Source: Perkinsela sp. CCAP 1560/9
Taxonomy: Eukaryota > Protista > Euglenozoa: Kinetoplastea
Reading direction: 5' to 3'
Length of the DNA stretch: 64,000 bases
NCBI GenBank assembly: GCA_965644495.1
Contig: CBFFSA010000001.1
Location: forward strand, 2,046,001-2,110,000
Under the pieces are notes generated by a model, which saw nothing but the letters and a program-made list of their open reading frames with translations, did no database searches and had not been told where the DNA came from. Made by a program: the position numbers and the translations under genes. Shown here in pieces: positions 1 to 64,000 of the stretch. Numbering within the stretch: the first letter of the stretch is position 1; each line of letters opens with the position of its first letter.

Positions 1-32
1 TGACAAAAACTGCATGCGGTGTTTTACGCCCG

Positions 33-1973
33 ATGCTCTGCAAACGAATGGAAATGAAATTACTAAGTGTCAATGATCTTGTTTTTTCGGCAGAAGTATC
101 TCTTTCATGCGAAGCCTTCTATGCCAATTCTCTTGCTCGGCGCATTATAGAGTATCTTGTTGAACATCGAGGACACCAACTTACTTTGTCTCATTTCGCG
201 TCTATTTTAAGCGTATACAGGAAAACGAATCTAGAACGCGAAGAATCTCCTTCAAATGTTGGAACACTTCCAAATCGTTTCGTCCATTTGCTAAGTAGGT
301 CTCTGAAGACAGAAAAGGCAGTTTGCGCACTGGATTACTGCAAACTTCTTATTAACGCAACTGCCTTTCCTGAATTGTCCGAAAATTTAAGCGAAGGTCC
401 CGCTATGCAGCTTTTGTGTCGTTATTGTGTTGACGGAATAAATGAAATGAGCAATATAGACATATGGGTCGAGTTTTTATTAACCGCAGTACCACGTTTT
501 CCTTATTTATACGTCAGCTCTGAAATTGGAAATGCCATGATACGAAATTTTCCTAACCTAAAAATTTCTGAGCTTTCACTCGCCCAAGCAACAAATATCT
601 TAGAAGGTATTCTGCGTTTAGAATGGGACGAAAAGACACCCGCAAATAGTCGATCAATGCAAATCTTGAAAGCTTTTGTTCAAGATGTTCGTGACGCAAG
701 TGAAAATGGGATTGTCATGAATTCGAAAAGTGGAAAGAAGGAAGACAAACGAAAAACATCTCGTCGTGACAAGACTACTCTTTCCGAATCTCGTTTTACT
801 GCTATCACTTTAGCTTTTGGGGTTCGAGTGTTTGCCGCCCCGGATGAAGTTCTCTGCAATGAGTTGTTTGATTTTTTAATCAACCGTAATATTGAGGAAC
901 TAAGTGCCTTCGAATTCATTACCTTATTTAGGGAAGCTCGACGCTTTCCTCTTTTTTCTCAAACCCGCATGGTGAGGTTATTTGACAATCTCTTAGGCGC
1001 TCGTTTTTATAGGTTACAGAAAGAAAAAATGGACGTACACTCTTTGCTACTTCTTATTGAACTTGCAGGTTTGTACAAGACAGTTAATCTAGCTGTTATC
1101 AGATGTGCAGCAATCCATTTTCAGAAACTTATCCCTACTATGAGTCCAACTATTCTTTTACGTGGAGGAACGTCACTTCTGCGGTTTCGTGTGAACGTTC
1201 CGGAGCTATGGGCCGATTTCTCAAGGCGGCTTTGGGATTTCGTTTTGCACCCAGACACCGAAGGGGGTGGATGGGCCTTCGATACGTTTACTTTGGCTTC
1301 CGCAAGTAGACTTGGAGTTGAATTACATGAAATGCAGCTAGGGGTGGCGAACAGGCAAGCACTTTCCCTCTTAGAGGAAGCCTATTATTCACGTTTCTCG
1401 ACACTCACTCTTGAAGGAATGCCACAAGCGTGGGACACACTTCGATATGGACAGCTTGGTACAGTAAAACGGCAACAAGCCGGTGTGCAGCTTTTGGCCA
1501 CATTGCACAATCATTTAGGGATTCCTTGGAGGGAAAGCGTGAGGTCGTCTCTATCCAGAACATCGACTCACGCAGAGCTTCCAATTGCGTCTTCTTCCGA
1601 ATCGCACGATAAATATAAATTTTCTTTGGATGCGGATACAGATATTCTTTTATGTTTGCGGATTATTCATGGAATTGTGGGCTGCTCTAAGCTTCTTGAG
1701 TCATCACACGTAAAGGACTCCATTTTGCATCTTCTTAAAAACAATGTACAACCAAAGCTGAAGCTCGTTCTTGCTCCTCTTTTTGTCACACTCATGCGCG
1801 ATGTACAATTTCTAGAAAAAGTGGAAGAGACCTTTCCTTATTTAGAAGACTTTCAGGACAACTCTCTTCGATTATGGGAACGCTTGTCTCCTCCAAGTAG
1901 GAAAGACGTCATTCGAGGCCTGTTGGTTCTCGGCGCTTCAAGCACTGAACTTGCCTCCAGATTCCAGAGTTGA
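33..1973 (+). CDS. hypothetical protein (646 aa, helical/Leu-rich)
   Basis: Long uninterrupted ORF on the coding strand; no motif recognised; may begin upstream of the window. Confidence 0.7.
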   Translation: MLCKRMEMKLLSVNDLVFSAEVSLSCEAFYANSLARRIIEYLVEHRGHQLTLSHFASILSVYRKTNLEREESPSNVGTLPNRFVHLLSRSLKTEKAVCALDYCKLLINATAFPELSENLSEGPAMQLLCRYCVDGINEMSNIDIWVEFLLTAVPRFPYLYVSSEIGNAMIRNFPNLKISELSLAQATNILEGILRLEWDEKTPANSRSMQILKAFVQDVRDASENGIVMNSKSGKKEDKRKTSRRDKTTLSESRFTAITLAFGVRVFAAPDEVLCNELFDFLINRNIEELSAFEFITLFREARRFPLFSQTRMVRLFDNLLGARFYRLQKEKMDVHSLLLLIELAGLYKTVNLAVIRCAAIHFQKLIPTMSPTILLRGGTSLLRFRVNVPELWADFSRRLWDFVLHPDTEGGGWAFDTFTLASASRLGVELHEMQLGVANRQALSLLEEAYYSRFSTLTLEGMPQAWDTLRYGQLGTVKRQQAGVQLLATLHNHLGIPWRESVRSSLSRTSTHAELPIASSSESHDKYKFSLDADTDILLCLRIIHGIVGCSKLLESSHVKDSILHLLKNNVQPKLKLVLAPLFVTLMRDVQFLEKVEETFPYLEDFQDNSLRLWERLSPPSRKDVIRGLLVLGASSTELASRFQS

Positions 1974-2200
1974 AGGATTGTGTTCCATTCTCTTCGTTTT
2001 CATGATTCATTTGTTGTCTTGTCGCTTTCATCATCACATTTTCTATACTTCAGTTGCCTAGACTACCAATTCTGAAACAATTGTTTTGTACTCTTATTTG
2101 TTTTGGGTGAGATATCGATTGCCATATCACAAACTGAACATGTATTCTTTACATTCTTTATATCCAGAGAAATTGTTGCACTACTTTTTCATATAAAAAA

Positions 2201-2605
2201 ATGGTAAAGCCTACCGTACGACAGACCGTGGTAAAGAAGCGCAATAAGAAATTCTTCCGCGCACACGCCGATCGCTTCAACCGTCTTGCCAAGACCGGCT
2301 GGCGCCGCCCTCGAGGTATTGACTCCAACGTCCGTCGTCACTTCAAAGGGGTCCCGCTGACCCCTCGGATTGGGTACGGCAGTGCGAAGGCCACCCGACA
2401 CGTGTGCCCGGATGGATTTCGCCGGTTTGTGATTCGCAACGTAGGGGAGCTGAACATGTTGACGATGCAGAATCGAAAATACTCGTGTGAGGTAGCGGCA
2501 TGCATTGGGGCAAAGAAGCGCAAACAGATTGTGCAGCGCGCGAAAGAGTTGGATATTAAAGTAACCCGACCGAAGGCTCGTCTGAGAGAGGAGGAGAAGA
2601 ACTAA
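2201..2605 (+). CDS. RPL32: 60S ribosomal protein L32 (eL32)
   Basis: VKKRNKKFFRAHADRF...WRRPRGIDSNVRRHFKG...IGYGS eL32 signature. Confidence 0.97.
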   Translation: MVKPTVRQTVVKKRNKKFFRAHADRFNRLAKTGWRRPRGIDSNVRRHFKGVPLTPRIGYGSAKATRHVCPDGFRRFVIRNVGELNMLTMQNRKYSCEVAACIGAKKRKQIVQRAKELDIKVTRPKARLREEEKN

Positions 2606-2863
2606 GGCAAGGGAGTGTTGTAAAACGAAAGAAGCTAAGGAAAATCTCATGTATGCTACGTGATACAAGGGAAATTTAAAAAACAGATTTGAAGTCGATA
2701 AGTAACAATACATGTACGTTTTGTAAATTATTCGTTGTTCCATTTCTTTGCGTGGTTTCCTTTCTTTAAGTAGTAAAAAAATCCCCTTTATCTCATCTTT
2801 CACACCTTATTTCCCTTCATAAAATTATATTTCCTTTCTCTCCCCTCCCCTCCTCCTCCTCTT

Positions 2864-4204
2864 ATGTCCACCGCTAAACTCGTCGACCTTGAAGACTTCG
2901 AGGACGACCAGCAGATCGTCCCCCCCTCCCTCCCCCTCTCCTCCGACGGCCCCTCCGTCCCTGCCCCCTCCTACGCCGTCGCGCTCGGCGGGTTCAAGGA
3001 CTTTTGTTTAAAGCCCGAACTCACCCGGGCCATCGCCGAGAACGGTTTCGAGCACCCCAGTGAGGTCCAGCACAAGGCCTTGCCTCAGGCTCTCCTCGGG
3101 AATGACATTTTAGCCCAGGCGAAATCCGGGATGGGCAAAACCGCAGTGTTTGTATTTGCGCTGTTAGAACACATTGAAAAGCCCCCGGCGGATTCCGACA
3201 AGTACGTGCAAGCCCTGGTGCTGGTCCACACCCGGGAGTTGGCGTACCAAATCGATCATGAGTTTACGCGGTTTAACCGAGCCCTGCCGCACTGTACCAC
3301 CTGTGTGGTGTTTGGGGGGGTACCGGAGGAGGAGAACGCGAAGCTGTTTAAGGACAAGAAGAAGACCCCGTTGATTGTGGTCGGGACTCCGGGACGGACC
3401 CTGGCGCTCGCGACGAGGCTGAAAGTGATGGATTTGAATCATGTGAAGTATTTTGTGTTGGATGAGTTTGATCGGTGTTTGGAGGATCTTTCGATGCGTG
3501 CGGATGTGCAGGCGATTTTTATGAAGACTCCAAAGACGAAACAGGTGATGATGTTCTCGGCGACAATGTCGGAGGAGATGCGTAACCTCGCAAAAAAGTT
3601 TATGAACAACCCGTTGGAGATTTATGTCGATCAGCAGAGTAAACTCACGTTGCATGGTTTGCTGCAGTATTATGTGAGTTTGGAGGAGAAGGTCAAGGCA
3701 CGGAAGCTTCTGGATATTCTCGATGCCGTCGACTTCCATCAGTGTATTATCTTTGTCAACAGCGTGATGCGCTGCGAGGCTCTAAGCACGCTGTTGAAAA
3801 AATGCGCTTTTCCCTGTGTCGCGGTGCACGGCCAAATGGAGCAAAGCGAGCGATTGAAGACTTACGATCAGTGTAAGGCGCAGAGCTCTAAAATTGTCGT
3901 CGCAACGGATCTGTTCGGCCGTGGAATTGATATTAATCGGGTGAACTTGGTGATTCAATATGACATGGCGCACGATGCGGATACATATCTGCACCGCGTG
4001 GGGCGTGCCGGTCGGTTTGGGAACAAGGGTTTGACGATTTGTTTCATTACTGACACAATGCACCGCACGAAGGTGGACTCCGGGGAGTGGAAGTCTGTGG
4101 AGGATAAGGATGTGTTGAAGGATGTACAGTCCCGGTTTGAGATTCAGATGGCGGAGCTTACCGATCTCGCGACCTTGGACAAAGGGAAGTACATGTTGTC
4201 TTAG
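2864..4204 (+). CDS. SUB2: DEAD-box RNA helicase SUB2/UAP56
   Basis: GFKDFCLKPEL, GFEHPSEVQ, QAKSGMGKTAVF, HTRELAYQI, DEFD, KQVMMFSAT, KLTLHGLLQYY, YLHRVGRAGRFG. Confidence 0.93.
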   Translation: MSTAKLVDLEDFEDDQQIVPPSLPLSSDGPSVPAPSYAVALGGFKDFCLKPELTRAIAENGFEHPSEVQHKALPQALLGNDILAQAKSGMGKTAVFVFALLEHIEKPPADSDKYVQALVLVHTRELAYQIDHEFTRFNRALPHCTTCVVFGGVPEEENAKLFKDKKKTPLIVVGTPGRTLALATRLKVMDLNHVKYFVLDEFDRCLEDLSMRADVQAIFMKTPKTKQVMMFSATMSEEMRNLAKKFMNNPLEIYVDQQSKLTLHGLLQYYVSLEEKVKARKLLDILDAVDFHQCIIFVNSVMRCEALSTLLKKCAFPCVAVHGQMEQSERLKTYDQCKAQSSKIVVATDLFGRGIDINRVNLVIQYDMAHDADTYLHRVGRAGRFGNKGLTICFITDTMHRTKVDSGEWKSVEDKDVLKDVQSRFEIQMAELTDLATLDKGKYMLS

Positions 4205-4605
4205 TTAAAGCAAAAAGCGGGTCTGCGGTATTTTTAAAAGTGGGTCTTTAATTTGCATATGAGTTGTAAGGTCAAATTAGGAACGATAGAAAAGCTTTAG
4301 CCATACGATTTCAAGCCACACGGTGTTCAAATTTTACAACGTAAAATCTACATCACTTCGAAAACATTGGCTGTCTCATTTTTTTATGTCTTTGATTTTG
4401 AAAAAGATTATTCACTCAAATCAAATCAAGGTTGGATAGCCGTTAGTAGAGGAATCTTGATTGTATTAAAAGTGGAAAGCATCTTCATACACTGAACTTT
4501 GTTTTCGCTAGTTGTAACTGCTTGAAACAAAATCATATGCACTAATTTTGTTTTTCAAACCTATCCTATATTTTTTCTAGAACGCCTATCGTTTCGCAAA
4601 CACCA

Positions 4606-5058
4606 ATGAAACACGAACAACTTGGACCCCTGAAGCCGAACACACAACTCCTAACCATATCTGCAACCCAGTTAAAACAGCGAGCTGCCGAACTTGAACG
4701 AAAATATGGCACCAATAAAGAAACATTTTCGGCCTGTACCCCTTTTCGCCTACGAGTCTACGCCGCCTGCACGTACATCCCCCGCGGTAAGGTCTCCACG
4801 TATGCCAGTCTGGCAACTCTTCTCGGGGTCGCCAACGGGTCGCGTGCGGTCGGTCAAGCATTGCGTCATAACCCCTTTGCCCCTTTTGTGCCTTGCCACC
4901 GTGTGGTGAACAGTACCGGAGCCCTCCATGGGTTTGGCGGCCAAACAACCCAAGAGGCATTGTTGCGTAAAATGAAGCTGCTGCAAAACGAGGGGGTGGT
5001 ATTTGATGCAGCAGGAAAGAAGCGTGTACATCCCACATCGCGAGTTACTTTTGTGTAG
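4606..5058 (+). CDS. MGMT: methylated-DNA--protein-cysteine methyltransferase
   Basis: IPRGKVSTY, RAVGQALRHNP and active-site PCHRVV. Confidence 0.92.
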   Translation: MKHEQLGPLKPNTQLLTISATQLKQRAAELERKYGTNKETFSACTPFRLRVYAACTYIPRGKVSTYASLATLLGVANGSRAVGQALRHNPFAPFVPCHRVVNSTGALHGFGGQTTQEALLRKMKLLQNEGVVFDAAGKKRVHPTSRVTFV

Positions 5059-5146
5059 AGGAGAATAGAATTTTCATATGTACTCGGAAAGGAGCTAGCA
5101 ACGGCTTTGTGAAATAGTTCATGTAACAGCAAGGCCGAACAATATC

Positions 5147-5845
5147 ATGGCGAGTACTTCAGAATTCAGATTTATAAAATGTTTTTTGCATCAAATATTC
5201 ATATGCATTGAATTTTTCATAACCTGTTTTGGGCCATACAGGTCTGTGCATGTCAGGACCCAGATCTATGGATGCAATCGCATATTTCTCGAAGTTCTCG
5301 CTCCGTATCCTTTGTAGCTTGAATTCACATACATGCACTGCAGCTTTGTTCGGGTGCAGCACCCGAAGTTGTTATTTCCCGGGGCGCCTGGGCACCGGTC
5401 CCCTCGGACGCGGAAATCGCCTCTGGTAGTTCCGGCGAACCCGCGCTCTCCGACGCTTTTTGCGACGCTTGAGGGTGCCCCGCCCGCTATCCAACAGTTT
5501 TGAAAATTTGAAAATACTACAGGGTCATGGCGTCTGCATGAGCGTACTTCTCGTCTGCCGGTGCGTTGCGAGCTGTCTCGATACGTCCATATTCCCGGCC
5601 AAACTTGTAGTTGAAACGCAGGTAGTGGGGGTTCTCCAATGCCGGCTCGATAGCTCCCATGGCGAAGGATCGTTCCGCACGCGTGTGTTCTGCACAATTT
5701 TCCAAATGACGCGTACTCGTGTCCAGACAAAGTCCCTGCAAAAGTGGCGATGCTCCCACTCGCGCGGCTTAAACAAATGTTTTTGAGGAAAATTGTGTGC
5801 ACTCGGATCGGAACCTCCAGCCTCCGGCGCCGCGGTACTCGCCAT
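5147..5845 (-). pseudogene. possible degraded antisense coding/mobile-element remnant
   Basis: Protein-like minus-strand ORF pieces in different frames (5525-5845, 5517-5759, 5159-5362), bracketed by an 11-bp inverted repeat ATGGCGAGTAC (5147-5157 / 5835-5845). Confidence 0.25.
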
Positions 5846-6273
5846 TCGCTCGATGGTACTTTCTAGAGAGCTTCTCTCAGACTCTGGAGAGAAACACTAC
5901 CGGAAGATTCAACATCATCGACAATTGTTTCGCACTCAGAAGCAGAATCCCATGTTGCCATGTAATCTTCTATATTAGAGCGGTGTCTTTTCACTCCTAG
6001 AAAGATTTGATTCATCGGGAAAAAGTCACTATTCATACCGCCTACATTTTCCTCAACAAAAAATCTCCTCAAATATTTGTGCAACAAAAATTTGTGAAAT
6101 TTTTACGTGCAACAATTTCATAAGTTGCACAATAAAAAAATGACAAATTTTTGCGAACGCTGTATAAATAATTAATGTATAATCAAAGGGTGGTATGTTG
6201 TTCGTTTCCGGGCGTTCGTTTCCCCAAGGTCCTTAATAGGTGCAGTGTGCAGCGGGGTTTCCTGGAGACTGGA

Positions 6274-6562
6274 TACACCCCCTTTCATTAATAATGATAA
6301 TTGAAAAACGATTTTCACCTCGGATTGTGAAAATTACTCAAAAATTATCAAAACCAATTATATCGTAACTCCTCCGTGTCAGCTCGAGGTTTTTTCCGCT
6401 ATCTCTTTAATCTTGACTTGCTTTTTCCCTTCGTAGACAAAGTATCATACTACAGAGATGTACATTTGTTTCTGATATCCCCTTATTACCTTCATAAATA
6501 ATGATAATGATAATCTCAGAAAAATCATTATTATCATTATCATTATTATGAGAGGGGGTGTA
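6274..6562. mobile_element. MITE, Tc1/mariner-like (TA target duplication)
   Basis: TA|CACCCCCTTTCATTAATAATGATAA at left and TTATCATTATTATGAGAGGGGGTG|TA at right: ~25-bp imperfect TIRs; non-coding interior. Confidence 0.7.
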
Positions 6563-6943
6563 GTTTGAGCTGGATAGACCTTTGTACCATGCGCTGATTA
6601 TAATTATTAAAGAGAGGGGGGATGAATAGACTAAGACATAGTGTGTAGAACAGACCTCTAGTCTTACATAAACTTCTTTACATAAACTACTTTATATGTA
6701 TGTATCTTTCTGTAAGCTTTTTTCATGAAATATTTACTCAGATCATAGGGAATATCTTTCTGTGCGATATATGGCGGCAATAGGTAAAAATTATCGCATA
6801 TTATTCACCAGGGTGTGAACAAGTGTCATTGAACAATAAAAAAAGTGGCTAATAAATGTCGGGAGTTTTATTTTGATTCAAGTTAGCTGTAGAACTTCCG
6901 TTACACCTTAAACAAATACCCATAATATAGTTTTCATCAGTAC

Positions 6944-7768
6944 ATGTTAAGCGCAGTCGCACCGGATATTGCACCGACACGGCGTGGTCGTGTACGTGCA
7001 GTTACACTGACGCCTGAAGCGGAATTAACTCGTTTCATTAAAAACATTTCAACAATTGATCCCGAGTGGAAATGGAATTCATTTACTCCCATTGAATCTT
7101 GGAAAGGTGTGACACACAACGGGAGTTGTATTTCCTGGGCAAAAATGTCTCTGCGCGGCACTCTTCAATGGTCATTTTTCCCGCAGATTGTGGAAAAGTG
7201 TGAGGTACTTCTGAATTTTCTAGAAGGACAAATCGATATCACTGAACTAAATTCGGTTATTACGGTATTGAATCTGGGTCAAAATTGCTTTTCTGGTCCC
7301 GTAGATCTTACCCAATTGCCCCTATCACTTGGAAGACTCTGGCTCACAGAAAATTTTCTTTCTGGGAAAGTCGATTTGACTGCTTTAGCCCCGCAGCTAC
7401 AGCGCTTGAGTTTGTCTACAAATAAACTGGAGGGGGAAATCAGTCTCGCCGAGCTTCCAAGTAGCTTACTTTCCCTTCGACTTGATAAAAACATGTTTAC
7501 AGGTAGGTTGGACTTAGCCCATCTACCACTGTTTTTGAATTCTCTAGACGTTTCTGAAAATCAATTCGATGGAGAAATATCTTTGGATTTTCTGCCTCCT
7601 GGGCTGCGTCTATTGGATTTGAGGTCCAACAGTCTTTCAGGAATAGTAGATGTTACCTCACTGACAAACAAGAGTGGCTACCAGGGGCAACGCATTGATT
7701 TACGGGACAATAATTTTTCTGATATTCTACCTTCCAAAGAGTATTTACCACGTTCCATAAAAATATAG
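6944..7768 (+). CDS. leucine-rich repeat protein
   Basis: LxxLxLxxNxFxGxxDLxxLP repeats after a WKGV cap. Confidence 0.9.
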   Translation: MLSAVAPDIAPTRRGRVRAVTLTPEAELTRFIKNISTIDPEWKWNSFTPIESWKGVTHNGSCISWAKMSLRGTLQWSFFPQIVEKCEVLLNFLEGQIDITELNSVITVLNLGQNCFSGPVDLTQLPLSLGRLWLTENFLSGKVDLTALAPQLQRLSLSTNKLEGEISLAELPSSLLSLRLDKNMFTGRLDLAHLPLFLNSLDVSENQFDGEISLDFLPPGLRLLDLRSNSLSGIVDVTSLTNKSGYQGQRIDLRDNNFSDILPSKEYLPRSIKI

Positions 7769-8134
7769 ATCAGGCTTGTTCTTTACTACACGTGTTATAA
7801 ACTTTATAACGATTATCTTGTGCATTCTTATTTGCTTGTTATTTAGTTTGCTTTTTGTTTAACGGCAATTTTTTGCAAACCAACTTTGAACTTTATACAT
7901 GTATGCTCGGTAATTTTATGTGCTTGGTTCATTTGCTAGGTCCTTCGCATACAAGACTCCTACAATTTCTTGTTTTCGCAGAGTATATAAATTAGTCAAT
8001 AGAATTTACAGTAGTGGTCAAGAACACTTGATATTTCGAAGTGACGGAGTTGTTGCTGTATTCGACATCGTTAATTTTTTCTAATCCTATTTTACCCCTA
8101 AAAGTGTGAATCTCTTACTCTGCTTCTTTTTGTT

Positions 8135-9061
8135 ATGACTTCTGTGCCTATGACACGAGCAGCTGGTCCCAAAGAAGTGAGCGAGAAATATCAAACCATG
8201 GACGTCCTTGGAGAAGGTACTTATGGTGTTGTTTATCGAGCAATGGATCGCCGAACATCGGAAATTGTGGCCCTAAAAAAGATTCGCCTTGATCACGGCG
8301 ATGAGGGGATACCGCAAACTGCCTTGCGTGAGGTAAGCATTCTTCAAGAACTGCACCATCCCAATGTAGTGAATCTGAAGGATGTCATTTGTGTGCAGGA
8401 CTCTAAGCTGTACCTTGTTTTTGAATACGTTCAGCAAGACTTAAAGCAAGCGCTTGAGAAGAGACTATCTACCCTCTCCCCACTTCTTCTTAAGCAATTG
8501 CTGTGGCAAATGCTTCAAGGTATATATTTTTGCCATTCCCACCGCATCATTCACCGAGACTTGAAGCCGGCAAATATTCTTATTAATGCAGAGAATTTCT
8601 TAAAAATCGCCGATTTTGGGTTGGCTCGTGCTTTTCACGTTCCGTCGAATACTTTTACGCACGAAGTTGTGACATTGTGGTACAGAGCACCAGAAATATT
8701 GTTAGGCATAAAGCACTACTGCTCTGCTGTAGACATCTGGTCTGTGGGATGTATTTTTGCCGAACTTGCACGTCATAAGGTGCTTTTCAGGGGTGACAGT
8801 GAGGTGGGACAACTTTTTGAGATGTTTCAGGTACTAGGTACACCTACCGAAGAAGAGTGGATTGGGGTATCATCTCTTCCCGACTTCAAAGATATTTTTC
8901 CCAAGTGGGCCAGAACTCCACTGGAGAAGTTAGTACCTTCTTTAGAGCCTGCAGGTGTCGATCTTCTCTCCAAAATGCTTCTGTATGAGCCTTCTTCACG
9001 CATAAGTGCTAAAATGGCACTACAGCACTCGTATTTTGATGAAGTGCGGGTTGAATCATAA
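8135..9061 (+). CDS. CRK3: cdc2-related kinase 3 (CDK1 homolog)
   Basis: [17 protein letters not shown] (kinetoplastid CRK3 variant of PSTAIRE), [27 protein letters not shown]. Confidence 0.92.
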
Positions 9062-9448
9062 AATATTGGGTATGTATTCGTCTGTACATTTGAACTCACT
9101 CACGTGCTAAGGTAGAAAGTATGTGATATACTTTAATATGAATGCAAACGGTTTGAGTACAACTTTTTGTAAAAGACCATTAGTTTTCCAACAGGTTCGG
9201 TGTGGCGTTTTCTACTAGTAGTTTTGTCAATACTGTTTACTTATAGTTTCAAGTTTTAATGCGTGTAAAAATCTAAGACTAATATTTTTGAACGTTGTCT
9301 TTTAAACTTCCGTTCCATACTTTTGATGTCGCTATTTCGCAAAAAAACGACACTGTGATACTAAAGTGTTATATAGTTGATGGATGTTCTCTTTTCTGAT
9401 CTTGACACTTTATTTGTTCCTACCACTCAGTTTTAACAACTGCTTTGA

Positions 9449-11635
9449 ATGAAAACATTCAAGGTGGCTGCGACTCCGACTGATGCGATGACCCTTACCA
9501 ACATTGTCTACGTTCCCCCTGGCGTCATTTCTGGTTTGAAAAGCCCCATGATCGAGGTATCTGGCTATGTGTTTCGTATTGCAGAAGACGCTCTAGTATC
9601 TCCCGGCCACGTAGCGTTTAACGCGCGACAACGAAATACCGCAAAACTCTCCACGGCAGGCGATTCCATTTCCCTCACCCCGTTTGATTCCTCACGTCTC
9701 TCACGCCTTAGTTTGGTGAAACTCGAGCTTGAGCTCTCGACGCGCCCGACCAGTATGACATCTCGTTTTGTGGTCGATGCCACGGCATTAACAAACACAC
9801 TGCATGAGCTACTTACCGGTCACCCCCTTACGGTGGGCCAGTGTCTTGTCACGGCCTTTGAGAATCGAAAGCTTGTGGCCACAGTTCGCTCATTGGAAGG
9901 AGAGAAATCTTCTACTGAATTCGCGGAAAGGCCCACACAGGGACTTGTGAAATCCGACACGGTTTTGCTGCTGACTCGAAATCAAAATCACCCAATCGCT
10001 CTGGAGAATTTCCCACAGGGATTGGAGCCGGAGAATGCCTCGGGACTTTTTCCAGATGGGTTCAGTTTTGATAAAACGGAAATCGGGGGGCTTGCGCATG
10101 AGTTGGAAGAGATTTTTCGACGCGCATTCGAGTCCCGTCTCTATCCACAGACTGTCATACGAAAGTTAAAGACTCGCCACGTGAAGGGGTTGCTGCTACA
10201 CGGTCCCCCAGGGACTGGAAAAACTTTGATCGCTCGTCGACTGGCCTCCATGCTCGGTTGTACTAATCTTACTATCGTAAATGGTCCTGAACTGTTTGAC
10301 AAATACGTCGGACAAACTGAATCGAACATCCGTTCGTTATTTTCTGCCGCGGAAGCGGAGCAAAAACAGCACGGCGAGGACTCCTCGCTCCATATTATTG
10401 TGTTTGACGAATTCGATGCTATGGTCAAAACCCGTGGTTCAACCAGAGATGGCACTGGCGTACATGACAGTGCGGTCAACCAGCTGCTGTCCAAAATTGA
10501 TGGCCCCGAAGAACTTAACAACGTTCTTCTTATTGCAATGACAAATCGTAAAGACTTAATTGATGAAGCGATTTTACGTCCCGGACGATTTGAAGTTCAT
10601 ATTGAGATTGGCATTCCAGACGAGTCCGGACGTCTGGAAATTTTTCAAATTAAGACCAAGAGCATGGCTCGGAATGGGGTATTGCACTCGGATGTAGATC
10701 TTTCCTATCTTGCTAGCATCACAAAGAATTATACAGGGGCTGAAATCGAGGGTATCGTCAATAATGCTGCCTCCTTTGCCACGCACAGACACGTTGACAT
10801 GGCTAATCCAACAAAATTCAAAAATCCTGATGACCTTCGTGTGACACAACGTGACTTTGAAAATGCCATTGAAACGTACATACCTGCTCTAGGCGTGGCC
10901 GTAAATGAGTTGGATAATATCATTCGTCACGGGTTTTTAGACTACGGTGTACGATGGGAACGATTACTGGAGTCCTGCATGTCATACGTACGGACATTAG
11001 AGCATGCCACTCGCTTACATTCTCTTTCAATACTCCTCGAGGGAGAAAATGGGACTGGAAAATCTTCTCTCGCAGCGTACATCTCAAAGCTCTCTCATTT
11101 TCCTTGTATCAAGTTACTATCACCTATAAACTTTGTGGGATACAGTGAGCTAGCCAAGTGCAACGCTATTCGACAAACTTTTGAAGATGCGGATCGTTCC
11201 CCATTGAGCGTCATTATATTGGACGACCTGGAAAGAATCATTGAATTTGTGCCTGTCGGAATGCGATTCTCTCATGCTGTGCTACAAACCCTTCTTGTTC
11301 TCCTGAAGCGCTCCCCTTCAAAGGATCACAAGCTCCTAATTATTGGTACCACTTCACACCGTGACTTACTGCATCAACTGGAACTTGCTCAAAGTTTTGA
11401 TGCCACATGCGATGTAGAGCCACTACAAAAAGAAGAAGTGAAAACCTTATGGTCTCAGCTCAATGTGCGATTCTTGTCCCAAGCAGAAAGAGAGCACGCG
11501 GAGCAACTCCTGCCCGCAGAAATTCCTCTCAAAAAACTTTTGCTACTTGTCGAACGAGCGCGCTCCTTAGTAAAAGATGGCACATCAGACACTCTTCTAT
11601 TGAAAGCCGAAAATTTCGCGGCCGCGCTGAGGTGA
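9449..11635 (+). CDS. NSF: vesicle-fusing ATPase NSF/Sec18
   Basis: IGGL..E...IFRRAFESR, GPPGTGKTLIAR, IVNGPE, LHIIVFDEFDA, NQLLSKIDG, RPGRFEV; second AAA domain GENGTGKS. Confidence 0.95.
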   Translation: MKTFKVAATPTDAMTLTNIVYVPPGVISGLKSPMIEVSGYVFRIAEDALVSPGHVAFNARQRNTAKLSTAGDSISLTPFDSSRLSRLSLVKLELELSTRPTSMTSRFVVDATALTNTLHELLTGHPLTVGQCLVTAFENRKLVATVRSLEGEKSSTEFAERPTQGLVKSDTVLLLTRNQNHPIALENFPQGLEPENASGLFPDGFSFDKTEIGGLAHELEEIFRRAFESRLYPQTVIRKLKTRHVKGLLLHGPPGTGKTLIARRLASMLGCTNLTIVNGPELFDKYVGQTESNIRSLFSAAEAEQKQHGEDSSLHIIVFDEFDAMVKTRGSTRDGTGVHDSAVNQLLSKIDGPEELNNVLLIAMTNRKDLIDEAILRPGRFEVHIEIGIPDESGRLEIFQIKTKSMARNGVLHSDVDLSYLASITKNYTGAEIEGIVNNAASFATHRHVDMANPTKFKNPDDLRVTQRDFENAIETYIPALGVAVNELDNIIRHGFLDYGVRWERLLESCMSYVRTLEHATRLHSLSILLEGENGTGKSSLAAYISKLSHFPCIKLLSPINFVGYSELAKCNAIRQTFEDADRSPLSVIILDDLERIIEFVPVGMRFSHAVLQTLLVLLKRSPSKDHKLLIIGTTSHRDLLHQLELAQSFDATCDVEPLQKEEVKTLWSQLNVRFLSQAEREHAEQLLPAEIPLKKLLLLVERARSLVKDGTSDTLLLKAENFAAALR

Positions 11636-12489
11636 TTGCTTGCTATAACTTTATTGCAGAATATTATGTACAAAGAGACCAGAAGCTAATCTACTTGATT
11701 AGGTTCCAAGGTGTTCTTTCTTTTTTTGCTTTCTTTGCTTAACTAGTTTGTTTTTATACTTCAAACCCGACGAGATGATACTGTAAAGCATAATCGAAGT
11801 GACAATGGATTAATACAAACCTCTTTAGTAAATGAACTTTTAAATAGCCTCTCACTTCTCACATAATGTTTGGAAAGCCTCCTGAAGTACTTCCTGAACA
11901 TATTTCAGAACGCAAATTTTGGCACCATTTGCATCGATTTCTTACGTTTGTTGCGGTTACATCAGCTCTTGGATCCTTCGTTACTCATGCAAATCGTCAA
12001 GCGAGTACGGTGCTTCTCGCCAAAAAATAATTTTGGGTCTTTTTGTTAATCACTCATAAACATTATGCTCAAAATCGAGTTTTTATCTTGTGTTTTTCGA
12101 TTTTAATTTGTGGGGGAGGCATATTGGGCAAAAACTATTCTTGAACGAAAGGATTTCGGTGTTGAGGCGTTTGGTGAATTCATATCAGTTACAAAAATCT
12201 TTTTATCTTTTTCATGGCAATATCTTAATCGGTTAGTAATATCTGTATTCCTTTGAATGTCTGTATTCCTCGATGAAATAAAAATATCATCTTTAATGCG
12301 TAACATATTACGAAACCTACATTATAAGCTTTCTTTATTCTAAATAAATTTCCAAATAAATCTTCAAGGTGCGCTTAAAATGAAAATATTATTCTGCACA
12401 ACTCAACTTTCGCGTGTCTTTTTAATGAGGTCTAGGGACAAATACAAACAGGTTACCGCTCAGCAATCAACGTATCATGTTCATGCGGT

Positions 12490-13230
12490 ATGAATTTAAC
12501 GATTAGTAGATGTGACACGGCTCTTTTAGAGAAAAATAAAAAGGCTCTAAAATGCATGTGGTTAAAAATGTTTCAAGAATTGGGTGGCGCTCTTTCTAAT
12601 AATAATCCTACTTCAAAAAGTGCGCTAGCAAAACTCAACAGTACGACCAATAAGGAATCGCCTGCAGAAATTTGGGAAGAATTTCTACGGATGGTTCGTG
12701 ACCCGTTCTATCACATTTTTGTTGTTTCATCAGTAAATCCTTTTCGACACAAATCATCTCAGAAGTCAAGCAGTAGGGTCGCCCACGGCTTGGAAATCGT
12801 ACGAAACGTCAAAGAAACTCATGATTTTGTTGCTTGCTGCATGACTACAGAGCTAGAAACAGCATATCCCATTATAGCGATTTCGCGACATTCGCAAGAT
12901 TTCAGACGTGAAAATAAAATTGAAAATGTAGTGGCCTCAGATTCAAAAAAGGGAAATTTGAATGTAAAGGAATGGGCATTCGGGATGCACGAAATGGATG
13001 TATCTCGTCCAGTTAGTACGTCTTTTCTTGTTGGAATTGAGCAAATTTGGGTAGATAAGAATCATCGTAGAAATGGAATCGCATCGCAACTTCTGGACTA
13101 CGTAAGATACCATAGGATATATGGATTTCCTCTTCCCAAGGGCAAGCTTTGCTTTCATCAACCGTCTACAACAGGAAGACTACTGGCACAGTCTTATTTC
13201 GGATGTTGCGACTTTTTAGTTTATAGCTGA
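12490..13230 (+). CDS. ECO1: cohesin acetyltransferase Eco1/ESCO-like
   Basis: C-terminal GIEQIWV...RRNGIASQLLD...YG...FHQPSTTG...FLVY; in-frame CSCGM zinc-finger start includes the listed Met, so the true 5' end is uncertain. Confidence 0.8.
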   Translation: MNLTISRCDTALLEKNKKALKCMWLKMFQELGGALSNNNPTSKSALAKLNSTTNKESPAEIWEEFLRMVRDPFYHIFVVSSVNPFRHKSSQKSSSRVAHGLEIVRNVKETHDFVACCMTTELETAYPIIAISRHSQDFRRENKIENVVASDSKKGNLNVKEWAFGMHEMDVSRPVSTSFLVGIEQIWVDKNHRRNGIASQLLDYVRYHRIYGFPLPKGKLCFHQPSTTGRLLAQSYFGCCDFLVYS

Positions 13231-13356
13231 ACGAAGAAACAGTTTAGATAAAGCTTAAATTCGTTTGGATGTTCCTTAGTTGTCTCTGTTGACAACAGAG
13301 AGCACAACAGTTGTGTTGTTACCTAAATATATTTTTTGAATATTCATAAGGTTCAT

Positions 13357-13452
13357 GGACAGTGAAGACCTACTTTTAGTGTTAGACAGTGAACTTGGAC
13401 AGTGTTGGACAGTGACTTTTACACCTGTAGTGTTGGACAGTGACGTCCAACT
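13357..13452 (+). repeat. cluster of five GGACAGTG(A) motifs
   Basis: ggacagtga / agacagtga / ggacagtgt / ggacagtga / ggacagtga within 100 bp at the left edge of the repeat island. Confidence 0.6.
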
Positions 13453-14499
13453 TTTACACTGCGACCCCCTTTTAATATGGGCACCGAATATGCCTCCCTT
13501 TAAGTCATCATAATATGATGGACAAATCCAACCCGGCGCCTACGCCACATGTAGGAACCCAACATCAATCAATTAATATACCCCTGCGGGGTCGATGGGT
13601 AATTACCCATTAGCGGGTCTGTGCGGGTAAATTACCCGGGTCTGTGACCCAGTTACCCGCACCGACCCGGTCAAAAAATATTAAAGGCGCAAAGAACACA
13701 CCCTGGAGTAAGTGGCTTGTAAGTTACAATAGCATCTTTGCTTTTGCGTCTGTGTGTTGTATTTCAAAGTCTCTGCATATTCCACCGCATAATTCCTTCC
13801 AGCACGGTAATTGCATGTGATACAATTTACGCAGACTAGGTCGTCTAATCAGTGTTGTGTATGTTTCCCACAGGCCTTGTATTTCGTGGAGTTGACGAGG
13901 CGGAAGATTTGTCGTATTACACAGTTTCTGTGAGATATGCGATTCCGATTGAACCTCTTTGGTTGAACAATTCGAATATTCCTCCAGCCGTCTTCTCCAG
14001 TATGGTCCCACGTGGGACTGCTTCTGAGGCCCCAGATGTACAAGGGCTTCCTGGGTGAACTTCTTCCAGATTCAACACTCCCTTAACTCTTGTTTTGCTT
14101 CCCTTAGGCCGGCCGCGTGAGCGCTTCGGGCCTGGGTTTTCCTCTATAACCAGCTCGGATTAATTCAACTTGTAGGGTATGCTTCGTCCAACCAAATTTT
14201 ACATTGCGATCGCAAAAGGGAAGGAGACTACGGGTCGGGTAATCTTTATCAGATTCAAATCCGTGTTGTCGCTTGTTACCTCTGACCATGGGACAGAAGA
14301 GTAATTAAGTGATTATTAAGAGGGGTGGACCGCCAAAATTACGATTACTTGGCGCACCCGGCCGCCCCCGACCGCACCCGCTAAAGCTAAGCTATTTCAA
14401 TGGACGAAAACACTTGGCGAATTTTTCGACACCTGGGCGTCCGCTTTGAGTCCATATGGTCTGAACTTTTTTTAAAATTTTGACATATTGCTTTCCTCC

Positions 14500-14820
14500 C
14501 AAACTCCTGAAGAACCTTCAGTGCCCTGGCTGCAACATCGTTCTCGACTCAAACAACATACTAATTCTCATTCCAGGATGTGTGCGATGCACCGGACTAA
14601 ATGCATCCTCCAAACATAATGCAATGTTACGGTTCCTTTACAATCTATGCATCAAAGCGGTAATTCCGTGTGAGAAAGAGCCGCGCTCGGTCAGCTCATG
14701 GACATGCTTATCCTGTCAAAACGTTGTTGATCAGCACAATCAACAATGACACCACAAGGTCTGCGGCGGGAAACATCTCCATCGTTCAGGCCCCGATCTG
14801 ATAGTTTATTGGAACACGAT
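14500..14820 (+). pseudogene. C-terminal zinc knuckle + RLE remnant of a non-LTR retrotransposon (CRE/SLACS-like)
   Basis: CPGC...IPGC...KHNAML...EKEPR...(stop)...RSGPDLIVYW follows the CCHC - RHN - E - PD layout of restriction-like endonucleases. Confidence 0.6.
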
Positions 14821-14840
14821 AAGATAAGATAAGATAAGAT
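14818..14840. repeat. (GATAA)4.6 microsatellite next to ATCCC...GGGAT stem-loop
   Basis: Direct reading; truncates the RLE remnant and may be the tail of an antisense insertion. Confidence 0.7.
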
Positions 14841-15089
14841 ATCCCGTTTGGCCAACTAGGGCTATGGGATCGTAGCAGGATTTTCCGTTACAGAGAAACC
14901 TCTACGTCGGTCTGAGTCTCTTTTTAAGTGGGGCTGAGCAACCCCTCCGTTTCCTGAAGAGTACGGGCGTCAGAATCTCACCACCGAGAATTCATCAAGG
15001 GACGTAGAGTGAGGACGCACTCATTCACTAGCGATCCCGGAGTGACGACCAGTGCCCTGAACGGGCCTAGTTATTTAGCGCTTTGTTTT

Positions 15090-15370
15090 TCTAGCGCCGG
15101 CCTTAGCTCGGGAGGCTGGGATCGCTGTTCCATTATCCGATGTGAATCGGACGCCGTGACCTATATCGCGGACATAGCCCTTCATATGGTAAAAAAGTAA
15201 ACCGTTCAGCCATTTCATCACACTGGGAGGTCCCGATCGCCAGTGCGTCAACCAGGAAACAACGTTTTTGTTATCCGAAATCAGAGTACTACCAATACGA
15301 TCCAAAACACAGATGTACTTTATTTCCCAATGAAACGGTCCAAAAAACAGATGTTTATGTATCTTTATAA
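15090..15370 (-). pseudogene. possible DIRS/VIPER-type RNase H remnant
   Basis: HWEI...STLISDNKNVVSWL...RSG...PASR resembles the E..., xDNxxVVxW and C-terminal SR motifs of DIRS-class RNase H. Confidence 0.35.
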
Positions 15371-15990
15371 GACGACGAGTCAGTGCGGGTCGGTGCGGGT
15401 AACTGGGTCGCCGACCCGGGTAATTACCCATTTACCCGGCAGGGGTATGAATTAATCAACACCGGAAAAGTTTTTCAGAGGGGTGACTCCTGCCCGGGCG
15501 CTCCCAGGCGCTCCCAGTAAACTTCTACGGAGATCCGACTTGGTGAAATAATTTTCGCAAAGAGGTCCGGAATCCTCAATGTCCCTTGAATGGAACATGC
15601 TGGACTAGCATGACAAAGAGTTAGAAAGGGACACCGGCGTTGGGCTGTCGTCGGTGATGAGGCGTGGCGACCCCAGCCTTCCGAAATAAGGAATTCCAGC
15701 TAGCTGCAGGGATTCGTCCATTCCTATTCCTGTTTAACCCTTATTCACGGAATCGTTAACCGCGTTCCGGGGTTGTAAGGCGGCGTGGTAAGTACATCGC
15801 CGGGAATACGTTATTAGCACCACCTTTTCCCGTGTGCTAACCTATATCCTCGGTGGAGGTGGAACTACACTCGTGCAAGCTGTGGTCCAATCCCACTCCA
15901 TCTCCGGAGAGGCGGAGCCGTAAAACACTTCGTTTCTCCAGCCAGGACCGTCCCAAATCTTTTGACAAGGTTTACAAATTTTACCCCCCC

Positions 15991-16018
15991 CACTCTTATT
16001 TTTGTGCACCCCCCTGTA
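15991..16018 (-). mobile_element. solo Tc1/mariner-like terminus
   Basis: Reverse complement reads TA|CAGGGGGGTGCACAAAAATAAGAG; partner end not found in the window. Confidence 0.3.
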
Positions 16019-16220
16019 TAGGGTTGATCATGCGTTTTTGGAACGGTTCTCCAGTCTATTATGAAATATACATTATCACAGCTCCATAAACACGCTAGAT
16101 ACCGATCACAAGCCCGGCGTTCTCGTGAAAACGAGAAAGTGTGAGGGAAGAGTGCAAAAAAAACGCAATATTAAACCAATAATTATCACCACCTACGTAA
16201 ACACGCTAGATACCGGTTAC

Positions 16221-16247
16221 AGAGAGGGAGAGAGAGGAGAAGCAAGG

Positions 16248-16288
<41 letters not shown>
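16221..16288 (+). repeat. (GA)n purine microsatellite
   Basis: agagagggagagagagg...gagagagagagagagagagagagagag. Confidence 0.9.
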
Positions 16289-16454
16289 TCAACAGCCCCA
16301 AAGGCATGCCTGTCACCCACCGGCCTGGAACCAGTATCTAGGTGCATACGTAGGTGGTGATAATGTGAGGGTTGGTAGTCCTAATCTGGGCTTACCCAGA
16401 GAGGGTCCACCAACCCGTCATTATCACGGCGCAGTAGACACGCCATGGCAGGCC

Positions 16455-16740
16455 TTTCAATTCAACTGATTCTACCCGGGAGAGAAACTCGTTTGTCCGG
16501 TCCTTTAGCTCTGGCTTCGTTTTTCCGAGTAGAATATAGTTATCCACCCATGCCATGCCTAAATCTCTCACGATGCGATTTGAAACTCTTTGTGCTATCG
16601 CCGGCGCCCATGACCATCCCATGGGCATAGACGTAAACTGTACAGTGTCCGTTTTTCCCCTTGCATTACCCAGAACAGCACCAAAGTAAGGCCGTATCTT
16701 TGCGGCCAATGGAAATTGATAAAAAAAGCTTTTTGCTCAA
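16455..16740 (-). pseudogene. reverse transcriptase fragment of a tyrosine-recombinase retroelement (VIPER/TATE/DIRS-like)
   Basis: AKSFFYQFPL...RPYF...MPMGWSWAPAIAQ...AWVDNYILLG: RT motifs with the WxDN active-site variant. Confidence 0.75.
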
Positions 16741-17033
16741 CGAGTAACTACGACTCAATGTCACTGGTCATTTAGGGTTCCACTAATTTACGCATCATCT
16801 AAGATGCAGGGATACCACACTTACAAAAGGTATGGCGGATCTAAAACGTAATAATAAAAGCGAGTCAGAGTCCACACGTGGAACTGTGGTCATCCAGACC
16901 GACACTGTATCCAACTACCGTCACACGCTCCATGGCAATTCCACGAGAGGCAGTACCCTTGATGGGAGCGGTCATATTCTGTATCAAACGACATATTCTC
17001 TACCAAATCAACGTGACTGATTCAACGCTACAT

Positions 17034-17413
17034 GCGGATCTACACTCCATGCGAGCGGTTCGACGCCGTATCAAACAGCGGATCTACGCTCCATCAAATC
17101 AGCATGAGTGACTCCACGCTGCTAAAACAGCGGATCTACACTACATGCGAGCGGTTCGACGCTGTATCAAACAGCGGATCTACGCTCCTGTAAATTGGCA
17201 TGAGTGGCTCGACGCTGCTAGAACAGCGGCTCCACACTCCATGCGAGCGGTTCGACGCTGTATCAAACAGCGGATCTACACTCTATGCGAGCGGCTCCAC
17301 GCTGTATCAAACAGCGGATCTACGCTCCTATAAATCAGCATGAGTGGCTCGAAGCTGCAGGAGCAGCGGATCTACACTCCATGCGAGCGGTTCGACGCCG
17401 TATCAAACAGCGG
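17034..17413 (+). repeat. composite tandem repeat of ~44-bp (A) and ~52-bp (B) units, order ABABAABA
   Basis: A = GCGGATCTACACTCCATGCGAGCGGTTCGACGCYGTATCAAACA; B = GCGGATCTACGCTCC...AAATCAGCATGAGTGGCTC... Confidence 0.85.
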
Positions 17414-17543
17414 GGCTCGCGCGACCAGGAGGGGAAGCTAAGTAGGAGGGGAAGGTGGTAGTTGTGGGGTATGGAGGCCTCTCGCAACTCCGGGGCCTCA
17501 CCGGGTGCAGGACAGAAGTGCGAGGGCTTTAATTTCAATGGTT

Positions 17544-17642
17544 CCTGACTTATGCAATATTTCCTGACCTATGCAATATTCCTTGACTTATGCAATATTC
17601 CTTGACTTATGCAATATTCCTTGACTAATGCAATAAGTCAGG
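17544..17642. repeat. 19-bp tandem array (GACTTATGCAATATTCCTT) bounded by CCTGACTTAT / ATAAGTCAGG inverted ends
   Basis: About five units; ends identical to the core of the TIR at 45787-46428. Confidence 0.75.
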
Positions 17643-18632
17643 TCGGTCGGGAAGTGGAATGCAAGTTTCTAGCTCCGGAGCTTCCATTCGAAGTCTTTCT
17701 ACATGTCTTTCTGTATGTAGTGTGGCCCCGATTCCCTCGACGTTCTAAGGATACCCCGTAAGGACCCGTAGACCACTAACGTCTTGTCCTCGCCACACCC
17801 ATCGTCGGAAAGTGAATGTTCCGAAGATTTATTTCTATTATAGCAACCATGGTACCCCCTGGAAAACCGTTCTATTTTTTACGATCAACCCTATAGACTA
17901 TAGGGTAAGTAAATAAAGTACTATAATAGTACTTTAATTACTTTATTTTACTATAAAACTTTAAACAACTTTATTTCTCTTCAAAAGAAACGGAATACCG
18001 CTCCCCAGTAGAACAGTGGACCTTACTGACGGGTGGCGTGGTGAGGAAGATCAGAAAACTAGGAGACTTCATCAAACGTTTCTGGAAAAGCCTGCTGAAA
18101 ATTGAAGAAGGTGAAGTGTGTGAAGCAGAAGACGGCGGAGAATGTGGAGTAAGGACTGGGTGGAGGAGACAGCACCGTAAACATCACAGGAAGAAGATAG
18201 ACATGATCGAAATTTTCTTTGCTCTTTAGAAAGTTCAAATTGGAAAGATAATGAAATTTGGGGTGTCATAGCCTGTTTAAGATATTGTTCGTTCAATATA
18301 CAGATATATATTCCTATTCACTCATTCCATTCTACAATACGTCCGAGATGAATTTGTCAATCGGAAATGTATCAACATAGTACGTGTAAAGGATGAAATG
18401 ATGTTCGTGAAGTCTGATGCCCCGTATAGAATAAAAATGTTAAAATTAAAAACGTATTTGTATGAATGAATCTAGATGAGAGTGTGGAAAACTCATCGCG
18501 AAGCAATACTAAAAGCCGCCCGCACATACATCAAGCGACCTGCCACCGAATATCCTTGGGTGGAGCATCCAAATACACGGCCCCAATCTGAACTACATTC
18601 CCAGGAAGATCATGGAGCGTTACTAAACTCCC

Positions 18633-19424
18633 ATGAAGACACATGTGAATCCAAGAATACGTGTGAAACCAAGAAACCGGAATATAAGTGTGCCAGATTC
18701 TCCGAGCTCTACTGCAGACCTGGACACAGAGTGGCGAAAGTATCGGCGACCGAAATGTTGTCTTCCAACACATGCTGTTGATCAAATATGCGAAAATGTC
18801 ATGAGGACATATCGCATGTTACCCGATGCCGACAAAAACATGCCGTTTCTCGATACAGGCAAAACACGGCTCTTACTTGGTCAAGGTCGCCAGCCCAAGA
18901 AATACATTACATCAGTGCGCCGTGTGGTTTCTATTTTACTGTTTAATGGTCACTACGTCCTTGTAGATTATCACCGTTGTGGTATGACTGTTTACGATAG
19001 TTACCAAACGTATTCCCCTCATGCTCGCGGAGATTTCCTCAATAGTTTCGCTTCACACCTTCGGCAGATTGTAGGGACATCTGCAATCATAGAACGCACT
19101 AAATATGCCTCCGTTCCACAGCAGTCACCCATGTCCAACGAATGTGCCCTCCACGTCATTAACAACTTATGTGCTCTACTTTTTTTAGGCAAAGTAGAGA
19201 ACACACTGACCAGGAAGAATCTTTCAAAAAGTTGGACCCCTCATCACTCCGGCTTTCCAAACTCATCTCCTGAAAGTATCTCTGTTCTTGAAGACGCAGA
19301 GGAAGAAGAAGAAGACGAAGACTACAACATCGTTCTTAAGCTGCTGAAAGATGGCGACTTAGGAGATACCACAGCGAAAGGGTGGGAAAAGATGGAAATT
19401 TTCCCCGATAATGTTGAACTGTAA
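18633..19424 (+). CDS. Ulp1-like (C48) cysteine protease domain protein, probably transposon-derived
   Basis: NGHYVLV (His), VYDS (Asp), VPQQ...NECA (Gln, Cys) in C48 order and spacing; lies in the repeat island; 5' part may be frameshifted from 18476. Confidence 0.65.
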   Translation: MKTHVNPRIRVKPRNRNISVPDSPSSTADLDTEWRKYRRPKCCLPTHAVDQICENVMRTYRMLPDADKNMPFLDTGKTRLLLGQGRQPKKYITSVRRVVSILLFNGHYVLVDYHRCGMTVYDSYQTYSPHARGDFLNSFASHLRQIVGTSAIIERTKYASVPQQSPMSNECALHVINNLCALLFLGKVENTLTRKNLSKSWTPHHSGFPNSSPESISVLEDAEEEEEDEDYNIVLKLLKDGDLGDTTAKGWEKMEIFPDNVEL

Positions 19425-19987
19425 ATCTTTATGGGCAGGTTAAATACATGTATTTCCTATTCGAGTTATATAGTTACTTCTAGTATACGTCCACAGCTCC
19501 GTTTTTTTGCTGTTTCTGTTGTCTACGTATCTGAGAGTTTCTGTGGTTTTTCTCAGTGTCGATTCAAGTACGCGGAACTAATTCACAGATATTGCATTTA
19601 TGACCGCCCATGATAAAATACGATTTTCAGCTAAGATAGTGAAAATATCATAGTATGATATACATATATTTTATTTAATAATCGTACTTAACTAGACAAT
19701 TAACTCTTTGACATTGTATCATCTTTCATAATGTTTTTCTTTTAATTGCTCTGCTACTTAAATGCCTTTATGTCAGTCACCCAACCCAGCCCCCCCCCCT
19801 GTCAGACCTTCACTCCTCAACATCTCATCATCGCATTATTCTCCAGGGGGTCTACTTTTTCTTCTGTTCCAGAGATTCCTTTTGTTCGCCTTTCTCGAGA
19901 AAGAGGGCCGCCGCGAAGCGGCGCAATTTTTTTTTTTTAATTGTATTTTATCGGATAAGAAATAGCGTCATTTTCTGCGCCATGGGC

Positions 19988-20042
19988 ACCCCCCCTTTAA
20001 TACGGAGAAAGTCCAAAAATCTGTCCGTATTAAAGGGGGGGT
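19988..20042. repeat. perfect 19-bp inverted repeat
   Basis: ACCCCCCCTTTAATACGGA ... TCCGTATTAAAGGGGGGGT, followed by CACAGTA. Confidence 0.8.
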
Positions 20043-20104
20043 CACAGTACATCGGAACAGCACATTCACATGCATAAAAAGTTGGTGCGGGGTGCTATGG
20101 GAGC

Positions 20105-20575
20105 TCACCTTTGCTCCCGGTGAGGCCCCGGAGTTGCGAGAGGCCTCCATACCCCACAACTACCACCTCCCCCCCTTTTTTAGCGGGGGTCGCGCCAGCG
20201 ACCCCTGATAAATGGGGGGAAGGTGGTAGTTGTTTTGGGTGAAATGAGAGGCCGAACGCACGGAGGGGACGGCCGGGCCACTGAGTCATGTGAAAGTGTG
20301 ACATCCAAAAACTAAACCTAGATTTTGCTTACCCGTCTGCACAACAGAACCGTAAATAGCACATAAAGATGGTTGGCCGAGGTACCCAATAAATTCACCT
20401 TTGCTCCAGGTAAGGCCCCGGAGTTGCGAGAGGCCTCCATACCCCACAACTACCACCTTCCCCCCCTATTTAGCGGGGGTCGCGCCAGCGATCCCTGATA
20501 AATGGGGGGAACGTTCTAGTTGTTTTGGGGGAAATGAGAGGCCGAACGCACGGAGGGGCCGGCCGGGCCCATGAG
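20105..20575. repeat. two ~180-bp direct repeats (offset 290 bp), each with a long GC-rich hairpin
   Basis: CAACTACCACC.CCCCCC...GGGGTCGC gcca GCGACCCC...GGGGGGAAGGTGGTAGTTG; partial inverted copy at 17437-17509. Confidence 0.85.
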
Positions 20576-20629
20576 CCTGTGCGGGCGGCTTGTGTATTTA
20601 TTTTCCTATGCATTGCCACCTTGTTTACC

Positions 20630-20787
20630 TTTCTATGAAATATTCCGATACTTGTGCAATATTCGCATACTTATGCAATTTTCCTATACTTATGCAATAT
20701 TCGCATACTTATGCAATATCCCTATACTTATGCAATATTCCTATACTTATGCAATATTCCTATCCTTATGCAATATTCCTATACTTC
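20630..20787 (+). repeat. 19-bp tandem array (TACTTATGCAATATTCCTA)
   Basis: About eight units; related to the array at 17544-17642. Confidence 0.85.
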
Positions 20788-20840
20788 CACCATTATAAAC
20801 GGGGGCGTAAATATGTGCGCTTAAACGGGGGTGTCTGCCT

Positions 20841-21080
20841 GGGTGTGCTTAAGGAGGGGAGCAGTATTGCTTTGTGCTCCAATCAACCCGCGGCGATAAC
20901 AATGCGACAAGTAGATGTTTGGGTCGCAATGTTCGTATCATTCAAAAGGGTTATGTGCGCTTTAAAAAAGGGAGGGGGTGGGGGCTGACCGGGTGCGCTT
21001 AAAGGGGGACAGTATTGCTTTGTGCTCCAATCAACCACCGCGATAACAATGTGACAAGTAGATGTTTGGGTCGCAATATG
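20841..21080 (+). repeat. ~90-bp direct repeat x2
   Basis: GGGTGYGCTTAA...CAGTATTGCTTTGTGCTCCAATCAACC...GACAAGTAGATGTTTGGGTCGCAAT at ~20841 and ~20991. Confidence 0.8.
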
Positions 21081-21567
21081 TGTGATCAATCAAGATCAAG
21101 CCATGCGACTTTGGTGCCTTATCAATGAGAAGCATCCACACTTGCATCACCGCGAGGACAGTCGCATCGTCGCGTTCCACTAACTTGCCAACAATACGAT
21201 TGATTAGTACAGCGATAGACTAGCACAGTGTAGCGATTAAAGCCACGCAAATATTCTAGCCTTCGTAGTAAACGATTCCCGTAGTAGTAGCGATACGCTT
21301 CTTAGTAAACGATGTGGGGTCGTTCAGAGCTCGATCCACGGATCCGATTTCGATCACCAGTGTGTCGGGCAAGGGGCTCGCCATTTTGCGTCGGCTTTCC
21401 CAAGCTCTAGAACTTATTGGATGCCAACGGCGCAATCAATTTTTTGTGTACCAAAAAATATGGCCCAAATATGGGTTTAAATTTGGCATTTTCAGCTGGT
21501 ATTTTCACCCCAAAAAACTGAAATATTCTTGACTTTTTAGATACTTTTGGTATACTTTTAGTATTTA

Positions 21568-21685
21568 TTTTCTTTTTTAGGCTCTTCGTTAAACGCGAAG
21601 GTAATTTTCAATGCGAAGCGCGCAGCATTGGCGCTTTCTAAGTTGAAAGCAACCACTGCGTTCAACGAAGAGCCTAAAAAGAAAA
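21568..21685. mobile_element. ~120-bp foldback element, copy 1
   Basis: TTTTTAGGCTCTTCGTTAAACGC...GCGTTCAACGAAGAGCCTAAAAA; homologous to 39398-39522. Confidence 0.7.
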
Positions 21686-21984
21686 AATTCAATACTTCAT
21701 GCTTTTCTTCCTGATTTCAATGAGTCCCCATTCCATGATGAAATTCACATCACTAATCACACAGATCGAGTCTTTCACTCACATGATTGCTTAACGTCAT
21801 AGTTACACTGATATGGTATACCAAGAGCGACTGTTAGATCTTTTGATAATCATTTTTTCATATCAGCTGAGGATCTTAGATTTTCACACATGCTAATTTA
21901 TCATCCTTCAACACTTTTTCGCAAAACCTTTGGAATTCTCCATATTAATAATTTACATCGACAACTAAATTTTTAGTATCATCC

Positions 21985-22911
21985 ATGACGTCTCGATCGC
22001 AAAACCAAACATACGTTCAAGATCGAACGTTTCTCAACGCTGACCACAGCATGCGAGAGCCAACAGATACCCGAACTAGCAGTTCTAGACAGAGCACTGT
22101 AACTCCTACTAGCTCTCTTCTTTCCTCCAAACTTACCGACGCAATCCAAACCCTCGTCAACGCAACACCTGACTCTACCACAACCAGCTCCTCTGAGCAT
22201 GTCAACCGACTTTCTACCCTTATCGAAGCCCAACTGAACACCATTACCCCTGAACTCTCCATCGGACGTGGAAGCTGTGTCACAGACGCAACGAACAACG
22301 ACAATGACAACGTTGGGTTGGATTCCACCTCCTTGGCTGCTTCCTCCTTCTCCTCTACCACCCCAATTCCTGGAGTTTCCGTTCTTCCCTGGCGTGATCC
22401 GTTTGAGGGGGAGGACACCTCTGGCCCTACCCCCCATGGCGAGAGTCTTCCCTCCCACCCACGTTACGCCTACGACCCGAGCACCATGTGGCCTTCGGGC
22501 TCCGACGTCCATCTCTTCACGACTACAGGGGGAACTCGTAACACCCATCGTGTTCCCGAGCCCCTTGATAAAAGGGAGGAGGCGGGGGAACGGGAGACAA
22601 GGCACGAGGGGGGAGAAAACTCTCCCCCAGGTCGTGAGTTCTCTGTGTCTGCACGGCAGAAATCGACACAAGGTCGTACGGTGTACTCCGCACGGTCCCA
22701 TTCCCGTTCCCACCCCCGGGAGGGGGAGTATGGGCTCACGCCCGGGGAGGGGGGAGGGGGGGTAACAGCAGCCATGGAGGGGGAGAGTCCTCCCGGGGAC
22801 CTCCTTTCTACGCTGTCTAGCCCCCCAGAGGAGTTTCTTTCTCCACTTGGGGTGTCTCCGATTATGGTGCATACCGCGGAGAAAATTGCAAGGAGGGAGG
22901 GAAGGGGGTAG
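21985..22911 (+). CDS. hypothetical Ser/Thr-rich low-complexity protein
   Basis: 308-aa ORF on the coding strand after an AT-rich intergenic tract; no domain recognised. Confidence 0.55.
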   Translation: MTSRSQNQTYVQDRTFLNADHSMREPTDTRTSSSRQSTVTPTSSLLSSKLTDAIQTLVNATPDSTTTSSSEHVNRLSTLIEAQLNTITPELSIGRGSCVTDATNNDNDNVGLDSTSLAASSFSSTTPIPGVSVLPWRDPFEGEDTSGPTPHGESLPSHPRYAYDPSTMWPSGSDVHLFTTTGGTRNTHRVPEPLDKREEAGERETRHEGGENSPPGREFSVSARQKSTQGRTVYSARSHSRSHPREGEYGLTPGEGGGGVTAAMEGESPPGDLLSTLSSPPEEFLSPLGVSPIMVHTAEKIARREGRG

Positions 22912-23143
22912 GAAATTGGTGTGGGAGGGGTTTGCCCGCCCATTCGGGGAAGTTTGATAAAAGTGCACAACACATGTTTTGGTTTTTTTTAGTTTTTAAA
23001 AGAGAGTGGAAATATGTCGTTTCGTGTGTTTTCACACGGTTTGTGAACGTGTAGAAATGATTTAAGGGTTGACGTTATTCATGTATGAAACTGGCTTTAA
23101 CGGATGAGGAATTTGATATTTTTCATATCGAATACGTAAATAA

Positions 23144-25397
23144 ATGTTGCAGCGCACAATTAAACATGTGGCTCGACACATGCGAAAATTGAATTTCTCG
23201 GAGAGGCCGAATCGTCCTCGAGAGGATCGGTCTCATACGTCAAACAGAGAATTCTCTCGTTCAAAGCAAAACGCTGGCACCGGAAAGGCAAGGTCGCCCA
23301 ACAAAAACCAAGCCGATCATGAGTTCATGTCTCGTCCTCTTTCATCCACTTACCTTAAACGCGCTTCTCCTTACACCAGAACGGAGGATGGAGGAGCCAT
23401 ACGAGACATTCCACTAACCTACGAGCCGTACGAAAAGGAAAAGTACATGCGATTCGACCATCCACTGCGTCGATGTCCCTCCGAGGAGTCACGCAATGTG
23501 CCACTGGACATCGAAGAGGACAACGTTTTCTCCAACGAAAAAGCGGAGGATTTTCGTGAGCCGGACCCCCAAGTCAAGCCTCTTCAGGCGAAATCCAGTC
23601 GCCGTAAAGCCCGACAGCAACATAGCACAGAGCAACGAGACTCGGCTAAAAAACGACTACAGGACTTAGTTCAAAAACCAGCGTACGCATCCCAGGCAGT
23701 GGAGCGCAGAGCGCAATCGCAAAAGCTTGCGGAGGACGTGATGTGGCCCGGCACCGTACTCCGTGACCCCTACGGTCATGTCATTCAGCACCTCGCCACC
23801 CTCAACGGAAACCCTGGATACCGCAACCGGCGGCGTACCTTTGTAGTCACCGGGAGGAGAGTGATTGAGGATATTGCCAACCGCATGAAAATCTTTCCGG
23901 AATTACTTGTGGTGGATGCCAAGAAGCCGCTTCCGGCGATTTCAAAAAAGGAAATGAATGGGGAAATCGTGAAGGCAACGGCCCGAGCGATGAGAGCCAT
24001 AGACCCCGGCCACGATGGCTACATTGGGGAATACAATATCCCACCCTGCGCTCCAAAGGAGCTTTTGTTTGCCTCCCCTCGACAAATGACCAACTGGATA
24101 GTCCTGGATAACATTGCGGATCCCGGCACCCTTGGAAATCTACTCCGTACTGCTACTGCATTTGCTTACGATGCGGTTGTGATGACGAATCACTGTGCTG
24201 ACTTTTTCGATAACCGGACGGTACGTGCCGCCCGTGGGGTTCATTTTCAGAAACTCACCCAATTTATAGTTCTCAAAGAAGAGGATGGGGATGACACCAG
24301 TGAGTTATTCAACCAAATGCTGGAGCACCACCATGCACAGCCTTGGGTATACAGCCCCACATTTGACTCGAAAACTGCAGAATTGCTTCGTGCATCCTCT
24401 TTACCGGATGACCCAACAAAATCACACTCCCCACCTTCTTCCTCTGACATCCTGCAACCCCCCACGCGTCCTCTTCCCGTCGCCACACTCTCCGAGGTTC
24501 GTCAAACCATGGTCCAGCGCGACCTCCTTCTCTCCAACCCCAACCCCCCCTCCCCCCTGCATCACCCCCACCCCTCCCCCCTCCACCCCACCCGACACAT
24601 CCCCTGTCTCGCCTCCAGCAACGCCCTCTTCCTCGGCGACGACAAAGCCCAAACCCTCCTCCCTAAACTCTCCACCCGACTACGCACCCCACCCACACGC
24701 ATCACCCTGCTCGAGGAACCCCTCCCTTTTACTTTTACCTCTTCTTATTCTTCTACTCCTTCTTCCCCCCACCATGACCCACCCCCCCTCGAGCCCCTCC
24801 CCCTCCTCCCCGCCGCCGCCATCCTCCTCTACAACATGCGGCACACCCACAAGTGGGAACGGCTCAACCCCACCGAGGCCGCTGCCCTGTCCCCCACGAC
24901 CCCGTCGGCGGCTGAGGCCCAGCGTGCCTTCATGCCCCCCGGCCCGCTGGGGACCCCGGAGCCCAACCTCGTGGGGGGGGGTCGAGGTGCGGGGGCTGTA
25001 TGAGGGGATCCAGGCCGCGCGGGTGGGGCGGCGGCTGGGGCGGTGGGCGCGTGGGGATGAGGAGAGGTGGGAGGACGGGGAGGTGGCACGGATACGGCAG
25101 GGGGCGGTGCGGCATAGGGCGTGGATGGAGGGGGCGGTGGGGGGGGAGGGGATGCAGAGGGGGGAGGGGGGAGGAGAGGATGCAGAGGGGGGAAAGGAGG
25201 GGGAGGGGGGAGGGGATCCGTATGGGTATGAGGTTGAGGGGAAACGATCGGGTGGGGATAAGGTGGGGTATCCGGATTATGTAAAGGATACGTTGCCACG
25301 ACCGTATAGTCGGGAGGATGTACGAGAGGATGCGATGAAAAGGATGACGTACCGCAGGCCTTCGGTCTATGGGAAACTTGTGGGAAATCGGAGGTGA
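23144..25397 (+). CDS. SpoU/TrmH-family RNA methyltransferase (probable mitochondrial MRM-like), frameshift at G9 24973-24981
   Basis: RRRTFVVTGRRVI substrate-binding domain; IVLDNIADPGTLGNLLRTA..F and RTVRAARG SPOUT motifs; removing one G joins ORF 23144-25003 to the tail of ORF 24285-25397. Confidence 0.75.
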
Positions 25398-25544
25398 GGA
25401 AACTTGGTTGGGTGATTTTGTTGTTGTTTTCTTTTGCAAAATTGTGTCTTGTACAAGGTAATAGATTTTAAAACGATGCTGGTTTACTCCTATCTTCTGC
25501 AAAATTATACACGTGTTACATTTTTTTTCTTTTTTTATTAACGT

Positions 25545-26609
25545 ATGGGCGAGGTACCTCGACCTAGCCTAGAAGGACTTCTAGATGCGAAGGCTCCGAA
25601 ATGGATTTTCGTCGGAGGCAAAGGAGGGGTTGGGAAGACAACGACAAGCTGTGCGCTCTCATGCCTCCTTGCGTGGACGCCGTTGCGCAACGAGGAAAGC
25701 AAAGAGTCGAGAAAACGGCGGGTTCTCATTATTTCCACCGATCCCGCTCACAACTTAAGCGATGCTTTTGGGCAGCCCTTTTCAAAGACTCCCACGGCTG
25801 TCAAGGGGTTGGAAAATTTACACGCGATTGAAATTGACCCCAGCGCACTTACGAAAGACAAGGATTACTTTGCGGATTGGCACTCCAAGGAGAACGACTC
25901 GGTGGATTCCACCCAAGGTACTTTTCGTAATCTTTTCGGGGTTCTGCAAAATGCAGCCGCGTCGTTTCCTGGAATTGATGAGGTCACTGTTTTTGCGGAG
26001 TTAATGCGAGAAGTCCAGCAGTTGAACTACGACACAGTTGTGTTTGACACGGCGCCTACCGGACACACCCTTCGTCTATTGGCGTTGCCCCATACATTAG
26101 CCGACGCGCTAGACCGCCTGCTGGATTTGCAAGGCATGACTACATTATTAAATGCTGCTTCTCAGTTCATGGGAAATGCCACCGATATGAGCGCAGGCAC
26201 TTTTACGGAAAAGGTCCAGCACTGGCGGGGGCAAATCAAGGAGATCCAACAGCGGTTCACGAACCATGAGGAGACCACATTCGTGTGTGTTTGTATTCCG
26301 GAATTTTTGTCTGTGTACGAGACAGAGCGATTGATTCAAGAATTGGCAAAGTATGACATTGCGTGTGACCACGTGGTCGTGAACCAGCTTGTGCGAAGAC
26401 CAAAAAACGAGTCACCGTGTCGTATGTGCGATGCGCGGGTACGCATACAGAGTAAGTACTTGGAAGAAATTACGGAATTGTATGAAGATTTTCACATAGT
26501 GCAAATGCCGCTTATGTGTGATGAAGTTCGCGGAGTCGAGAGCTTAAGTCTTTTTGGCAAATACCTTCTCACTCCATACAACCCTGACCGTGACGGCTAT
26601 CTTATGTAG
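25545..26609 (+). CDS. GET3: tail-anchored protein insertion ATPase Get3/TRC40 (ArsA family)
   Basis: KWIFVGGKGGVGKTTTSC, STDPAHNLSDAF, PGIDE, FDTAPTGHTLRLL, CIPEFLS.YETERL, CxxC. Confidence 0.96.
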   Translation: MGEVPRPSLEGLLDAKAPKWIFVGGKGGVGKTTTSCALSCLLAWTPLRNEESKESRKRRVLIISTDPAHNLSDAFGQPFSKTPTAVKGLENLHAIEIDPSALTKDKDYFADWHSKENDSVDSTQGTFRNLFGVLQNAAASFPGIDEVTVFAELMREVQQLNYDTVVFDTAPTGHTLRLLALPHTLADALDRLLDLQGMTTLLNAASQFMGNATDMSAGTFTEKVQHWRGQIKEIQQRFTNHEETTFVCVCIPEFLSVYETERLIQELAKYDIACDHVVVNQLVRRPKNESPCRMCDARVRIQSKYLEEITELYEDFHIVQMPLMCDEVRGVESLSLFGKYLLTPYNPDRDGYLM

Positions 26610-26926
26610 AAGTTACTTGTGTATTAGTGTCACAATAGCGTTTTTCAGTGGAATGAACTGTCTTGGATTGTGTTTTTGCTAGCTTTCATTCTTAACTCTG
26701 GAGGCATTAAGTAAACATAAGAATTGATAGAAAATTGCTATTCCATCAACGCTAAACTTATTTCTAATTTATCACCAGAAATGTTCAACATTTATTTAAA
26801 TCTCGACCAACGAACAAAGAAATGCTTGGGAGTCATGGGGGGTGGCATCCCATGAGCATGGCCGACTTAGCTGGGATTCTACTACAGTATATTTTAGCAT
26901 TGTTTTCTTGTGCCGTTATTTTTAAA

Positions 26927-27391
26927 ATGTCTTCTTTTACATTTAGTCCGCAACTAACACTGCGATCATTCAGCCGGCGCGTGTCGGCACAACGTCTTGC
27001 TGCAGAGGACGCTCCACCGATTGTTCGCCCTGGCAAAGTACGAGCGAACTTGCCCCAAGAGTACGATCTTTCCAGATTTGTTGAGCTCATTTCTAGTCCA
27101 CATTCTTCTTGGAACGTTTCTTTGCCAGCGTGTGATTGGTATGGTGTTATTTGTGACAAGGCACGATACGTTACGGAGATGCAGTGGCGTAATTACAAAC
27201 TTCTGGGATCACTCCGTTGGGATTTTTTACCCAGAACGGTACTACATTTCAATGTGTGGGATAACAAGCTCAAAGGGACAATTCCATTCGACGCGATGCC
27301 ACCACACCTTCGTAGTCTTCGTGTACAGTGTAACCTTTTTACAGGCCAGCCGGATTTAAGTCATTTGCTACGCAAATTGATCATACTTGAT
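26927..27391 (+). pseudogene. LRR gene, 5' half (interrupted by retrotransposon)
   Basis: CDWYGVIC cap plus LRRs that end mid-repeat at SHLLRKLIILD. Confidence 0.85.
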
Positions 27392-27417
27392 AAAGATACA
27401 GTTTCTGTACCTTGTTG
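27389..27417 (+). other. genomic copy of the kinetoplastid spliced-leader exon (nt ~11-39) at the retrotransposon 5' junction
   Basis: GATAAAGATACAGTTTCTGTACCTTGTTG versus the euglenozoan SL 3' consensus ...ACAGTTTCTGTACTwTATTG; not followed by the GT of the SL intron. Confidence 0.85.
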
Positions 27418-30400
27418 ATTTGTACTAACTGTTATCCTCCCCTACTGGGGCATGGCACTTCCCCCCTCCACCTCTGCCCCCCAAGCGCAAAGCGACGTCC
27501 CTCGAGGATCTGCTGGCGCAAAATCATCGCGTAAGCACAGCTTCCACTTCACTCAGCAGCGCGCAATACCGATTAAAATCAGACACTCGACTTCCTCGCT
27601 TTGGATATACTTCTCCGATATTCACGCGGCGGCCTCCTTCCTTACTGAAAAGAAACACTTTAATACAGAAATCACAGCGGAGCTTTCCTTGGCACGCACT
27701 TTGGATACTGGAGCGAAGAGAACCGATGGTATTCTAATCGAGAAATGTACCTTACAAGAAGTGATGGACGAAGAAGCTTGTGAACACTTTGTGTTCAAAG
27801 AAACTGCGCCGCCCCACCGCATTTTTCGACACGCCAGCTGGACCGCGGCGCACGCAGACGAAGTCCTGAATCTCAGCCAACAATACTCTTGCCCTGGCAC
27901 ACTCGGTAGGGCGATTAAGAAGAAACTGGCTGGTCACGATATCCCAGGATTGGCATCCTTCGACATAACCCACGTATCGCAGAGGGAACAGACGTCCGAC
28001 GAAATCCCTTGGGAAAATCCCAAGATCTCGTATGATGAGCCACTCGCAATTCGCGCGCCGAGGCAACCGAATGATTCTCGAGGAACACGGTCGTTACGTA
28101 CGCAGCCGTGCGCGCACCGATGCCTAAACAAACTAACATGTCTCCATCCATGCTGTAAAGTGGGCATTGAATCCGAACCCATTCCCGACCCTGCCTCCGA
28201 TCCGAACGCGCTCCAGCTCGGTGAAGCAGGTTCCATGGTTGACGCTTCGCCACATTCAACAGCGTCCAGACGACCTGAGTCCACGCGTTCGCAGCCGTGC
28301 GCACACCGATGCCTAAGCAAACGAACATGTCTACATCCGTGCTGTAAAGTGGGCATTGAACCCGAGCCTATTACCGACCCTGCCTCCGATCTGAATGCTC
28401 GTCAGCTCGTTGAAGCGGCTCCTACTGCTCTAGTAGCAGTGCAGCAAACAGCCTCCAGACCTGGGTATACGCTCTCACAGCCCTGCGCGTATCGATGTCT
28501 AAACAAACTAACATGCCTTCACCCATGTTGCAAAATAGGCGGTGAATGTGATCCGGCCTCTCAAGCAGGCACGCACCGACCCACGGGAACGATTCAGAGT
28601 CCCCACACCGACTCGACACAACTACGAGATGAGCCACACCAGACTATGTACAGCACAACAAGGCGGCCATGCAAGCATGTCTGTCGGGACAAACAGAATT
28701 GCAAACATGGATGTTGCAAAGTTGGCGTGCTGGTCGATAGTTCTACACCCACCGACCCCAGTAGACCTGGAATTCCACATAATGAAACCTATGTTGCCTC
28801 CACTCGTGATCTGCACGCGCAGCACATACAGCCAACATCTGCAAGGAAAATTTCTGACACATCTACGGTACCGGAGGGGGAAGAATCCTCGCACAGACCC
28901 TGCAAACACCTGTGCCACAACAAGGAAGAATGTAAGCACAAGTGTTGTAAGGAAGGTGTCCAAAGCCCAGTTAAAGATACCCGATCGGGCTCGAGTCGCT
29001 GGAGCCTGCGCAATCTTCTTTCATGGGGCTTCACCACAGGGAGCACGCGTACCAACGAAAACACAGCCCCTGCACGCACAAGGGATGGCCATGCAACCGG
29101 ATCCGCAGCGCAACGTTACCCCGAGACGCACAGGAACATGCCACAGGACCAACAGCAAGCCGAAACGACCGCACATCACACACAGGCCCGAATAGATGTG
29201 ATTGAAGAAACCGAGACACAGGTGCAGGATACAACACAGCAGGATTTACCACATCATGACACGCAACCAAATAGTATACCGAATGTACGCACGATTCTGC
29301 AATCACAACGGATGAGAACGCGCAACGATCGTTCAGGAAGCCCAGAAACTGCGGAAGACTTGCTGAGTACCTTGCGTACGATTGAAGGAGGGCGAGTAAT
29401 GGCTAGTCTTTCTCATGAGCAATGGCAACGCGCAATCAAGAAGTCGTTCGAACGATGTGAGAAATACCTTAAACCAGCTGCAACCCCAACTGAAGTACTG
29501 CGACATGCCGATTTGTTAACTGCCTGCATAGCAGTCTCGGCTTATGAAATCGCGCGGGAGGCTGACCCAACGAAAGGATTCAAGCTACGCTCGACGACTG
29601 GCCACACCAAACGTGCTTCACGACCTCTCAGCTACGATCGCTCAGCAAAGGAACTTTCTGGACATATCCGCCAATTAAAACGTACCCTCTCTTACACACA
29701 CGGCCGCTCGGAAAGAGATCGCCTGATACGCAACATAAAAGAAGCCACGAAAGCCCGCAACCTCTACACAGAAGAAGCAAATCTCCTGCGACGTGAAAGG
29801 GAGAAAAGATGGGTGACGGACAGATTTCAACGGAACCCCTGGACGGCAGGAGGGGAATGCCTCGACAATAACGAGAAGATGCGAAAACAGCCAACGATTT
29901 TCCCGAATTGTCCACAGGCAGTTATTGAAACGTTCTTCAAGGACACACTAAGCATTGGCAACGAAACCCACACTCTACCCCCCACTGATCTTCTTGGCGC
30001 TGGAAACGAAAGCGAAATGAAGTGGGAAGATATTGACGTGCAAACCATAGCCGCGGCTATCTCCTCCAAGCGACCGTCCGCTGCACCAGGTCCTGACACC
30101 ATAAGTAACGCCTTCCTCCGACGCTGCACTGAGCTGTACCCCTTCATCGCCCAAGTATTCAACGACCTACTCAAACACCCCGTAGGTCCAACCCACTGGA
30201 AACAAGCGGTGACTCGACTCATCCACAAAGGGGGGGCTACGGATAAACTGTCGAACTGGCGCCCTATCAGCCTGACCAGCTGTCTGGGGAAGCTACTCCA
30301 CTCAATCATAGGACACAAACTTCTGAGTCACGCTGTCAGCACAGGGATCATCGACACGACCATACAAAAAGGCTTTCTCCCCAATGTCAATGGAACCATC

Positions 30401-32404
30401 GAACACACGCAAGCGCTTTGTGAACTGCTGGATTTTCAGAGGCAGCACAAACGGCAATACTGCTTGGGTCAATTCGACCTGAAAAACGCCTTTGGTTCTC
30501 TTCCACACTCGATCCTCTTCCAAGTATTACAATGGGCAAAGGTGTCGCCGATTATCATCGAATATGTTCACTCCCTCTATACCAGTGCTTCTCTCCGAGT
30601 CAAGTGTGCTGAGGGGTTGACTAACCACATTCCCGTTGAACGAGGCGTTCTTCAAGGCGACACCCTATCTCCTGTGCTATTCAACCTTGCGATGGAGGTA
30701 GTTTTAAGGTACCTTCGATCCAGCTTTCCAGGATATGGCATCACATGGGGCGGGCAAGAATCATTCCTTAAGGCGTTTGCGGACGACCTTGCCGTCATTA
30801 CCAAATCACCCGAAGAAATGCAGCATGTTACTAACGCCCTGGTAAAGGTGCTCGCCAGATTAGGCATGCGGCTAAATGTACAGAAATGTCGGCTTCAGTA
30901 TATGGCTGTAGCGGATGGAGGATACAAAACCCACAGACCGCGCATCCGTGCCGGCGGCGAAAGCATACCCCACGTTTGCGACAAAGGCAGTCAGTTTCTG
31001 GGCATGACGCTAGCGCCTGGAGCCCAACAAGGGAAAGTGTTGTTCAAGAGTCTCCGTACACAACTACGCCACTGGCTTACCAACGTATCTGAAAGTGCCA
31101 TGGATACGCCCGCCCGCCTCTGGGTCTACAATAACGTCATTATTTCCCGTCTACGCTACGTTCTGACGGTAAATCCGGGAATCACACTGAATTTCATCCT
31201 GCGGCTGCAAAAGCTTGCGACTACACACATTCGGAAATGGGTGAATATGGCCAAAACTGCAACCAGCGAACTTCTCTATTCTGAGCGGGGGTGGGCCTTA
31301 ACTAGTTTCTCAAAGCTGTGGATACTCTGCACGAGTACACTGGTCGAGCAAATGCAGAAATCACGTGACCCGGCTGTGCAACAGGCTTTAAGACACCGCA
31401 TCCGCAGGGAACTGCACAAGCGCTCAACGGGACACGTCCAACCAGTAGTTGAACTGTACGACCGACGAGAAGACCGTGTGGCGACACGGCGGTTCATTGA
31501 GAGTGAATACGAGCGACACCTTTCCGAATCCGTGCAACGACGGGCTCCCATAGCGGCACAGTGGTTCCGTATGGCCACTGAGGACGAACTTGCGAAAGAC
31601 TTTGCTGCTGCGGTATGTAACATCAACAGTGAGGCACTCTCCCGGTTTACTGCATCTGTGTTGACCCAAACACCACTACCTACTCGTTCAGCACTGCGTC
31701 GTTGGGGTCTAAGTACGCACACGGACACAAAGTGTCCCATTTGCAAAGAGGAGGTGCAGACAGTTCGACATGTCCTCACAGGGTGCAAGGTGGCCCTTGA
31801 ACAGGGCCGCTACACGTTCCGCCATGATCTTATACTCCACGCTATCGCAGATGCCGTAAGAGCATCCCCAGAAACAGCGCAGTACCACTTTGATCTTTCT
31901 CTTTACCGAAACCCCCCAACATGGCTAAGTCAACAGGACACGGCCCTTAGACCTGATGGGTGGATCAAGCTACATAATGGTACTGAGTTCATACTTGAGC
32001 TCACTTCTCCGTGGGAGGAAAACTTTTTATCCTCACATGAGCGGAAAGTGCGGAAGTACGGGAATCTGTTTCTCGAAAGGAAAATGACTAACCCGGCAAC
32101 CTTTCTTCTTGTCATCGAAGTGGGGGCCAGAGGGAAGCTCAACTCCTCTACGCGAGCGCTCAACTCACTTTTCGGAGGTAACAAGGCCACCGCCTCGCAA
32201 TGTCGACAGAAGCTTGTCAAAAGAGCAATACGAGGAAGTTTCGCGATTTTTCAAAACCGCGATAACCCGAGCTGGACGGAAGCCAGCATATAGCGATGAT
32301 GAAAAGCTTAAGGGAAACCCGTTTTGTGCGGGGTTTATGCATGATCTACGTGTATTTCTCTTAGGTGACAATCTCTGCAGTCATACTGCATGATAAACAA
32401 AATA
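27390..32404 (+). mobile_element. full-length RLE-type non-LTR retrotransposon (HERO-like)
   Basis: Single intact ORF with RT and C-terminal CCHC+RLE; short 3' UTR with stem-loop and A-rich end; excision restores the LRR reading frame. Confidence 0.93.
27452..32293 (+). CDS. retrotransposon polyprotein: 5x CxHxCxxKxxCxHxCCK modules + reverse transcriptase + zinc knuckle + restriction-like endonuclease
   Basis: APGPD, WRPISL, IDTTIQKGF, FDLKNAFGSLPH, GVLQGDTLSP, AFADD; CPIC...HVLTGC, GRYTFRHD, LRPDG, LELTSPWEE, ERK.RKY, EVGARG. Confidence 0.95.
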   Translation: MALPPSTSAPQAQSDVPRGSAGAKSSRKHSFHFTQQRAIPIKIRHSTSSLWIYFSDIHAAASFLTEKKHFNTEITAELSLARTLDTGAKRTDGILIEKCTLQEVMDEEACEHFVFKETAPPHRIFRHASWTAAHADEVLNLSQQYSCPGTLGRAIKKKLAGHDIPGLASFDITHVSQREQTSDEIPWENPKISYDEPLAIRAPRQPNDSRGTRSLRTQPCAHRCLNKLTCLHPCCKVGIESEPIPDPASDPNALQLGEAGSMVDASPHSTASRRPESTRSQPCAHRCLSKRTCLHPCCKVGIEPEPITDPASDLNARQLVEAAPTALVAVQQTASRPGYTLSQPCAYRCLNKLTCLHPCCKIGGECDPASQAGTHRPTGTIQSPHTDSTQLRDEPHQTMYSTTRRPCKHVCRDKQNCKHGCCKVGVLVDSSTPTDPSRPGIPHNETYVASTRDLHAQHIQPTSARKISDTSTVPEGEESSHRPCKHLCHNKEECKHKCCKEGVQSPVKDTRSGSSRWSLRNLLSWGFTTGSTRTNENTAPARTRDGHATGSAAQRYPETHRNMPQDQQQAETTAHHTQARIDVIEETETQVQDTTQQDLPHHDTQPNSIPNVRTILQSQRMRTRNDRSGSPETAEDLLSTLRTIEGGRVMASLSHEQWQRAIKKSFERCEKYLKPAATPTEVLRHADLLTACIAVSAYEIAREADPTKGFKLRSTTGHTKRASRPLSYDRSAKELSGHIRQLKRTLSYTHGRSERDRLIRNIKEATKARNLYTEEANLLRREREKRWVTDRFQRNPWTAGGECLDNNEKMRKQPTIFPNCPQAVIETFFKDTLSIGNETHTLPPTDLLGAGNESEMKWEDIDVQTIAAAISSKRPSAAPGPDTISNAFLRRCTELYPFIAQVFNDLLKHPVGPTHWKQAVTRLIHKGGATDKLSNWRPISLTSCLGKLLHSIIGHKLLSHAVSTGIIDTTIQKGFLPNVNGTIEHTQALCELLDFQRQHKRQYCLGQFDLKNAFGSLPHSILFQVLQWAKVSPIIIEYVHSLYTSASLRVKCAEGLTNHIPVERGVLQGDTLSPVLFNLAMEVVLRYLRSSFPGYGITWGGQESFLKAFADDLAVITKSPEEMQHVTNALVKVLARLGMRLNVQKCRLQYMAVADGGYKTHRPRIRAGGESIPHVCDKGSQFLGMTLAPGAQQGKVLFKSLRTQLRHWLTNVSESAMDTPARLWVYNNVIISRLRYVLTVNPGITLNFILRLQKLATTHIRKWVNMAKTATSELLYSERGWALTSFSKLWILCTSTLVEQMQKSRDPAVQQALRHRIRRELHKRSTGHVQPVVELYDRREDRVATRRFIESEYERHLSESVQRRAPIAAQWFRMATEDELAKDFAAAVCNINSEALSRFTASVLTQTPLPTRSALRRWGLSTHTDTKCPICKEEVQTVRHVLTGCKVALEQGRYTFRHDLILHAIADAVRASPETAQYHFDLSLYRNPPTWLSQQDTALRPDGWIKLHNGTEFILELTSPWEENFLSSHERKVRKYGNLFLERKMTNPATFLLVIEVGARGKLNSSTRALNSLFGGNKATASQCRQKLVKRAIRGSFAIFQNRDNPSWTEASI

Positions 32405-32788
32405 CTACATACCAACCGATTTGATGGTACTGTAAATATTTCTCATCTGCCACCTAACTTGCGGGATTTAGACATTCATGGCAATAATTTTTCTGGTAAG
32501 CTCGACATCACACGGTTGCCACGAAAGATGACTTACGTAAATTTCTCGCACAATCGATTCACAGGCCCGCTTCACCTACATCAACTGCCCACATCACTTT
32601 TAGTGCTTGACGCAAAAAATAATCTATTCTCTGGGTTAGTGAAGTTTGACGGTCTTCCTGTTTCATTGCGCTCGTTAAGCCTAGAAAACAATAAGAAGCT
32701 TTCCGGTGAATTTAACAAGTCTGATCTTTCGGAGGATTATAATTTTATTAGTGTAGGTGGTACTGGGATTATAGAATTGGGTCGCTAA
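32405..32788 (+). pseudogene. LRR gene, 3' half
   Basis: Resumes mid-repeat at LHTNRFDG in the same frame as the 5' half; four further LRRs. Confidence 0.85.
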
Positions 32789-33086
32789 GTAGTTATTGTA
32801 TTCCTCTATTTAAGATTTTTTTGATATCGGGTCGTTTTATTTCGGATCTCAGAACCTTCGCAACTTGACCTCCTATTCACTGTACGAGTATTTCCTCTAT
32901 TTAAGGGTCAAAATGTCTAAAATATGTACCTAAAGTAGTCAGACAGTAAGTTTGTCGCAAATACACGAGTAATAAAATTAGTCCTGAGGTTGAAAGTTAT
33001 GTCAAGGCACAGGCGCGATCATTATTTTAATTAATACATACCACTCTTAGGCTTCTCTTGTGAGTAATGAATAACTTTTATTCCTA

Positions 33087-33479
33087 ATGCACTTTAATCC
33101 ATATGGTGGTTGGTCTCAACAACCTTCTGGTGGATCCAACAAGCCCCCACGGTCTCGGTCAGGTGTACCACCCCCGTACTCCAGCACTCGTGCTGCACAG
33201 ACTCCCTTTCGAAAATCTTCCAACGTTGCGGATTTACACTCTTCTGAATTAGAACATCTTGAGCGATATTGTGAAAAAAGGCTTCTCAGCAATACGTGGA
33301 AAGTTGAAATGCAAGAATGGGTAAGGGATCGAGTCACTGAGCGTCTCTCTGAAGGCAAACCGATTATAGAAGACGAGCTTGTCGAGGAACTGATGCCCAT
33401 AGCACGTAGTCGAGTCCCTCCAGAAATTGTTAATGATGTTTTGGGGCGAATTCAGCTTCATACCCGCGGTAACTCGTAG
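33087..33479 (+). CDS. SUS1: Sus1/ENY2 family protein
   Basis: L....W..EM...VR......DELVEELMP.ARS.VP.EI...VL.RI pattern of EnY2. Confidence 0.7.
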   Translation: MHFNPYGGWSQQPSGGSNKPPRSRSGVPPPYSSTRAAQTPFRKSSNVADLHSSELEHLERYCEKRLLSNTWKVEMQEWVRDRVTERLSEGKPIIEDELVEELMPIARSRVPPEIVNDVLGRIQLHTRGNS

Positions 33480-33917
33480 GAAGAGTATTAAATCCGGGGA
33501 TCTTGTATATTAATCTTAACCGTTTTTCTAAATCCAAAAAACGACCGATCAATTTCTCTAAATTTTATTTCTTACGATGAATCAAGAAACAACTAAGAAG
33601 AAACGAAAGCACTGCAGGCATTTTTTTCACAAGGTTGTATAACTGGAAACTCATTTGAACCAAGAAAAATAATTAAAAATAAAATGTAAAATTTAGAGAT
33701 TTTCCACGTTTATTTATTAAACGTCTAAATTTGTAAATTTTATTGTCGCATACCGCTTCTTGTGGGATCATTCGTTCATGCAAACAGGTCAGAGGGAAGA
33801 CTAACGTATAGAGAGGTCATGATTCAAACAAGGAAGAGTGGGAGATGAATTTCATTGCAAACTTTGCGCATGCTGAATCTCAATGGTTACTTTGTAAGTG
33901 ACCAAAATTGATAGTTC

Positions 33918-36900
33918 ATGCACGTCAAAGTAACTAACCACATCACTTATTTAGCGCGACGTAGCTACACTACCGCTGAAAACGCTTCTGCTAGAACATC
34001 GCTTGTCTTTGTCGAGCCTCCTGACCGCGAGACACGCCTTCTCAGTGCGATACGTGGCCAGTGGTCGAGTCTATCATGGGACGATGGATTGAAGGTGATA
34101 AAACATCTTTCCCTAATCAATCTTTCTCGTAGCATCTTGCTTCACGCCTGGTCTGAGAAAAGGTCGTGGCTTGAGGTTCTTAGAGCATTTTCTGCCGCGA
34201 ACGACCATCTAGTGACAGCGCCCCTACTATCGCACTTGGGTCTCTTAATAGCCCGGAAAGCTCCGCTGTCCTTTCTTATGCACTTGTGCGCAACTGATAA
34301 AATTCTTAAAAGTAATAACGGTGCTTCTGTTTGTGTTACTACTAGGTGTGGTTTCCAAGTCAATTTTTGTCTAGAGCGAAGACTCCAAAGCTGTCCACAC
34401 CTCTTGTTAGAAATGGTATCAGTCCGGTACTTGAGGCTTAAGGACGTAAGGTGCAAAGAGCTGACGAATACAGCAAGACCAGAACTTGATCTTCTCGATC
34501 AATCATGTGCCATGGTGAATAACATGGACTTTTTTGAACAACCGAAATCCCTCTCAATCGCTATTCAACTTCTATTAGAACATCGCTTCTTGTGGGTAAA
34601 AGGGATACAAATGGCGTCTGATAATCGGACCCCCGAACGAAGCGCCTTAGCATGTACAAAAGTTCCTTCCTCACTGTGGCTTGCCGCAATGAAAATATTT
34701 GGACCCTTTCCTGGATTCCTTGCTACTTCGTGGAATACTTGTCTGAATTTCCTTTTAAAGAACCATAATTTTATCCGTGCGTTACGCGCTACACGATGCA
34801 GCGTTGATGAAACTTCCAAGGATATAAAGCACGTTGAACATGATTCTGAAAACAGTATGCTATCGAATTCTACAACAGGAATTAGTTTTCTTATGAAACG
34901 TATAGCGATTCATGTTGTCACATCGCACAATCGTTTGCCTACACGCAGCTATTGGGATAAATCACTAGGTTGGGTCCTTCAAAACATTCCTGGATGCGTA
35001 CCAGAGTCGCCCACCTATTTTTCTTTTTCCGATGCCAATTTCCTGCTCAAAACTTGGCCAGACCTTGTAAAAGGCATAACTTTAGAGCTATCTAAAAAAT
35101 CATTTTGGCTTTCGGCTCTTGCCCCTCTGAGCGTCTCCCTTTGTCAAAGTGCTCGTTGGGATGTTCTTCTTCGTACTTTAGCCAACCACCACCTTTTGTA
35201 TGGACGAAGAACGGAAGCTTGGGTAGCCTTTGGAAATGATATTGAGGCGAAGGACCCTACAAACATAGAAATTACAAAGTCACCTCAAGAACAAGTTCAG
35301 CATGACAAATGGCTTCGGAGCTTGGCTCAGGTTTCCTTGCAAGCTTTAAAACTATCTTTGACACGAGGAAAGCACATCACAGACGCGTTATTGATTCCTC
35401 AGTGCGCACTTTTTTTGCTACGTTCTTGTCGCAAACAGTCAATATATTGGATGCCTCATTTACTTGAAGGAATGTTTCCTTTAATACTTAACAGTCATTG
35501 GAAGTTTGTTTTGCGTTTTATGTCCGGTGCAAACATACCGAAACCTGTTCATCTCTCTGCGTCGCGTGTATTGGCAAAAACATGTCTCCGCCACGGACAA
35601 TGGTTTGTTGCCGCGCAACTTGTGCTACATAAAAATCATTTCACCGCTGCAGAGCAACTTAAGAATTATCCGCAGCAACGAACTTTAGACACAGAAGATC
35701 ACCCTCTTTGTGTCTTGCTTAATCAAATTTCATCACCAGAGCGAATAGGGTTCACGGAACAGCACATTTTGCGTTCCACTGGAGGGCAACTTCTGGAACA
35801 TTGGTTCAAATATCGGTCGAATCCTCGTCGATGGCACGAATCCTTGGAAATTGTAGGCACGTGGCTGAAAAAGTTATCGGCCCCTCCACCGTTTCTTCCT
35901 CGATCTGTAATTCAATGGATGATGATTCACCTTCCTCAAACGTTCACATTTATTAAATTACTTGATGTGGCTGCAGACAAGAATCATCGCCTATGGTACA
36001 AAGTAAGGAGACTTTTACACCACCCTACTTTATGGAAACCCGCAGTAGAAGTCATTTTGGCGCAAGAAAAGCTGGAAGAAGAAAAGCGAAAAAGTATATA
36101 CAAAGAGGAGCCGAAAGACATGTTCTTTGACGCAGATTTATTAACTGATATTTGTCGTCTTGAATACAATGAGCTAAGTTACTTAGTTTGTGAAAAGCTT
36201 ATCAGATATCTTCCACCACATCCTCTTACTACCACAACGCAGATTGCTGACTTGCTTTTGGCTATAATACAACATGCAGCAAGAGCTCCGAAGTTCCCTT
36301 GCTTGGGACAGAAAGCGCTACACCTCTCGTTGGAATATTTTCCTTCCTGTTTTCCTTTTGTATGTCCCCCCTATGTTAATCAAGCATTGGAAGTAATGGT
36401 ACAGGCACTGGGGTGGAGATCAGTCGAAAAAGCCATTAAAAAAATGGAACATGCTTCTGACTCACCTCGTGTCTCTGAATCTGGGGGGCACAGTATCCCG
36501 GTTCCAGCACCAGTGGAGTGCCACAAATCGGGTGAAACGGTGTATCTGAGGAGGAAGACACTAAACACTTCGTGGGAATTTGCAGTGAAAGTATTTTTAG
36601 GTAAGCTCAAGGAATCAAAGGAAAACATACACAATCAAATCTTCGACCAAATATTTCGCGATTTAATTCAGGCAGAAAATCTTCCCGCGCGATTCTGCTT
36701 TTTGGCGTTGATGGTTCACTTTAAGATTACCAGGAAGCTTCATGAGGGAATTCTTACAGAAGTTATTCTTTCAACAATGAATGTCTCAAGTCCTGACGAA
36801 TTACAACAATGTAGTCATATCCTGGAGAAAATGAGTCGGGCTGTCGTGGATCAACAAACACTGGTTCGCATAAAAACTGTTCTAGAAACCATGGGGTCTC

Positions 36901-37637
36901 ATTCCTGTGCAGAAAATGTCTTAGAAAGCAAGGAGGAATCCAAGAGTTTTCTTTCTAAACCACCAAGTGCACATTCACTTATTGATTCCACCTCTTCCGA
37001 AGTCGGCATGAAGACTGACTCTCCCTTTCGGCGTCCTCGACGACCACGATACCTCTCACCTGAGATAATTCGTGATTTGCGGTACGTTGCAAAATCTGAC
37101 TCTCAAACAGCAGAGGGCTGGGCCAAACCTGATGAAGAGCACGGTGCAACTGTGGCCCAGTGGCTGCGGGGCTTTCCTGTGGATCGTAAGGCAGTAACCA
37201 CCGACGACATTTCCCGTCTCCACCATGAGTTGATTCATCGCACAGAGGTCTCCACAGCGTTATACGCTAAGCACAACGTGGATGCACTTCACTTAGTTCA
37301 CTGTCTCTGCGACGATGGATCAGGCAGGTTTGCGCATAAAAATCGCATGGCTATCTTTCGTCCTCAGTACGGCAGCTCTGCGGCCTCCAACAAGCCCGCA
37401 AGGTCAGTCATACCTTCTCCCGAGCCTTCAACTACAAGAGCCCTCGAAGTGCTTTGCCGTAATGTGATTGGACGGGACGGCACCGTTCCGGGTCCAAGGC
37501 AGCAAGCTGCACTATTGGGTGCCCAGTTGCGTGGGCAGATTACCTGGATAACGGCACTGCGCTACGCCTGTGGTGGGGACGTCGCGGCCTGGCGACGGGC
37601 CTTTAACCGAGCTCAACTAGGTGTTTGGAATAGCTAA
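33918..37637 (+). CDS. hypothetical protein (1239 aa, Trp/Leu-rich helical)
   Basis: Long uninterrupted ORF; no motif recognised. Confidence 0.75.
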   Translation: MHVKVTNHITYLARRSYTTAENASARTSLVFVEPPDRETRLLSAIRGQWSSLSWDDGLKVIKHLSLINLSRSILLHAWSEKRSWLEVLRAFSAANDHLVTAPLLSHLGLLIARKAPLSFLMHLCATDKILKSNNGASVCVTTRCGFQVNFCLERRLQSCPHLLLEMVSVRYLRLKDVRCKELTNTARPELDLLDQSCAMVNNMDFFEQPKSLSIAIQLLLEHRFLWVKGIQMASDNRTPERSALACTKVPSSLWLAAMKIFGPFPGFLATSWNTCLNFLLKNHNFIRALRATRCSVDETSKDIKHVEHDSENSMLSNSTTGISFLMKRIAIHVVTSHNRLPTRSYWDKSLGWVLQNIPGCVPESPTYFSFSDANFLLKTWPDLVKGITLELSKKSFWLSALAPLSVSLCQSARWDVLLRTLANHHLLYGRRTEAWVAFGNDIEAKDPTNIEITKSPQEQVQHDKWLRSLAQVSLQALKLSLTRGKHITDALLIPQCALFLLRSCRKQSIYWMPHLLEGMFPLILNSHWKFVLRFMSGANIPKPVHLSASRVLAKTCLRHGQWFVAAQLVLHKNHFTAAEQLKNYPQQRTLDTEDHPLCVLLNQISSPERIGFTEQHILRSTGGQLLEHWFKYRSNPRRWHESLEIVGTWLKKLSAPPPFLPRSVIQWMMIHLPQTFTFIKLLDVAADKNHRLWYKVRRLLHHPTLWKPAVEVILAQEKLEEEKRKSIYKEEPKDMFFDADLLTDICRLEYNELSYLVCEKLIRYLPPHPLTTTTQIADLLLAIIQHAARAPKFPCLGQKALHLSLEYFPSCFPFVCPPYVNQALEVMVQALGWRSVEKAIKKMEHASDSPRVSESGGHSIPVPAPVECHKSGETVYLRRKTLNTSWEFAVKVFLGKLKESKENIHNQIFDQIFRDLIQAENLPARFCFLALMVHFKITRKLHEGILTEVILSTMNVSSPDELQQCSHILEKMSRAVVDQQTLVRIKTVLETMGSHSCAENVLESKEESKSFLSKPPSAHSLIDSTSSEVGMKTDSPFRRPRRPRYLSPEIIRDLRYVAKSDSQTAEGWAKPDEEHGATVAQWLRGFPVDRKAVTTDDISRLHHELIHRTEVSTALYAKHNVDALHLVHCLCDDGSGRFAHKNRMAIFRPQYGSSAASNKPARSVIPSPEPSTTRALEVLCRNVIGRDGTVPGPRQQAALLGAQLRGQITWITALRYACGGDVAAWRRAFNRAQLGVWNS

Positions 37638-37904
37638 GACTGGTACCGCCGCGGGGTTAGGGGCTAGATTTCGTTGGGCTATAAATAAAAAAAATAGCTA
37701 AACGTCACACTCCTGTTTTTCGTACTACTATAGATCCCCCCAGTAAGATGTCCCCCAGTAGGAGAGATTTGGTCCTTTTTGTGCTGACCCCCAGTAAGAG
37801 AGATCCGCGCTTTTGTTTTCTACAGTTCCCACCGCCCACACTTTTGTTTTCCAGAAATTTTCTTTCATCAGGCAAACCGCAGATGTTTTAGTGCATGTAC
37901 GTTG

Positions 37905-38015
37905 GGCTTCGCAAATTGTTTCCCACTAACAACGCCGCGTATGGCTCGGGCCATCGACATACCACCCCGTCCGGCTTCGCAAATTATTTCCCGCTAACAA
38001 CGCAGCGTATGGCTC
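37905..38015 (+). repeat. ~43-bp direct repeat x2
   Basis: GGCTTCGCAAATTRTTTCCCRCTAACAACGCMGCGTATGGCTC. Confidence 0.75.
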
Positions 38016-38188
38016 TCCTCTTTACTGAGTCTTCTTTTTCCCATGTAAAATTGTAGAACTTCGGCCACTCGTGCGCCATAGAAAACACTTGTGGAAGAAA
38101 ACAACTTTTCTTGTCAAAAAATTGCTATTTTTAAATACTGATTTTAAATACCGCGCGTATCCCGAATGGTAAAATAATATTGTAAGAT

Positions 38189-39258
38189 ATTGCGGCGGTT
38201 GTAAAACTACCGCTCTACCCTCGATTATTGAAAACAAAGTGAACAAAAACAGTGAAAATATTAAGAGGAACACAGTAATATAATAGAAGAAAATTGAGAA
38301 AATTTAATTGATTAATTTAAATAATTGAGAAAATTGAGGGAGATACTACTCCCTCGCTACCGTAGGTTAATTCGTCGTGCCCGATTTGTGGACCGATTTC
38401 GTTTCAGGTGAGTTTTCGGAAAAAATGTTTACAAAGACGTATGAATCGAATTTAGTGACAGGATTACTAGTTTTTCAACAATTCCGATGGGTATCCCCTG
38501 CCCCCCCACTCCCCACCAGGGTGATCATAGCAATTTTTGAAATTTTGAAAAAAAAACTGAAAAATTATGGGTGAAAGTCAAAAAATATATTTTTCCCAAA
38601 TCAACTCCTAGACCGTTTTTTGAGAGTTTGGGGCCTGATATACCTGTATACGGTTTGGTTTCATTCGATATTTCTCCACCCTGTTCCGGTAATACACCTA
38701 CAAAGGCCAAACTTTACCTGGAAGTGTGTGACACGCAAGGCCTTAGAGGAAGGAGGAGGCGCAAGGCAAAAAGGCAGAAGGCGGAGTCTTCTGTATTTTT
38801 GCCGCGGCGACGACGACTTCCTCGCGTGGGAAGCTGTAACGCGCCCTAGGGAGCATGTTCGGATGGCTATGTAATCCAGGATAAAGTGGACGAGGAAGAT
38901 ACTAATGGCACCTTTGAAAAACCACCTCGAAACTGGAACGGTATCTCCCGGTTTGTAGAGCATTCTGATGTGGCAAAAGGGCCTTTAACGGGTGATACCG
39001 TTCTAATTTCGAGGTGGTTTTCCAAAGGTGCTTTTAGTATCTCCTTCGTCCACTTTAGCCTGGTTATATTACTGTATTCCTGTTTATATTTTCACTGTTT
39101 TTGTTCACTTTTTTTCAATAATCGAGGGTAGAGCGGTAGTTATACAACCACTGCAATTTTTCTTCTATTATATTACTGTGTTCCTTTTTATATTTTCACT
39201 GTTTTTCTTCACTTTGTTTTGCAATAATCGAGGGTAGAGCGGTAGTTATACAACCACT
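38189..39258. mobile_element. complex foldback region with nested inverted repeats
   Basis: ~100-bp arm 38189-38296 is inverted relative to two tandem copies at ~39063-39258; inner ~78-bp imperfect inverted repeat 38876-38953 / 38987-39063. Confidence 0.65.
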
Positions 39259-39397
39259 ATCTTGGAGCCAACTATATCAGACGCAAATATCAGATTTAGT
39301 GCTCTGAGAGCTAAAGTACGCAAAAATGGCCCCATTTTCACCCAAAAATCGGCTATTTTTGGCTATAATCTTTCCGTTTTCTTCAGCTTTCCTGGCC

Positions 39398-39522
39398 AAA
39401 TTTTCTTTTTTAGGCTCTTCGTTAAACGCGGTGGTAGTTTTCAACGCGAAGCGCGCAGCATGAGTGACTTCTAAGTGGAAAACGACCACCGCGTTTAACG
39501 AAGAGCCTAAAAAAGAAAATTT
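39398..39522. mobile_element. ~120-bp foldback element, copy 2
   Basis: Perfect 38-bp inverted arms AAATTTTCTTTTTTAGGCTCTTCGTTAAACGCGGTGGT. Confidence 0.75.
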
Positions 39523-39983
39523 CACGCCATTAATCGTCTTCAGAGGGCGCGTTGCCTAGGATTCCTAATGAAGTTCAATCGGCACTTTCTCCCATCAGCC
39601 TTTTTCCTCAGTAATGCAAGCACTGACTTCCCAAAATAAGACGCGCAAACCTGATACAACCCAGGCAATCCATTTTAGCTGCAATTCCAATAAAACAGCG
39701 GATAAATTACAGATCTTTTCTCCCAAAAGAATTTAACCTCCTCCCTTATTTTCCTTAATAGAATGTACCAAAGAGGAAAAATTATGATCTTTATCATAGT
39801 TTTTCTTGTTTGGGGAACATTTTCATGTCTTTCATCCCAAAATCGGACCTCAACTCCCAATACCTTCTTTATCTCACAAAACCAAACACTGCTTTTTTTG
39901 AAAAGCAATTGTTTGAAAAAATTCATTTGAAAACATTTGTTTGTAAAAACACATTTCTTTGACCTCCCTTTTTTCTCTCCTCC

Positions 39984-41279
39984 ATGACCTTCTCCCGCAC
40001 CCTCCTCCGCGCCCTCCCCTCCTCCCTCCCCTCCTCCCTCCCCCTCCGCACCCCCCACCCCACCTCCACGCGCCACCTCTACTTCGACATGCAATCCACC
40101 ACCCCCCTCGACCCCCGGGTCCTTGACGCCATGCTCCCCTACCTCACCGAGGCCTACGGTAACCCCCACAGCCGTACCCACAGCTACGGCTGGGAGGCCG
40201 AAGAAGCGGTCGAAAAATCCCGCTCCCAGGTCGCGTCTCTCCTCGGGGCCTCCCCGAAGGAAATCTTCTTCACCTCCGGGGCCACCGAGGCCAACAACAT
40301 TGCGCTCAAAGGGGTGGCCCAGTTCTACAAAGTCAAAAACAAGAACCACCTCGTGACGCTGCAGACCGAGCACAAGTGCGTGCTGGACTCCTGCCGCGCC
40401 CTGGAGCTCTCCGGGGGGTTCGAGGTGAGTTACCTCCCGGTGCAGCCCAACGGGCTGGTGGATTTAAAACTCCTTGAGGGCGCGCTACGGGAGAGCACCG
40501 CGCTGGTCTCGGTGATGACCGTGAACAATGAGATCGGGGTGATTCAACCCGTGGAGGCCATTGGGGCGCTGTGCCGGGCGAGAGGGGTGTTCTTTCACAC
40601 CGATGCGGCCCAGGCGGTGGGGAAGGTCCCCGTGGGGGTGGAGCGGATGCAGTGTGATCTGCTGTCGCTGTCCGGGCATAAGGTGTATGGACCGAAAGGG
40701 GTGGGGGCGTTGTATTTGAGAAGGCGACCACGGGTACGGGTACGGTCACCGATCTCGGGAGGGGGACAGGAACGGGGGATACGGTCCGGGACGCTTCCTA
40801 CGCCGTTGATTGTGGGGCTAGGGGCGGCGTGTGAGGTAGCGGCGCAGGAGATGGGAAGGGATAAGGACCATATTGAGGGACTGGCGTCGTATCTGTGGGA
40901 GGAGCTGCAGAAAAGGGTGCCGAAGGTTACGTTGAATGGGGATGCGGTCTCAAGGTATTGGGGAAATGTGAATGTGAGTTTTGCCGGGGTCGAGGGGGAG
41001 AGTCTGTTGATGGGCCTGGGGAATGTCGCGATCTCGTCTGGTAGTGCGTGCACGAGTGCGTCGCTGGAGCCGAGTTATGTGTTGCGGGCACTGGGGATTT
41101 CCTCCGAGAATGCGCACACCTCGCTACGGTTTGGGATTGGCCGTTTTACTACGAAGGCGGAGGTTGATTTCGTGTTGGATAGGTGCACGGAGGAGGTTCG
41201 ACGGTTGCGGTCGATGTCCCCGTTGTGGGACTTGATTGAGTCAGGGGTAGATTTGTCTGCCATCCAGTGGCGGAGGTAA
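39984..41279 (+). CDS. NFS1: mitochondrial cysteine desulfurase
   Basis: YFDMQSTTP, YGNPHSRTH, FTSGATEANN, HTDAAQ, SGHKVYGPKG (PLP Lys), SSGSACTS (catalytic Cys). Confidence 0.97.
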   Translation: MTFSRTLLRALPSSLPSSLPLRTPHPTSTRHLYFDMQSTTPLDPRVLDAMLPYLTEAYGNPHSRTHSYGWEAEEAVEKSRSQVASLLGASPKEIFFTSGATEANNIALKGVAQFYKVKNKNHLVTLQTEHKCVLDSCRALELSGGFEVSYLPVQPNGLVDLKLLEGALRESTALVSVMTVNNEIGVIQPVEAIGALCRARGVFFHTDAAQAVGKVPVGVERMQCDLLSLSGHKVYGPKGVGALYLRRRPRVRVRSPISGGGQERGIRSGTLPTPLIVGLGAACEVAAQEMGRDKDHIEGLASYLWEELQKRVPKVTLNGDAVSRYWGNVNVSFAGVEGESLLMGLGNVAISSGSACTSASLEPSYVLRALGISSENAHTSLRFGIGRFTTKAEVDFVLDRCTEEVRRLRSMSPLWDLIESGVDLSAIQWRR

Positions 41280-41397
41280 AAAGGGGGAAAAGAGGACGTA
41301 CATGTTGCTGGTTAGTTTTCTTTTTGGGCAAGTTTATTTTGGTTAAAACATTTTTTTTTCTGGAATTCTCTATGTACATACATAACGCACCATGTGT

Positions 41398-41479
41398 GAT
41401 TTCTAGGCCGAACGATAATTTATCGTTCGGCCTAGAAATCTTCCTTCAAGGAAGATAGACCCTATTATCATAATAGGGT
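41398..41479. repeat. three abutting perfect palindromes (21-, 9- and 10-bp arms, each with a 1-nt centre)
   Basis: GATTTCTAGGCCGAACGATAA-t-TTATCGTTCGGCCTAGAAATC; ATCTTCCTT-c-AAGGAAGAT; ACCCTATTAT-c-ATAATAGGGT. Confidence 0.9.
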
Positions 41480-41670
41480 AAATGTTGGATTGTGTAGCAG
41501 TGAGAGCGCGGGATTGATAGTGATGTGTTATACTGATTTGTTATACAGATGTACGTTCGCGAGTTCTTCATTTGCATATCATGAAGACGTTATTTTTTAT
41601 CTGCTTTCAACCAGTACGAGCTTCTTTGTTGCTTCCTATACCTGATCTCTCTTTTATTCCTCACTTTCTA

Positions 41671-41991
41671 ATGCGAGCCTTTTCTCTGCTCTCTCTCCTT
41701 GTCGTCGCCATGCTTGGCTTTCAGTCGACTCGCGTCCAAGCGTTTGACAAATCCATTCGTCGTATCTTTGGGGGTTCCTCCACGGAGGAGACCAAGGAAC
41801 CGGCTACCACAAAGCCCGAGCCCGAAACAAAGCCCGAGCCCCCGAAAGAGAAACCCGCGGCACCCACCACGGAGCCCACAGAGGGTGACGGTGAGAAGTC
41901 GGCCGAGTCCTCCGCCCTCTCGATGCAATGGGGAACGGCCAGCGCGCTGGCTAGCGTAGTTTCGCTCTCTTTGGTCATTCTGGCGGCGTAA
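41671..41991 (+). CDS. small predicted GPI-anchored surface protein (Glu/Pro/Thr/Lys-rich), copy 1
   Basis: Hydrophobic signal peptide MRAFSLLSLLVVAML, KPEPETKPEP core, SS/A omega-like site and hydrophobic C-terminus. Confidence 0.8.
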   Translation: MRAFSLLSLLVVAMLGFQSTRVQAFDKSIRRIFGGSSTEETKEPATTKPEPETKPEPPKEKPAAPTTEPTEGDGEKSAESSALSMQWGTASALASVVSLSLVILAA

Positions 41992-42334
41992 GTTATGCAA
42001 ACTAGGAAAGGAATAGAAAATCTGGACGTCTGCTTCATACTGATTACTATAAAGAAGATAATATACTAAAATGATTCGGTCTTATTTGCAAAGCGATTTT
42101 AGCCATCTAAAAAAATCGGGTGCGCATAGTTTCCTGTTCTCTAGTGTAGTACATGAACATTAATTACCTTATTGTGCACGACCACACCTATTCTTTAATA
42201 TCAATCAAGTTAATCAAATATATTTTTCGTATTTTGGTATAAGAATAAGAAAGAAATTCGGTTTTGTTTTTTAACGTAAACTTAGAATAGGAGCTTTGTT
42301 ATTTACATTTGTATCATAATTAAAAATTCTCTTA

Positions 42335-43468
42335 TTGATCATACCAACATCATTTTCATCTTTCCCATATAAAGACCTAACGCGCCGAGGGAAAATAAGG
42401 AATGGGGAAGAATTCGAAGAAAGAATAATGTCTGTTGTAATAAAATCTGCACATGCTTTTCACAAGCACTATCACATCTTACTGTTTTTATTACTTTTCT
42501 ATGCAACGGAATTTCGAATGATAGTCTGCAATAAAGCGAAGGATGTTCCTCAGAGACGCACGGGTAAACTACGCGCTGCCATGTTAGCTCCAGATATTCA
42601 GTTTCGTCGATTTGTGGAAACCTTGCAGAAACGCCCACGCAATTGGAGAGAGAGAACGCCGGTGTGTCAATGGCGTGGTGTGATCTGCGGATCACAAGAA
42701 GAGATCGTTCTGCTACAGGGCGATAATAAAGGACTCCAAGGGAATCTCTCCTGGGCACATTTTCCTCACACAATGCACAGTCTGATTGTTTCAGAGAACA
42801 TGCTATCGGGGACAGTAGATTTCTCATCAACTCCATTCACAAGGATCCGACGCCCGACGCAAGGAGAGGAGGAGGAAGAGGACTTAAATGCGCCTCTTTT
42901 GCGTCTGTCTTTGGGAAATAATCAGTTTCATTCCATTCTCTTTTCTGACCTTCCTCAACATTTGTTTTTGTTAGATGCGTCTAAAAATAACCTACACGGT
43001 AATCTCACGCTGAACGCTTTGCCCTCTGATCTGAACGGCCTTTTGCTATCAGGCAATAAGTATTCGGGAAGTTTGAATCTGGAACACTTACCACGTTCAC
43101 TGTGTGAGTTAGATGTTTCTTTCAATAAACTTGAAGGGCCTATTTTGCTTAATACATTACCCTCTTCTCTTGAGAGACTCGAACTACAGGGAAACCAGCT
43201 TGGCGGAACTTTGTATTTTACTCTTCTCCCAAACTCCCTTAGTGTTTTGAAGGTTCATCATAATCTTTTTGATGGAGAATTATTCCTTTCAAATCTTCCT
43301 TCTGGAATGCGAAGTCTCAGTTTCTTAGGATTAAATATTTATCGTGTCAGCACTGATGTAATGTTGGAAAGACTTACGGAGAGTACCTACAGAATGCGAA
43401 GAGAAGCTATGTGGCCCCTAAGAATTGAATTCGACATGGGTCATATTCCAGAAATTTCTCTAATGTAA
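42335..43468 (+). CDS. leucine-rich repeat protein (true start probably downstream, at MIVCNK)
   Basis: CQWRGVIC cap plus about nine LRRs. Confidence 0.88.
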   Translation: MIIPTSFSSFPYKDLTRRGKIRNGEEFEERIMSVVIKSAHAFHKHYHILLFLLLFYATEFRMIVCNKAKDVPQRRTGKLRAAMLAPDIQFRRFVETLQKRPRNWRERTPVCQWRGVICGSQEEIVLLQGDNKGLQGNLSWAHFPHTMHSLIVSENMLSGTVDFSSTPFTRIRRPTQGEEEEEDLNAPLLRLSLGNNQFHSILFSDLPQHLFLLDASKNNLHGNLTLNALPSDLNGLLLSGNKYSGSLNLEHLPRSLCELDVSFNKLEGPILLNTLPSSLERLELQGNQLGGTLYFTLLPNSLSVLKVHHNLFDGELFLSNLPSGMRSLSFLGLNIYRVSTDVMLERLTESTYRMRREAMWPLRIEFDMGHIPEISLM

Positions 43469-43588
43469 GACGGAATAAGATTTTGTACTCATCAAGGCTT
43501 GCACGCTTTGTACATAAGAATGACGTGCACAGATAATCATCGTCTGGACACAACGAGTTTTGATACAAGTTTTGATACTGATTTATAG

Positions 43589-44586
43589 CAGAGGTCCATA
43601 AAACTACAAAAACTATTTTATAGTACTATTATAGTACTATAAACTTTGAAACACTATACATTGTATATTAAAACTATATTTTTTTACTATTTTTCGTAGT
43701 ACGTTTTTTCTGAAAGTATTGCTTGAAATGCCGACTCGACGCAATTTATTTTTATCACTCCCGTTTTCTTGAAAGATTTCTCACTATTTTTCTCATCATT
43801 ATGCCCAACAAGCGTCGTGGTCAAATCGTTTTTTCACACTTCGTTGAAGTCGATGGGGAAGTCGACCTACTTTAATTTTAGATGTGTTCCAGCCCAGACG
43901 CCTTGTCTTCTTAGGTCGCCTTTCCTGCCGAAGTATAATGTGAGGGGCTGCGGGTACTTCGACCGAGACCGCACCGAGACCGCGCCGAGACCGCACCGAA
44001 TCCCCACCCGCAGCCCCTCATGTGTAGATGTGAAATAGCGGGTAAGTGATTCTTCAAATTGCTTCAAAAGATTATGAATTTTGTAGATATTGAATCTTGC
44101 AGGCTCTGCGATGTGTTTTTGTGTGTTATCTTGCCATTGAATACGCCACGTCTAGGATCCAACGAGTGATCTAACGGGAACTCGTCGATGGACAACTGTA
44201 ATGCGGTTTGCACGGTACAAGGAAAGAGCATTATGGGAAGAACTTGTGAGCTATAGGATTCCGTCTTTTTCCATTTCTGCACAAAAACTACAACTCTTTT
44301 CACTTCTTTCTACGCGTCAGCGTATCCACACCACTTGCTCCACCTGACATCACGTGACCCCTCTAAGCCTCTACACCTCCATCGGCTCTCTCCTGCCCCG
44401 CAAAATTCCTCCAGGTCCATGGATCGATCTGTCTACTGCTCGCCTTTCTGGACATGAAACACTGATAAACACCATATAGTTTTTATAGTACTATATAGTG
44501 TTAATAGTACTATAAACGAGGTTTATAGTACTATAAATTTTCTTAAAACACTATAAACTATCTATAAATAGCTTTAGGGACCTCTG
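43589..44586. mobile_element. non-autonomous hAT-like DNA transposon with 8-bp TSD
   Basis: ATTTATAG|CAGAGGTCCATAAAACTA ... TAGCTTTAGGGACCTCTG|ATTTATAG; subterminal TATAGTACTATA repeats at both ends. Confidence 0.88.
43941..44020. repeat. nested mini-element with 15-bp inverted ends and 11-bp internal repeats
   Basis: TGAGGGGCTGCGGGT ... (GACCGCRCCGA)3 ... ACCCGCAGCCCCTCA. Confidence 0.6.
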
Positions 44587-44672
44587 ATTTATAGGTTACC
44601 TCTGAGATAGTGTATTTCTCACCACATAAGTGTAATACGTGAACGGTAATTTTCATATGATTTTCATTTTTT

Positions 44673-45443
44673 ATGCCACTGCAGTTTATTCAGCTTTTGA
44701 GGCGTTCTCGCTTCGCCATTTTGATTTCGTCGCCTGATTCTGGCCCACCGTGTAAGCGAAGACGTCGCTCCAGTAAAGTGCATAGTTCGTTACTTGCCGT
44801 AGAGCTTGAACTTTTGCTATTTATCCGTCATGTTGAGCGTCCTCGTGATTCATGGGTGTCTTCGAATACTGTTTGTTCCTGGGAAGGGGTAATTTGTTCT
44901 TCAACAAGTCCTCCAGTTGTACGGGGCCTTAAGTGGAATTACAAGGACATGGGAGGTAACCTTTCGTGGACCTACTTGCCTCAGACGGTCGAGAATCTGG
45001 AAATATCTTTCAATCGACTGAGAGGAGCGCTAGATTTTTCAAGTCTGGGCAAAAATATTACTACCTTGATGGCCCAAAATAATTATCTTACGGGTGTACT
45101 TCCAACGGATATATTTCCGGCCGTAGTACAAAATATGAAATTATCCTTTAATTCGTTTGAGAAGGATCTTGATCTTCGAAGTCTACCTGCGACTTTGAAA
45201 AGCTTACATGTCGATTCAAACAATTTGCGAGGTCGACTTGATTTTACGTGTTTGCCAAGCGGCCTTACTGAATTGCTGCTAAGTTTTAACAATTTTACTC
45301 ATGCCACGGGTCTCGAAAATATTTCACCTAATGTGTATGTAGACTTAACTTTTAACCTTATACAGAACTTGCCACCAGTATGGCAAACCAACATTCAGCT
45401 ATATGGGCAGTCACAAGCACACATTGCGACGGAAGAGATATAA
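44673..45443 (+). CDS. leucine-rich repeat protein
   Basis: CSWEGVIC cap plus LRRs. Confidence 0.88.
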   Translation: MPLQFIQLLRRSRFAILISSPDSGPPCKRRRRSSKVHSSLLAVELELLLFIRHVERPRDSWVSSNTVCSWEGVICSSTSPPVVRGLKWNYKDMGGNLSWTYLPQTVENLEISFNRLRGALDFSSLGKNITTLMAQNNYLTGVLPTDIFPAVVQNMKLSFNSFEKDLDLRSLPATLKSLHVDSNNLRGRLDFTCLPSGLTELLLSFNNFTHATGLENISPNVYVDLTFNLIQNLPPVWQTNIQLYGQSQAHIATEEI

Positions 45444-45786
45444 ATTCATAACGCATAGAACGATTCATAGTGCGCAGAAATCCATGTGCTGTAAAACAAG
45501 TCCAATACTGTATAAACAATACAATCACGTATTCTCGAAGTGGCGTGTAGGGGGGGGCAATTTCATCGGATCAACAAATTTATGCATTTTTTTGCTTACT
45601 CAAAAACATTTGACAAAAAACATTTTCACTGCACGAATGCGTCCATACTATACGCGTTCAATACTGTACCAAATTCGTTCACACAACAAAAAAAATACTG
45701 ACCACATCCACCCAACCCACCAAAGGATCATCACATTACGTCGTAGGTGAAATATAGTTTCCCACCCAAGGATGAGAAACCTACAC

Positions 45787-46428
45787 TTCACATACCTGAC
45801 TTATGTGACTTCCATAATTCTGCATAGCAAGTCCCAAGTCACCCGTTTCATTTAGAGGATTCGCCCAATTAGATACAAGCGCTACTTAGTCCAATTAGAT
45901 ACTACCTCCCCAATCATACTGATACCCCTCGTAGTAAGTAAGTAGTAAGTAGTATCTTCCCCGGGCACACGTCCCGATATCTTCCCGGGCACACGTCCCG
46001 ATATCTTCCCCGGTCACACGTCCCGATATCTTCCCCGGATACAAATCCCGATATCTTCCCCGGGCACAAGTCCCGATGTCTTCTCCAGGCACAAGTCCCG
46101 ATGTCTTCCCCGGGCACACGTCCCGATATCTTCCCCGGGCACAAGTCCCGATATCTTCTCCGGGCATAAGTCCCGATATTTTCTCCGGGCACAAGTCCCG
46201 ATGTCTTCCCCGGGCACACGTCCCGATATCTTCCCCGGGCACAACTCCCGGTATATTTATTTTCCCGGGGCAAAAATCCCCACAACGTCCCGGGGCATAT
46301 GCCCCGATAATTTCTTCCACCCTCCTCCCCAGGACCCCGTGCATACGCTTTAGTACGCACGGGGTCCTTCCCCAGGCTTGGGACTTGCTATGCAGAATTA
46401 TGGAAGTTACATAAGTCAGGTATGTGAA
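45787..46428. mobile_element. TIR element (~52-bp inverted repeats) carrying a 25-bp minisatellite
   Basis: TTCACATACCTGACTTATGTGACTTCCATAATTCTGCATAGCAAGTCCCAAG and its near-perfect reverse complement at 46377-46428. Confidence 0.8.
45953..46251 (+). repeat. 25-bp minisatellite, ~12 copies
   Basis: TATCTTCCCCGGGCACAMGTCCCGA tandem units with no unique spacers. Confidence 0.92.
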
Positions 46429-46752
46429 ATGGGGATTACGCATCCGGATCTCTGCATCTGCACATGACAACCGAGCTCTCTGCACCTGGGACCCCAGCTC
46501 TCTGCACTCGCACACCTCCGGCGAGGGCGAACCCTCACTTGATCCACCCGTCGTATGCGGGAACGGACTTTGTGAGCATAATCTGTGCACTATAAGTGCA
46601 TGAACAAACGTTTCAAGGAAATATAATTTGCCGTAGATCATTCTCACTTGCCGAACAATTTATGGCTCTTGTATTTGTCGAGGAACAGATTTACCTTATT
46701 CTTATTTTTATTTTTATTCGGATCTACCTTATTTTGACAGCGCACTATTTTT

Positions 46753-49700
46753 ATGACTGATTCTGTGTCACGTGGAGTTCTTTTGGACTCGATTCACAAA
46801 ACTATCCAACAGCAAGGCCACCAACCAACACCGACTAACGTCTTCGCTTGCGTTATAACTCTTTTGAGATCAAATTGCTTCGACTCCGCAACGTTAAACG
46901 TTCTTGTTCCTGTATTTCGTGGTATCATAAGGCATGTCTCTGATAACCTTCTAAGTTCACAATCCGCAGATTTATTTTTGCTTCTGGGACAACTCGTGCG
47001 AAAGGAGTCCCACATGAATGTGCGTAACCTATGGAGCCTGCTTCACGACTTGGTGGATCGTTTAAGTGAATTTAGAGATGATTCAATGGTTCTACTAGAA
47101 CCTGAAGTAAATGCTGCTGAAGGAATCATCGTATCGTATATGCAACTACTCAATCATTTTTTTATTACTGTCAAAAACAGAAACATTGCTGAAAAAATCA
47201 AACTTACGCAACGTTCCTGGAACTATCTTTTTGAAACATTGCTTCATACTCATTCTCACACTGTAGTGTCAAAAGCTGTTGGTGTAATTGCAGTATACTT
47301 TGACAACATTTTGAGTTCTGCCACTATTGAAAATACTCCCTTCTTGCAGGAACTCGTTTCCGCTTTTTGTGACGCTCTTTCCCCAGACTACTCCAATCGT
47401 TGGAAGGAATTGCTTGAAGTCTTGGCCTCTTTGCTATGTAGCGTTTCTATCATAAAACAAGAACGAAATGTTTCCCAGTCATTAAAAGACGGTATTGAGC
47501 TTTGCTTGGCTAAAGCAGTTCAACTTCGTGATGTGAGTTCGCAATTGAGTACAGAAGCGGAAAACTTAATAAAGAGTTGTGCGTTATGCTTACCAGCCTT
47601 GGAAATCTTAAAGGTAATTAGGGTTGATATCGTCCCAATGAAAAGCACGGAATTACTCCCTGGTCCCGTACCTTCGAAATCTGAAGTCTTGCGGAGGAAA
47701 TATGTACTAGATATCTTGAAGAAGAGTGTATCTTTCGATTCATTGTCATACTTCGCCAACGATTTAGTGCCTCTTGCCTCCGTTTACATGGAACTTGCAG
47801 ATGAGCAGGCTTCACAGGGGTTGACAGCACAGAGTCGACAGTGGCGGGCGATGCATGAGAAGATCTGGGAACTTGCGCCTTCTTTCTTCATTTCTCCTAT
47901 TGAATTTACGGAAGAAAATGTTCGCTCGGTTGTCAAAAAACTCGTTTTATTTCTAGAAAATTCGGAAATGCGGCACATTGCATGTAGAGCATTCTGTCGC
48001 ATGTCAGCTGATACATATAAAATTTCAAATCATACCAGACCTATTATTCCTATATTGCACCGCCTTTCGCATTTTGTGCTTCCGAGGCTGTGCAACTTAT
48101 ACGAAGAATTCTCTCTTGATTATGTTGCTGAGGCAGTGCGTTCGGTGGCAACAGTGAGTCATGCGAATACAATATCGCAGATATGCGCGACTCTTCGGCC
48201 ACACATTTTTCCTTTTAAGGAAACGCCTTGCTTGACAAAGGCTAGCGATGTTATTCGCACTGCTCTATGTATCGCACCAGTCACAAATGATGAAGTAAGA
48301 AGAACTTGGGCCGAACTTACTCTAAACATTCTAGAGAGTCATTTGAAATGTTCAATGAGCGAGCATTGCAAGAATTTAAAACTAGAAAATTCCGTGCGCA
48401 CAAGCGTGAATATTTGCTTAAGTCCGCTTCTGGAGAAACAGTATTATCGTCTCTTAGCTGAACTTCTTTCTGATAAAAAACTACCTCAGAGTTTCATACT
48501 GCGTGTTGTCGCTCACTTCAGCGAGACTGTTCCCCTACCTTTTCATGCTCCAACACGAAAGTATCGACTGCTGGGAGTCGATAGTTTATTGCAATATCTG
48601 TCTGATAATGACTGTCGGTCCGAATTACCTGACTTCTGCGAAAGCGTCACACCGGAATTGGTTCTTTCCACACAAGAAATATGTACCAAGACACGTGAGC
48701 GCGCGCTTTCACTGATCGCAGCTATTTCAAAAATAGTCGGCCCACAGTCCTATCTTGAATGCTTACAGTTGGGATTTTCTCTTCCCTTATCTCCCGTACT
48801 ATGTGGAACGCTAACAGCATGCGCCAAAACATATTGGTCTCATCATCGGGAACTTCCACAACGCACACACGAGAGTATGTGGGTTATGGTACTCACATGT
48901 TTGGAGCTCCCAACAGGGGCAAGTCCAACCATCCAAGACCTACCGTTAGCTACCCGAAATTCTGCATTCGCGTTTCTACGAATGCTTATCAAGCTGTCGT
49001 ATCATCACGACCCCACCCATAGCTTACTTCAAGCACACTTACGTCGCGTAGTACAAGCGGTCTACCATTGGGTGGATCGAACAGACCCACTGATCAATCA
49101 GCGCTCTGCTAGCGTTACCACTCCCTCTGCTACGAGACAGATTGTACGTGTGCTTCTTGAAAAACTTTTAAAACGACTGGGGGCTGAGCCAGTATTGTCA
49201 TGCCTGCCGCTAAGTGGCCAGCGCTTGGGAAGATACATTGCGAAACAGTTGGAGAGAAAACACCGAATACAAGCAAGAGGGTCAGCTTCCACTCTTTCGG
49301 GTGTGGATCGTGTGAGCATGAAAGCGCAGGAGGGCTACACGTTGCGAGACACAAACGAGGATGGAGATATCGCGTTAGACATGTCTATGGGAGATGGAGT
49401 TCTACGTCACATGAAAACAGGGGGTGGGAGGACTCGTGACAATGCTTTGAAGGGCGAACAGAGCATTCCACTTGGTAACAGTGATGACGAGGAGTTCAAT
49501 GTACGTGTGAACGAACAGGGACAAATAGTAGTTAAAGAGATTACACGCAATCACAAGGATAGTTTTAGAACTCTGAAGCGTGAAAGAGATGCCGAAGAGG
49601 AGTTTCATCATGAAAGTGTGTCTGATTTGGATGCGGACAGCGGCAGACAACGAAAGCGTAGTAAACGATATCCCTCTACTGGTATCGCTAATGACGAGCT

Positions 49701-50013
49701 GAGTGGTGGAAATCACAATAAAGAATATATGAGTGAAACTGCGCGGGATAAGCCAAAGGCAATATTGTTAGCAGAATTTCGGCAAAGATACAATACGAAA
49801 AATACGAAGTCAATCCGTGACAGTACCAAGAGAATTCATTCTGGGAAAAATTATGCTTCCAAAAATGCCGGTGGAGATGTAAAGCGAAAGGGCCAACTCG
49901 ATCCGTACGCCTACGTACCACTAGATCGTCGATTGCTTAACAAACGCTTGCAAGGAGCAAATAAGAAGCATTTTCTCGAAAATTCTCGCTTTCCTCAAAA
50001 ATACAAAAAATGA
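46753..50013 (+). CDS. RRP12: ribosomal RNA processing protein RRP12-like
   Basis: HEAT-like body, SLSYFANDLVPLA / KIWELAPSF region, VRVLLEKLLKRLG, C-terminal YASKNAGGDVKRKGQLDPYAYVPL. Confidence 0.85.
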   Translation: MTDSVSRGVLLDSIHKTIQQQGHQPTPTNVFACVITLLRSNCFDSATLNVLVPVFRGIIRHVSDNLLSSQSADLFLLLGQLVRKESHMNVRNLWSLLHDLVDRLSEFRDDSMVLLEPEVNAAEGIIVSYMQLLNHFFITVKNRNIAEKIKLTQRSWNYLFETLLHTHSHTVVSKAVGVIAVYFDNILSSATIENTPFLQELVSAFCDALSPDYSNRWKELLEVLASLLCSVSIIKQERNVSQSLKDGIELCLAKAVQLRDVSSQLSTEAENLIKSCALCLPALEILKVIRVDIVPMKSTELLPGPVPSKSEVLRRKYVLDILKKSVSFDSLSYFANDLVPLASVYMELADEQASQGLTAQSRQWRAMHEKIWELAPSFFISPIEFTEENVRSVVKKLVLFLENSEMRHIACRAFCRMSADTYKISNHTRPIIPILHRLSHFVLPRLCNLYEEFSLDYVAEAVRSVATVSHANTISQICATLRPHIFPFKETPCLTKASDVIRTALCIAPVTNDEVRRTWAELTLNILESHLKCSMSEHCKNLKLENSVRTSVNICLSPLLEKQYYRLLAELLSDKKLPQSFILRVVAHFSETVPLPFHAPTRKYRLLGVDSLLQYLSDNDCRSELPDFCESVTPELVLSTQEICTKTRERALSLIAAISKIVGPQSYLECLQLGFSLPLSPVLCGTLTACAKTYWSHHRELPQRTHESMWVMVLTCLELPTGASPTIQDLPLATRNSAFAFLRMLIKLSYHHDPTHSLLQAHLRRVVQAVYHWVDRTDPLINQRSASVTTPSATRQIVRVLLEKLLKRLGAEPVLSCLPLSGQRLGRYIAKQLERKHRIQARGSASTLSGVDRVSMKAQEGYTLRDTNEDGDIALDMSMGDGVLRHMKTGGGRTRDNALKGEQSIPLGNSDDEEFNVRVNEQGQIVVKEITRNHKDSFRTLKRERDAEEEFHHESVSDLDADSGRQRKRSKRYPSTGIANDELSGGNHNKEYMSETARDKPKAILLAEFRQRYNTKNTKSIRDSTKRIHSGKNYASKNAGGDVKRKGQLDPYAYVPLDRRLLNKRLQGANKKHFLENSRFPQKYKK

Positions 50014-50355
50014 TTTAATTCATATCGAATGAATACGTTATATTTGAAATGTCGTTTTTCCTACGGGAACAAGTTCAGCAAACACGTAAATATTGCCAGT
50101 TTTATCAAAACATGTGTGCCTAAATAAACAATTTAATAGGTTGTCGACTATTCCATTGACTATCTATTTCGAATTTTTTCACTCATAATCTATTTTCCAC
50201 TCATTTTTTTTGCTCATAATCTCGCAACATTACCTCTTCAAAAGTCGATCACTCTTTTCGAATTTCTGTTAACCTCTCTTTGTATGCAATTGTTTTCCCA
50301 CATTTTTAGATACATTCTAGCCTATTTTCTTCATCTGCTTTTTATTTTCCGTTCT

Positions 50356-50676
50356 ATGCGAGCCTTTTCTCTGCTTTCTCTCCTTGTCGTCGCCATGCTT
50401 GGCTTTCAGTCTACTCGCGTCCAAGCGTTTGACAAATCCATTCGTCGTATCTTTGGGGGTTCCTCCACGGAGGAGACCAAGGAACCGGCTACCACAAAGC
50501 CCGAGCCCGAAACAAAGCCCGAGCCCCCGAAAGAGAAACCCGCGGCACCCACCGCGGAGCCCACAGAGGGTGACGGTGAGAAGTCGGCCGAGTCCTCCGC
50601 CCTCTCGATGCAATGGGGAACGGCCAGCGCGCTGGCTAGCGTAGTTTCGCTCTCTTTGGTCATGCTAGCGGCTTAG
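50356..50676 (+). CDS. small predicted GPI-anchored surface protein, copy 2
   Basis: Differs from 41671-41991 at about 7 of 321 nt (manual comparison). Confidence 0.8.
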   Translation: MRAFSLLSLLVVAMLGFQSTRVQAFDKSIRRIFGGSSTEETKEPATTKPEPETKPEPPKEKPAAPTAEPTEGDGEKSAESSALSMQWGTASALASVVSLSLVMLAA

Positions 50677-51210
50677 ATAGGGTATGGATGCGAAATGGAT
50701 TGGTCTGCTGTTCGAAATATTTTCTTCTTTTACGTCGTGGAATTCATAATTTATGGTACAATAATGGTAGGGCAAAATTTCTTACGAGGCAAGGTTAAAT
50801 GTACATACTGCTACGTATATTCGGGTACGATTAGGTCTGTAGTTGGAAATCATCTTGAGCGCTGCGAAAAATTGGGTCGTCCCAATTTTATATTTTTGTT
50901 GACAGTCGAAAACGCTAATTTACGTCGACCATGTGTAATGTTTCTCTTCTTTATTTCGTACTGTTTTATTTCAGTCTAGAGCATTGTCTTTCATTCAAAT
51001 ATTTTTTAAAATATGTAAATCCGCCCAATAGTACCTGAGATAAAGGACTTTCTACGTGATACACAGCAAAAATTGCCTAGTAAGCAGAAAGTTGTGTTTT
51101 TATGTATGTGTTTTTTTGTTCGCGCTTCTGTTTATTTCATTTTCTGAATCAGAAGATGCTAGCTATGTCTTTGGTATTAGAACACTAAATCTTTTTCTCA
51201 TCTTCTTTTC

Positions 51211-51483
51211 ATGGAAGAACGTTTCTTACGCGCTACAGAATACGTCCGCCAGATACCTCATGGAGTTGATGAACCAAATCAAGAAACTAAGCTTATCTTC
51301 TATGGATTGTACAAACAAGCTACTGAAGGTGATTGTCAGTCAGTTGAGCCATGGGTTATACAAGTAACGGCCCATGCAAAGTGGGAAGCCTGGATGTCTA
51401 AAAAAGGCATGAAATCGTCTGAAGCAAAACAAGAATATGTGAATCTTCTCAAAACAATTGCACCTAAGTTTGAAATAAGATGA
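51211..51483 (+). CDS. ACBP: acyl-CoA-binding protein
   Basis: FYGLYKQATEGDC, AKWEAW...GMKSSEAKQEYV. Confidence 0.93.
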   Translation: MEERFLRATEYVRQIPHGVDEPNQETKLIFYGLYKQATEGDCQSVEPWVIQVTAHAKWEAWMSKKGMKSSEAKQEYVNLLKTIAPKFEIR

Positions 51484-51813
51484 ATAGTGAATTCTTCCTC
51501 TCGATAAAGTTTCTCTTTTGTCCTCGTGTCGCAAATAGTGCCCTGCTATTGTATAAACGTTATAAACCGCTGGCCACTAATATTTTCGTCGAATAAAATA
51601 TTTTTGCCAAGGGTTTTTATGAGCACCATAACTAACCGGAGCCTTATCATTGCCTACTTCTACGCTTCTGACTATTCATGGCCCTTGATAGAACTGAAAA
51701 TATGAATTCTTCTTGAAAAAACGCATATTCATTGTGTTATCACTTTAGATAATACATTGCTGTAAGTTCAGTGTTGTATTTTGTTTTTGAGTTTTCTACA
51801 GTTTAACTTGTAA

Positions 51814-54171
51814 ATGGGCATAAAGCCTGGACAGATCAATCTCCCAGCCGGTCTTCTAGCGAGCGGTGTAACGTGTGAAAGGCATCCAACCTGGTATCCA
51901 CTGGCAGAGAACACGGCTGCTCAGCTGTTTGTGGTTAATTCATTAACGGAAACAAAAGTCCCTTTTTCAACTCGAACAGGCCGAGTTGTGAAGTGGTATA
52001 CTTGTGGACCAACAGTGTATGATAGTGCCCACATGGGTCATGCTCGGGCATACATTACGTTTGACATCCTTCGACGAATCATGGAAGATCACTTTGGATA
52101 CCACGTCAATTATCAAATGAACATCACGGATATAGACGATAAAATTATTAAACGTGCAAGAACAAATTTTCTGCTTTCACAATACTTGGATAAGGTCAAA
52201 ACTTGTGCAAAAGGAGACATTATCAAAGATCTAAAGGATGCCCTAACGTTTAAAGAAACCGCTTTGCACAGTGCAAGAGATGCGCATCTTGCTTCACTTT
52301 CGAAGCTTGCTACTGCGCGCCAGAAGGATGAACACGAGGAAAAAGGTAAAGAAATCGTTCTAAAAATTGATACTTTTTTATTAGTGAAAAAGGAACTGGA
52401 AGACTGTTTTGCTAAAACAGCGAATCAAGAATTGGAAAATGGTGTTTTGGAAAGAATTTTGCAAAAGTGCAAGGATGTACTTGGCGATTGGCTGGATCAT
52501 CAATTAGGATCTACCGTAAATGAGCATTCTATATTCGAAGACCATGGACGAAAATACGAGAGGGAGTTTATGGAGGATCTTGCGTCCTTGCATGTGCGCA
52601 TGCCTGATTACATTTCTCGTGTGACTGAATACGTTCCTCAAATAGTTTCTTTTATCCAAAGGCTAATGAGAAAAGGTTTTGCTTACGTGGGTAATACCTC
52701 GGTCTTTTTCGATCTTGAGGCTTACGAGCAAGCAGGACACGCTTATCCAAAACTGAAGCCCGTATGCGGAACCTCTGATAGAAAAACTTCTAAATACGAA
52801 ATGAATGAAAGTGAAGGAGTTATAACTGATATAGTTGAAGGCGAAAAGAAAAATCCCAATGACTTTGCACTATGGAAATTTAGTAAACCTGGGGAACCCT
52901 ATTGGGATAGTCCTTGGGGTCTTGGTCGTCCAGGCTGGCATATCGAATGTTCTGCTATGGCATCGGACCTTTTCGGTGAAAATTTTGATATTCACGCCGG
53001 AGGCTCGGATTTAAAATTTCCTCATCATGATAATGAGATTGCTCAATCTGAAGCTTACTGGGGGCATCATCAATGGGTGAATTATTTTCTACATGCTGGA
53101 CACTTGCACATCAAAGGATTAAAAATGGCGAAAAGTCTGAAGAATTTTGTTACTATCAAGCAAGCCTTACAGGAACATACCCCCGCAGAGTTACGTATGA
53201 TGTTTCTTCTGCAGACTTGGAATCATCCTATGAATTTCAGTGATCAAACAGTCGCTGAGTCTCGCGAAAAGCTTAGAGTATTGAACAACTTTCTTCGTAC
53301 AGTAGCTGCACTGCAAAGAGAGGATGTATTAAGCCGTATTCAAATTCACGGGGCGGAAGAGCGAGAACTTTATCAAGTAATAACTGAAGCGTCTGAGGCA
53401 ATACACAAAGCCCTTTGTAACAACTTTGACACACCAGAAACTATATCCATTTTAATAGCACTTGTTGCGCGCATGCATACCTATCTGGAAACGAACAAAG
53501 ACGAATTGGTAAATCCACTTTTGTTGCAAAAGGCTTCCCGCACCGTGAGCCGCACTCTTCGGCTGTTTGGTATTCCGCTGGGAGATGAGTTTTTGAATGC
53601 TCCGTCGAAAGGTTATAGTAATAAAGTCGTTGATACTTTAGTTGAGTTTCGTGATCGCATACGTACTGCATGCCTTGGCACAGAGTTGTCGGATAAGATT
53701 CTCGCCGAATGTGACCAACTCAGAGATAATGTTTTGCCTCCACTGGGCATTCGTCTTGATGATAACCCTCATGGGAAAACACAGTGGAAGGAACAGGATC
53801 CAGCAGAGCTAGTATTTGAAATAGAACGTCGCAAAATTGCAGTTCGTGAAACTGCTCTTACAAAATTGCAAAATCGTATTCGAGGCAGAAAAGACGAATT
53901 ACAAAAGTGGCAAAAAGTACTTCTTGAGGATCCTAAGGTCGTCATTAGCGATGAAAAATATGCAACATGGAATGCTGAAGGGATTCCGATATCTACGAAA
54001 GACGGTATAGAACTTAGCAAGTCAGCTATTAAATCATTAAAGAAGGAGCACATGCGTCGAAAAATAGCTCACGAGGAACTGCATCAAAAAGGGGGTGAAG
54101 CATATATTGAAATTTTGAAAAATGATATCGAAAAGCTCGAAGCAAATATTCGAAATCTTGTTCCTATATAG
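51814..54171 (+). CDS. CARS: cysteinyl-tRNA synthetase
   Basis: WYTCGPTVYD, HMGHAR (HIGH), NITDIDDKII, DFALWK, GRPGWHIECS, FPHHDNE, KMAKS (KMSKS). Confidence 0.97.
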   Translation: MGIKPGQINLPAGLLASGVTCERHPTWYPLAENTAAQLFVVNSLTETKVPFSTRTGRVVKWYTCGPTVYDSAHMGHARAYITFDILRRIMEDHFGYHVNYQMNITDIDDKIIKRARTNFLLSQYLDKVKTCAKGDIIKDLKDALTFKETALHSARDAHLASLSKLATARQKDEHEEKGKEIVLKIDTFLLVKKELEDCFAKTANQELENGVLERILQKCKDVLGDWLDHQLGSTVNEHSIFEDHGRKYEREFMEDLASLHVRMPDYISRVTEYVPQIVSFIQRLMRKGFAYVGNTSVFFDLEAYEQAGHAYPKLKPVCGTSDRKTSKYEMNESEGVITDIVEGEKKNPNDFALWKFSKPGEPYWDSPWGLGRPGWHIECSAMASDLFGENFDIHAGGSDLKFPHHDNEIAQSEAYWGHHQWVNYFLHAGHLHIKGLKMAKSLKNFVTIKQALQEHTPAELRMMFLLQTWNHPMNFSDQTVAESREKLRVLNNFLRTVAALQREDVLSRIQIHGAEERELYQVITEASEAIHKALCNNFDTPETISILIALVARMHTYLETNKDELVNPLLLQKASRTVSRTLRLFGIPLGDEFLNAPSKGYSNKVVDTLVEFRDRIRTACLGTELSDKILAECDQLRDNVLPPLGIRLDDNPHGKTQWKEQDPAELVFEIERRKIAVRETALTKLQNRIRGRKDELQKWQKVLLEDPKVVISDEKYATWNAEGIPISTKDGIELSKSAIKSLKKEHMRRKIAHEELHQKGGEAYIEILKNDIEKLEANIRNLVPI

Positions 54172-54640
54172 CTTTTGCATATGACCAATTACGTCATGGA
54201 GGAATGAGAAAGAGCTACTGAAACTTGTCTACTGAACTGAGAAAATATTTATCATTTCAATAGTTCGTTGACTCTCTTTTTTGTCGAATTGCTTTGCTGC
54301 ATATTTACGCTTTTTTTGCTAAAATGTGGCCGTTGCCTTGTCTTGTTACACCCTTTCAATTTGTTATGCGCTTTAAATTATCGCTACTTTTGTTTTTATT
54401 AAGAATTAGAATTGTTCGGATTTAGCGTGTTCTTTTCGTTTACCTATCGGGTAAGAATATCTTGAAACTACTATAACTTTTCGAGTTTTTCTTGCGGTCG
54501 TGAAGGTGAAATTTCTATCTCACTTACTGAGTTTCCAAGTGACTGCGTGTTTGCGTTCTACGTCAAATACAAATTTAGGTTTTCGTTGAAAGTACATCGT
54601 ACATACATTTTATGTTTAGAAGCGTACTTACTACTTTAGT

Positions 54641-55321
54641 ATGAACAATGCCATCAAAGTTGCAAGACAAAGTATACTTTGCTACCCTCATGCGCGTCTT
54701 CTTGCTCCAGCCCGTGTTGTCGGATGCGACGAGTTTCCTAAAAGTTTATTCGTCTCTCGACTTCGAAAGCTTCGCGAAAATCTAGAAATTCTGCAAGGCT
54801 TTTCAATTGCTGGTCCTCAGATGAATGTAGATGCTCGTATCATTCTTTTGCGTAAGTTTTCTGGAGTTTTGAAAGGCGGTACGTACACCTACGATGTACT
54901 TGTAAACCCTGAAATAAAATATGCTAGCGACGAGAAAGTTGGTATGTGGGAGGCATGTATGAGTCTTGATGCGCTTCTGTTCTGGGTACTACGTTCTCGT
55001 TGCGTTGAAGTTTCTTGTTTAAACGAATACGGGGAACAAGCACACCACTCCCTACAAGGCTTTCGTTCTATACTCTTTCAACATGAGTATTCGCACCTAC
55101 AGGGAAAGAGCACCATGGATGAAATAGAAAACCGTGATTACGCGACAACTCGGCTAGCCTCACTACAAAAAAAAGCATGGCCCCGAAATTTTCCTTCATT
55201 TGAAGCTTTTACCACACCACTGTATGCCTTGTTTGATTTTACGTTACATGAAGTCGTCCCGATACCAGAATTGGAGAATGTACGATGTGCTTTTAAACAG
55301 CTTGAAAAGCACGATTTTTAA
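54641..55321 (+). CDS. peptide deformylase (organellar, divergent)
   Basis: GFSIAGPQ (motif 1), VNPEI, EACMS (motif 2), QHEYSHL.G (motif 3). Confidence 0.85.
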   Translation: MNNAIKVARQSILCYPHARLLAPARVVGCDEFPKSLFVSRLRKLRENLEILQGFSIAGPQMNVDARIILLRKFSGVLKGGTYTYDVLVNPEIKYASDEKVGMWEACMSLDALLFWVLRSRCVEVSCLNEYGEQAHHSLQGFRSILFQHEYSHLQGKSTMDEIENRDYATTRLASLQKKAWPRNFPSFEAFTTPLYALFDFTLHEVVPIPELENVRCAFKQLEKHDF

Positions 55322-55481
55322 AAATAGTTTTGAGTCTATTCTCCCCTTGAATTCATCATGCGCACGACTGTTTATGGTACATAGATTATAGTACATAAGG
55401 ATTGTACATACAATCCTTGGATTGTACAATCCAGCTTGTGGCTTCCCATCAGGCTCCAGTGCACTGTAAGAGCTTTTGACC

Positions 55482-55544
55482 CAGAGGTCCGCAAAACTAC
55501 AAAAACTATTTTATAGTACTATTATAGAACTGTAAACTTTGAAG
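55482..55544 (+). mobile_element. truncated left end of the hAT-like element family
   Basis: CAGAGGTCCGCAAAACTACAAAAACTATTTTATAGTACTATTATAG is nearly identical to 43589 onward. Confidence 0.75.
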
Positions 55545-55930
55545 AAGTTAGTTTTTACAGTGCCTTAAACTTTGAAGCGCTATAAGGACTTCTCCACTAG
55601 AGAACGGTTTACATCCGGTCCAGACATTTATTCTATATCTAGGAAGAGATTCTTCTAATCGTGAGCTTCGAGCGGCACAAAAACCCACCGCATTCAGTTC
55701 GCAAGGTAGGAAAGGCAATAAACAAGTACTAACAAATTTAAGAAAACAAGGTTGAAATATAAAATTAATGAGCAGAAATAGAATTCATAACAGAAAAATG
55801 AATAAACAAAAGTTCAGATAAAAGTTCTATCAGAAATGAGAAAAGTACGAATATTAGTTCAGTTTCACCAAATTATTTTATAATTGATTTCAATATTCAC
55901 TTCCTCACTTTAACAAATTGCAATCAGCCA

Positions 55931-57229
55931 ATGTTACGGGTACTGCCTAGTCTCTTTCACCGAAAGTCGCATTCAATTTCCTTCAAGACAGCATTGCGCA
56001 CTACCAATCAAAGAATAGTTGAATCGAACTTTGTAACTGGTCGCACAAACTTATTGACTAATGTGCTTGCTCTTTGGAACGTAAAAGCAGATAAAAACAC
56101 GAACACGGAAGGCGGAATCTCGAATACTGAAACCGGGGAAAAAGATGAAAATGAGTCAACTGCAATTATGAAGAGTCAGAAAAAAAGATTATATATCTTA
56201 GCGACGACTAAATCAAAAGCGAATTTTGAAACCTCGCCACCACCCCAACATCTAAACCCATTCTATCAACGTATATTGTCAGAATATCAGACGAATTCGC
56301 ATTGCCGTATTTTGGGTTTTCCTTACGTGCACGCTAGGTCCTACCGTAAATGGATTTATGTTCGTACTCCAAAAGGACTTTGCATGATGCTGCGCTTTCG
56401 TATGACCGGTTGTCGTAAGGACTTCGTATGGACTAGCCAAAAATACTGGAAATATGTTCCTCCTACGCGGCGGAATGCTTTTCACAAGTTATTTCGACGG
56501 TTTCAGGAGCTGAAAAAATCGAACAAATCAGCGGAAGAATCTTTGCACGAGCTCCTTCAGCACAAATACGATTATTTTCCTGATGCGGAAATCAACAGCA
56601 TGAGAAAAGTAATTTGTAACTCCCCGAAAATGCGAGGAACAAATGAGATGCTAAAAGATCTTTCGACGCAGAAATCACAAGGCAATGGACCTACAGTTTC
56701 TTTAAAACCATCGACAATGTACGCTTATCTATCACGTATTCGCTGCACTCCTGCCTTGCATTATGGCAGAGCACTTCGGGCAATTGTTCGTACCTGTTAT
56801 CGAGACATTTTTCCTGCCAGCTACGATGCGTTGCTTCAAACACTTGAAGACCCGCTCATGGAAAATCGATGCGGAAAAGGTACTCTGACGACAAAATCTC
56901 TCAACTCAACAAGCAATAGCACGAAAAAGAATCTAGTTAAAGAAGTACCAAAGATACCTTTACCAAACCTTTCCAGAAAACATGCATTTTTTCATGTAAA
57001 ATTTTCACATTTTACTCCAGAATTCGTACGTGACATTGCTGTTTGGCTCATTAAAAATAACGACACCACGCACCCACCCGATGAGAAAAACATGCCATAT
57101 GGGTTAACTTACAGCTCGTTAGCGAAAAGTGGGAAAGACGAAGTGCATCGCTCGTTTATTCGTGAGCGCAATTTTGCTCTAGAAACTTTGTATTGCATAA
57201 AACTCCAGAACTTAGAAAATAAAGCGTAG
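55931..57229 (+). CDS. hypothetical basic protein with possible mitochondrial presequence
   Basis: 432-aa ORF starting MLRVLPSLFHRK; no domain recognised. Confidence 0.65.
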   Translation: MLRVLPSLFHRKSHSISFKTALRTTNQRIVESNFVTGRTNLLTNVLALWNVKADKNTNTEGGISNTETGEKDENESTAIMKSQKKRLYILATTKSKANFETSPPPQHLNPFYQRILSEYQTNSHCRILGFPYVHARSYRKWIYVRTPKGLCMMLRFRMTGCRKDFVWTSQKYWKYVPPTRRNAFHKLFRRFQELKKSNKSAEESLHELLQHKYDYFPDAEINSMRKVICNSPKMRGTNEMLKDLSTQKSQGNGPTVSLKPSTMYAYLSRIRCTPALHYGRALRAIVRTCYRDIFPASYDALLQTLEDPLMENRCGKGTLTTKSLNSTSNSTKKNLVKEVPKIPLPNLSRKHAFFHVKFSHFTPEFVRDIAVWLIKNNDTTHPPDEKNMPYGLTYSSLAKSGKDEVHRSFIRERNFALETLYCIKLQNLENKA

Positions 57230-57898
57230 TGTGTGTATGTGTGTGTGTCTTCCACGCTGAGAAAAGTATGAGACGTTTAGAAAAGATCGGAATACAAAGT
57301 ATAGCACACAGCTAAAGATTCAGAATTATTTTATGAGATCCTATTATGGAAAAGACAGTTGCTACACATACTTGAATTCAAAAACTGGTTTTTTACGAAT
57401 TATCTTTTTGATGGGCCTGATATTTCTAGTCATTTTTAGAGACAGATATTGCAATTTTCTGGTTATTTGTTTGTAATTTGGTCTATTGATATTTTTGTTA
57501 CATTGTTATAACAATTTTATAATAAAGCATCTGCTAAATTCCTTATTCAACTCCCATACACAAGGCAAACTACGTTTCATAAAATTGATCTTTGAGAAGT
57601 GTTTCGAACATTCATCCAATCGCTTTGGTACACCTTTTTTATATCTCTTTCTTCACACCAGGCTCCTAACAACAACAGCAAACTCAACTCTACCCTTCCT
57701 TATACAACCTTCATTCTCCTCTTTTCTTCCCTTTTCCCTTCCTCACCCCCTCCCCTCTTTCCCCCCCCCACTCCCCCTACCCCTCCCCCTACCCTCCTTT
57801 CTTTATTTTCCTCTACCAAAACCAAAAAAAAATTTCACAAACCCTATCCCCCTTTACTCCTCTATCTCCCCTCTATCTCTTCCCCCCCCCTCCCCCAT

Positions 57899-59184
57899 AT
57901 GAACACCGTAAAATCCCTCTCCCATCTCCTCGGCCTGGTCGCCCCCCCTACCCCTACCAACACGACCCCCACCCCCCACACCCTCCCCCCCTCCCCCCCC
58001 TCCTCCCCCCCTCCCCCCTCTCCCGTCTCCTCTCCCCCCACACCCCCCTCCCCCTCCGTCACCACATCACCGTCGCGCGGTGGCACACCGACACCCGACC
58101 CCCGCTCCATCTCGTGCTCCTCCCCCCGCTGTACGCCACAGGGGGGGGGTTCTACGGGGGGGTGGGCGCAGCGGCGTGTGGGATGCCCGCAGCGGGGGGA
58201 GGGGGGGGAGGGGGGATAGGGGGGGTCGTGAGCCCGCGGTACCCTCTCCATCTCCACGCGGTGGATGTGCGGGATCATGGGATGACGGGGGATGGGGGGG
58301 TAAAGGGGGTGGGGGAGGAAACGGGGGTTTCGTCGTCTTCGTCTTCGTCTTCGTCTTGTTCTACTTCTGGTTTTAGTGTCGCAGCGGCGTGTGTGGATGT
58401 GTTGGGTTTTCTGTCGGGTCCAGTGTTTGGGGGTTCGCCGGTGTATTTGGTGGGGTATGGTGTGGGTGGGGTGATTGCGTCGGCGGTGGCGATGGCTGCT
58501 CCGCATGGGGTGCGAGGGGTGACGGTGATCAATGCGAATGTGGTGCGCCCGGGGAGTGTGGGGCTCTCGCCGGCGGCGAAATATTTTCTGAGGTTGGGGA
58601 GAAAGGAGGGGGAGGTGGCGGAAATGCTGGCCGGGGGAAGCGTTCCTTCGTCAGATGAGTTGAATGCTCAAGCGGATAAAAGATTGAAAGAGTGTGGGAG
58701 TTTTGATAAAATGAATGAGGAATTGCGTGAAGTATTTCCGGATCGGAAAGAGCGTATGGTAATGTTGTCCAATATTAAGGAAACAAACGGGGAGTTGGCG
58801 TGGAAGATGAATGTTGGAAATATTACAAGATTCGCCGTAACAGACTTTTTAGCTAATGAAAAGTCGGGAGAGGGGACACGTACTACAGAAAATGGCAAGA
58901 AAATTGATGATGAACTATCGGTGGGATCATTGCTACTGAACGCTTCAAAAAAGAGCAATGTGCCTTTCCATTGGATACGAGATCAAGATGGGGGCTTTGA
59001 GTCTCGCAATGCGCTGCAAAACTTTTTTTCTGATGCAAAAGCTGAAGATTGGACCAATTTTGGAGGTGCTGACGCAACGCATCGTCTTTTACTCCCACGC
59101 GCAGCCGATGTTTTGCATTCTGTCCTGAACCGCTTTGATTTGCTGAGTGTAGAGGAAAAGGATGACGATGTCGTAGACAAATAG
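57899..59184 (+). CDS. alpha/beta-hydrolase fold protein, ABHD11/YbfF-like (5' end unresolved in C-homopolymers)
   Basis: VDVRDHG (cf. DxRNHG), VYLVGYGVGG nucleophile elbow, NIKETNGELAWKMNV; the frame is open from ~57670 without ATG, and the nearest upstream ATG (57899) is out of frame. Confidence 0.6.
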
Positions 59185-59413
59185 TAATTTCCATCACCAA
59201 GTGAGGGTGTATATTCTTTGGATAGAAATATGGCTAACATTCTATGGGATAGACTTTCTACGGATAAGTCTCAAAGGATTTTCTATTCGGAATTATAGAC
59301 TACGTACATGTATATTTGTACGTTCTCTGAGTCCTGAAATATAATTTACACAATGTATGCACTGCGTTCTCTTCTTGTTTATCTTATCTTTTGAAGATCT
59401 TTGTTTCACTAAA

Positions 59414-62400
59414 ATGGCCGCGTCTCCAAACGAAGTGGAAGAATTAAGTCATTGTATTTCGAATTGGAAAGAACGGTATCTTACACAGCTGAGAGAATTT
59501 GCCAGCGGGGCCGCGCTTAGTTCCTTGGTTGAAACAGATTATGAAGAGAGCTTGCCCCAGCACATTCGAGTCTACTGGCCCATCATTCCTTTTGAAAAGA
59601 ATCCGGTGGTTCAAAGCGCGGTTGAGCTGTGTCTGCGCACCACTCCAAGAGTGCAGCAAGTGTCCTTCGGCGTGGCCTTTGCCTCAGGGACTTTGTTGAC
59701 TGAGATAAGCTCACCTAAGGCCATGCAGTTTGTCTCAGAAGATGCCGCAGGTTCTTTATTTTCTTCTCTTGCTGGCATAACGAAGGCTCGGCAACGTATT
59801 TTTCGCTCTCAAGTTTGGTCTGCCGTTCTTCTACGAGTCATGGCCGAACAGTCATCTGCAGCGGACGAATTCCTTGGCACTATTTTTCAGAACACTCTTT
59901 TAGGACTTCCTTTCAAAATCAACGAGAGTTCTCCCTCCTCTGGAAACAGAGCCAACTCAATGGATGAATTTTTGACTTCAAATCTGACGATTTCGGATGG
60001 GGCTGCGGACAGAGGGGAGCACTTTCTCGTTCGACTACAGTCCAACGTTGCCTTTGATGCCACATTACACCTTTTAAAGGTGATGCACAGCACCGCCCCC
60101 AAAAATATCCGCCTTAACCTTTTGTTTTCTCGTCTTGAGGAATCCTTAGTTGAGTTGTACAACAAGCACTCCCCTACGGGGAATAAAATTCCCATCGTTC
60201 AACTAAAAAGGCTGCTTACCGTAAAAACACACTTACTCCCTTCGCTACGTCTTCCTACATTACAGCGCGTCGTAGAAGAGGACCTCCAAAAATCACTACG
60301 AAAACTGCGCCGTCTGCATCCGCAAGAGAGTCGCCATGCCCATCGTACACCTCACTTTTACGAATCCGAGCTCCAATCCTGTGTCTTAGCATTAGGCCAG
60401 CACACGTTGGATCACGACTCTATTCTATTGCTTTCACCCCTCTTTCTTAAACATCGTGTAAAGGCTCACATCGCACGAAGCTTTCTCCAAGGTGCTCTGT
60501 TTGAGGCGATTCACGCTCGGGCGTCACGGATGACCACTACGGAGGCCAAGTGGTTGGGTTCCATGCTCCTCTACCATGCATGTCAGGGTGGAAGTAGTCT
60601 CCGAGAGACAGCCTACGTATGCTTACGCGATCTGGCCTGTCTGATCTCATCACGCGATTCTACCCTCGAGGATGGCGCCGCACTTGATACTTCCACTTCC
60701 TCGCACTTGTTTCATTTTCTAGGACCACGGCTGTTTAAAACACCTGAAGGAGTGGCGTTGCTGACACGAGCCCTGGCTGATGGTTCCGTGGATGGACGTA
60801 TGCTCTCTTCAGTGACTCAAGCGCTAACCGCAAAAGAGTGGAGAGCGCTCATTTGGGATGCAATTTATGAAGGGAAAGGGCGGTCGCTGCATTTCTTGCA
60901 AAAATTTTATCGATCTACCGCTTGTCCTCAAGACGTTATTCCACTCTTAGAATCAGAAGATGGCGATTTTGTCTCAAATTGGGTGAATGAAATCAAGGAA
61001 CGATTGTTTGACGAGGATGTTGAGTTGTCGCGAGGTGTAGAATCAGCTCATAGCATTCTTCTCGGATGTGTCCACAGTGTCTCTTTTGCATCCGCAGCAC
61101 TAGGCACTTTGTTTACTGTACAAAACTCTGATCTGATGAAAACCTACCTGAGCAATCTCTCTGACTTTATGCTGAACGGAATACGTCAGTGTCGCTCTGC
61201 AGGTATTGTTCAAATATTTTTGGACCTTGTTTTCGCTTCTATATTTCGCACAACTCTGCAAAAGCAGATTACGTGGACGCGGTTCTTAACCAATATAATA
61301 ATAAACAGCGAATGTGCTACTGAGCAGTGCGTTGCGGCAATAGGAACCTTGATGAGCGAGCAGGCACTGAGCAGCGAAGTATGTTCTTCGCTGGATGTGT
61401 ATCAATGTGTGCTTCAGCTTTTGAGTACGCCATCAGTCGGTCCACATGTGCAGCTTTTCCACGCTCTACGTGGTAGCACACAAGACGCAGACATGCGCCC
61501 TCTTCTTGGTCTCGCGTTCACCTACTGCGTTCCACGGATGGGAATGGATTATTTATCCGTGTACGCAGATAAAATCTTTGAAGGCTTGTCTCTTCCCACT
61601 ATCACGCGGGTCTCCAAGGCTCAAGACACTTTGAATAGTTTAGGTTCTTATGGTATGGACCCCAATGCCATGGGAACCTTCTTTGTTTGGTTTGAAAAAC
61701 ACTTGGCAAAAATTAATGAAAGGGAATCAACTGCATCCAATGCGTGGATCGTGTCAATTCGTGATGCCAGCAATGCATGGGCGCAGTGTTGCATTGCCGC
61801 TTCAATATATCGCCCTAATTTGCGTACTTCTCTTGTACAATTGATGCGACGGGAGCTTACGGAAGCCCACAGCCACATTGATCAAAAACCTGATGCATAC
61901 GCCTGTATGGCCTACGTGACATGCCAAATATTTATCCAGCTTTTTCTATTCGTACGCAGGAGCCAGCCCGCACGCCTCGATTTACCCCTGCAGGAAGACA
62001 TACAGGAAATTCTTTACATTTTGCACAATCATCAAGGTTCATTAGAGCAACTCCCCACTCCGCATAGTGCACGCAGCGCACTTCTTTCTCGAGGAACTCT
62101 GTCCATTCTGGAGAGCCTTATAGATACGGATGACACGGTGGACGTGGCCGATTCCGTGTCCAGCGCTTCGATCATTGCAACGGAAATTTTAGCCAACGTC
62201 GAGAGAGGCACTCATTCTGACTATTGGATGGTTGAGCACTACGGGTCCATGGCTGAACGAATTAAGAGCAAACAGTATTCAATTGAGACCGAAAAAGAAA
62301 CAGATGCTTCTTTATCAGGCGAGAAACGGAGTCTCTCCACGAATGCGCAAGAGCTGTTTCAATTTGATCCCAGAGCCACACGTGTGTTTCCCTCCCCCCG

Positions 62401-63991
62401 CGACACGCAAGAGATGGAGGAGATGGACGTCCTGTCTCGTATTCTACAAGAGCAAGATTTGGATCTCCGTGACAACAGCTCCGAGGACGAGTCTCAAGGA
62501 GGCGCAATGGAAAGTTCCACCATCGAAAGTGCACTCGACACCGCTACCTTTTCTCACTCAAGCAGCATCGGCTCGGAGAGGTCACATTCCGCTCACCTTG
62601 GTTCCACCACCGAGGCCGCCACCTCGGAACAAAACCGATCCAAATCCGTATCCCCCGAAATCGTATCAACCCTCCCCCCGCAACCCTACCCCCCCGGACC
62701 CGCTCGCGACCCCTCCTGGCCCACCACCGCACCCAACAGCCACGGCTCCACCTCCCACCTCCGTCCCTCCTCCTCATCCTCTGCCGGAAGCAGCCCCGTG
62801 ATCCCCGCGCTTACCCAGCCCCCCTCCCACCGTACCCCCTCCCCTGCGCTCTCCCCCTCCCCGGCCTCCACAGCCTCCTCTCTTCGCCACCTCCTGCTTC
62901 GTCACGTGCGGTACCAAAATGCAGCCACGATACTGAAAGAGATTGCAGAGGAGACCCCCTGGCGGGGAAGCGAATTTCACGCAATCCAACACAATCCACG
63001 AAATCGCACAGAGGAAAAGACGACCATGACGAGACCTCCAACCCGGTCGTGTTCAAATACGGAAGAGACCAATTTGGTTTTGTCTCCTGGATTCGCCCAG
63101 CATCCGTTTACCCCTACCCTTGAGGTTTTACGCTCCCGTAACGCGTTAAAGCCCTACATGGTGTTACTACAAAAAGCGACGGCACGGCAGGACATGTCCT
63201 CCGCGGTGAAGGATCTGATCCCTGCGCTACGAAGGCTACGGACCGCAGCGACGCGTGAGGATTTAACCCCCGCGACCCCACGGAAAGGGCGGGAGCCTCA
63301 CCCGGGGGAGTTGGCCACACAATCTCCACAAAGTGCGTATGATGGAAAGGATTATGGGGGGGGAAGGCTTTCAAGAAGAGATTGCGGTCGTGTGGAGAAC
63401 TCACCACGTTCGCGAAGTACAACACGGGTCCGGTTTCACTCTCCCAGTCCGGTGAAGGGGAGTTGGGTTGCCGCTGAGTTAGCCTCCCGTCGTCCAGTCT
63501 CGAGGATACGGTCAACCAGTTTAATGCGCGGACCGGGGTCAAATGATGTCATACGGCAAGCCTGTGCGGTGCAACATGTAGACACAACGCTACGGGAACT
63601 CTCCCCAAGTGGGAAAATGGTTTCTTCGGTAGCTCGGGAGGTAGACTCGAAGGGGTTGTCTCATCCGTATTCTGTTCTGGCACAGTCGGGACGACACAGG
63701 TCTGTGTCCAGTCCCCCACGCGTGCGACATCGTAGCGCACAGGAGATGAGAGAAGCACAGGACCAACTAGAAGGGGAGGAGGTGGCAATGAATGCACCAC
63801 TGACACAACCCAGTCCTAGCCGATTGCCCCGGATGGTCCCGAAGGAGCCTCATGAGTTGTTAGGTCCTACAGCGTTTCCCGCGCGTCCTCCGGTGCTGCA
63901 GGGAAGTGGGCCGAAATCGGTGTTACCGGGTGGCACACGTGAGACGTTTCCGAATCCCGTGCGCCAGATGCGGTTTAGTGACGTATTGTAG
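59414..63991 (+). CDS. large hypothetical protein (helical N-terminus, disordered Ser/Pro/Arg-rich C-terminus)
   Basis: ORF of more than 1500 aa; likely start MAASP at 59414 (ORF open from 59357). Confidence 0.75.
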   Translation: MAASPNEVEELSHCISNWKERYLTQLREFASGAALSSLVETDYEESLPQHIRVYWPIIPFEKNPVVQSAVELCLRTTPRVQQVSFGVAFASGTLLTEISSPKAMQFVSEDAAGSLFSSLAGITKARQRIFRSQVWSAVLLRVMAEQSSAADEFLGTIFQNTLLGLPFKINESSPSSGNRANSMDEFLTSNLTISDGAADRGEHFLVRLQSNVAFDATLHLLKVMHSTAPKNIRLNLLFSRLEESLVELYNKHSPTGNKIPIVQLKRLLTVKTHLLPSLRLPTLQRVVEEDLQKSLRKLRRLHPQESRHAHRTPHFYESELQSCVLALGQHTLDHDSILLLSPLFLKHRVKAHIARSFLQGALFEAIHARASRMTTTEAKWLGSMLLYHACQGGSSLRETAYVCLRDLACLISSRDSTLEDGAALDTSTSSHLFHFLGPRLFKTPEGVALLTRALADGSVDGRMLSSVTQALTAKEWRALIWDAIYEGKGRSLHFLQKFYRSTACPQDVIPLLESEDGDFVSNWVNEIKERLFDEDVELSRGVESAHSILLGCVHSVSFASAALGTLFTVQNSDLMKTYLSNLSDFMLNGIRQCRSAGIVQIFLDLVFASIFRTTLQKQITWTRFLTNIIINSECATEQCVAAIGTLMSEQALSSEVCSSLDVYQCVLQLLSTPSVGPHVQLFHALRGSTQDADMRPLLGLAFTYCVPRMGMDYLSVYADKIFEGLSLPTITRVSKAQDTLNSLGSYGMDPNAMGTFFVWFEKHLAKINERESTASNAWIVSIRDASNAWAQCCIAASIYRPNLRTSLVQLMRRELTEAHSHIDQKPDAYACMAYVTCQIFIQLFLFVRRSQPARLDLPLQEDIQEILYILHNHQGSLEQLPTPHSARSALLSRGTLSILESLIDTDDTVDVADSVSSASIIATEILANVERGTHSDYWMVEHYGSMAERIKSKQYSIETEKETDASLSGEKRSLSTNAQELFQFDPRATRVFPSPRDTQEMEEMDVLSRILQEQDLDLRDNSSEDESQGGAMESSTIESALDTATFSHSSSIGSERSHSAHLGSTTEAATSEQNRSKSVSPEIVSTLPPQPYPPGPARDPSWPTTAPNSHGSTSHLRPSSSSSAGSSPVIPALTQPPSHRTPSPALSPSPASTASSLRHLLLRHVRYQNAATILKEIAEETPWRGSEFHAIQHNPRNRTEEKTTMTRPPTRSCSNTEETNLVLSPGFAQHPFTPTLEVLRSRNALKPYMVLLQKATARQDMSSAVKDLIPALRRLRTAATREDLTPATPRKGREPHPGELATQSPQSAYDGKDYGGGRLSRRDCGRVENSPRSRSTTRVRFHSPSPVKGSWVAAELASRRPVSRIRSTSLMRGPGSNDVIRQACAVQHVDTTLRELSPSGKMVSSVAREVDSKGLSHPYSVLAQSGRHRSVSSPPRVRHRSAQEMREAQDQLEGEEVAMNAPLTQPSPSRLPRMVPKEPHELLGPTAFPARPPVLQGSGPKSVLPGGTRETFPNPVRQMRFSDVL

Positions 63992-64000
63992 TAGAGTGTA

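What the first reader, a model, noticed from the sequence alone, without database searches (positions are those of the whole stretch)
27389..27451. Intact retrotransposon whose 5' end is a DNA copy of the spliced leader: a candidate trans-splicing-processed LINE
Seen: exactly where the host LRR gene breaks, the sequence reads GATAAAGATACAGTTTCTGTACCTTGTTG. Then come 34 nt of UTR and the ATG of an uninterrupted 1613-aa RT/RLE ORF. Known: ACAGTTTCTGTAC...TTG is the conserved 3' part of the 39-nt kinetoplastid SL exon, and in an SL RNA gene it is followed by GT. Here it is followed by ATTTG and there is no SL gene context. Inference: the element RNA was SL trans-spliced out of a polycistronic transcript and then reverse transcribed almost to the cap. 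The element would thus use host trans-splicing, not an internal promoter or HDV-like ribozyme (as in R2 or ingi/L1Tc), to define and cap its 5' end. Alternative: the parent sits in an SL RNA gene like CRE/SLACS/CZAR (which duplicate SL sequence from about nt 11) and carried the flank to an ectopic site. The AGs inside the relic (AAAG, ACAG) could serve as the next splice acceptor, analogous to SL-relic recycling in dinoflagellate retrogenes.
Basis: partly seen in the sequence, partly recalled or inferred. Interest (0 to 1): 0.92.

Follow-up and report, generated by a model that had tools for sequence, protein, structure and literature searches.

The report
Spliced-leader-headed retrotransposon in LRR gene
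A 5-kb jumping gene that recently landed in a leucine-rich-repeat gene of this kinetoplastid-type protist begins with a DNA copy of the cell's own mRNA leader, the mark expected if it was copied back from a trans-spliced RNA, which I found no report of for kinetoplastid LINEs.

Summary
Window 27389-27417 equals nt 10-38 of this organism's own 38-nt spliced leader (SL); the SL RNA gene array lies elsewhere on the contig. An uninterrupted allele in a second public assembly (99% identical flanks) fixes the insertion at 27392-32404: 5013 bp, with no target duplication and no deletion. The first three bases (GAT) are shared by host and SL.

The element is an R2-type LINE with an intact 1613-aa ORF (RT, CCHC, restriction-like endonuclease). 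All 15 full-length relatives I could read carry the SL, joined exactly at the exon end. Two 5'-truncated copies lack it. One relative, and 11 of 15 stacked heads genome-wide, carry a second SL joined exactly after an AG inside an older relic.

So a trans-spliced RNA template is the best reading (about 0.72). No RNA data could be obtained.

New here: this family's heads start at SL nt 10-14 in 14 of 15 copies, while other families reach nt 1-7. That is the position where CZAR/SLACS cut SL genes, and it is unexplained. The family also hits one fixed position of LRR genes repeatedly.

The scan has met SL-headed elements elsewhere in this genome.

The parts
26822..27391 (+). 5' part of the host leucine-rich-repeat gene, up to and including GAT
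   Evidence: ORF list and Pfam LRRNT_2. Collinear with the uninterrupted 307-aa allele P0144 / L095.
27389..27391 (+). GAT, a 3-nt overlap shared by the host target and SL nt 10-12 (5' junction microhomology)
   Evidence: The empty allele reads ...CTTGAT|CTACAT.... SL nt 10-12 are GAT.
27392..27417 (+). Unambiguous SL relic, nt 13-38 of the 38-nt spliced-leader exon, ending at the exon's 3' end
   Evidence: Identical to the SL RNA gene exon. Absent from the empty allele.
27392..32404 (+). Whole insertion: 5013-bp non-LTR retrotransposon, with no target duplication or deletion
   Evidence: Alignment of both flanks to the empty allele L095. Ends agree with the 98-99% copies on C1:230300-235320 and C2:1089516.
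27418..27421 (+). Short spacer ATTT between the SL and the conserved 5' UTR box. Relatives have either 16-18 nt starting AATTA or 4-7 nt here.
27422..27429 (+). GTACTAAC box, the most conserved part of the 5' UTR (kept as GTACTAC in the 43%-identical sister family)
   Evidence: Alignment of 12 copies.
27439..27450 (+). 4-bp hairpin CCCC-TACT-GGGG directly before C-ATG. In subfamily D the stem changes to CTC/GAG.
27452..32293 (+). Uninterrupted ORF of 1613 aa
28109..28948 (+). N-terminal repeats of a Cys/His motif. Four match CxHxCx5CxHxCC exactly; a fifth (CAYRC...) differs by one residue. No Pfam match.
30224..31006 (+). Reverse transcriptase domain (FADD at 30776-30787)
   Evidence: Pfam RVT_1, E 4.9e-31. 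PDB R2 and LINE-1 ORF2 hits.
31733..31786 (+). CCHC zinc knuckle between the RT and the nuclease
   Evidence: Aligned to the R2 CCHC. Invariant C, C, H, C columns in alignment A1. Coordinates.
31949..32059 (+). Restriction-like endonuclease motifs RPD ... ILELT ... KVRKY, i.e. PD-(D/E)XK
   Evidence: Aligned to the R2 nuclease in 9nl3.
32376..32390 (+). 3' UTR hairpin TGCAGT-CAT-ACTGCA. It is kept, with changed loop and stem, in all subfamilies and in the short non-coding partner.
32398..32402 (+). Short A-rich tail CAAAA. Relatives have 3-9 A; the tandem copies on C53 have about 25.
32403..32404 (+). TA, two extra bases at the 3' junction that are absent from the empty allele
32405..32788 (+). 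3' part of the host LRR gene, resuming with CTACAT and running through the stop codon

Best explanation
The 29-mer is the head of a recent, polymorphic 5013-bp insertion of an R2-type (RT, CCHC, restriction-like endonuclease) non-LTR retrotransposon.

Shown:
- The head is a DNA copy of the organism's own SL exon, unambiguously nt 13-38, with nt 10-12 shared with the target.
- It is joined to the element's 5' UTR exactly where the SL exon ends.
- The insertion sits at position 13 of a 23-residue LRR unit, with blunt ends: no duplication, no deletion, and 2 filler bases at the 3' junction.

Inferred:
- The element was transcribed inside a polycistron.
- Host trans-splicing gave it its capped 5' end.
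- Its own protein copied that RNA by target-primed reverse transcription, starting at the 3' hairpin and short A tail.
- In this family the copy that ends up in DNA stops about 10 nt short of the cap.
- The 5' junction was closed on a 3-nt microhomology.

SL-headed copies can themselves be sources. When re-transcribed, they can be trans-spliced at the AGs inside the relic, which gives stacked heads.
For: 1. SL identity. A tandem SL RNA gene has the exon followed by GT. The SL core occurs 533 times in 21 Mb, against 5 for the control pattern.

2. Empty allele. P0144 / L095 has the same synteny and 99% identical flanks. It lacks 27392-32404 and reads GAT|CTACAT.

3. Exon-end junction. All nine GTACTAAC-type copies in G000 have it. 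So do the subfamily D and E copies.

4. Head conservation. The head is identical to the host SL in lineages of 68%, 62% and 43% protein identity, while the adjacent spacer has diverged.

5. Stacked relic. Related copy L098 reads SL nt 11-38, then SL nt 23-38, then the UTR, so the new SL is joined right after the relic's ACAG. Genome-wide, of 15 stacked heads, 9 are joined after ACAG and 2 after AAAG.

6. Truncated copies. Two independent 5'-truncated copies have no SL.

7. Partner element. One copy of the short non-coding partner, which shares the 3' hairpin module, carries SL nt 3-38 (L092). Its template RNA therefore held nearly the whole SL.

8. Orientation. All 22 ORFs of at least 250 aa that look like genes in the window lie on the + strand, as does the element.

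9. Domains. RT, CCHC and RLE are all present.
Against: - There is no RNA evidence.
- No source copy with an AG at the usual junction (before AATTA...) was found.
- The retrocopies have TTG at that point. The 16-18-nt spacer holds no AG, so the five short-spacer forms, this copy included, are not explained by alternative acceptors.
- Only 1 of 15 family copies is stacked.
- The family-specific head start at nt 10-14 is not predicted by trans-splicing, and it coincides with the CZAR/SLACS site.
Confidence: 0.72

Rival explanations
1. Inherited head of CRE/SLACS/CZAR type. An ancestor lived in SL RNA genes, cut between the equivalents of nt 11 and 12, and carried SL nt 11-38 as a fixed part of its RNA. 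The RNA's 5' end would be made at nt 10|11 by processing or by an internal start. Ectopic copies such as this one simply bring that segment along, with no new trans-splicing.
For: - Heads start at nt 10-14 in 14 of 15 family copies, against nt 1-7 in 32 of 39 copies of other families (Fisher p 2e-6).
- CZAR and SLACS insert between nt 11 and 12 of the 39-nt mini-exon (PMC5814959). Counted from the conserved core, that is this SL's nt 10|11.
- One copy abuts the SL head of a neighbouring element at about that position (L071).
- No AG-bearing source copy was found.
- Single extra bases just before the head look like run-off at a real RNA end.
Against: - No copy lies in an SL RNA gene.
- No intron bases follow the SL.
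- There is no target duplication at the one site with an empty allele.
- L098 shows a freshly added second SL in the same superfamily, and that new head also starts at nt 11. The limit is therefore imposed at copying, not inherited.
- A partner copy carries SL nt 3-38.
- The head has stayed identical to the host SL across deep divergence.
- Rfam finds no ribozyme in 27200-27800.
Confidence: 0.15
2. Template switching. The reverse transcriptase reached the 5' end of an unspliced element RNA, added a few bases, and jumped onto an SL-bearing RNA, as in U6/L1 chimeric retrocopies. The SL was therefore never part of the element's RNA.
For: - The spacers between the SL and GTACTAAC vary and are T-rich (4, 4, 4, 6, 7, 10, 15, 16-18 nt).
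- Stuttered partial heads lie upstream of some copies (L033, L099, L003).
- Unspliced SL RNA has itself been retro-copied at several loci.
- R2-type enzymes are known to jump between templates (established knowledge).
Against: - The junction is always the exon's 3' end. Only a transient splicing intermediate offers that as a free RNA end.
- Retro-copied SL RNA keeps its intron part, whereas the element heads never do.
- The long spacer is homologous across four subfamilies, so it is templated.
- 5'-truncated copies carry no SL.
- Stacked heads are joined after AG in 11 of 15 cases, which is a splicing signature.
Confidence: 0.08
3. Not part of the insertion: host LRR sequence, a chance match or an assembly artefact.
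For: The first three bases (GAT) are host sequence.
Against: - The remaining 26 nt are absent from the uninterrupted allele and from LRR paralogues.
- The chance expectation is 0.01.
- A related copy with the same flank is present in two independent assemblies (L037 and L093).
Confidence: 0.01

Closest known systems
CRE clade: SLACS (T. brucei), CZAR (T. cruzi), CRE1/CRE2 (Crithidia)
   Same: These are kinetoplastid non-LTR retrotransposons with an RT followed by a restriction-like endonuclease and an A-rich 3' end (PMC12278014). They are bound up with the spliced leader. Their cut between nt 11 and 12 of the mini-exon (PMC5814959) matches the position where this family's SL heads begin.
   Different: CRE elements sit inside SL RNA genes and make target duplications (PMC3636483). 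This copy sits in an LRR gene with no duplication. None of the copies read is in an SL RNA gene, and the SL stops exactly at the exon end. The N-terminal Cys/His repeats differ from what I recall of CRE. RT-tree membership was not tested, because no CRE reference sequence could be obtained.
Dinoflagellate retrogenes with DinoSL relics
   Same: These are DNA copies of trans-spliced RNAs marked by the SL at their 5' end. They show stacked relics where a new SL was spliced to an AG inside the old one (PMC6050394, PMC5585692).
   Different: Those are host genes copied in trans, and the DinoSL ends in AG, which makes recycling easy. Here the marked RNA is the retrotransposon's own. The SL ends in TTG, stacking is rare, and the heads are cut short at nt 10-14.
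R2 elements of animals
   Same: They share the domain order (RT, CCHC, PD-(D/E)XK nuclease; PDB 9nl3, 9dou, 8gh6), a 3' RNA structure used for priming, a short tail, and blunt or near-blunt insertion into multicopy targets.
   Different: R2 is co-transcribed with 28S rRNA and freed by an HDV-like ribozyme. Here no ribozyme was detected, and the 5' end carries the SL. The targets are LRR genes or (TG)n repeats.
ingi / L1Tc with the Pr77 signature
   Same: These are LINEs of kinetoplastids that must solve the problem of defining a 5' end inside polycistronic transcription.
   Different: Pr77 acts as an internal promoter and gives unspliced transcripts (PMC8190864), and these elements carry an APE-type nuclease. 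There is no Pr77 here; the 5' end is an SL.
NeSL-1 of nematodes
   Same: It is an RLE LINE tied to spliced-leader sequences (PMC4640811).
   Different: NeSL-1 inserts into SL1 genes and carries a protease domain. It is not reported to carry the SL as a product of splicing.

Membership tests
RLE-type (R2-superfamily) non-LTR retrotransposon | Single ORF with an RT domain | tested here: met
   Pfam RVT_1 at aa 925-1185, E 4.9e-31. PDB R2 hits at E 3e-31.
RLE-type (R2-superfamily) non-LTR retrotransposon | CCHC motif and PD-(D/E)XK nuclease C-terminal to the RT, and no APE domain | tested here: met
   CPIC...H...C at aa 1428-1445. RPD, ILELT and KVRKY align to the R2 nuclease. Pfam finds no Exo_endo_phos domain.
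RLE-type (R2-superfamily) non-LTR retrotransposon | Insertion by target-primed reverse transcription, with a defined 3' end and variable 5' ends | tested here: met
   A common 3' hairpin and tail in all copies, 5'-truncated copies, and an empty site with filler bases and microhomology.
CRE clade (SLACS/CZAR/CRE) | Insertion in SL RNA genes between nt 11 and 12 | tested here: not met
   This copy lies in an LRR gene. None of the 15 copies read is followed or preceded by SL RNA gene sequence. The SL array is collapsed in the assembly, so insertions there cannot be excluded.
CRE clade (SLACS/CZAR/CRE) | Target-site duplication | tested here: not met
   The empty allele shows neither duplication nor deletion.
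CRE clade (SLACS/CZAR/CRE) | RT phylogeny grouping with SLACS/CZAR/CRE | not tested
   Two protein searches returned no named CRE sequence. The closest named relative is a Papus ankaliazontas (PhF-6) transcript at 49% identity.
SL-relic retrocopies (dinoflagellate type) | SL at the 5' end of the DNA copy, joined at the exon's 3' end | tested here: met
SL-relic retrocopies (dinoflagellate type) | Stacked relics, with the older one cut at an internal AG | tested here: met
   Not seen in this copy. Seen in related copy L098, and in 11 of 15 stacked heads genome-wide.
SL-relic retrocopies (dinoflagellate type) | Transcripts of the element actually carry the SL | not testable with these tools

The most novel reading that the evidence does not exclude
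The family-specific head limit at SL nt 10-13 may be the footprint of an SL-directed step of the element's own protein: a cut or a stop at the same place where CZAR/SLACS cut SL genes. If so, SL-gene-specific CRE elements and these dispersed SL-headed elements are two faces of one mechanism. An SL carried on the element RNA, gained by trans-splicing, would guide or mark 5' integration. The 'target duplications' of SL sequence beside CRE-type elements would then be RNA-borne SL heads rather than staggered-cut duplications.
Probability: 0.15. Interest if true: 0.9.

Novelty: new variant of a known kind. Interest (0 to 1): 0.8.

Why it matters
Retrotransposons in organisms with polycistronic transcription need a way to make a capped, defined 5' end. 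The known solutions are an internal promoter (Pr77 in ingi/L1Tc), a ribozyme (R2), or the promoter of the SL RNA gene the element sits in (SLACS).

This element points to a fourth solution: letting the host's trans-splicing machinery supply the cap and the 5' end. The SL then remains in the DNA copy as a permanent tag.

- The tag gives a built-in marker of retrotransposition for dating and tracing copies, as DinoSL relics do in dinoflagellates.
- The polymorphic insertion with an intact ORF indicates that the family has been active recently.
- The nt 10-14 limit and its match to the CZAR/SLACS cut site make the origin of SL-gene specificity in the CRE clade testable.
- The repeated hits at one position of a gene family with more than 150 members show a new multicopy target for an RLE LINE.

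Tried and rejected
- More genomic loci. I did not try to pull flanks by other routes. Later whole-genome calls were pattern counts only.
- Ribozyme at the head. Rfam at E up to 10 found nothing in 27200-27800. By eye, only 4 bp could form a P1-like stem.
- Clade placement. The listing of cluster members and the protein-atlas search gave no names. Neither protein search returned a named CRE, NeSL or HERO sequence.
- Old SLACS and CZAR papers are not held. The 49-bp and 29-bp duplication sizes I recall for SLACS and CRE1 are therefore from memory only and are not used as evidence.
- My first reconstruction of the empty site from LRR periodicity (ATA as host) was wrong. The real allele shows GAT|CTA, and TA is filler.
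- SL-like target site. Only 3-4 of 10 flanks resemble SL nt 11-19, and the (TG)n-specific sister family has the same head limit. Microhomology with the target therefore does not explain the limit.
- Alternative AG acceptors as the cause of the short spacers. Rejected because the long spacer has no AG.
- A literature search for this SL sequence found no paper.
Full report
**What is there**

It is followed by 34 nt and the ATG (27452) of an uninterrupted 1613-codon ORF ending at 32293. The 20-mer ACAG...TTG occurs once in the window, with 0.01 matches expected by chance.

The window is G000:C1:2046001-2110000 of a 21-Mb genome. In that genome the SL core CAGTTTCTGTAC occurs 533 times, against 5 for a control pattern.

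**The organism's spliced leader**

One locus, C1:661237-661830, is a 297-bp tandem repeat. There a 38-nt exon (AACTTTAACG...CCTTGTTG) is followed by GTATGAG. A 5S rRNA gene lies beside it. About 103 nt of this unit, from nt 3 of the exon to a point followed by a few A, has been retro-copied to at least five other loci.

I take this as the SL RNA gene. That rests on the gene structure and on the conserved kinetoplastid SL core (established knowledge), not on RNA data.

The window 29-mer equals nt 10-38 of this exon. ATTTG follows it, not the intron.

**The empty allele**

A search with the truncated LRR product found one protein of 307 aa at 98% identity (P0144). Its contig, in a second public assembly (ERZ24900291), has the same neighbours, with the ArsA/GET3 gene upstream. 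Its flanks are 99.0-99.3% identical to the window.

The two alleles compare as follows:
- The empty allele reads ...CTTGAT|CTACATACC...
- The window reads ...CTTGAT, then AAAG... through ...CAAAA, then TA, then CTACATACC...
- The insertion is therefore 27392-32404 (5013 bp), with no target duplication and no deletion.
- Two filler bases (TA) sit at the 3' junction.
- A 3-nt overlap (GAT) at the 5' junction is shared by the host and SL nt 10-12.

Only its first three bases are host sequence. The insertion is polymorphic and so recent. My earlier guess of the empty site from LRR periodicity was wrong in detail and is withdrawn.

**The element**

The ORF has Pfam RVT_1 at aa 925-1185. It aligns with solved R2 proteins (9nl3, 9dou; E about 3e-31) from the RT through a CCHC knuckle (aa 1428-1445) and the nuclease motifs RPD, ILELT and KVRKY. 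It is an RLE-type, R2-superfamily LINE.

The N-terminal third holds five repeats of a Cys/His motif with no Pfam match.

The 5' UTR consists of:
- the SL;
- a spacer;
- a GTACTAAC box (27422-27429);
- a 4-bp hairpin directly before the ATG. In one subfamily the stem changes from CCCC/GGGG to CTC/GAG.

The 3' UTR ends in a hairpin (32376-32390) and a short A run. A short non-coding partner element shares the flanks of this hairpin, with a compensated stem.

**The family**

Nine SL-headed copies with this UTR exist in G000. Further copies of subfamily D, and of a sister family with 43% protein identity that sits in (TG)n repeats, were read from the two assemblies.

Three points hold for all 15 independent full-length copies:
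- The SL is joined exactly at its exon end.
- The head is identical to the host SL, apart from single mismatches in two copies, while the adjacent spacer has diverged.
- The head starts at nt 10-14 in 14 copies and at nt 21 in one.

Heads of other SL-headed families in the same loci start at nt 1-7 in 32 of 39 cases, most often at nt 3. These often lie right after the poly(A) of a neighbouring unit (Fisher p 2e-6). The partner element's heads start between nt 3 and nt 18, with a mode at 11-13. One of its copies carries nt 3-38 (L092).

Two independent 5'-truncated copies carry no SL.

**Evidence for trans-splicing**

The exon-end junction is what splicing makes. The strongest single item is L098, a subfamily D copy. 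It reads SL nt 11-38 (one mismatch), then SL nt 23-38, then the usual UTR. The older relic begins exactly after its internal ACAG.

A genome-wide pattern count found 15 stacked heads:
- 9 are joined after ACAG.
- 2 are joined after AAAG.
- 4 are other arrangements.

In L098 the newly gained head again starts at nt 11. The family limit is therefore imposed when the RNA is copied or integrated, not inherited.

The element also lies in the sense direction of a transcription unit in which all large gene-like ORFs are on the + strand.

**What does not fit neatly**

- I found no source copy with an AG at the usual junction. Retrocopies have TTG there.
- The spacer between the SL and the box comes in a long form (16-18 nt, starting AATTA, homologous across four subfamilies) and in short forms (4-7 nt). 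The short forms arose at least five times, this copy included.
- The long spacer has no AG, so the short forms are not alternative acceptor products. They may be skips by the reverse transcriptase across a small AU hairpin, or switches between SL-headed RNAs. This is open.
- Only one of the 15 family copies is stacked. A homology-guided switch between the relic and the new SL, which would collapse stacks, is my speculation.

**The head limit and CZAR/SLACS**

CZAR and SLACS insert between nt 11 and 12 of the 39-nt mini-exon (PMC5814959). This SL is one base shorter on the 5' side of the conserved core, so the equivalent point is nt 10|11, where most heads of this family begin.

The limit is not due to microhomology with SL-like targets. 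The (TG)n-specific sister family shows it too.

Possible causes are:
- a cut of the RNA or of the hybrid by the element's nuclease;
- a stop of its polymerase in front of cap-bound factors;
- an RNA primer remnant of about 10 nt.

None was testable here. Rfam finds no ribozyme.

**Target choice**

The window copy, copy L063, copy L098 and two partner copies (L007, L028) all sit at position 12-14 of the 23-residue LRR unit. That unit belongs to a gene family with at least 150 members. Other copies sit elsewhere. So there is a marked preference for this LRR position, not strict specificity.

**Comparison and verdict**

The element works like a dinoflagellate SL-tagged retrocopy, but the tagged RNA is the retrotransposon's own. 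Structurally it is an R2-superfamily LINE.

It fails two tested CRE features, insertion in an SL gene and target duplication. Its RT-tree position could not be tested.

I found no report of SL-headed LINEs in kinetoplastids. The scan's own notes record the same phenomenon at other places in this genome. Those notes gave me the leads on the LRR position and on the partner element, both of which I checked here.

Noticed in passing
L005:2218-2336 (G000:C1 near 661 kb): A 5S rRNA gene (99 bits) lies next to the SL RNA gene repeats. This linkage is known from bodonid kinetoplastids. The SL array holds only about 2.5 units in the assembly and is probably collapsed.
   Followed up: partly
L084, L085, L086, L087/L088 (C25, C2:801575, C86, C49, C20:10884): Retro-copied unspliced SL RNA: exon nt 3-5 to 38, plus about 65 nt of intron, then a few A, at dispersed sites. 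This shows that reverse transcriptases here also copy the SL RNA itself.
   Followed up: partly
L094:2926-7700 and L099:1431-6300 (ENA ctg3877l, ctg3970l): A sister LINE family (43% protein identity) is inserted in (TG)n microsatellites. It has the same SL head limit (nt 12), a T10-T15 spacer and a GTACTAC box.
   Followed up: partly
window 26822-27391 and 32405-32788; paralogues at window 6944-7768 and 42335-43468: The host gene belongs to a family of at least 150 small LRR proteins of about 280 aa, built of 23-residue units. Position 12-14 of the unit is hit repeatedly by this LINE and by its short partner.
   Followed up: partly
G000:C53:22231-38672 (L064-L067): A tandem repeat of 5370 bp. 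Each unit ends with the last 331 bp of this element (98% identical) and a poly(A) of about 25. An unrelated truncated copy (L075) starts within 5 nt of the same point.
   Followed up: partly
window 28109-28948: Five repeats of a Cys/His motif (CxHxCx5CxHxCC) lie in the N-terminal third of the ORF and have no Pfam match. This may be the DNA- or RNA-binding module. The same motif appears in the flank of copy L034, which suggests a nested insertion.
   Followed up: no
many loci, e.g. L012, L014, L046, L049, L053: Nearly all SL-headed elements of other families continue after the SL with a similar A/T-rich box (AATTATTTYC or ATTTATTTYC). Many stand head to tail, with the poly(A) of one unit touching the SL head of the next.
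   Followed up: no
L033:1430-1510, L099:1385-1430, L043:1480-1510, L003:1470-1500: Stuttered partial SL pieces (for example nt 11-18 or nt 12-22, repeated two to three times with single extra bases) lie just upstream of some heads. They look like repeated jumps or slippage of the polymerase at the 5' end.
   Followed up: no
P0176 (EukProt PhF_6 transcript): The closest named relative of the RT is a transcript of the free-living prokinetoplastid Papus ankaliazontas strain PhF-6 (49% identity over 37% of the query). This hints at where the organism belongs, and that related elements are expressed there.
   Followed up: no
L042:1470-1520 (G000:C4:859156): One related copy has only TGTTG (at most SL nt 34-38) before its spacer, preceded by a duplicated 17-mer. 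It is either a strongly truncated head or a different kind of 5' junction.
   Followed up: no
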